This document shows positions 1 to 36,328 of a DNA stretch of 36,328 bases, piece by piece. The notes under the pieces were generated by a model. That model was not told the origin of the DNA and did no database searches. It was given only the letters and a program-made list of their open reading frames with translations. This DNA is from an uncultured Methanosarcinales archaeon (GTDB lineage Archaea > Nanobdellota > Nanobdellia > Woesearchaeales > GW2011-AR9): NCBI GenBank assembly GCA_964360675.1, contig CAYHXT010000003.1, positions 1 through 36,328 on the forward strand, read 5' to 3'. Numbering within the stretch: the first letter of the stretch is position 1; each line of letters begins with the position of its first letter. The translations under genes were made by a program, and so were the position numbers.

Positions 1-76
1 ATACTGCTCCATTACGGATTCGTTCGGCGATTTCAGTATAACGCAGGCGAAGTTCTGTTTTAGTAAGAGTTTCCAT
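1..76 (-). CDS. 5' end of a CDS running off the window, possibly Sua5/TsaC threonylcarbamoyl-AMP synthase
   Basis: ATG at 76 opens METLTKTELRLRYTEIAERIRNGAV... to the window edge. The end resembles the segment preceding PTDTVYG in Sua5, but only 25 codons are visible. Confidence 0.35.
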   Translation of the reverse strand, partial: METLTKTELRLRYTEIAERIRNGAV

Positions 77-132
77 TAAGAAATAAAGTTTCTTCTTTAT
101 TTATAATTGTTATGCGAATAAATCTTTAAAAT

Positions 133-894
133 TTAAAGTAAGAACATAGAACTATGGAATCCACAATAATAAGAATACGGGGCGGTTTCCTTATTCATTT
201 TTGCAAAGAATACATATCCTTTCTCTAAAATATATTTCTCTTTTTGTAATTGTACGTTAACCGCCCAAGCAGTTTCTATCGCTTTTCCTTTAGCAAAAAT
301 AAAAAAAGTCTCTGTCTTTTTATCAATAATCTCTTTAGTCCTGCTTTTTATAATTTCTATATTATCTTCATTTTTTATAAAGATAGTGATCTCTTTCCAC
401 TTAAAAATTAAATCTTCAAATTCATTATTTAAGTCTTCCTGACAATATTTCTGTTTCTCTTTAAGTTCAATCAAATGATCTAATATGGGCCTTATAACTC
501 CTTCAGTAACCATTTCAATTAGTCTTAATCCGATTAATTTTTTGTTTTTGTAGATTTGGTCTTTAATCTCTTTTACTTTATCGATTTCCTTCTTTTGTTC
601 TAAATTAATAATGTACAAACCAGTTCTTATAACATCTATGCCCCAATGATTTTTTAAAATTCTTTTGAAATCGGTGTAAATGGATTTTTCTGCTAGTTTT
701 TTTAGGGTATAAACTTCATCCTTGTTTGGGACAAATCCATATTTACCTTCATTATTTTTATTCCTTATGATCCCATATACTTTTTCTAATTGCGGTTTAC
801 TTAATTTTACAAGAATTCCCGATGCGACTAACCATTTAAGAAACTCGGGGAGAGTCAATTCAATCGCTTTTTGAATTATTTCTTCAATTACCAT
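133..894 (-). CDS. Hypothetical protein, 253 aa, possible C-terminal Alba-like domain
   Basis: Long ORF in visibly AT-rich DNA that overlaps the upstream 83-aa ORF. ETFFIFAKGKAIETAWAV resembles the Alba/Rpp20 beta2-alpha2 motif. Confidence 0.7.
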   Translation of the reverse strand: MVIEEIIQKAIELTLPEFLKWLVASGILVKLSKPQLEKVYGIIRNKNNEGKYGFVPNKDEVYTLKKLAEKSIYTDFKRILKNHWGIDVIRTGLYIINLEQKKEIDKVKEIKDQIYKNKKLIGLRLIEMVTEGVIRPILDHLIELKEKQKYCQEDLNNEFEDLIFKWKEITIFIKNEDNIEIIKSRTKEIIDKKTETFFIFAKGKAIETAWAVNVQLQKEKYILEKGYVFFAKMNKETAPYSYYCGFHSSMFLL

Positions 895-1135
895 TTTCCT
901 TTAACTCTTCTTTTTCTCTTAGAAGTTTACTTATAGTTAAAGGAGTAGTATCTACAATTTTAAGAGAACCGGGAATCAGTGAAGCATTTTCTAATTTAAT
1001 CGGTCTTCGGGTCTCATTCGAAATTAATGGTTCATTGAGTAAATAATCTATAATAACTCCTTCTTCATTAACCTCAAAATTATAAGCTCTTAATAAGAGT
1101 TTTTTTTCTTCAACCCCTATCTCTTCGTATTCCAT
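884..1135 (-). CDS. Small hypothetical protein, 83 aa
   Basis: ATG start with TATA-like TTTATATA (minus strand) at about 1162-1169. Overlaps the downstream ORF by 11 nt. Confidence 0.65.
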   Translation of the reverse strand: MEYEEIGVEEKKLLLRAYNFEVNEEGVIIDYLLNEPLISNETRRPIKLENASLIPGSLKIVDTTPLTISKLLREKEELKENGN

Positions 1136-1231
1136 GTGTTTACCTTGTATAAATTCTCTAAATATATAAACCTATTTCCTTATCACACTTAATTGGTTAT
1201 GATTTCTTGAACTCCTTTTTTAAATGTTTCT

Positions 1232-1261
1232 AAAAAAAAAACGTGGCCGTTTCCGGCCACG
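1232..1261 (-). terminator. GC-rich hairpin plus U10 tract (intrinsic-terminator architecture)
   Basis: Minus strand reads CGTGGCCG-GAAA-CGGCCACG followed by 10 T: a perfect 8-bp stem with a GNRA loop. Confidence 0.75.
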
Positions 1262-1284
1262 AAAAAGGTGGTAAGGTGTGTGGA

Positions 1285-1410
1285 CTAAGAAATAGCGTAA
1301 TAGCAATCAAAATCATCTATGAACATCTGCTTGTTCTGTTTCTGCACCGGCTCTTCGTACTTTTGCATAAGGTACAAAATCCTGTCTCGTATATTGTTTA
1401 TGTTATTCAT
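1285..1410 (-). CDS. Small peptide B, 41 aa (MNNINNIRDRILYLMQKYEEPVQKQNKQMFIDDFDCYYAIS)
   Basis: Hand translation. Strong SD GGGGGTGG upstream and TAATG stop/start overlap with peptide A. Confidence 0.6.
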   Translation of the reverse strand: MNNINNIRDRILYLMQKYEEPVQKQNKQMFIDDFDCYYAIS

Positions 1411-1535
1411 TATAACCACCCCCCGCTTAGTTGGTAATCAAAAGAATCTTCCTTGGTCATGACCGTTTTTTGGGTCAGTTCCCGCACCTGCCTTTCAAAC
1501 AATTGTTGAATTGTTTCTGTCGTAAGATCCATCAT
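1410..1535 (-). CDS. Small peptide A, 41 aa (MMDLTTETIQQLFERQVRELTQKTVMTKEDSFDYQLSGGWL)
   Basis: Hand translation. SD GAGGTGG 8 nt upstream of the ATG, coupled to peptide B. Confidence 0.6.
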   Translation of the reverse strand: MMDLTTETIQQLFERQVRELTQKTVMTKEDSFDYQLSGGWL

Positions 1536-1642
1536 GGTTTATACCACCTCGTTTTTTTATCATAAAAATGAGGTCAAAAGGACAATGTCCTTTGCTCACC
1601 TCGTTTTTTGATAAAGAATTGATGTTAGGATTTGTTTATATA
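1536..1642 (-). promoter_or_regulatory. TATA box and structured 5' leader of the two-peptide unit
   Basis: TATATAAA at 1642-1635 (minus). A 13-mer containing the SD is duplicated at 1545-1557 and 1597-1609, with a complementary copy at 1564-1574 and an inner hairpin at 1577-1593. Confidence 0.55.
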
Positions 1643-1729
1643 GAAGACCCGGACTTGTCTAGTGCGGGAGTGGATAATCTAAAGAGCTCAAAAATCTTAA
1701 ATTTTTAGTAATTAAGCCTTATTAGCGTT

Positions 1730-1752
1730 TGTCCAGTGGTTGTCCAGTGGTC
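1730..1752. repeat. 11-bp tandem repeat (TGTCCAGTGGT)x2
   Basis: Direct reading: ttgtccagtggttgtccagtggt. A variant, ttgtctagtg, lies near 1656. Confidence 0.7.
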
Positions 1753-1787
1753 ATGGAAGAAATTTTAAAAATGTAAACTATTTCAGT

Positions 1788-2168
1788 TCATTTAACCAAA
1801 ACGCCGTTCAGAGCAGCTTCCTGTCCAGGCCGTGAAGTAATCCTGACTTTTCCCAGCTTTGTTTCCACGATAGCTCCCTTGGTGATAATGTTTCTTCTTA
1901 CCAGATGGGGGTTGGCAGGATTTCCGACTACATTAAGAATCCCAACTTTAGTGGCTTTTCCCTTATTATCACAAACGTTAACGTTGCTGGCAGTCAGAAG
2001 AGAATGTTTAGTCCGTCCGCCGCGTATTCTGGTAGTTTTTACTTTCCGTTCTTTCTCTAATTTAGTATTGACAGGAAAGCCGGCTAATTCGCGCAGCCTT
2101 TTAGTTCTGGTATAATGGTACCTGCCGCCGGACGGTTTCCGGTTGGATCTTCGTTGTGAACGTGCCAT
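1788..2168 (-). CDS. rps8e: 30S ribosomal protein S8e
   Basis: S8e motifs RKPSGGR, RIRGG, NPANPHLVRRNIITKGAIVET and RITSRPGQ; 126 aa. Confidence 0.97.
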   Translation of the reverse strand: MARSQRRSNRKPSGGRYHYTRTKRLRELAGFPVNTKLEKERKVKTTRIRGGRTKHSLLTASNVNVCDNKGKATKVGILNVVGNPANPHLVRRNIITKGAIVETKLGKVRITSRPGQEAALNGVLVK

Positions 2169-2220
2169 GGTAAGTTAGATTAAGGGTTGATTTTTAAATA
2201 TTTCTACTATTTACAGCAGA

Positions 2221-2547
2221 TTAAAACAAATCATCGTCAATCATATCGGAATCTGGAATGGGCTCCAAATCTAAATCAAGGGGGTCGTACATTTGCTTTT
2301 GCTGCGGTTCTCTTCCCCAAACCAGCGAGTAATAAATCGGCCTTAAAATATCCCGCGGTTCCGGATACAAGACGCGCACATTTCTCATTACGTATCTCAG
2401 AGGCATTTCCTCCTCTTCTACGAATGTTCCCAGCGCTGAACAGCGAATTCCCGTTTCGTCGTCCCAGATAGTTAAATATTCCGGCTCTTCCGGAACAAAT
2501 TTTACTTTTTCAGTGATAGATATTTTTTCAATAATGCGCACCATCAT
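2221..2547 (-). CDS. Hypothetical protein with acidic C-terminal tail, coupled to lonB
   Basis: ATGA overlap with the lonB stop; ends [13 protein letters not shown]. Confidence 0.65.
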
Positions 2548-4418
2548 TTTTTTCTATGGAATATTTTTTCTTTCAATTTCTTATTCCCATTCCAATCTAA
2601 AGCATATTCCATCACCTCTTCAATAGTCTCTACTGGGATAATTTTTACTTTTACTAATTTCTCTTCATCGATAACAATATCCTGAAGGTTTGATTTAGGA
2701 ACAATGACCGTTTTCATACCTGCATCGATAGCTGCTTCAACCTTGGAAGAAACGCCGCCGACCGGAAGAACTTCTCCGCGGACCGACAGCGAACCGGTCA
2801 TAGCCACGTCTTGTTTTATGGGGATTTCTTTCAATGCAGATATGATAGCTGTCGCCACGGCAATGGAAGCTGAATCTCCTTCCACTCCTTCATGGGTCTG
2901 AAGGAATTGCACGAAAATGTCTTTCGTTTCTTTAATGTCTTCTCCAAAATATTTTTGGATTATGGCAGAAACGTTCTTAATTGCTTCCTTAGCGATTTCG
3001 CCGAGTTTTCCAGTAGCAATAATCTCTGATTTCTTCCCGCCGGGAGTCACTTCCGCTTCTATCGGCAATAAAATACCGGAATAGGCAGAACCTCCGCCGA
3101 TAACTGCCAACCCATTGACTCTTCCGACACGCAAGCCAGTGGTAATGATAACTTCGTATTCTTTCTTGCGTTCAATATATTTATCAGCCATCTGCTGTTC
3201 TAAAGGCCGGGCCAGTATTTTTGCTTTCTTGACGTGCTCCTTAGTAGCTAACCCTGCTTCTTCTTCTTTAGCTAAGTCGCCGGCAGCCCGAACTAATCCG
3301 CCCAGGCCGCGCAAATGCAATGTAAGGCGCCCTTTATGATTGGCTCTCCTTCGCGCTTCTTCTATAATTGCTTTCAGCGCAGAAAGATCAAAATGGGGAA
3401 TTTTTCCTTCTTCTTTTTTAATTTCCTGAGCGACGAAACGCGCGATCTTAGCCCGGTTCTCTTTAGTATCGGGCATGGTTTCATTCATGTATACTTCATA
3501 CCCATATCCTCTGATTCTGGAACGCAGGGCCGGATGCATATTCTTGATAGTTTCAGGATTTCCTGCGGCGACCAAAATAAAATCGCAGGGCACCGGTTCG
3601 GTTCTTACCATGGCGCCGGCAGAGCGTTCAGACTGTCCGGTGATGGGAAATTTTTTTTCCTGCAAGGCAGAAAGCATTTCTTGCTGCGTTCTGGGATGAA
3701 GCGTGGCGATTTCGTCGACGAACAATACTCCCTTGTGCGCTTTATGGATCATTCCAGCTACGACACGCTGGTTTGCCGGAGTTCCTAATCCCCCCGATTG
3801 AAACGGATCGTGCAGTACGTCGCCTAGCAATGCTCCTGCGTGTGCGCCGGTAGCATCAAAGAATGGCTCTTGTTTTTTGTCAAAATTGTCTACGATAACT
3901 TTCGGGGCGATAACTTTAGATGTTTGGAACATTCTCGGCCCCATATTTACAGATATGGCAAATCCAGCAAGAAACATCATGCCGCCTAAGAAAAAAGCGG
4001 TAAACATCAAATCAGATTGATAATGGTAGCGGATCCACCAAGGCGCAATGAAAGTTATGATAGCGACGATGAACAGCAGAAAACTATTATTTTTCATAGA
4101 TTTATTAGAATCCAACTGATAACTTAATGCTTCTTCTCTTCCCTTTCCGGCAGGCAGGGTTTTGATGTAAGGATTATTTTCATCATTAGGGTTGGGGTAA
4201 GCGAGAATATCTTTCAAGTCAGATTTGGGAAGAAGTTCGGCTAAAGCCATGCCCAGCATGGATTTCCCGGTTCCTGGCTCGCCTATCAATAAGACGTGCC
4301 GGCGCTGCAGTGCAGCTTTTTTAATGATTTTAACTGCTTCTTCCTGGCCCAGAACTTGGTCTACTATTTTCCCGGGTACTTTTATGTTCTTAGTGGTGAT
4401 ATTTTTAGCTGATTCCAT
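2544..4418 (-). CDS. lonB: Archaeal membrane-anchored ATP-dependent Lon protease (LonB)
   Basis: Walker A GEPGTGKS, two TM helices inserted in the AAA domain, Walker B VLFVDEI, catalytic EGDSAS Ser and Lys in VSSKVEAA. Start placed at ATG 4418 (ORF track TTG at 4445). Confidence 0.96.
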
Positions 4419-4551
4419 ACTTCCCTTAGAACATCTATCACTCAATGGGTGTAAATTCCAGTCTTGATTTAAAAAGATTGCGGAGAAATAAAAGTTTAAG
4501 TGGTTTTGGGGATAAATAAATTAAATAGATAAATTATATTCTGCTAAGAAA

Positions 4552-4800
4552 TTAGCCGTAGAGTTTGCCGCAGCAGATGCATTCAGATTCCCCCAAGCCC
4601 CTGTACCTAATTATGGGGTGGTTGCATTCTTCTTCTGATATGTTTGCTGCTTTGTAGTTCCGGACGGCTTCTTCTTCAAGTCGGCCTATTTCTTCTCTAG
4701 CTTCAGCTACTTTTTTGTTAAGAGCCTCATAGGTTTCGTAAAGAGTGCCATAATTTTTCCAGGCTTCTAACATATCCGTGATATCCGGTAAATTTGCCAA
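4552..4800 (-). CDS. Small coiled-coil protein with C-terminal CxH...CxCC putative zinc site
   Basis: TTG start with SD GGGAGGT; ECNHPII...ECICCGK. Confidence 0.6.
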   Translation of the reverse strand: MANLPDITDMLEAWKNYGTLYETYEALNKKVAEAREEIGRLEEEAVRNYKAANISEEECNHPIIRYRGLGESECICCGKLYG

Positions 4801-4883
4801 CTTTATTCTACCTCCCTATACTGTTTTCTTTTTCACAAAATGAAGCAACTATTCATGAAAACAAACCACGATTAGTTGCACTT

Positions 4884-5615
4884 TTATGGCTTTTTAGGCT
4901 TGACCACGTTAATGAAAATTTCATCGAATTGGCCTTTCTGTTCCATCTCAATCTTCTGCTGTGTCTCCAAATGCAGCAAAGGAATAAAAGTATACACTTT
5001 CTCATGTTTTCCCGCTTTCGGCGGCAGCAATCTGGCATAAGTTAATTTCTGATCTGGATTTTTATTTGTATAGTAATTAATTTTATGGTAGATGTCACGG
5101 ATAACTTCCAAAATGTCTATCTTTCGCTGCGGCATGGAAAAACTAGTGGGGCGTTGCCTTTCCAGAATTCTTTTCTTAGTGGCCATGGCTCTCTGCAAGG
5201 CATCTACTAAATCCTCAACAGACACTTTTCTGTTTCTGGGCTGTGGATTTCTGGGTATAAGCTGCGGCTGCACAGAACCATTGGGATTGCGTAACCGCTG
5301 TTCCATCTCTTCAAACAGCTCTTCTTCAGGAATCCCTTCATTTTGATTGATCAGCTTGTCAAGGTTGGAAATGTCATTTTCCACCAAATGCGTGGCTTTG
5401 ATCCGCAATAAGACTGCGGCAGCCAACAGTATTTTTCCGGGAATTTTGAAATCGTGCTCCTGCATTTCTTTAATAATCTGAATAAATTTCTTAGCCAGAA
5501 GGGAAACGTTAATGTCCCAAGGATCCATCTGTTCAGTCTTGACTAAATCATAGATGATATTTTTCCAGTTAAGCTCATCCTGGTTTAACAGCAAATCAAA
5601 TATTTTTTCCTGCAT
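4884..5615 (-). CDS. scpA: Segregation and condensation protein A (kleisin)
   Basis: MDPWDINVSLLA, ILLAAAVLLRIKA, RKVSVEDLVDAL and C-terminal FIPLLHL...IEMEQKGQFDEI. Confidence 0.93.
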   Translation of the reverse strand: MQEKIFDLLLNQDELNWKNIIYDLVKTEQMDPWDINVSLLAKKFIQIIKEMQEHDFKIPGKILLAAAVLLRIKATHLVENDISNLDKLINQNEGIPEEELFEEMEQRLRNPNGSVQPQLIPRNPQPRNRKVSVEDLVDALQRAMATKKRILERQRPTSFSMPQRKIDILEVIRDIYHKINYYTNKNPDQKLTYARLLPPKAGKHEKVYTFIPLLHLETQQKIEMEQKGQFDEIFINVVKPKKP

Positions 5616-5791
5616 GAAGCTTAAAAATTCTCAGGAGTTTAAATGCTTATTGTTTGTATATTGTTAGTGGATAGTTTGTCGCAGGTTGATATGTTAAGCT
5701 GTGCGATTCTTCAGATATTTTCATCGAAACAGCTTCTCTTGAATAAAAATATTTAAAAAGGGGGGGCGGTCGAGATACTCTGGAAAAGAAA

Positions 5792-7222
5792 ATGGCAGGA
5801 AAATCTATCTTATCAAGAACATATGCCTTATCAAGGATATTTGTATCTAGGACATTTGTATATAGGACATTTGCCCTATCATTATGTTTGCTGTTATTTT
5901 TAACGGCGTCTTCAGCTCTGGCAGAAGATTCTATTACCCTGAATCCGATTCCTGCTTCCGGGAAAGCTCCCCTGCAGGTTATGTTCAATCTTACCGCATC
6001 GGAAGAGATCATTTCTGTAGCCTGGGATTTTGATGGAGATAGCGCTACTGACAGTTCCGAATTAGCGCCGGTTTACACTTACCTGCAGGCCGGCACGTAT
6101 GAAGTATCTGCTAATGTCACTGCCGCAAGCGGCAGCAGCGTTGTTTATTCGACGATAAAAGTAGAAGATCCTTTCAGCGTTTCCGTAATTGCCGCGCCGT
6201 CGTCAGGGATAGCGCCGTTGGAAGTTAAGTTCACTACGATTGTTTCCGGCAGCAGCCAGTTTGTTTATGCATGGGATTTCGATAACGACGGGGTTATTGA
6301 CAGCACCGAGCAAAATCCAAGCCATATTTTTGAGAATGTTGGCGATGTTTTAGTGAAATTATTGGTGCAGGACGGTGAAGAAAGAAAAGTAACTAAACCG
6401 GTGCCAATCACGGTTAGTTCTTATGAATCAAAAATAAATGTGGAATCTTATTTTCCTGTCGCGCTGCAGTTGAAAGAGAACCAAGTTACTTTTTTAGTAA
6501 CTAATGGCGGCGCAGGAGCAATCAAGGACATCAGCGCAAAAATAGTGGGGGAAGGCGTCCAGCATCTTAGTTCTACCTCTATTTCCCGCCTGAAGCCCGG
6601 CGAGCAGGATTCTCTGACCGTTAAGATGAACATCCTCCGCAGAGGGAATGTCACGGCGATGATTAAAATAGACGAAAAAATTTTTCCCGTCACTTTTACT
6701 GTTACTGGAGCAATGGAAGTGAATAAGGAGCAATTGGAATTAAAGCTTTTTGAAGTGAAAAAGAAGCTGCAGGAACAGGAAGATATGTATTATCAAAAAA
6801 AAGCAGACGATTATCTGGTGGATGAAGTATTTGACAGCATTAAAGCAGCAAAAAAACAATTGCAAGATGCGCAGCAGCAGATGCTGACCAATCATCTTGA
6901 AGAAGCGCAGGTGAATGTTGATATGGCCGGACCAGCAGTAGATGAAATCACCAGGCGTTTGGAAACAGCAATAAGGCAGGAGCAGACTATGCTATTATGG
7001 ATGAAAGAAAACGCCGTAGCTATCACTGCCATCATAGCTGCGGTCGGAACTTTGGGCGGCGTGGCTGTCAAAATTACTAAAGGCGCGAAAAAGCTTGGCG
7101 AAGATGTGAAAGACAAATTAGTTTCTAAGAAGGGCAAGGGAGAAAGCGCTGCGCATAAGAAGCCTGCGGCGGAAGAGCCTAAGGAAGAAAAAGGCGGCTC
7201 CGATGAAGGGAAGAAGGAATAA
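5792..7222 (+). CDS. Surface protein: signal peptide, two PKD domains, CARDB-like Ig domain, coiled coil and C-terminal TM anchor
   Basis: Two PxSGxAPLxVxF...WDFDxDG repeats; VTNGGAGAIKDI...LKPGEQ; hydrophobic AVAITAIIAAVGTLGGVAV followed by a Lys/Glu-rich tail. Confidence 0.85.
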   Translation: MAGKSILSRTYALSRIFVSRTFVYRTFALSLCLLLFLTASSALAEDSITLNPIPASGKAPLQVMFNLTASEEIISVAWDFDGDSATDSSELAPVYTYLQAGTYEVSANVTAASGSSVVYSTIKVEDPFSVSVIAAPSSGIAPLEVKFTTIVSGSSQFVYAWDFDNDGVIDSTEQNPSHIFENVGDVLVKLLVQDGEERKVTKPVPITVSSYESKINVESYFPVALQLKENQVTFLVTNGGAGAIKDISAKIVGEGVQHLSSTSISRLKPGEQDSLTVKMNILRRGNVTAMIKIDEKIFPVTFTVTGAMEVNKEQLELKLFEVKKKLQEQEDMYYQKKADDYLVDEVFDSIKAAKKQLQDAQQQMLTNHLEEAQVNVDMAGPAVDEITRRLETAIRQEQTMLLWMKENAVAITAIIAAVGTLGGVAVKITKGAKKLGEDVKDKLVSKKGKGESAAHKKPAAEEPKEEKGGSDEGKKE

Positions 7223-7265
7223 TCTCCGTAATATTTTTAAACAGGCTTAAATCCTTTTGCTGGAT

Positions 7266-7355
7266 GGGCTCGTGGTCTAGTGGCTATGATGCTGCCCTTA
7301 CAAGGCGGATGTCGCCGGTTCGAAATGATTGTTGACGAAAATCCGGCCGGGCCCA
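7266..7355 (+). tRNA. tRNA-Val(TAC) with a 17-nt T-loop intron (7325-7341, position 59/60)
   Basis: Acceptor GGGCTCG/CGGGCCC-A; anticodon arm CTGCC-CT-TAC-AA-GGCGG; T arm GCCGG-TTCGAA[intron]T-CCGGC with TTCG/CGAA helix and AAA/AAT bulges. Confidence 0.92.
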
Positions 7356-7404
7356 TTCATCTTTAGAAAACTTTGTGAATCTATTTTATCATCCGCAAGC
7401 CCTC

Positions 7405-7460
7405 TTTACAAGAAAATCAGCGAGAAGATAAATGGTATATACTTAGCACCTTTTTGTTAC
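7405..7460 (+). mobile_element. Internally deleted copy of the 25210-25376 IS200/IS605-type miniature element
   Basis: 7405-7422 is identical (18/18) to 25210-25227 and 7437-7460 matches 25353-25376 at 22/24. A 14-nt filler replaces both hairpins. Confidence 0.65.
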
Positions 7461-7495
7461 AAATATTTATCAATATTCTTCATTTCAACAACTGA

Positions 7496-8698
7496 ATGGA
7501 AATATATCAACCGGCAGAGGATTCGTACTTATTACAGAAATTTGTGTCTCGGTATGCTTACGGTCGGGTGCTTGACGTAGGCACCGGTTCAGGAATACAA
7601 GCTATAACTGCCCTGGGAAATCCGCAGGTGCGGGAAGTGGTGGCAATAGATATAGACGCGGAAGCAGTCAGCGTTTTTGAGCAAAAGGTACAGAAACAGA
7701 AGCTGCGCAAAATTAAGGTCTTGAAAAGCGACCTGTTTGAAGAAGTGAGCGGTTATTTTAATGTAATTATTTTTAATCCCCCGTATTTGCCGCAAGATCA
7801 AGGCATTAAAGACCGCGCAATTTATGGCGGAAAGAAAGGATGGGAAATCTCTGAGCGGTTTTTTAAAGAGGTTTCAAATCATCTATTTCCAGAAGGAGAG
7901 ATATTGTTTTTGTTTTCTTCACTGACCAATAAACAGAAGATAGAAGAAATGCTTTCCCATAATTTGTTAGGGTGGGAAGAGCTGGGCGAGGAAAAGATTG
8001 CTTTTGAAACTTTGTATGCTTATAAAATCACTAAAACTTCTTTACTGCGCCGGCTGGAAGGAAAGCTGCTGCGGGATGTGCATTATTTTGCGGAAGGAAA
8101 ACGGGGCGTAATCTATACTGCCAAATTTGATCGGAGCAAGTTAGTGAAAAGCCATTTCCCCGCAAAGCGGGAGACATTTACGGTTGCAGTCAAAGTAAAG
8201 AAAAAAGAAAGCAAAGCAGAAGATGCCATCGCCAGCGAAACGTTGTGGCTGAAAGCTCTCAACAAAAGAGGCATCGGGCCAAAATTTTTGTTTTCAGAAG
8301 AAGAATATGTGGTATATGAGTTTGTGGAAGGATATTATATAGAAGATTGGCTGCCTGAAGCTTCCAAGGAAGCAGTAAAAAAAGTTCTTATTGACGTTTT
8401 GGAGCAATGTTTTATCCTTGACCTGATGAATGTTAATAAGGAAGAGATGCACAACCCCTTAAAACATATTATTGTTGATGCAGAGAATACGTCCGTTCTG
8501 ATTGATTTTGAGCGGTGTTATGAAACTGAAAAACCGCACAACGTAACCCAATTTGTAGATTTTATCGGCAAACAGGGGAAATCGCTGCTGAAGAAGGGAT
8601 TTTCTTTTACTTTGGAAAAATTGCGGGAAGCTGCGGCAGAGTATAAGCAGACCTACGGGGAGAAGGAGTTTGAAAATATTATTAAATTGTTAAATTAA
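7496..8698 (+). CDS. HemK2/PrmC-like N5-glutamine methyltransferase fused to an atypical Ser/Thr kinase-like domain
   Basis: N-terminal YQPAEDSYLL, VLDVGTGSG and NPPY; C-terminal EGKRGVIY, VAVK, GIGPK, EFVEG, EEMHNPLKHII and LIDFE. Confidence 0.85.
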   Translation: MEIYQPAEDSYLLQKFVSRYAYGRVLDVGTGSGIQAITALGNPQVREVVAIDIDAEAVSVFEQKVQKQKLRKIKVLKSDLFEEVSGYFNVIIFNPPYLPQDQGIKDRAIYGGKKGWEISERFFKEVSNHLFPEGEILFLFSSLTNKQKIEEMLSHNLLGWEELGEEKIAFETLYAYKITKTSLLRRLEGKLLRDVHYFAEGKRGVIYTAKFDRSKLVKSHFPAKRETFTVAVKVKKKESKAEDAIASETLWLKALNKRGIGPKFLFSEEEYVVYEFVEGYYIEDWLPEASKEAVKKVLIDVLEQCFILDLMNVNKEEMHNPLKHIIVDAENTSVLIDFERCYETEKPHNVTQFVDFIGKQGKSLLKKGFSFTLEKLREAAAEYKQTYGEKEFENIIKLLN

Positions 8699-8757
8699 GG
8701 TATCTCCGCGGCTTAATCTCAGTGGCGATGTTTCTTTCTTCTCAACTAATTTATCAA

Positions 8758-9543
8758 CTAATAATACTCCACTTCTTTTTCAGCATAAATCCCTTTCTTC
8801 AATTCTACCGGCCGCCATTCGTCAATGATTAAGGTCGCCCCTAACCATTCTGACAATTCTTTTGGATTACCGATAGTCGCAGAAAGCCCGATTATCTGCG
8901 GCTTAATCAGACTCTTAAGGAGGGTAAGGATGATTTCTAGTGTAGGTCCCCTGGATGCGTCGTTCAATAAATGGATCTCATCCACAATTACGGTTTTGAC
9001 TTCAGAAAGCCAGCCAACTCTATGCCGCAGAAGTGAGTCAAGCTTTTCCGTGGTAAGGATAAGCAGATCGTATTCAGCTAGATAGTCAGCTTCAGAATCC
9101 ACGTCGCCGGTTGAAAGTACTACTTTATGCGTGGAATCCTTGAACAAGGCCAGATATTCCTTGTATTTTTCCGTTCCTAAGGCTTTGAGCGGTACTAAAT
9201 ATATAGCCTTTCCCTTTCTCTGCTCCGAAGCATTAGTATTTGAGGCGTTGTTATTACTACTACTACCACTACTACTACTATTACTACTACTATTATTACC
9301 ACCACTACCACCATAACCACTATTACTGCTGTTATTACTTGAGCAATCAGCGTTACCCAGAATATTATATATAGCCATGGTAGCGATTAAAGTCTTCCCA
9401 GAAGCAGTAGGGGCGCAAGCCAGAATTGATTTTTTCTCCAAAAGTCCGGCTTTAACGGCTTTCTCCTGTATGGGGGTAAGAGTCTTGAATGCAGCATATT
9501 TTTTTTTGAACGGTTCAGGCAGGGGAAGGTCGTTAATATCCAT
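8758..9543 (-). CDS. Truncated Ski2/Hel308-like helicase (first RecA domain only), possible pseudogene
   Basis: Q motif, APTASGKT, VPLKAL, TTEKLD, DEIH, SAT and WRPVEL, then a stop. No HelicaseC domain; S/N/G-rich insert. Confidence 0.8.
   Translation of the reverse strand: MDINDLPLPEPFKKKYAAFKTLTPIQEKAVKAGLLEKKSILACAPTASGKTLIATMAIYNILGNADCSSNNSSNSGYGGSGGNNSSSNSSSSGSSSNNNASNTNASEQRKGKAIYLVPLKALGTEKYKEYLALFKDSTHKVVLSTGDVDSEADYLAEYDLLILTTEKLDSLLRHRVGWLSEVKTVIVDEIHLLNDASRGPTLEIILTLLKSLIKPQIIGLSATIGNPKELSEWLGATLIIDEWRPVELKKGIYAEKEVEYY
9248..9340. repeat. Degenerate trinucleotide microsatellite (tac/tat/cac) inside the helicase gene
   Basis: ttattactactactaccactactactacta... encodes SSNNSSNSGYGGSGGNNSSSNSSSSGSSSNNN in frame. 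Confidence 0.8.
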
Positions 9544-9750
9544 GTTATCGTTTCCGGGCCATGAATCTTTATAATTATTGGTGTTGTTAGGGCTATTAAA
9601 TTCATGATAACGACCAATTTACCAGAACTAAGTTCCAGAACACAGTTTTATCATTTGGTAATGATGAACCGCCAAAAGCTAAAAATTTTCCAGTTTTAGG
9701 GGTCCTCCTCTTTTTCGGCTGATGGGTCCAATTTTTCGGTACGAAAAACT

Positions 9751-9953
9751 TATAAATGATTTTTTGGTAGTTAGAGGTTACTTAGATGTGTCAATAAAGG
9801 ATTGCACTGATCTTAGGAATCCTTTAGGTCTTTAATCCATCGATAAGACCGAAACAAGCGGGCCCTTGTGGTTTGCTGCTCGGAACTCTTAGGATGGATC
9901 GGGACTGAGGAGAAGAGTTGGAAAACATATTCAAAACACGGAGGTGTGTTTTA
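9751..9953 (+). promoter_or_regulatory. TATA box and long structured 5' UTR of the S-layer gene
   Basis: TTATAAAT at 9751-9758; four stems at 9795-9826, 9827-9850, 9854-9869 and 9884-9919; SD GGAGGTG before ATG 9954. Confidence 0.6.
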
Positions 9954-12500
9954 ATGAAAGTAAAAAAAATAGTGAAATGTATTCTTTCAGCTGGTGCTGG
10001 AGCAACTATGCTTAGCGCAACAGTGATGGGTGCAATGGCTGCAGATTTGAGCAACTACCCGGACATGTTAGTTCAAGATGGTGTCTTTAACGGTCTTCTG
10101 GTAGTAGGAGAAAATGCCGCTGCTGTAGACAATTTAGCAATGACTGACATTGCCGCAAGCATGAAATATAAAGCATCTGATGCAGGCGCTACCGTCAGTG
10201 TCGAAGGCGACGCTTTTTTAGTGAAAGCAGGAACTGACGAGTTAGAATTCGGCGAAGCTATAGGAACTACAACTCACGGAGTATTGGATTTCGTAGATGG
10301 GGATGATTTAGCTGCTTTGGCAGATGCTACTTTGTCCAGTTCAAAAGGATCTTTCAACTACGAACAGTTCATCCACTTTGATGGCCCTGTTGTGAACACA
10401 ACTTACGTGGAAGATGATGACGATGTAACTGCTTTGTTCGTGAAAGTTCCGGATAACGCTGAATTTGCCAGATATGAAATGAACTTTCTGGAAGCAGCAA
10501 AATCTGATGTGGATTCTTCCTCCAGCTATAAATTGGATGATTTGGAAAAGAAGTCTGTAACTATGCTGGGAAAAACATACAACATCGTTCAGGCAAGAAC
10601 GAATGCAATTTCGGCTACCCCGCAAATTACATTGACGTTGATGTCCGGTTCTGCTTCAGACCAAATATTGGAAGGGGAAACCAAAACGTTTACTCTTGAT
10701 GGTAAAGAGTACGAGGTAAGTTTAGTTTTCACCAATACGGCTGACCAAGCTAAATTTACCGTTAATGGTGAAACAACTCCGGTAATGGATGAAGGAGATA
10801 CTGAAACACTCTCTGATGGTGTCGTACTTGGATTGAGCGAAGTATTGTACCAAGACTATGCCGGCGGGGTTCACCAAGCTGAGTTTTACTTGGGAGCTGA
10901 CAAGTTAGAATTACAGGATGATAACTTCAACCAGACTACAGCTACTGCCACTTCATCAGACGACTTAAAAGTCAATGATGAAACTATCGACGGAGCAGCT
11001 GTAACTATATTTGGTTCAGTAACTACTGCCTGGAGTGCAACTGCTGACGGAGAGTTAGAAATTGACGACATCCAAGTCAACATGACCGCGCAGGACGATT
11101 ATTTCATAGCAGCCGGTGAAACTTTGTTAGGTCAGCCAGAACTTGAAGAAAAAGAATTGGTTTTTACTGAAAACTGGGACCTGCGTTTTGAAGGGATGGA
11201 TCAATCTGTCCTTACAGACGAAATAAAAGTTGCAGATCAAAGCGGTGAAAAGGAATATTGGTTGACTTTTACTAACTTGAAAGGAGACGTAATAAATATG
11301 CCTTTAGCTTATGCAACTGGATCAGATGTGTTGTTAGGTAACCAAGACGATAGGCTTGTTTTGAACAAAACTTCAATCCAAGATGAACAGTATTTCATCT
11401 TGAACGATGATACTGATGAAGATTCAGTTTCAAGTGTAGTTCAATATAAAGGAGCCGATAAGTTTGGCGCATCAGATCCTAAAGCAAAGTTCAAAATTTT
11501 AGGAACGGGAGAGACTGTTGAACGTCCTATCACCTTTGGAGCAGGTCAAAACGGTGCTACCTTTAACTTGAAGTTAGGAGGAAATACCTATGGTTTTGCC
11601 AACGCAACTGCTGTTGGTGATGGAGCAGCGCCAGTTGGTGGCGGTAATGTTGGTGCTGACGATTGGAACATTACCATCTTAAGCGGACATGCAGCTACTG
11701 CATTAATAACTCCTTCAAGAGCTTATAATGCGCAAGTGCAAGATTACGTAATTGCTAGAGGCGGAGCCAAAATTTGGATATACACCAACAGTACTCTTAC
11801 TGGTGAGGTACTATTCAACGTAAGTTTGATAGATGCTGATGCAATTGATGACAGAAACGCTGTTCCGTACCTGATAAAAGGGTACAACATCACTGCTGCA
11901 TCTAGTGAAGTTGACTTGTCTACAGAAGTTGGATTCGATTTGGTGAATACTACCTTAGTATCCCCGCAAGACGACGACGACAATTCCTACGGTTACTCAG
12001 CTAACGGAGCATGGGTAAAAAGGAATAGTCCTAGCGGCGGCGGATCCAGCGCAGACACATTGACCATTGAATGGCCGCACAAAGAAAGATTGCCAATGGT
12101 GTACTTGACCTCTGGAGCAGTAGCTTCGAGCACATCTGCCGGCGGCGACCTGAAAGCAGTAACCTTTGTTGATGCCACCAAGCTGGACAGTGAAGTAGCT
12201 GACGTAAAAGCGCAGAACTTAGTTGTTGTAGGAGGACCTTGTGTCAATACCGCAGCAGCTGAACTGATGGGAAACCCAGCTGATTGTGCTGAAGGATTTA
12301 CTCCTGGAAAAGCACGTGTTAAGTTGTTCGAGCATGCTAACGGCAACGTGGCTATGCTTGTAGCAGGTTACAGCGGCGCTGACACCAGACTAGCTGGTAA
12401 AGTAGTAGCTAACAGAGCTAGCGAACTTTCCGGCAAGGAAATGGTAGTAGAAGGCACAACCTACGCTGACGCAAAACTCAGCAAAGCAACGACTAACTAA
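9954..12500 (+). CDS. S-layer protein (Methanococcus/Thermococcus S_layer_N/S_layer_C type)
   Basis: MKVKKI signal peptide; LVVGENAAAVDNLAMTDIAA; C-terminal NLVVVGGPCVN...LVAGYSGADTRLA; acidic, with many NxS/T sequons; strong SD. Confidence 0.9.
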   Translation: MKVKKIVKCILSAGAGATMLSATVMGAMAADLSNYPDMLVQDGVFNGLLVVGENAAAVDNLAMTDIAASMKYKASDAGATVSVEGDAFLVKAGTDELEFGEAIGTTTHGVLDFVDGDDLAALADATLSSSKGSFNYEQFIHFDGPVVNTTYVEDDDDVTALFVKVPDNAEFARYEMNFLEAAKSDVDSSSSYKLDDLEKKSVTMLGKTYNIVQARTNAISATPQITLTLMSGSASDQILEGETKTFTLDGKEYEVSLVFTNTADQAKFTVNGETTPVMDEGDTETLSDGVVLGLSEVLYQDYAGGVHQAEFYLGADKLELQDDNFNQTTATATSSDDLKVNDETIDGAAVTIFGSVTTAWSATADGELEIDDIQVNMTAQDDYFIAAGETLLGQPELEEKELVFTENWDLRFEGMDQSVLTDEIKVADQSGEKEYWLTFTNLKGDVINMPLAYATGSDVLLGNQDDRLVLNKTSIQDEQYFILNDDTDEDSVSSVVQYKGADKFGASDPKAKFKILGTGETVERPITFGAGQNGATFNLKLGGNTYGFANATAVGDGAAPVGGGNVGADDWNITILSGHAATALITPSRAYNAQVQDYVIARGGAKIWIYTNSTLTGEVLFNVSLIDADAIDDRNAVPYLIKGYNITAASSEVDLSTEVGFDLVNTTLVSPQDDDDNSYGYSANGAWVKRNSPSGGGSSADTLTIEWPHKERLPMVYLTSGAVASSTSAGGDLKAVTFVDATKLDSEVADVKAQNLVVVGGPCVNTAAAELMGNPADCAEGFTPGKARVKLFEHANGNVAMLVAGYSGADTRLAGKVVANRASELSGKEMVVEGTTYADAKLSKATTN

Positions 12501-12542
12501 GCCTTAATAGGCTTTATTTTTTTCTTTTTATTTTTCTCTTTT
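12500..12542 (+). terminator. Short hairpin plus oligo-T terminator after the S-layer gene
   Basis: AGCCT-TAAT-AGGCT followed by repeated T5-T7 runs. Confidence 0.6.
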
Positions 12543-12761
12543 CTGAGACAGACCAGAAATTTCTAATGAAGTTTTCAAGCCAATTTTGTTCAAACCAGAA
12601 TTTTTATAAGCATGAAAGCTATTCTTACGTTTAATAAGCATATTCAATAAATGAATATTAATTAAACTAATATTAATTAAACCTGTAAAAATTAAATCAC
12701 TAAGAGGCGAATAGACATTAAATACAAAAATTACGTTCCGGTATTTTTATTTGTTTCATTA

Positions 12762-13766
12762 GTGATTCTATCCTTTTTAATCCTCCGGCCGCTTATACTG
12801 GCAATTTTCGTGGGCGCGCTGTTAGCGTATACCTTTTATCCGATATATAGATTTACAGCAAGAAAAACCAATAGTCCGGTAATCTCATCGTTTTTAGTAT
12901 GTTTCCTGGTCCTCCTTATAGTGATCATACCTGCGGGCTTTTTGATCAAGGTGCTCATACAGGAATCGTATGTCATCTATCTGCTGGTAAAACAGAAATT
13001 AGCGGTGGGGTTGTTTAACAATTGCGCTACCGATTTGTGCCAGGCCATTACTGACATAAGCAGGAGTGATGTTGTCAGCTATCAGCTGAAAGAGATCACC
13101 AAAAATGCTACGGAATGGGTTATCGGAAAAGGGTCATCGTTTTTAATAAACCTGCCGCGTTTATTCGTGAATCTATTCACGGTTTTTTTTACCTTATTCT
13201 TTTTCCTGAAAGATGGGGAAAATCTGCTGAACAAGCTGCATCATTATTTCCAGATTCGCCAGAAAAATTACGCTTTAATCCTTGGCCGGCTGAGGGAAAT
13301 TATTCACGGAGTGGTTTATGGCTATTTAATAGTGGCTTTAATCCAAGGAGTCTTCGGCGCGCTAGGATTTTTCTTGTTCGGAATCCCTTCACCGTTTTTC
13401 TGGGGGGTAGTAATATCATTTTTCGCTTTAATTCCGGCTATCGGTACCGGCGTGATATGGGTTCCTGCGTCCTTGTTTTTATTGCTGGATGGAATATTTC
13501 AAGGTTCTGATGCCGGCATATTAAAAGGGATTGGCTTATTCGTATATTGTTTTATCTTTGTAGGAAGCGTCGATAATATTCTCCGCCCTAAACTCATGGG
13601 TGATAAGGCTAAAGTACACACCGCAATCATCATGTTAGGAATTTTTGGCGGAATCCTGTTCTTAGGGCCGTTAGGCGTGATTATTGGGCCGTTAGTGTTG
13701 TCGCTGACAGCAGAAGTGATGTGGATATATCTTGCTAAAAAGAATTACCATGAAAAACTTTTATAG
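12762..13766 (+). CDS. AI-2E (PerM) family transporter
   Basis: LAYTFYPIY, FFFLKDG, ALIQG, LIPAIGTGVIWVP, DNILRPKLMG and GPLGVIIGPL. The frame is open upstream to about 12696, so the start is uncertain. Confidence 0.92.
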   Translation: MILSFLILRPLILAIFVGALLAYTFYPIYRFTARKTNSPVISSFLVCFLVLLIVIIPAGFLIKVLIQESYVIYLLVKQKLAVGLFNNCATDLCQAITDISRSDVVSYQLKEITKNATEWVIGKGSSFLINLPRLFVNLFTVFFTLFFFLKDGENLLNKLHHYFQIRQKNYALILGRLREIIHGVVYGYLIVALIQGVFGALGFFLFGIPSPFFWGVVISFFALIPAIGTGVIWVPASLFLLLDGIFQGSDAGILKGIGLFVYCFIFVGSVDNILRPKLMGDKAKVHTAIIMLGIFGGILFLGPLGVIIGPLVLSLTAEVMWIYLAKKNYHEKLL

Positions 13767-13808
13767 ATAGTTTTGAAGTCACGGGGATTCAGTTCCATCA
13801 CCCAATAT

Positions 13809-14270
13809 TCAGAATCCGGTTCCCCTGCTATAACTTACCAGCTGCTGAATGTAATTTGAAAGTTGGATTTGCTGCGGGATATGCCGCAGAAAGAAGTTTT
13901 TACCTAAATTGATGGAATAAGTTTTGAAGAGCCGGTCCAAAGGGTCAAGATGGGCCGTAGTGTTGTTGATATCAATGTAAAAGATAGTTTCTTTTCCTTT
14001 AGTTACCCTATTGCGGTAAAATAAATAGGGCTGATTTACTTTCCGCACTGCTAAACCAGTCCCAAATATTATAAGAAGCAATAATAAGATTAAAGAGCCG
14101 GTTTTTAGCACCGTTTCCTGTCCGGCATTGAGTTTCAAGAGAGACACATTAAGCAATACGCCGAGGTAAAATATAAAGGAAAGAACGAATAATGACGCTA
14201 CTTTAGGCACTAGCGCTCTGGATTTAGATTCATGCGCGGCATAAATGGGCGATTCTAAGGGAAGTTCCAT
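13809..14270 (-). CDS. Membrane protein, 2 TM plus a PH-like soluble domain
   Basis: Two hydrophobic segments, then YLFYRNRV...IDI...LDRLFKTYSI, a bacterial-PH-like pattern. Confidence 0.7.
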   Translation of the reverse strand: MELPLESPIYAAHESKSRALVPKVASLFVLSFIFYLGVLLNVSLLKLNAGQETVLKTGSLILLLLLIIFGTGLAVRKVNQPYLFYRNRVTKGKETIFYIDINNTTAHLDPLDRLFKTYSINLGKNFFLRHIPQQIQLSNYIQQLVSYSRGTGF

Positions 14271-14332
14271 AAGATAATGAAAATGATATTAATTTAAATG
14301 GTTTACGGTGGATTCCTCATAAAAAAAATAAA

Positions 14333-14514
14333 TGGGCCCACCCGGACTTTCGCTCCTCAAAAAGTGAGGGTTGATAAGGGCAGACTGCCCTTATTTTCGA
14401 ACCGGGGATCTCCTCGATACAGAAAATGCCAGCGTTTTAAACGAACACTTTGCATTTGCGTCAACGAGATGTCATCTGCGGCGCATTTCTGCGTAGCCGC
14501 TAGACCATGAGCCC
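14333..14514 (-). tRNA. tRNA-Val(GAC) with three introns (D-loop 19 nt, anticodon 37/38 41 nt, T-loop 59/60 49 nt)
   Basis: Removing 14494-14476, 14458-14418 and 14395-14347 gives a 73-nt cloverleaf: GGGCTCA-TG-GTCTAGCGGCTATGAC-A-TCTCG-TTGACGT-CGAGG-AGATC-CCCGG-TTCGAAT-CCGGG-TGGGCCC-A. Each junction fits BHB cleavage geometry. Confidence 0.9.
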
Positions 14515-14570
14515 ATTTTATAAGAAAGACTTATATTCTTTTATAAATCTTATTTATTTAATCTTTAAAA

Positions 14571-15197
14571 ATGGCAGATGCAGAAACCTTATTCTTTACC
14601 GGCCTGATAGAGCTGCAATACGGGAAGAACGTAGAAAAAGAATTAAAGACAATAGCAGAAAATGTTCCTTGGGCTCAAGGATGGCCCGAAAATATCATTT
14701 CGTTCTGGAATGCTGAATCATTCATGTGGAAGCATAAAATCTGCAAAGAAGCCAGAGATTTGATTGCTGACAAATTAGTTTTTCTGAACGGCGGAAATAA
14801 TTTAGATATCGGCTGCGGCGCGTATTCTTATCTGCCCTCGGTAGGTTTTGACATCTCGGAAAAAATGTTGTTATTGAATGATAATTGCCCGAATAAAATT
14901 CAGGGAGATTTAGAAAATGCATTGCCGTTTAGCAGCGGCAGTTTTGATTCAGTTACTGCTGTTTTTGTTCTGAATTACGTATCCGGCTATCATAAGCTGT
15001 TACAGGAGATCAAACGGATTTTGCATCCAAACGGCCATTTTATCATAGTTTTATCCGCCCACAGGATCAATAGCTGGCAGCGGCAGAAAGAGGTTGCCTC
15101 TTTCAACTCAAAAGAATGGATTGCCATTTTACAGAAAGCCAAGTTTGATGTTGATTTTCATGAGGAGCAGAACCTTTGTTTTTTTCGGTGCCAGTAG
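14571..15197 (+). CDS. Class I SAM-dependent methyltransferase (Methyltransf_11-like)
   Basis: LDIGCG, GFDISEKML, LPFSSGSFDSV and EIKRILHPNG. Confidence 0.9.
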   Translation: MADAETLFFTGLIELQYGKNVEKELKTIAENVPWAQGWPENIISFWNAESFMWKHKICKEARDLIADKLVFLNGGNNLDIGCGAYSYLPSVGFDISEKMLLLNDNCPNKIQGDLENALPFSSGSFDSVTAVFVLNYVSGYHKLLQEIKRILHPNGHFIIVLSAHRINSWQRQKEVASFNSKEWIAILQKAKFDVDFHEEQNLCFFRCQ

Positions 15198-15285
15198 GTA
15201 AGTTTTATAAAGTTAAATGGTTTAATTTTCATAAAGAGTTGCAAGTGGTTTTTTTAAAAATCATTGATAATGTTCGGAAAATAAG

Positions 15286-16707
15286 GTGTTGGAAATGAGA
15301 AAGTATTGGTCTGCTTTGATAATTATTTTAATTTTGCCGTTAGTTCTAGCGCAGGATGATGTTTCCCAGGATCCAGGCGTTACTCCGGATAATTTTTTAT
15401 GGGGGGTTGATCGGGCTTTAGAGCAGATATCGCTGCTGTTGGCTGCCAATCCAGAATCAAAAGCAGCAAAAGGATTGGAAATCGCTCAGGAACGGCTATT
15501 TGAAGTAAAAGCCATGGCTGAAGCGAAGAATCTTCCCGCTCTCGAAAAAGCACAAAAGGCGCACGGGGAGGTTCTTCTCAAAGTCAAAGAAAATATTCGA
15601 TGGTTAGATGATGAAGATTCTGAAGTCCTGCTCGAAAAGGAACTGGAGCTGGATAAAAAGCTGCTTGAACACCAAGAAAATCTTGCTGAGATAACAGCAA
15701 AATTAAAAGTTAAAATAAAAATTGAAGGAGTATTGACTTCGGAACAGCAGGCAAGGTTGGATGAATTCCTGGTTTCATTAGGCGAAAGCGCGGAAGATGT
15801 AAAAGTTGAAATTAAAAGTAAAAAAGATTTAACTAAGATAAGAATCAAGGAACAAACAGGCAAGAGCAAAGAAGAAATTGAAGAAGACGTGGAAAAGTTA
15901 GAGCGGGGGAAAGGCCTTCTTGGCGAAAAGATCAAAGTCCGGGCTGAAACTGACGGTGGGAAATCTTTAGTCAAAGTAGAGCTTAGTTTTGACACTTCTG
16001 CTGCTGATAAAGAAGCGCTTCTGGCGGAGATTGTGGAACGATTCAGTTTAGATGCTGATACCGCCGCTTCGCTGTTGAAAGTTGAAGATAAAGATGAGAA
16101 AAATGCAGAAAACGGAGATGGAGAGGAAACAGAAACCAAGGAAGCCGCGGAAGAAGCAGAAACTGTGGAAGAAGAGGAACGATTGCAGGTTAAAGTAAAA
16201 ACGGAAGATGGCAGTTCTGAAGTAACGATAAAATTACGCTTTTCTTTAAATTCAACTGATACGGCTGAGATTGCCAATGCCATTGCGGAAAAAACGCAGC
16301 TGACTGCCGAACAAGTTGAAAGCGTATGGAAAGTGAAAGAAAAGAAACCGGGAGAAAAAAAAGAACTGGAGATAGAAGTGGAGATTGAAGACGGAGAAGC
16401 GAAAGTAAAAGTAGAAACCGGCGGCAGTAAGGCTAAGTTTATGTTGGAAGAAACCGATAGAGAGAAAATCGTGCAAGAAATTGCCGCAAAATTAGGAATT
16501 TCTGTCGATGAAGTATTAAAGTTTGTGACTTTTGAAGAAGAAACGGAAGAGCCGGAGACAGAGGAAGATGAAGACGGGGAAGATGATTCTGAAGACGAAA
16601 CTAAAGAAGCCGACGGAGTAAAAAAAGAAAAAGGTAACGGCGATGAAGATGAAGATGACGAAGATTCTGAAGAGGGAAACGGAAGCAACGTCTCGGATAA
16701 TGAATAA
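15286..16707 (+). CDS. Secreted acidic protein with DUF5667-like N-terminal domain
   Basis: Signal peptide; PGVTPDNFLWGVDRALEQI...AQERLFE; repeated beta-rich modules (VKVELSF, VTIKLRF); D/E-rich tail. Start may be ATG 15295. Confidence 0.75.
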   Translation: MLEMRKYWSALIIILILPLVLAQDDVSQDPGVTPDNFLWGVDRALEQISLLLAANPESKAAKGLEIAQERLFEVKAMAEAKNLPALEKAQKAHGEVLLKVKENIRWLDDEDSEVLLEKELELDKKLLEHQENLAEITAKLKVKIKIEGVLTSEQQARLDEFLVSLGESAEDVKVEIKSKKDLTKIRIKEQTGKSKEEIEEDVEKLERGKGLLGEKIKVRAETDGGKSLVKVELSFDTSAADKEALLAEIVERFSLDADTAASLLKVEDKDEKNAENGDGEETETKEAAEEAETVEEEERLQVKVKTEDGSSEVTIKLRFSLNSTDTAEIANAIAEKTQLTAEQVESVWKVKEKKPGEKKELEIEVEIEDGEAKVKVETGGSKAKFMLEETDREKIVQEIAAKLGISVDEVLKFVTFEEETEEPETEEDEDGEDDSEDETKEADGVKKEKGNGDEDEDDEDSEEGNGSNVSDNE

Positions 16708-16748
16708 GCTGGTGAATGGGCCGGCGGATGAGCAGGTAAGCAGATAAA

Positions 16749-18206
16749 ATGGCAGTTGAAATTTTTTCCAAGGAACCGGCATTCGCTGACGATTCGGCTT
16801 ACCGGTACAATCTACTGAAAGAGTACGGTTTTAAAGAAGAACAAGCGGAAATTATTTCGGGCGAATATCAAGCCACCGGTTTCCCAGAATCGTTAAAACA
16901 CTGCCGCTTATTGTGGGAAGTGTACGATCTTGGTTTAGAAGAGCCGTATTTTTGGATTTTAGATTATTTTAAAGATGCTTTTCCCATAATTGAAAAATTA
17001 GAAGATTCTTTTGCCGCAGCAGAAAATTCTGCTTTTTTCGGAGTGACCCAGCTGCGTTTAGGCGCGCAGCAGGATAAGATTTCACAGTTCTTAGCCCAAG
17101 TCGGAAAGATGATCAAGGAACTGTTTCAGATGGTGCGGGAATTGCGGATAATCGATGAGCGGTTAGATTATTATAACGGGGTAGAATCAGAATTATCCAA
17201 ACCAGTAAGCCAGCGGGGCAAAAGCCATGAAATCACCTTAAAAGGATTGTTTGTCGATTTAGTCCAAGGCGGCGGAAAGAGCGCCGCATCAGTGTATGGG
17301 ATGGCCAGAGAACTGGAATTTATCACTCTCCCCGATTTATTTTTTGATACTCCGCCTTTAAAAAATGTAGGGGAATTGGAGAGGCACATCGAATCGCTGA
17401 GCCAGAATTTTAACAAGAATGTTCTTAGAGTTTTACAGCGGCATCTTAACCAATACATGGAATGGCGGACGCGGACGCATAAAGAACATATGCAGAGAAA
17501 AATATTTCAGCTGAAATATCTTAAACAGCACTTTGACGTCATTAAAATGTATCTGACCTGGGTCAAACCATACCTGCGGCACGTCCGCGCTTTGACCATG
17601 AAAGGAAAAAGCATGAGTTCAGCAGAGATGGTTTCAGCTTTTGAAGTGAGCATGCTGGATGTGGAAATTTTGGCGCGCAAGCCGTTGGGAAAGGCTAATT
17701 CCTGCGTTTTAGCTACGTTTAATTACCGAACCAGAGCGGAAATGAAAGTGCAGCAGGAAGGTTATCAGCGCGGCCCGATTCATATAGGCAAGATGGTGGT
17801 CACTTTCAGGGCCTATGCCTGGACGGACGAGCAGGTGGATAAATATAAAAAGATGAAAGATAAAGAAATGTTTGATTTATTCGGCGATGTTTCTTCTTCG
17901 GTGCAGGCAGCCATGGAATCTTTAGGGCAGGAATTATATCACTATCTTGAAGAAGCAGAAGGAAAAGCCGCGCAGGAAAAGAAAGAAGAAGCCGGGAAAA
18001 AGCCCGCAAAAACTTTTACCGAGAAATTCTTGGGAGATTTTTATACGCCGCGGGGAGTAAAAGAATCCAGAAAAGAACTTAAGCATAAGGAACAAGCTGC
18101 AGCACAGGCTAAAACCGACGCAGAGAAGTGCGAAGGAGCGGCTAAATTTCATGCATTCAATGTTTTTCATTTATTCAAGAAAGCGCACCGGATGGTAGCA
18201 TGGTGA
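16749..18206 (+). CDS. Hypothetical protein, 485 aa, largely helical
   Basis: Long ORF with normal composition; no catalytic motif recognised. Confidence 0.85.
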   Translation: MAVEIFSKEPAFADDSAYRYNLLKEYGFKEEQAEIISGEYQATGFPESLKHCRLLWEVYDLGLEEPYFWILDYFKDAFPIIEKLEDSFAAAENSAFFGVTQLRLGAQQDKISQFLAQVGKMIKELFQMVRELRIIDERLDYYNGVESELSKPVSQRGKSHEITLKGLFVDLVQGGGKSAASVYGMARELEFITLPDLFFDTPPLKNVGELERHIESLSQNFNKNVLRVLQRHLNQYMEWRTRTHKEHMQRKIFQLKYLKQHFDVIKMYLTWVKPYLRHVRALTMKGKSMSSAEMVSAFEVSMLDVEILARKPLGKANSCVLATFNYRTRAEMKVQQEGYQRGPIHIGKMVVTFRAYAWTDEQVDKYKKMKDKEMFDLFGDVSSSVQAAMESLGQELYHYLEEAEGKAAQEKKEEAGKKPAKTFTEKFLGDFYTPRGVKESRKELKHKEQAAAQAKTDAEKCEGAAKFHAFNVFHLFKKAHRMVAW

Positions 18207-18227
18207 TTTCTGAAAAATGGGGGTTAT

Positions 18228-18473
18228 TTGAAAATGGATAATTTAGAAAAGAAAATATCAGAAAATAAAATAGATAAACAAATTAAACCGGACGGAAAAC
18301 AGTGGCTGCCTCTGGGCATCGGCGTTTATTTTGCAGTGAAAGATGCATTGCAAGGCAAACCGCACATTATGGATCCAAGTAATCGGGTGAGGCTGTACGC
18401 CAGTGCATTCTATCACGGCATGGTAAGCGTATATCCTATTTATCTTGGCATAAAAGATCTGGTTCAAAATTGA
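18228..18473 (+). CDS. Small hypothetical protein, possibly membrane associated
   Basis: Fills the gap in a co-oriented run and has two moderately hydrophobic segments. Probable start is ATG 18234. Confidence 0.6.
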   Translation: MKMDNLEKKISENKIDKQIKPDGKQWLPLGIGVYFAVKDALQGKPHIMDPSNRVRLYASAFYHGMVSVYPIYLGIKDLVQN

Positions 18474-18486
18474 ACTGAGTGTAACT

Positions 18487-18819
18487 ATGGGAATAATGAC
18501 AAAAGAAACAGCAAATGAGGGTACCAATGAAAAAATGATTGCGCTTGATGAAGATTTCATTAACTGGTGGGCGGAAGGTTTGGAAAAGCAAGGTTATGAT
18601 CTAGATAAAGACACTATCCGCATCGCTACTCAGCAGGACCGGCCTTTTCTTTTCCGCAATTATACTTATAGGGAATATTTTGGTGCAATGAGGCGGGGCG
18701 AGCATTGGCCGTTAGTGGCATATAATTTGGCGTACAGAATGTGTTGGAAGTCAGTTCTTGAAAGTAAAGTTGAGGATGGGTCGGAAAAGATTCTTCCCTG
18801 GGAAAGATCACGGGAATAA
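18487..18819 (+). CDS. Hypothetical protein, 110 aa
   Basis: Co-oriented ORF starting 13 nt after the previous stop. Confidence 0.6.
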   Translation: MGIMTKETANEGTNEKMIALDEDFINWWAEGLEKQGYDLDKDTIRIATQQDRPFLFRNYTYREYFGAMRRGEHWPLVAYNLAYRMCWKSVLESKVEDGSEKILPWERSRE

Positions 18820-18850
18820 GTTTTATATAATCTGGTTTCTTACTCTCTCT

Positions 18851-20974
18851 ATGGTTGAATTTGGCACAGGATACAATATGTCCATGGACCGGGAATACGG
18901 GCATCATGCTCACCAGCATGATCAAAATGATACACAAAGCAGTCCCGCTAATAATTCTACTAATGATGTCGGCGTAGGCATTAAGGATTTAGGGATGAGT
19001 ATCGCCATGGGCCCGGTACGGGACATTCCTGCCGTCGGAGCAAAACTGCGCGCGGGCATGAAAACTATGGAAATCGGGTTTGTCGGGCGGGGGAAAGGTT
19101 CCGGCCAGTCGCCCACGCCGGAATATTTCGGTAAAGCGCAGCGAAGAGCATTGGAAGAATTAGGGAAGGCAAATGAAGTTAATTTTACCACTCACGCTTC
19201 TTTTGGGATTACCGGATTGGCAGGGATGGATCAGCGCGGCAATTTCAACAAGGCGGTAAAAGAGGAATCATTGCATGAAATCAAGAGAGCCATAGAATTT
19301 GCCGGAGATGTTGCTCACGGAGGGCCAGTAGTAGTGCATACGGGGGAATTTTCCCGCTCTCTTATCGGAGCAGGATGGAATCAGGAAGGAGAATTTGCCA
19401 GCAAATTCAGGATGCATGAGAAAGAACAAGATAGGGAAACATTAGGGGTAGTAGATATGCGTGACGGCAGTTTGAAAGCGGAAGCGCATAAGAACCGGAA
19501 AGTTTCCCGCCCAGAATGGCTTACTACTAAAGCCGGGCAGGAATATGAAGATTTAGATGGTAAAAAAAGAGTTGCCAAAGAAGGGGAAGCCGTTTATTTA
19601 GATTATTGGGGTAAGCAGGTGCTGCGTAATTTACGGGTTCCGTTGTATAAAAACGGAGAATTCGTGACTAAGCAATATGGCTGGGATGAATTGCGGGAGC
19701 AGGCAAACGAAATGGCTGAAGAAGCTAGGGAAGATTTGAATAGGTGGAAGAAAGCGAGCGCTGACGAAAAAAAAGAGATTGAAAAAAAATCTACATGGAC
19801 GCGTTTTTTACGGGAAGATGTCGATGCAGAACAAATTAAGATTCGACCTGAAGAAGCTTATCTTATCGCCGGGCTGGAAACACAGGCGGGAAATGCGCGG
19901 GGATGGGCGTATAACTACAGCAGTAATTTTCAGGAACAGGTCGAGATGGTCAGAAAGCTGCGGAAGGCATTGGATATGCATCAAAAGATAGAAGAAACTA
20001 CCAATCCGGAAGAACGATGGAAGCTTCAACGGCAAGTCGGCGATCTGGTCGGCGGATTAGTGCCGGGAGATGCAAAAATGCCTACGGAAATCATCAAACG
20101 GCAACTTGAAGAAATCAAAGGGCGGATGAAAACTGCTCAGGAAGGGGCAGCCAGCCAGTTTGCACAGGCAGAAGAATACACGGAAACCATCAAATACGTA
20201 CAAAGCGCAGAAACGTATGCCCTGCAGGAAGCTTATGATTCTTATGCGCAGGCCGGCATCAGCGCTATGCGGCAATCAAAGAAAATGGAAGATATTGGCA
20301 AGCTGAAGAAACCGATTGCCATTGCCATGGAAAATCTGTGGCCGGAGCAGTACGGCTCGCATCCTGATGAAATAATGGATTTAGTTCTAAGCAGCCGGCA
20401 GAAAATGGCGAGCATACTGAAAGAAAAATATAACTTTTCTGAAAAAGAAGCTAAGGCTAAATCTGAAGCTCATATTACTGCGACCATAGATACCGGACAT
20501 ATCAACATGTGGAGAAAATACTGGGTTGGCGACCACCATAAAAACATTGAAGAAAACGACAAGGATTTCAACCAATGGGCAGTTAAAAAAATGGGGGAGA
20601 TGGTAAATAGAAAAGTTGTCGGCCACATACATCTTGACGATAATTTTGGTTATAATGACGAGCATCTGGCTCCAGGAGAAGGAAATGCTCCCATCACGGA
20701 AATGATCAAGGCATTGAAGGATAACGGATACAAGGGAGAATTAATCGTCGAGCCGGGAGCAGATTTTACTACTGACTTGTCTGGTTTTCACAGCGTGATG
20801 AAAACATGGAAATTGTTTGGCAGTTCGGTGTACGGCGCCGGCTCCGGTGTCCGCGGAAGAGGATGGGGCGACGTGACCGGCTATATGGGCATGACTCAGC
20901 CGCCTTATTTCGTATTCGGTTCATATTCTCCGTCAGAAGACTGGACGCTGTGGAGCGGAGTGCAGTTGGAGTAA
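18851..20974 (+). CDS. Xylose-isomerase/endonuclease IV-like TIM barrel with a large insertion
   Basis: Metal-ligand motifs THAS, VVVHTGE, AMENL, TIDTGHINM, HIHLDDN...DEHLAPG and LIVE. TATA TTTTATATAA at 18821-18830 supports a leaderless start at 18851. Confidence 0.8.
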   Translation: MVEFGTGYNMSMDREYGHHAHQHDQNDTQSSPANNSTNDVGVGIKDLGMSIAMGPVRDIPAVGAKLRAGMKTMEIGFVGRGKGSGQSPTPEYFGKAQRRALEELGKANEVNFTTHASFGITGLAGMDQRGNFNKAVKEESLHEIKRAIEFAGDVAHGGPVVVHTGEFSRSLIGAGWNQEGEFASKFRMHEKEQDRETLGVVDMRDGSLKAEAHKNRKVSRPEWLTTKAGQEYEDLDGKKRVAKEGEAVYLDYWGKQVLRNLRVPLYKNGEFVTKQYGWDELREQANEMAEEAREDLNRWKKASADEKKEIEKKSTWTRFLREDVDAEQIKIRPEEAYLIAGLETQAGNARGWAYNYSSNFQEQVEMVRKLRKALDMHQKIEETTNPEERWKLQRQVGDLVGGLVPGDAKMPTEIIKRQLEEIKGRMKTAQEGAASQFAQAEEYTETIKYVQSAETYALQEAYDSYAQAGISAMRQSKKMEDIGKLKKPIAIAMENLWPEQYGSHPDEIMDLVLSSRQKMASILKEKYNFSEKEAKAKSEAHITATIDTGHINMWRKYWVGDHHKNIEENDKDFNQWAVKKMGEMVNRKVVGHIHLDDNFGYNDEHLAPGEGNAPITEMIKALKDNGYKGELIVEPGADFTTDLSGFHSVMKTWKLFGSSVYGAGSGVRGRGWGDVTGYMGMTQPPYFVFGSYSPSEDWTLWSGVQLE

Positions 20975-21006
20975 GGTTTATAAGCAATTCAGTTTCTGGC
21001 ATTATT

Positions 21007-21459
21007 ATGGAAACTACAATCAAATTACCAATGGTTTATGGACAACATTTTGTTCCGGGAAATTGTTTCAGATATTATGCTTTTCAGGAATCAAGACAAG
21101 AAGATGGTTCTCTCGTAGAAGATGAAAAAAGAACGGCATCATATAATTTTTTTAGGGGATTAAGATCATTGCACGAAGGATATTTAGCCGGAAGCCTGCT
21201 TAATCATTCTGCACAGAACGAGAAATTTCAGAAAGCATTTGGATACTTTCATCAGGCCTTAGCCGCAAAACCAGATTATTTTTGCGCGCGGGAAGCTTTA
21301 CAATTCATGGCAGGACGTCTTGGATACAATGATATTGCTGAAGGAGAAGAATATGCTCTCCAGATGAGCAGTAATCCGCATCCTGAACTGCCTTGTCACC
21401 TATTGCATGCCGGATTTTTCAGCGCTTCTGATTTGGAAAATATCGCTAAAGAACTTTAA
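21007..21459 (+). CDS. Hypothetical protein with a TPR-like helix pair
   Basis: ATG 21007 lies downstream of TTTATAA; FQKAFGYFHQALAAKPDYFCARE is TPR-like. Confidence 0.6.
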   Translation: METTIKLPMVYGQHFVPGNCFRYYAFQESRQEDGSLVEDEKRTASYNFFRGLRSLHEGYLAGSLLNHSAQNEKFQKAFGYFHQALAAKPDYFCAREALQFMAGRLGYNDIAEGEEYALQMSSNPHPELPCHLLHAGFFSASDLENIAKEL

Positions 21460-21594
21460 ATCAGAAATAATTTAACTATTTTTATTGATTTTTATTTCAT
21501 TTCCATTTCATTTTTATCTCATCCGTTCATTTGCTTTTTTGTCTCTTCATGATGACATTTATTTAATAAGAAAAACATCCGAAATCCATAAACT

Positions 21595-21614
21595 TTTTAA
21601 ATGGAGTGCGCACT
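21595..21614 (+). promoter_or_regulatory. TATA box followed by the perfect palindrome AGTGCGCACT (putative operator)
   Basis: TTTTAAA at about 21595-21601 and palindrome at 21605-21614, upstream of the 7TM plus wHTH genes. Confidence 0.45.
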
Positions 21615-21654
21615 GGATAGTAATTAAGAGGGGTAGGGTCAGGAGTGATACTTA

Positions 21655-22359
21655 ATGTTTCGTCTGTTTTTTACACCAGGATGGTTTAATGGATTTGATT
21701 TATTGTTTGATAGTATCGGTTTAGTGGTAGCTATGCTTATAGCCGCATACAGCTGGCGGATCTACAAATTAAATAACGAAAATCGTTTCATGTATTTCTC
21801 ATTAGCTTTTATTCTAGTGTCAATAAGTTTATCTTTCAAGATTTTCACCAGCGGAGTATTATATTACTTCCCGGTCAGGGAAACGGTTGCACAGGTATTG
21901 CGCCCGGCTGTCGGACAAGGATTGAGGTATTCAGCATTATTTTATCGGGCCGGATTTTTTTTCCAGATGGCTTCCATGCTGGGAGCATGGCTGTTGATAT
22001 TCCTCATCTCACAGAAGTCCAGGGCAAGATTGACGCAGTTTTATGAGCTCAGCCAGATAGGCCTGTTCGTGTACTTAGTATTGCTGATATCGGTCATCAG
22101 CAATTTTGAATATGTGGTGTTTTATCTCACCAGCCTGGTATTATTATCTTTGATAGTGTTGAACTATTATAAGAATTATCTGACCTCAAAAAAGAAAAAT
22201 GCGCTTCTGGTCATGTCAGCGTTCCTTTTCATTTTGACTGGGCATATGTTTTTAGTGTTCATGTCCGTAAACAACAGCTTTTATGTCGCCGGCGAGATGC
22301 TGATGCTGCTGGGTTTTTTATTGCTGCTATATACTTACAGGACCATCGTAAAAAGGTAG
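21655..22359 (+). CDS. Integral membrane protein with about 7 TM helices
   Basis: Seven hydrophobic segments; SD GGAGTGA. Confidence 0.8.
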   Translation: MFRLFFTPGWFNGFDLLFDSIGLVVAMLIAAYSWRIYKLNNENRFMYFSLAFILVSISLSFKIFTSGVLYYFPVRETVAQVLRPAVGQGLRYSALFYRAGFFFQMASMLGAWLLIFLISQKSRARLTQFYELSQIGLFVYLVLLISVISNFEYVVFYLTSLVLLSLIVLNYYKNYLTSKKKNALLVMSAFLFILTGHMFLVFMSVNNSFYVAGEMLMLLGFLLLLYTYRTIVKR

Positions 22360-22366
22360 GAAATAA

Positions 22367-22657
22367 ATGGCTACAAGACGATCAAGATTGGAACTAGTGT
22401 TTGACATACTGTTAGCTATCCAGAACCGCGGCGGGAAGATCAAGCCGACCCATCTGATGTATAAATCAAATCTATCCCATAAATTATTGAACGGGTATCT
22501 GGAAGAATTAGTGCAGAAAGAATTAGTTATGCTGGAAGAAGAAGCCGTGAAGAAGAAACGAAGACCGCTGAAATTGGTTAAAATTACGGATAAAGGGCTG
22601 GCGTTTTTAGCTGAGTTCAGGCGCATGCGCGAGTTTACAGACGCATTTGGATTGTGA
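22367..22657 (+). CDS. Archaeal winged-helix transcriptional regulator (HTH_45-like)
   Basis: RRSRLELVFDIL, KPTHLMYKSNLS, YLEELVQKELV and ITDKG. Confidence 0.88.
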   Translation: MATRRSRLELVFDILLAIQNRGGKIKPTHLMYKSNLSHKLLNGYLEELVQKELVMLEEEAVKKKRRPLKLVKITDKGLAFLAEFRRMREFTDAFGL

Positions 22658-22684
22658 ATAGAAAATTGGGGGTATATTTGAAAA

Positions 22685-23077
22685 ATGACATCAAGATTAG
22701 CGTTAAATCTTAACAGTTTGGATGAACGATTACAATGCTCTGTAATATTACACACAGAAGGAGTAGCATACCTTTCTCGAGACAGTTATTTTAGGGGTGA
22801 TAGACCAACATATCTTGTAGTTTTAGACCTTTTTGGTCGAGAAGGGCATGGTATCGCTCCAGCTTTAATAATGAATAGTCTTGGAACTGATAAGGACATA
22901 ATATATCCAAAGGCGAATATCTGTTTTTTCCCCGTTCAAGCTGGTGACGTTTTTTTTAACAGTCATTCTTTTGTTAATAAGTGCGAAGCCATTTATCATC
23001 GGGGCAAATTCATCTTAGGAAATGAAGATAGGTTTAAGGAATACGGCATAACTATTTTAGGGGACGATAAACAATGA
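22685..23077 (+). CDS. Hypothetical protein, paralog of 23074-23484
   Basis: Shares C-terminal motifs with the next ORF; ATGA overlap. Confidence 0.7.
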   Translation: MTSRLALNLNSLDERLQCSVILHTEGVAYLSRDSYFRGDRPTYLVVLDLFGREGHGIAPALIMNSLGTDKDIIYPKANICFFPVQAGDVFFNSHSFVNKCEAIYHRGKFILGNEDRFKEYGITILGDDKQ

Positions 23078-23484
23078 CCTCAATATTTAATTTGGATCCG
23101 CGGGTACTAGATGATTGCGTCTCTGATAGTACTCCAGATATTGGAATAGTTGCCACAGCTGCCGCTTACTTTAAGCGCGGAGAGAACGGAATGCCAAATT
23201 ATTGTTTCTACGTCAATGCTGTTGATAAAAAGAAAGTCAATAAACGGCTGCTTGAGTTGCCACAATCAGAGTACGACGGGCATCATGGCGATCTAAGTTT
23301 ACGCTTTCAAAGAGCAAATCTTGTTTTTATGCCGGTTTCTGACGGCGACAGATATCAATGGGGATCTCGCACGAAAGAATTTCGTGAAAGCTATCTTGAG
23401 GCCTGTGATGTTCTTTATATTAGGGGAGAATTCCTTGAAGGAGATGCCGAGAAGTTCAAGATGCTCGGGGTGGCTGTTCTTTAA
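23074..23484 (+). CDS. Hypothetical protein, paralog of 22685-23077
   Basis: RANLVFMPVSDGD...CDVLYIRGEFLEG aligns with KANICFFPVQAGD...CEAIYHRGKFILG. Confidence 0.7.
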   Translation: MTSIFNLDPRVLDDCVSDSTPDIGIVATAAAYFKRGENGMPNYCFYVNAVDKKKVNKRLLELPQSEYDGHHGDLSLRFQRANLVFMPVSDGDRYQWGSRTKEFRESYLEACDVLYIRGEFLEGDAEKFKMLGVAVL

Positions 23485-23531
23485 TTTTCATAATAACTTT
23501 TTTATTGTAACCTCTCTTTTCATATTCTACT

Positions 23532-24209
23532 ATGGCCAATAATTCTAAAATCATAGTCGGATTGGATGAAGCCGGCAGAGGCCCGGTTCTCGGCCCGTTA
23601 GTCATGGCAGCTCTGGCTATAAAAGAGGAGAATATCAAGAAGTTAGAATGGATGGGTGTCAAGGACAGCAAAAAGTTAAGTGCAGAAGTGCGGGAAGAAT
23701 TATTCGAGCCGATACGAGAAGTAGTAGAGGATTTTCGCATTGAGATGATTGAACCGGATGCGATTGATTTATCGGTAAACGGAAGCGAAACAAACCTGAA
23801 TTGGCTGGAAGCAGATACTTCTGCGCGGATGATATCAGAAATGGATCCAGATACCATCATCGTCGATTGCCCCAGCCCGAACATCAAAGCCTATAAGGAA
23901 TATTTCGCTTCCCGCTTAAGTAAAGCGGTGAGGGAGAAAGCGGAACTGATAGTCGAACATAAAGCGGATGTAAATTATATTGTGGCTTCTGCCGCTTCTA
24001 TTGTAGCGAAAGTCATCCGCGACCGGCATATCGAACATATGAAGACTGAGATCGGAGTAGATTTCGGCTCCGGCTACATGAGCGATCCTAAGACGCAGGA
24101 ATTTCTGAAGAAGCATTATAAGACGCATCCGCAGCTGTTCAGGAGAAGCTGGAAGTCGTATAAGAATATGGAAGATGCGGAGAAGCAGAGAAGTTTAGGA
24201 GAGTTTTGA
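23532..24209 (+). CDS. rnhB: Ribonuclease HII
   Basis: GLDEAGRGPVLGP, VKDSKKL, IIVD, KAD, AASIVAKVIRD, GSGY and C-terminal PIP box QRSLGEF. Confidence 0.97.
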   Translation: MANNSKIIVGLDEAGRGPVLGPLVMAALAIKEENIKKLEWMGVKDSKKLSAEVREELFEPIREVVEDFRIEMIEPDAIDLSVNGSETNLNWLEADTSARMISEMDPDTIIVDCPSPNIKAYKEYFASRLSKAVREKAELIVEHKADVNYIVASAASIVAKVIRDRHIEHMKTEIGVDFGSGYMSDPKTQEFLKKHYKTHPQLFRRSWKSYKNMEDAEKQRSLGEF

Positions 24210-24221
24210 GGAAATTTTTAA

Positions 24222-24268
24222 TAGCATGAGCCTTAAATCTCCGCACTTTAGTGCGGGGAGAATGTTAC
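24222..24268 (+). mobile_element. Isolated IS200/IS605-type end hairpin
   Basis: AAAT-CTCCGCAC-TTTA-GTGCGGGG followed by 10 nt ending in TTAC. Confidence 0.6.
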
Positions 24269-24341
24269 ATTGCAGCTGCGCTAAAGTATCGAGCAAAACG
24301 TCTAAGTAATCTTTATTAATCCTTAGTGCTTATCTTTTGAT

Positions 24342-25145
24342 ATGGTTGTTTTTGAAGGCGTCACCAAAGAAAGTCTGCAGAAATTAAAAGGATTTTCCAA
24401 TGAGAAAGTTAAAACCATTTACGAAGAACTGCGCCTGAAGAAAGCCGGCGTTACTTTAGTTTTATACACTTCCGGAAAATTATCGGTGCAGGGGAATGCC
24501 GAAGAAGTGCAAAAGGCAGCGAAAGAATTGGAGAAGCAGGGGATCGGCAAACAGGTCAAATCAGAACTTTTCCGCAAGGAAAGCGGCTGGATCATCGGCA
24601 CTGATGAATCGCTTAAAGGAGATACTTTCGGCGGATTGGTAGTTGCCGGAGTTAAAGCCGACAACCTATTGCGTGAAAAACTGGCAGAATTAGGCGTGGC
24701 GGACAGCAAGACTTTGGCCGACACGGAAATACTAGTGATGGCGGAAAAGATTAAGAGATTAGTCCCCTGCGAGGTGCGCAGTGTTCTGGCAGATGAATAT
24801 AACCGGGAGAAAAATGTCACCACGCTGCTTAACCGGCTCCATCAAGAATGCGCGAATTACCTTCTTCCCGGAAAGCACATTGTGGATAAATTTCCCGGAT
24901 GCAGCGTAGGCGATGTGCAGGAAGAGAAAGCTGAATCAAAGTATGTAGAAGTGGCCGCAGCTTCAATCTTAGCCCGGGCGGGAGCTTTACAGCAGCTGGA
25001 TTATCTTAGTGCGCTGGCAGGATTCAGGATACCTAAAGGCAGCACCCACGTAAAGCTGGCTTTATTTGAGCTGAAGGAGCGCGAACTGAATTTTGCGAAA
25101 TTTGTAAAAATTGATTTTAAAAACGTTAAAGAATTTTTGAAGTAG
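24342..25145 (+). CDS. rnhC: Ribonuclease HIII-like protein
   Basis: N-terminal TBP-like segment LVLYTSGKLSVQG; GTDESLKGDTFGGL, VADSKTL, IVDKF, KAE (the HIII-type fourth carboxylate), VAAASILAR and IPKGS. Confidence 0.85.
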   Translation: MVVFEGVTKESLQKLKGFSNEKVKTIYEELRLKKAGVTLVLYTSGKLSVQGNAEEVQKAAKELEKQGIGKQVKSELFRKESGWIIGTDESLKGDTFGGLVVAGVKADNLLREKLAELGVADSKTLADTEILVMAEKIKRLVPCEVRSVLADEYNREKNVTTLLNRLHQECANYLLPGKHIVDKFPGCSVGDVQEEKAESKYVEVAAASILARAGALQQLDYLSALAGFRIPKGSTHVKLALFELKERELNFAKFVKIDFKNVKEFLK

Positions 25146-25209
25146 GCGGTCGATTTCTCTTTTTGACATGACGATAAACTGCTTATTTTCAGTGCTATTC
25201 CCTGCGCAG

Positions 25210-25376
25210 TTTACAAGAAAATCAGCGGGAAAGCCTTGGTCTTTCAGACCGAGGATGAATCGCGATAGTTAGCGCTGACTTTCTTGTTCCAAAAATGTGC
25301 GATATAATTGCGAGCCGTAAAGCCTCGTCTTTTAAGACGAGGATAGGCTCGCATATACTTAGCACATTTTCGTTAC
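25210..25376 (+). mobile_element. Non-autonomous IS200/IS605-family miniature element with two end hairpins
   Basis: TTAC at 25211-14; AAAG plus CCTTGGTC-TTTCA-GACCGAGG; AAAG plus CCTCGTCT-TTTA-AGACGAGG; terminal TTAC at 25373-76. Both ends recur at 7405-7460. Confidence 0.75.
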
Positions 25377-25411
25377 TATATCTTTATAAATCTGAAATAT
25401 CTTATTAACTT

Positions 25412-36328: not shown

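Follow-up and report, generated by a model that had tools for sequence, protein, structure and literature searches.

A conserved pair of overlapping microprotein genes in Woesearchaeales-type Nanoarchaeota, one of which encodes a PIP-box-like tail that may tether it to PCNA

Annotation routinely overlooks genes that encode proteins of about 40 residues or leaves their products as "hypothetical." We asked whether one such candidate, two short overlapping reading frames (genes A and B) in an archaeal contig, is a genuine genetic unit and what its products might do. The window, i.e., the whole stretch of 36,328 nucleotides that was analyzed, comes from an assembly of 927,741 bases that is 88% complete and represents a small archaeon; related records bear the names of Nanoarchaeota or Woesearchaeota metagenome-assembled genomes (MAGs). 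The segment from 1200 to 1700 was found in 20 sequencing runs, all of DNA and mostly from groundwater metagenomes.

A sequence-only reading of the locus had described it as an unannotated, self-contained, and tightly regulated unit encoding two peptides of exactly 41 aa each. The TATA box, both Shine-Dalgarno (SD) sequences, both frames, the TAATG overlap, and the hairpin with its run of 10 T's were all found where that reading had placed them (Table 1), and the unit indeed turned out to be self-contained, having its own promoter, two SDs, coupling, and a terminator and encoding two small hydrophilic proteins. The shared length of 41 aa held for the copy in the window but proved to be a coincidence, A being 38 to 45 aa and B 27 to 68 aa long elsewhere. 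Nor was the unit entirely unannotated: both exact protein sequences were already present in a public protein collection, and their relatives are labeled "hypothetical protein."

Table 1. Positions in the window of the elements of the A/B unit and of the neighboring genes
Feature	Position	Strand	Remarks
Upstream promoter module	1632..1750	minus	CACTGGACA-type motifs plus TATA box
CACTGGACA-type motifs	1749-1741, 1738-1730, 1664-1656	minus	Last one lies inside CCACTCCCGCACTAGACA
TATA box TATATAAA	1642-1635	minus	Invariant in the 20-locus alignment
Leader insertion	1564..1602	minus	Imperfect hairpin 1602-1570, then T5; AAAAAACGAGGTG duplicated
SD of gene A, GAGGTGG	1544..1550	minus	8 nt ahead of the ATG at 1535
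Gene A	1410..1535	minus	41 aa plus TAA
SD of gene B, purine-rich GGGGGGTGG	1416..1424	minus	Within the Gly-Gly-Trp codons of A
TAATG stop/start overlap	1412-1408	minus	ATG of B shares its first A with the TAA of A
Gene B	1285..1410	minus	41 aa plus TAG
PIP-box-like motif of B	1306..1329	minus	Residues Q28-D35, QMFIDDFD
Anti-SD-like 3' UTR element CCACACACCTTACCACCT	1265..1282	minus	Two CACCT copies
Terminator-like GC hairpin CGTGGCCGGAAACGGCCACG	1261-1242	minus	GAAA loop; T10 next, 1241-1232
S8e gene	2168-1788		
LonB gene	4445-2544		
Sua5 gene	begins at 76		Exceeds the window edge

The coding status of the two frames was determined by comparison with related genomes. When the 652-nt intergenic stretch was queried against 40 of these, the part comprising A, B, and the terminator aligned in all 15 genomes of the genus, with a nucleotide identity of 71 to 93%, and more faintly in four further genera of the family. 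Among the 15 genus genomes, the variable columns at codon positions 1, 2, and 3 numbered 15, 9, and 32 of 41 for A and 13, 8, and 33 of 37 for B, and the indels found in B were multiples of three, i.e., whole codons. The comparison of substitution rates that the sequence-only reading had proposed gave a pooled pN/pS of 0.19 for A and 0.16 for B in the same genomes, the mark of purifying selection. The remaining five frames of each ORF served as controls and gave ratios between 0.30 and 2.37 with 7 to 59 stops across the 15 sequences, so that the two named frames were the only ones free of stops. Taken together, the codon-position pattern, the pN/pS ratios, the stop counts, and the codon-sized indels identify A and B as protein coding.

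The wider comparison agreed with this. Both frames were open in 20 of 20 aligned loci, in which the TATA box and the SD did not vary, and the sequence side of the test that had been set beforehand, retention of the frames and SDs in relatives, came out in favor of the unit, the stop/start overlap being kept as well. Judging from these alignments, we are practically certain that A and B are coding genes under purifying selection and that they are translationally coupled. Since A and B are conserved in 15 of 15 genus genomes and both frames are under purifying selection, the unit exceeds what chance would produce; it is real and conserved, and of more interest than a generic pair of small ORFs.

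How far the pair extends beyond the genus was determined with profiles of the two proteins. The profile of A retrieved 124 protein clusters, nearly all of 41 to 42 residues and annotated at most as "hypothetical protein," while that of B, run against every representative protein, retrieved 73 clusters, mostly of 30 to 55 residues. Eight longer relatives of A were also found, and the six that were examined proved to be ORF calls extended upstream, with an extension that is not conserved; a 1,068-aa match to the B profile (P0128) is a repeat protein aligning with the first helix only and was treated as spurious. A scan of species-representative genomes yielded 68 A loci, in Woesearchaeota or Nanoarchaeota MAGs. 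B lay directly after A in 65 of them, and two of the three loci lacking it are weak, truncated matches to A. The genes overlapped by 4 nt (ATGA) in 50 and by 1 nt (TAATG) in 11 of 64 distinct loci. A was present in 35 of the 36 genomes of the window's family, with one match each. Of 301 genomes sampled across the phylum, 96 (among them the unpublished genome G270) had it, always once or twice per genome. Within the family, A/B is thus a core gene pair in single copy; weaker relatives occur in other parts of the order.

Neither protein could be assigned to a known family. Searches of Pfam, NCBIfam, PADLOC, and PHROG gave no match for A or B (0 in PADLOC and 0 in PHROG), profile searches of the PDB returned chance-level matches only (E of at least 0.16), the ESM Atlas held no usable match for either, and viral contigs yielded no relative among 39 candidate stretches. 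At the RNA level, Rfam gave no match at gathering thresholds over the whole window, at permissive thresholds over 1100 to 1800, or at gathering thresholds over 10 related loci, and ARAGORN found no tRNA within the window or the A/B stretch. The two proteins are also unrelated to each other: the loose likeness that had been noted between them dissolved on profile comparison (hhalign probability of 1%, with 4 aligned columns), so that A and B, as far as their sequences tell, are not paralogues. Their hydrophilic character, in contrast, was borne out, both being devoid of a membrane segment.

The signals surrounding the two genes were conserved to differing extents. A TATA-like sequence was found 30 to 75 nt ahead of A in 50 of 62 loci; the same promoter module, which is present in multiple copies across the genus, also stands before a tRNA and further genes of this genome. 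An SD-like hexamer was located at -16 to -3 of the A start in 60 of 64 distinct loci, and an SD-like sequence at -20 to -3 of the B start in 63 of 64. In the window the latter sits within the Ser-Gly-Gly-Trp codons of A, which span 1427 to 1416. The leader of about 77 nt reported by the sequence-only reading is correct for this genome but not typical of the family: it owes its length to a hairpin insertion of about 50 nt that is seen here and is missing from the 19 other aligned loci, whose leaders would measure about 20 to 30 nt. The leader was predicted to fold with a minimum free energy of -22.8 kcal/mol. A look-alike of this hairpin sits after another TATA box, on contig C11.

Downstream of B, 28 of 62 loci had a strict GC stem (perfect, of at least 6 bp) followed by a T-rich tail, where shuffled sequence would be expected to give 0.1. 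The sequences of the stems vary between lineages, and in 10 of the 28 loci with a strict hairpin its loop holds a TATA-like sequence. Between the B stop and the hairpin lies the anti-SD-like element. CACCT occurred within the first 60 nt past the stop of B in 48 of 63 loci, compared with 574 of 14,118 background windows (4.1%), and it falls inside the coding sequence where B runs longer. Upon folding of 47 transcripts, the total paired probability of CACCT was 0.70, and its mean probability of pairing was 0.41 with the SD window of A and 0.15 with that of B; such predicted pairing follows trivially from the complementarity of the sequences. The portrayal of the unit as tightly regulated was not supported. 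The sequence-only reading had missed both this 3' UTR element and the PIP-box-like tail of B described below.

The genomic neighbors of the pair were counted by reading tables that covered, on either side, the nearest two ORFs with a length of 70 aa or more. The ORF next downstream, on the same strand, encoded Sua5/YrdC (PF01300, about 188 aa) in 57 of 65 loci, and in three others Sua5/YrdC came second; upstream, one of the nearest two ORFs encoded ribosomal protein S8e in 35 of 63 loci, and a DUF4190 gene on the opposite strand lay immediately upstream in 16. In this genome only, two ORFs of 83 and 253 aa (p83 and p253) are inserted between A/B and Sua5. The Sua5 gene looks leaderless and is preceded, about 25 nt ahead of its ATG, by a TATA box of its own, so that A/B is a separate unit. 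This TATA box often falls within the loop of the A/B terminator hairpin (10 of 28 loci), and such an overlap of terminator and promoter alone could preserve the adjacency. Nothing about the conserved neighbors S8e and Sua5/YrdC ties A/B to replication. This neighbor, of 188 aa, consists of YrdC only and lacks the C-terminal SUA5 domain; the idea that A/B supplies that domain, or is a small KEOPS subunit, was considered and rejected, the gene order being unlike that of a split gene.

Protein A follows the consensus MVDLTTxTIxxLFExQVRELTxRT...KEDxFDYQLSGGWL and is nearly invariant at D3, I9, T21, Q35, and W40 (103 sequences). AlphaFold2 modeled it as a single long helix of residues 6 to 35 with a low-confidence tail (pLDDT, 75.1; pTM, 0.43). 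The conservation of this tail is partly imposed on it, because the SD of B is embedded there. In loci where the tail reads SGRW or SGEW, the purine-rich SD is retained or shifted downstream, and W40 and Q35 persist even there.

Protein B consists, in the window copy, of an N-terminal helix (NIRDRILYLMQKYEE), a variable linker, and the C-terminal motif KQMFIDDFD. Across the family, the first helix reads MNMKERIxYLLxKYE and is followed by a linker of variable length, the motif K-Q-T-F-[IL]-D-[DE]-[FY], and a short variable end; AlphaFold2 gave an all-helical model with two helices (pLDDT, 79.0; pTM, 0.35). The C-terminal motif resembles the PIP box, QXXhXXaa, which in archaeal clamp clients is typically C-terminal (PMC4929162). 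The pattern Qxx[ILMV]xx[FYW] was found in 70 of 72 B representatives, ending 0 to 17 residues from the C-terminus, and in the window copy it reads Q28-M-F-I31-D-D-F34. B thus has Gln at position 1, a hydrophobic residue at position 4, an aromatic one at position 7, and the terminal placing, but lacks the second aromatic at position 8. An aromatic residue or Leu stands there in only 15 of 72 representatives; 23 of the 70 bearing the motif have Asp, as does the window copy (D35). Because position 8 is so rarely aromatic, the tail is best called a non-canonical PIP-like motif. Five representatives stop at position 7, like the RNase HII of this genome (QRSLGEF), which, together with Fen1 (QKGLKNFF) and PolB (QTGLGKYF), carries the same kind of motif at its end. 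PIP-box clients constitute a motif class and not a homologous family.

We determined whether such a tail could be accommodated by PCNA. PCNA (PF00705, PF02747) was not found in the 88%-complete assembly, which does not by itself show that it is absent, and it was found in 9 of 12 genus genomes; the co-fold was therefore done with PCNA and B of a relative (G012), both from the same genome, the B protein being 90% identical to that of the window. The pair gave ipSAE values of 0.74, 0.73, and 0.76, while the best control gave 0.01, and thus cleared the mark set for the method, which 58 of 80 solved complexes and 2 of 110 mismatched pairs had also cleared. Agreement between the runs was at least 63% of contacts, with a partner pLDDT of at least 50. 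In the modeled pair, B residues 30 to 41 (QNKQTFIDDYDC) contact PCNA at M39, A42-L46, P124-L126, Y223-P224, I240, and A242-N247, i.e., at the PIP site, in domain I, the interdomain connecting loop, and the C-tail. The interdomain loop and the C-tail are parts of PCNA that recognize partners (PMC10506467). The co-fold used alignments made for this analysis, with only six rows for PCNA, and since PIP-PCNA complexes have already been solved, the pass may reflect model memory. It supports a likeness of the modeled pair to a PIP-PCNA complex, which falls short of binding.

The findings can be brought together as follows. A/B would be an operon of two genes, transcribed on its own, that encodes two unrelated microproteins of about 40 residues, which translational coupling may keep in a fixed ratio. 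The PIP-box-like motif at the C-terminus of B (K-Q-x-F-[IL]-D-[DE]-[FY]) would, as the model suggests, dock in the PIP pocket of PCNA. Its N-terminal amphipathic helix could pair with the long helix of A; A and B alone model as bare helices (pTM of 0.43 and 0.35), in keeping with a need for a partner. The clamp would then bear an A/B heterodimer, with the A tail FDYQLSGGW as its other conserved surface. By occupying the PIP site, A/B might alter how readily PolB, Fen1, and RNase HII reach the clamp, whether by competing with them or by serving as an adaptor through the tail of A. The CACCT sequences of the 3' UTR may pair with the SDs of their own mRNA, mostly with that of A, and so throttle translation or stabilize the message. 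The best-supported reading, in which A/B is a PCNA-associated factor that is constitutive, specific to its lineage, and tethered to the clamp by the tail of B, seems to us about as likely to be right as not. A fuller version is unlikely to be right in all its parts: a two-subunit "clamp rider," near-universal in Woesearchaeales-type Nanoarchaeota, in which B contributes a degenerate C-terminal PIP and the A tail reaches another partner, combined with a 5'-3' closed-loop throttle of the mRNA via a 3' UTR copy of the 16S anti-SD.

Several other explanations have to be weighed against PCNA tethering. A and B could be a real coupled heterodimer whose partner is not PCNA but, e.g., Sua5/YrdC, the ribosome, or a host or symbiont factor. 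The evidence for coding and coupling fits such a partner equally well, the genes for Sua5/YrdC (first downstream in 57 of 65 loci) and S8e (upstream in 35 of 63) are the regular neighbors, and position 8 of the motif is non-canonical in most copies of B. We nevertheless hold this to be somewhat doubtful, because B and PCNA co-folded at 0.74 against 0.01 for the control, with contacts that coincide exactly with the conserved motif, and because no functional link is needed to account for the adjacency to Sua5, given the terminator of A/B, the TATA box of Sua5 itself, and the TATA-like sequence in the terminator loop; in the window, moreover, two inserted genes separate the neighbors. The same insertion and the same TATA box, with a Sua5 gene that seems leaderless, tell against A and B being attenuator leader peptides that control Sua5/YrdC. 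The order of ORFs, hairpin with T-run, and Sua5 in 57 of 65 loci is what an attenuator would look like, the enzyme uses threonine while A contains 6 Thr among its 41 residues, and the SD/anti-SD pairing could serve as the alternative structure. But purifying selection acts along the whole length of both frames (pN/pS of 0.16 to 0.19), the nearly invariant residues D3, I9, Q35, and W40 of A (103 sequences) are not Thr, and the B family retains a specific C-terminal motif, so that attenuation is very unlikely.

It is highly improbable, too, that A and B are precursors of RiPPs, with the N-terminal helix as leader and the C-terminal part as core. Both are small enough to fall under the usual gene-caller cutoffs, and B does combine a conserved N-terminal helix with a variable extreme C-terminus; the putative core motif is, however, the most conserved part of B, the C-terminus of A is nearly invariant, the family carries the pair as a core gene in single copy, and none of 247 flanking ORFs scanned (129 downstream and 118 upstream, from up to 65 loci) matched a radical-SAM, YcaO, lanthipeptide, or other maturase family. 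An overlapping two-gene unit for small proteins behind a strong promoter also recalls a toxin-antitoxin or defense module. The pair occurs in one copy at a fixed housekeeping locus (S8e ... A/B ... Sua5/YrdC) in 35 of 36 family genomes and has no match in PADLOC, in PHROG, or among the 39 viral candidate stretches, from which a toxin-like role is unlikely, and since both proteins are hydrophilic and lack a membrane segment as well, we find it scarcely credible. That the conserved stretch is a non-coding RNA in which the ORFs are incidental would account for the conserved hairpins and SD/anti-SD complementarity, but it is virtually out of the question in view of the third-position variation, the pN/pS of 0.16 to 0.19 in the named frames only, the codon-sized indels, and the searches for Rfam and tRNA matches, which returned none.

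In a whole family of host-dependent archaea of ultra-small size, two genes for proteins of about 40 residues behave as core genes. Should B bind PCNA, the pair would contribute a new non-core member to the archaeal clamp interactome, of which few are known, namely, NucS, NreA, and TIP (PMC4929162), and the first for DPANN-type archaea in the literature searched. That literature contained no earlier description. The 3' UTR anti-SD would exemplify a compact form of SD masking that spans a whole archaeal mRNA, and a terminator enclosing the TATA box of the next gene illustrates the tight packing of transcription units in genomes of about 1 Mb.

Known systems resemble the unit in part. In bacteria, translation can be repressed or coupled by RNA structure, with the SD masked by an intramolecular anti-SD. 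Common to those mRNAs and to A/B are a CACCT(C) sequence complementary to the SD within one transcript and its predicted pairing; in A/B, which belongs to an archaeon, the anti-SD lies in the 3' UTR, immediately ahead of the terminator hairpin and about 260 to 300 nt from the SD of A. As to the proteins, p21 and PAF15 are small disordered eukaryotic proteins whose PIP box is their main known replication contact and which compete for the clamp. They are longer than A and B, single-chain, and regulated by proteolysis, and they share no homology with A/B. The PIP motif itself originates from p21 (PMC4929162).

Closer parallels come from the archaea, whose PIP-box clients of PCNA include Fen1, PolB, RNase HII, NucS, and NreA (PMC4929162). 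B resembles these clients in its Gln-led, C-terminal motif with a hydrophobic position 4 and an aromatic position 7, which models into the PCNA pocket; it differs from them in its size of 27 to 68 residues without an enzymatic or DNA-binding domain, in the frequent Asp at position 8, in being encoded with a coupled second microprotein, and in having no sequence relation to any named family. TIP, the Thermococcales inhibitor of PCNA, is a single, non-essential protein of 64 aa, found in Thermococcales only, with what may be a partial PH-like domain and, at its extreme N-terminus, a putative PIP, and it has been proposed to occupy PCNA and thereby block the interactions of PolB and Fen1 (PMC4929162). 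Like TIP, A/B is small, archaeal, restricted to one lineage, and without an enzymatic domain; unlike TIP as described, it is a two-gene, helical pair that carries its motif at the C-terminus and belongs to Woesearchaeales-type Nanoarchaeota.

The genes for the two coupled 41-aa microproteins, A and B, carry a promoter module that is repeated within the genome containing the window (G000) and consists of CCACTCCCGCACTGGACA, followed about 13 nt on by a TATA box. Located downstream of its copies are a tRNA, an ncRNA-like stretch, ORFs of 60 and 96 aa, an integrase gene, and genes for restriction-modification. The module is multicopy in all genomes of the genus and may represent a common strong-promoter or regulator site. 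The same module is borne by a conserved ORF of about 56 to 60 aa (…KKWEVSI…TKYKVTRRI…), found in some relatives between A/B and the ribosomal protein gene S8e, which may encode a further unannotated small protein. An element starting with GAAATCGACCGCCACCAGTCAATAGA and containing an inverted repeat was present at no fewer than nine sites in G000, which would fit a small repeat or mobile element.

In 10 of the 28 loci with a strict hairpin, the loop of the A/B terminator contains the TATA box of the next gene downstream, Sua5/YrdC, so that terminator and promoter overlap unusually closely. Solely in the window's genome, A/B and Sua5 are separated by two overlapping ORFs (83 and 253 aa), which gave no match to any family and are absent from the nearest relatives.

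The C termini of PolB, Fen1, and one of the two adjacent RNase HII genes are native PIP boxes, the motif docking onto the sliding clamp PCNA, while the other RNase HII paralogue has no C-terminal PIP box. The window's LonB gene lacks an intein, unlike that of one related MAG, whose intein contains a LAGLIDADG domain.

Locations of the features described (C, contigs of G000; L, loci)
Feature	Location	Strand	Detail
Promoter module, A/B copy	window 1632-1750	minus	
Promoter module, other copies	C5:13598, C7:3140, C31:1216, C49:4620, C64:3706, C51:5886, C11:13900		
ORF of about 56-60 aa	C5:13650-13830; L004 823-993		
GAAATCGACCGCCACCAGTCAATAGA element	C1, C4, C10, C13, C15, C18, C30, C39		
TATA box in terminator loop, examples	L050 about 1111-1140; L035, L040, L041, L065, L084		
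83-aa and 253-aa ORFs	window 133-1135	minus	
PolB	window 28023-30533		QTGLGKYF
RNase HII	window 23532-24209		QRSLGEF
RNase HII paralogue	window 24342-25145		
Fen1	C14 (L089 1171-2223)		QKGLKNFF
LonB	window 2544-4445		
LonB with intein	L057 53-3325		
Leader hairpin + T5	window 1564-1602	minus	
Similar-looking hairpin	C11 about 12019-12050		

The A/B leader contains an inserted hairpin with a T5 run, seen only in the window's genome, and the insertion has duplicated the SD context. A similar-looking hairpin lies downstream of a different TATA box in G000. The GUGA...UGA arrangement has the look of a possible K-turn.

Follow-up and report, generated by a model that had tools for sequence, protein, structure and literature searches.

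The window analysed here, a stretch of 36,328 nucleotides from an 88%-complete, approximately 1-Mb Woesearchaeota-type MAG of a groundwater DPANN archaeon (relatives are filed as Nanoarchaeota/Woesearchaeota), was confirmed to carry at positions 14333-14514 a tRNA-Val(GAC) gene interrupted by three BHB-type introns, as an earlier note made from the letters alone had claimed. In its fuller form, our reading is that the gene is functional, that its three introns are predicted to be spliced by EndA, and that the third is a copy of a hairpin module at a position, 59/60, where introns turn over fast; we assign this reading a probability of about 88%. Introns account for 109 of the 182 nt (19 + 41 + 49), the figure given in the note. 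The parts of the gene and its flanks, all on the reverse strand, are listed below.

14333..14514, reverse strand: tRNA-Val(GAC) gene, 182 nt, four exons and three introns; CCA not encoded; cloverleaf score 34/35
14495..14514, reverse strand: exon 1, precursor nt 1-20; acceptor 5' strand, positions 8-9, D-stem 5' strand and most of the D-loop
14476..14494, reverse strand: intron 1, 19 nt; D-loop, after the 7th of 8 loop nucleotides, a 20/21-type position
14459..14475, reverse strand: exon 2; end of the D-loop, D-stem 3' strand, position 26, anticodon stem 5' strand and loop through 37 (anticodon GAC)
14418..14458, reverse strand: intron 2, 41 nt; canonical 37/38 position
14396..14417, reverse strand: exon 3; position 38, anticodon stem 3' strand, variable loop, T-stem 5' strand and T-loop through 59
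14347..14395, reverse strand: intron 3, 49 nt; T-loop 59/60, relaxed BHB
14369..14394, reverse strand: hairpin-repeat core in intron 3; a 21-nt palindrome (9-bp stem, 3-nt loop) followed by CAACC
14355..14369, reverse strand: second hairpin of intron 3, CCUCA/UGAGG with a 5-nt loop, from the fold
14333..14346, reverse strand: exon 4; position 60, T-stem 3' strand, acceptor 3' strand and discriminator A73
14539..14547, reverse strand: TATA-box-like element TTTATAAAA, 25-33 nt upstream of G1, found by eye; presumably an archaeal promoter element
14321..14332, reverse strand: T-rich run TTTATTTTTTTT, immediately 3' of A73, found by eye; likely a candidate archaeal terminator

BHB or relaxed-form boundaries were present at all three introns, a BHB being a 4-bp helix between two 3-nt bulges and hBH/HBh' its relaxed forms, as set out in the portions of a review consulted (PMC4090602). 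In intron 1, the GCGG/CCGC helix (H2) has all 4 pairs, the bulges are CTA and AGA, the inner CGCA/TGCG helix is closed by GAAA, and the outer helix is weak at 2 bp. Intron 2 uses the 5-bp anticodon stem as its outer helix, has 3 of 4 central pairs owing to a single U33.U mismatch, and continues into a 6-bp inner helix, AAAUGC/GCAUUU. At intron 3, the 5-bp T-stem is followed by a UUCG/CGAA helix with 4 of 4 pairs, a 3' bulge AGU, and a 5' bulge AAA; the inner helix is absent, which is why the site was classed as relaxed, and in its place stands a three-way junction with two hairpins, the first being the palindrome ATAAGGGCAG-T-CTGCCCTTAT. What the earlier note had described of these features, namely the helix, bulges, and hairpin of the D-loop intron, the mismatched 37/38 helix, and the two side-by-side hairpins of the third intron, is all in the sequence, and the free-energy fold also shows the three-way junction.

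Once the introns were removed, the 73-nt product was called tRNA-Val(gac) by ARAGORN, with stems of 7, 4, 5, and 5 bp, A73, and a U.U at pair 13:22 of the D stem. A solver that enumerates BHB sites, made for this analysis together with its cloverleaf score and tuned to BHB geometry, independently arrived at these three introns as its top-scoring answer. None of 300 dinucleotide shuffles reached the precursor's cloverleaf score of 34 (maximum, 26), and the solver found no tRNA on the reversed genome, compared to 27 on the real one. For tRNA-His, solver and ARAGORN disagreed, the ARAGORN call having no intron. An unconstrained minimum-energy fold of the precursor (-76.9 kcal/mol, z = -5.29; 0 of 200 shuffles as good) yielded the cloverleaf, all three BHB sites, and a T-loop intron branched into a three-way junction. 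Intron-encoded box C/D guides are known from tRNA-Trp introns and carry the C box RUGAUGA and the D box CUGA; both motifs were absent from all three introns when these were read by eye.

The unspliced gene drew no call from ARAGORN or the Rfam tRNA model, and at a permissive threshold Rfam returned no tRNA match across 14250-14600, giving instead six chance-level matches to unrelated families (E of 2.8 to 7.8). The warning that standard annotation could miss the gene was therefore well founded for these two tools. That neither recognizes a tRNA at the locus would also fit a decaying pseudogene that has accumulated insertions and is now neither expressed nor spliced, a reading that we find scarcely credible. 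The four exons, and with them the mature tRNA, are identical to those of three congeners (G012, G011, and G013) and form a near-perfect cloverleaf when joined; all three insertions lie exactly at BHB sites; the gene is the only one for Val(GAC) found in the assembly; and 25 of the 27 tRNA genes solved in this genome are interrupted likewise.

Across the whole genome, ARAGORN recovered 12 tRNA genes and Rfam 10 above its cut-off, well under half of the 27 recovered by the BHB-aware solver, which placed 45 introns in them. Among these introns, 16 were called in T-loops, and a family of 71 to 76 nt is common to three tRNA types at 82 to 85% identity. A gene with three introns is thus unexceptional here, where 45 introns fall in 27 genes. 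The earlier note had held triple-intron tRNAs to be rare and described mainly from Thermoproteales; the second part agrees with the review, which in the portions consulted describes multi-intron tRNAs mainly from Crenarchaeota/Thermoproteales (PMC4090602), but the rarity does not extend to this genome. In the part of their paper seen, Kaneta et al. (2018, PMC5829648) take incomplete DPANN tRNA sets to imply unidentified disrupted genes, and the present set follows that pattern in seeming incomplete by ARAGORN and Rfam.

A complete orthologue was found in 10 congeners, each with one to three introns. The six solved congeners other than the three with an identical mature tRNA show a compensatory change in the acceptor stem. 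Intron lengths (nt) at the D-loop, 37/38, and 59/60 positions, in that order, were as follows.

This gene: 19, 41, 49
G012: 19, 37, 17
G015: 41, 42, 50
G011: 20, 43, 22
G003: 21, 41, 76
G008: 21, 42, 76
G005: 41, 42, 75
G007: 52, 41, about 86 (read by hand)
G006: 21, 36, none
G013: none, 39, 19
G004: 19, none, none

The solver mis-solved G007 (T-loop intron of approximately 86 nt, central helix 3/4), and the gene was read manually. The orthologue in G014 ends inside its T-loop intron and was left out of the comparison; its 3' exon was not found anywhere in the 87%-complete G014 assembly, for which a mis-join at the repeated intron and a split gene are equally probable explanations.

The D-loop intron (19 to 52 nt) is missing in G013 and the 37/38 intron (36 to 43 nt) in G004, each being present in the other 9 of the 10 congeners. 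The exon 1/2 junction is contiguous DNA in G013, the exon 2/3 junction in G004, and the exon 3/4 junction in both G006 and G004; therefore, each predicted junction exists uninterrupted in some relative. At 59/60, four unrelated sequence classes occur across the genus. The closest relative, G012, shares 95% identity with this gene across its first 120 nt but has an unrelated 17-nt intron at this site, and in two close pairs (G000/G012 and G015/G005) the other introns are shared while those at 59/60 are wholly different. Contigs of a long and a short version of tRNA-Val(GAC) were present together in a single groundwater run. These introns would thus turn over fast among close relatives, and we infer that the most likely route is exchange of tRNA gene segments at the DNA level.

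The enzymes expected to act on such a transcript are encoded in the genus. An alpha4-like EndA was present in all 15 other members, and RtcB in 14 of the 15. A Pfam PF01974 (EndA) search of this genome's own assembly gave no match because the gene runs off the end of contig C48, where its first 43 residues are found; RtcB was not found in the same 88%-complete assembly. Both gaps weigh against our main reading. The 205-aa EndA of G004 has M. jannaschii EndA (1a79) as its best PDB match (E = 1.4e-35). On the proposed mechanism, the 182-nt transcript would fold so as to present each intron at a BHB site, EndA would cut after the second nucleotide of each 3-nt bulge, and RtcB would join the four exons into the 73-nt tRNA, to which CCA would be added later. 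At 59/60, the three-way junction would replace the inner helix, its first arm being the 9-bp palindromic hairpin one nucleotide past the cut. Splicing itself and the order of the cuts are what we infer from this architecture; among the sequencing runs listed as holding the locus, none was of RNA.

Per the review portions consulted, alpha4 enzymes are strict for the canonical BHB (PMC4090602). Kaneta et al. (2018) associate the alpha4 enzymes of DPANN archaea with disrupted tRNA genes and tie broad EndA specificity to an "L3" insert, in the part of the paper seen (PMC5829648). By contrast, a general alignment of the G004 protein with M. jannaschii EndA, as distinct from one aimed at the L3 loop, shows no visible insert in the genus EndA. 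An alpha4-like enzyme in the genus sits uneasily with the weak outer helix of the D-loop intron, the mismatch at 37/38, and the missing inner helix at 59/60, an observation that counts against our main reading and raises the question of how such an enzyme handles relaxed motifs.

The earlier note had proposed searching for the palindrome in other tRNA introns. It was found there as part of a larger module: palindrome, CAACC, second hairpin, and CGAAAG recur jointly in T-loop introns from no fewer than six further tRNA types, with copies in genes for Val(TAC), Tyr, Ser(CGA), Ser(TGA), Leu(TAG), Gly(UCC), and Glu. Thirteen stretches from Val, Tyr, Ser, Leu, Gly, and Glu genes, aligned with 5 nt of T-stem on each side, had a mean column identity of 78%. 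Pairing held in 95.8% of cells, compared to 33 to 56% for slid controls, and 8 pairs changed on both sides; the second-hairpin helix, for example, goes from CCUC/GAGG to CCCC/GGGG in other copies. Intron 3 would accordingly be one copy of a two-hairpin module seated in the T-loop introns of many tRNA genes in the family.

The branched structure had invited the reading that the palindrome entered an already existing, simpler 59/60 intron as a later insert and is perhaps removed in a separate first splicing step. Some observations lend themselves to such nesting: palindrome and CAACC form a unit that is found outside introns as well, a T-loop copy in G210 has the palindrome without the second hairpin, and two alternative BHB candidates within intron 3 score 10/12. 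Both candidates, however, need an A-run/T-run pairing with the loop of the second hairpin, a loop sequence absent from the other 12 aligned copies, and no candidate with a real outer helix bounds the palindrome alone. Moreover, the palindrome starts 1 to 2 nt past the 5' splice site in 13 of 13 copies, a regularity that random insertion into introns already present would not produce, and the orthologous introns of G012, G011, and G013 have nothing in common with this one beyond the obligatory CGAAAG end, leaving no allele that is the intron minus the palindrome. We therefore consider nesting very unlikely. What survives of the original suggestion is that the palindrome travels separately, as a dispersed repeat outside introns; as worded, it gives way to a module that occurs jointly.

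The palindrome is one copy of a dispersed hairpin repeat also present outside introns. A degenerate repeat motif was found in 25 of 81 family genomes, at 0 to about 22 copies per genome, and the exact 26-mer of palindrome plus CAACC occurs in genomes of other families. Within this genome the palindrome is present once at up to 4 mismatches, which rules it out as a multi-copy repeat there; the degenerate motif identified a second, diverged copy with a different stem. Of 51 copies examined, 11 are T-loop introns and most of the remainder lie outside introns. Nineteen of the 51 adjoin a solved tRNA gene and have a flank that duplicates part of that gene, the gene and its duplicated part being mostly about 60 to 130 nt apart (spacings of 14 to 144 nt, with one of 397). 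At the tRNA-Leu(GAG) locus of this genome, an intron-less gene is followed by the hairpin and then by a displaced 3' part containing a 70-nt T-loop intron; the corresponding empty site was located in the nearest relative.

The hairpin could instead be kept for a job at the RNA level, as a substitute for the inner helix in EndA recognition, a protein-binding site, or a stabilizer of the circular intron, rather than as selfish DNA. Compatible as it is with our main reading, this would explain the compensatory stem changes (G-C in place of C-G in 3 of 13 copies and C-G in place of A-U in 1 of 13), the constant abutment of the hairpin on the 5' bulge, and the identity of the 26-mer across genomes of different families. 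Conservation of a hairpin is, however, equally expected for a DNA element recognized as a hairpin. In addition, 15 of the 16 T-loop introns of this genome lack the module and yet need splicing, relatives have unrelated introns of 17 to 22 nt or none at 59/60, and most of the 51 examined copies lie outside introns, 19 of them beside a tRNA gene and a duplicated tRNA segment. On this evidence we regard an RNA-level role as the reason for the module's retention as unlikely.

Tentatively, and at somewhat short of even odds, we suggest that the T-loop intron may be the footprint of a gene-less DNA element, composed of the hairpin, CAACC, and often the second hairpin, that recombines at the D, anticodon, variable, and T loops of tRNA genes. 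Depending on orientation and outcome, an event would leave either a BHB intron or a tandem partial duplication that swaps tRNA gene ends. The repeat inserts carry no gene, and a Phage_integrase-family ORF lay within 1.5 kb at 1 of 20 loci, in a scan that took in 24 of their 67 ORFs with 100 aa or more. An att-duplication test found no duplicated exon segment at intron 3 itself. A BHB scan around the non-intron copies was uninformative given its free choice of boundaries: scores of at least 10 arose alike on both strands (31 and 32 of 38), with inconsistent boundaries. Full-text literature searches, covering the main text of articles, found no description of a hairpin repeat in DPANN tRNA introns.

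The gene belongs to a known kind, the multi-intron archaeal tRNA genes. One of these, Pyrobaculum islandicum tRNA-Pro(UGG), is interrupted at 25/26, 37/38, and 56/57 (Sugahara et al. 2007, 2008, via the review portions consulted, PMC4090602), and 20/21, 37/38, and 59/60 are all among the archaeal intron positions that those portions report. Like the Thermoproteales genes known from this material, the present gene has three short, predicted protein-spliced introns at BHB or hBH/HBh' sites that ordinary tRNA finders miss; unlike them, it resides in a DPANN host with an alpha4-like rather than an alpha2beta2 EndA, and a dispersed hairpin repeat underlies the three-way junction of its T-loop intron. 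In the transposed intron families described for Thermoproteales, too, tRNA genes of distinct evolutionary origin share introns of high similarity (above about 70%), and the same portions of the review give the transposition mechanism as unknown (PMC4090602); the module studied here spans at least seven tRNA types across relatives. The core studied here differs in occurring also outside introns, beside tRNA genes and duplicated segments; no such copies are mentioned in those portions.

A parallel for the rearranged loci is Caldiarchaeum subterraneum tRNA-Thr(GGU), for which Sugahara et al. (2012), in the part of the paper seen, model intron gain by integration of a mobile element (PMC3293823). 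There, as at the tRNA-Leu(GAG) locus described above, the insert is bracketed by a direct repeat that consists of a full tRNA gene and a fragment of one, and these two copies differ in intron content. The Caldiarchaeum insert is 1.8 kb long and encodes a recombinase (PMC3293823), unlike the short, gene-less inserts found here.

Together, these data document in detail a tRNA gene with three introns in a DPANN archaeon, the junctions of which are confirmed by natural alleles that lack the respective introns. Within one genus, the number of introns in this tRNA gene ranges from one to three, and one class at 59/60 is built on a repeat that elsewhere marks places where tRNA gene ends have been rearranged. 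The review portions consulted give the way in which archaeal tRNA introns arrive as unknown (PMC4090602), a recent preprint treats it as still open (bioRxiv 10.64898/2026.10.13.758758), and this lineage supplies both filled and empty sites at which the question can be tested. If the mobile hairpin element proposed here is real, it would constitute a concrete and traceable DNA-level route for the gain, swap, and loss of archaeal tRNA introns.

The interval at 14333-14514 on the minus strand contains a tRNA-Val(GAC) precursor in which all elements named in the earlier note are present, and introns occupy 109 of its 182 nt, as stated there. Intron boundaries were assigned by the standard rule for bulge-helix-bulge (BHB) sites, in which a helix of 4 bp has a 3-nt bulge on either side and, at the canonical site, includes the first two anticodon bases, as described in passages of PMC4090602. 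The cut was placed after the second bulge nucleotide, in agreement with this rule.

Introns of tRNA-Val(GAC), minus strand, in precursor numbering
Nucleotides 21-39, 19 nt: D-loop intron (intron 1), CGCA-GAAA-TGCG hairpin enclosed by a GCGG/CCGC helix and its CTA and AGA bulges
Nucleotides 57-97, 41 nt: 37/38 intron (intron 2), one U.U mismatch in the central helix
Nucleotides 120-168, 49 nt: 59/60 or T-loop intron (intron 3), perfect palindrome ATAAGGGCAG-T-CTGCCCTTAT and a second small hairpin

The expectation that standard annotation would overlook this gene held for both ARAGORN and the Rfam tRNA model. Unspliced, the gene gave no ARAGORN match in the region or the window, no Rfam tRNA match at the gathering score, and none in a 351-nt region at E up to 10; the locus was likewise absent from the 17 genome-wide Rfam matches at E up to 1. 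Once all three introns were removed by script, ARAGORN called a tRNA-Val(gac) of 73 nt, regular in its stems and carrying A73, and with two of the three removed it made a call only if the canonical or the D-loop intron remained. A home-made solver, which takes T-arm plus acceptor pairing as its seed, lists possible BHB sites and rates the cloverleaf on a scale of our own, returned the identical three introns as its best solution (34/35), and none of 300 dinucleotide shuffles of the precursor exceeded 26. The reversed, uncomplemented genome gave 6 seeds and 0 solutions; for the real one the numbers were 39 and 27. The unconstrained minimum free energy (MFE) fold of the 182 nt (-76.9 kcal/mol, compared with -53.8 +/- 4.4 for shuffles, z -5.29, 0/200 as good) shows the acceptor stem and three arms, each lengthened by a BHB, and draws the three-way junction that had been proposed for the T-loop intron.

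Orthologues from the same genus were recovered when the 182 nt were searched by BLAST in 40 relatives, whose assemblies are incomplete and which are not independent samples. Nine were resolved by the solver, G007 was read by hand because the solver mis-solved it, and G014 was left out. G012, G011, and G013 share the mature sequence of the own gene exactly, and the six other solved congeners carry a compensatory acceptor-stem change.

Intron lengths (nt) of tRNA-Val(GAC) in the own genome (G000) and its congeners: D-loop / 37/38 / 59/60
G000: 19 / 41 / 49
G012: 19 / 37 / 17
G015: 41 / 42 / 50
G011: 20 / 43 / 22
G003: 21 / 41 / 76
G008: 21 / 42 / 76
G005: 41 / 42 / 75
G007: 52 / 41 / about 86
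G006: 21 / 36 / none
G013: none / 39 / 19
G004: 19 / none / none

Since introns are missing from some congeners, every predicted exon junction is uninterrupted DNA in at least one of them, which is the strongest evidence short of RNA for the predicted introns and their boundaries. Overall, we conclude that 14333-14514 is a real, conserved three-intron tRNA-Val(GAC) gene. Within the D-loop intron, the inner helix has been swapped wholesale between lineages (CGCA/TGCG versus UCUCU/AGAGA), with the BHB kept. The G014 orthologue (locus L008, contig C23, from locus position 1447) comprises exons 1 to 3 and the start of the T-loop intron; its last exon was absent within 330 nt and throughout that 87%-complete assembly. 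The gene may be split, or the contig may have been mis-joined at a repeated intron.

The earlier note had read the palindrome as a later insertion into an older intron, a view against which the relatives, the integrity of the module, and a scan for nested sites all speak. G012 is 95% identical to the own gene over the first 120 nt and carries an unrelated 17-nt 59/60 intron; G011 and G013 carry other unrelated short introns, and G003, G008, and G005 carry introns of a different family, 75-76 nt long. Among solved congeners the palindrome module, comprising the palindrome, CAACC, a second hairpin, and a CGAAAG end, occurs only in G015, which belongs to the other acceptor-stem lineage and shares an identical 41-nt D-loop intron with G005, the two differing in their 59/60 introns. 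The change at 59/60 is replacement of the entire intron, on at least two occasions between closely related pairs, and not a piece added. Among intron 3 candidates, no BHB with an outer helix bounds the palindrome alone, and the two best internal candidates rely on loop sequence particular to the own copy. Contigs of both gene versions, differing at window positions 14352-14395, were also seen in one groundwater metagenome run (X6): one version has the 49-nt intron 3, and in the other 10 different letters replace 42 nt. The latter version matches G012 in its short intron and also has small intron 2 deletions like those of G012.

The suggested search for the palindrome in other tRNA introns was productive, as the module recurs in T-loop introns of Val(TAC), Tyr(GTA), Ser(CGA), Ser(TGA), Leu(TAG), Gly(UCC), and Glu(UUC) in other genomes, and in one 37/38 intron. 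In 13 of 13 aligned copies the palindrome starts 1-2 nt past the 5' cut. Across these copies, 95.8% of cells pair in the T-stem, central helix, and two hairpins (33-56% with partners slid), and 8 of 23 pairs show both-sided changes, matched by 0/500 shuffles, the structure having been derived from these same sequences. Both the recurrence of the module and rapid intron replacement are thus evident at the DNA level, and the 59/60 intron is most likely one instance of a two-hairpin module spreading among tRNA genes. The hairpin may also act in the RNA, for example as a surrogate inner helix, a possibility compatible with spread of the module. In the fold, the site has a regular 5-bp T-stem as outer helix, a UUCG/CGAA central helix, a 3' AGU and a 5' AAA bulge, and no inner helix, and the 5' bulge leads directly into the 9-bp palindromic hairpin, followed by CAAC, a 5-bp hairpin, and AG.

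The hairpin is dispersed beyond the genus. Six of the 151 genomes sampled from the order (5 of 150 without the unpublished G156), representing five families other than the own, contain the exact 26-mer (palindrome plus CAACC), with 0 for the backwards control. A degenerate form, TAAGGG-N7-CCCTTAY-CAACC with at most one mismatch, was present in 25 of 81 sampled family genomes (control, 1) at up to 21-22 copies per genome, and some genomes hold tandem arrays with a period of 65-89 nt.

Loci with hairpin tandem arrays
L083: G206, contig C18, 1-420
L094: G190, contig C75
L093: G215, contig C23

In L083 the 3' end and trailer of the neighbouring tRNA-Leu(GAG) recur in every unit, as though one site had been hit repeatedly; the L094 array lacks a tRNA-derived part. 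Fifty-one distinct copies were classified, with an unpublished locus excluded. Eleven lie in T-loop introns. Another 19 adjoin a solver-resolved tRNA gene, part of which is duplicated in the flank on the non-CAACC side: in 18 the orientation is opposite and the 3' part is duplicated (junctions in the T-loop, 7; T-stem 3' strand, 4; variable region, 6; intron, 1), and in one the orientation is the same, the 5' part is duplicated, and the junction is in the D-loop. For 21 copies no tRNA gene was resolved nearby or no such duplication was detected; these include the 37/38-intron copy, L033, and several others with tRNA-derived repeats by eye. An exact 12-mer repeat test was positive for 26/51 copies, counting one unpublished locus. 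Genes flanking hairpin loci are ordinary housekeeping genes, and of 20 loci checked, with 24 of their 67 ORFs scanned, one has an integrase-family ORF nearby. At that sole locus, L072 (G220, contig C16), a gene that by eye is tRNA-Gly(UCC)-like holds the hairpin inverted within a 37/38 intron at about position 1501, about 390 nt from the Phage_integrase-family ORF (1892-3025, plus strand).

A filled and an empty site can be compared at tRNA-Leu(GAG), which in the own genome lies at contig C14, 1966-2215, plus strand (alignment A2). The single G004 gene is interrupted by a 76-nt T-loop intron, and the G010 gene is free of introns, with the hairpin absent. In G000 and G015, an intron-less gene is followed by its trailer, an inverted hairpin, and a second partial copy that spans the variable loop to the 3' end and bears a T-loop intron (70 nt in G000, 30 nt in G015). 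The hairpin therefore sits at the point where one version of a tRNA gene end took the place of another, and the displaced and displacing ends differ in intron content. The reading we tentatively prefer, at somewhat short of even odds, is recombination of the hairpin element at the loops of tRNA genes, the outcome being introns or partial duplications with exchanged ends. This is akin in spirit to the Caldiarchaeum integration model as outlined in parts of PMC3293823, except that here the element is gene-less and tens of bases long. Full-text searches gave no paper on a hairpin repeat in DPANN tRNA introns; a 2026 Asgard preprint tested copying, mobile elements, and reverse transcription and reports no general arrival route (10.64898/2026.10.13.758758).

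The own assembly (927,741 bases, 77 contigs, 88% complete) yielded 12 tRNA genes by ARAGORN with introns allowed, 10 by Rfam above cut-off, and 27 by the solver. The solver placed 45 introns, with at least one in 25 of the 27 genes, two in 14, and three in 3, at 37/38 (n = 18), 59/60 (n = 16), and the D-loop (n = 9); these counts are provisional, as its tRNA-His conflicts with an intron-less ARAGORN call and some anticodons differ. Val(GAC) is therefore one case of a genome-wide pattern, not an oddity. Two further solver genes are listed here, of which Arg(GCG) is a second three-intron gene, interrupted at the positions seen in Val(GAC).

tRNA-Arg(GCG): contig C38, 2899-3043, plus strand, introns of 18, 15, and 38 nt (D-loop, 37/38, 59/60)
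tRNA-Val(TAC), 90 nt: window 7266-7355, plus strand, a single 17-nt 59/60 intron

Val(TAC) had no ARAGORN or Rfam match unspliced and was called Val(tac) by ARAGORN once its intron was removed. A family of 71-76 nt T-loop introns starting GCCAGCAATCTAGGCGAG was also observed in Ile(GAT), Ala(GGC), and Ser(GCT) (82-85% identity) and in Pro(GGG) (66-70%), at C2:1768-1930, C24:4099-4267, C30:1880-2033, and C49:4922-5082; this family forms the 59/60 intron of Val(GAC) in G003, G008, and G005. DNA runs containing the Val(GAC) locus are groundwater metagenomes, and the PolB relatives are MAGs deposited under Nanoarchaeota or Candidatus Woesearchaeota, with several groundwater ones among them.

EndA was found in 15 of 15 other genus members and RtcB in 14 of 15; RtcB was not found in the own 88%-complete assembly.

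L046 of G004, 1171-1788, plus strand: EndA, 205 aa
Contig C48 of the own genome, 6529-6659: truncated EndA, gene start 130 nt before the contig end

The Pfam EndA search of the own genome was negative because the gene runs off C48. The G004 protein matches the homotetrameric EndA of M. jannaschii over its full length (1a79, E 1.4e-35), and the genus EndA is single and alpha4-like, its alignment without a visible insert except for a lysine-rich N-terminal tail in G004. The enzyme shows no visible insert, although relaxed and non-canonical BHB introns abound in genomes of the genus. Given the anatomy, the conservation, and the enzymes of the genus, we infer that EndA would cut the precursor at six positions and RtcB would join the exons.

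Passages of PMC4090602 describe three-intron tRNA genes, relaxed BHB forms, shared intron families, and intron positions 20/21, 37/38, and 59/60 for Crenarchaeota, especially Thermoproteales; for DPANN lineages, sections of PMC5829648 describe alpha4-type EndA alongside numerous disrupted tRNA genes, and predicted tRNA sets that are incomplete. The three-intron tRNA gene as such is thus of a known kind, to which Val(GAC) adds a further case, and it is the T-loop intron that is notable, for its bearing on intron turnover.
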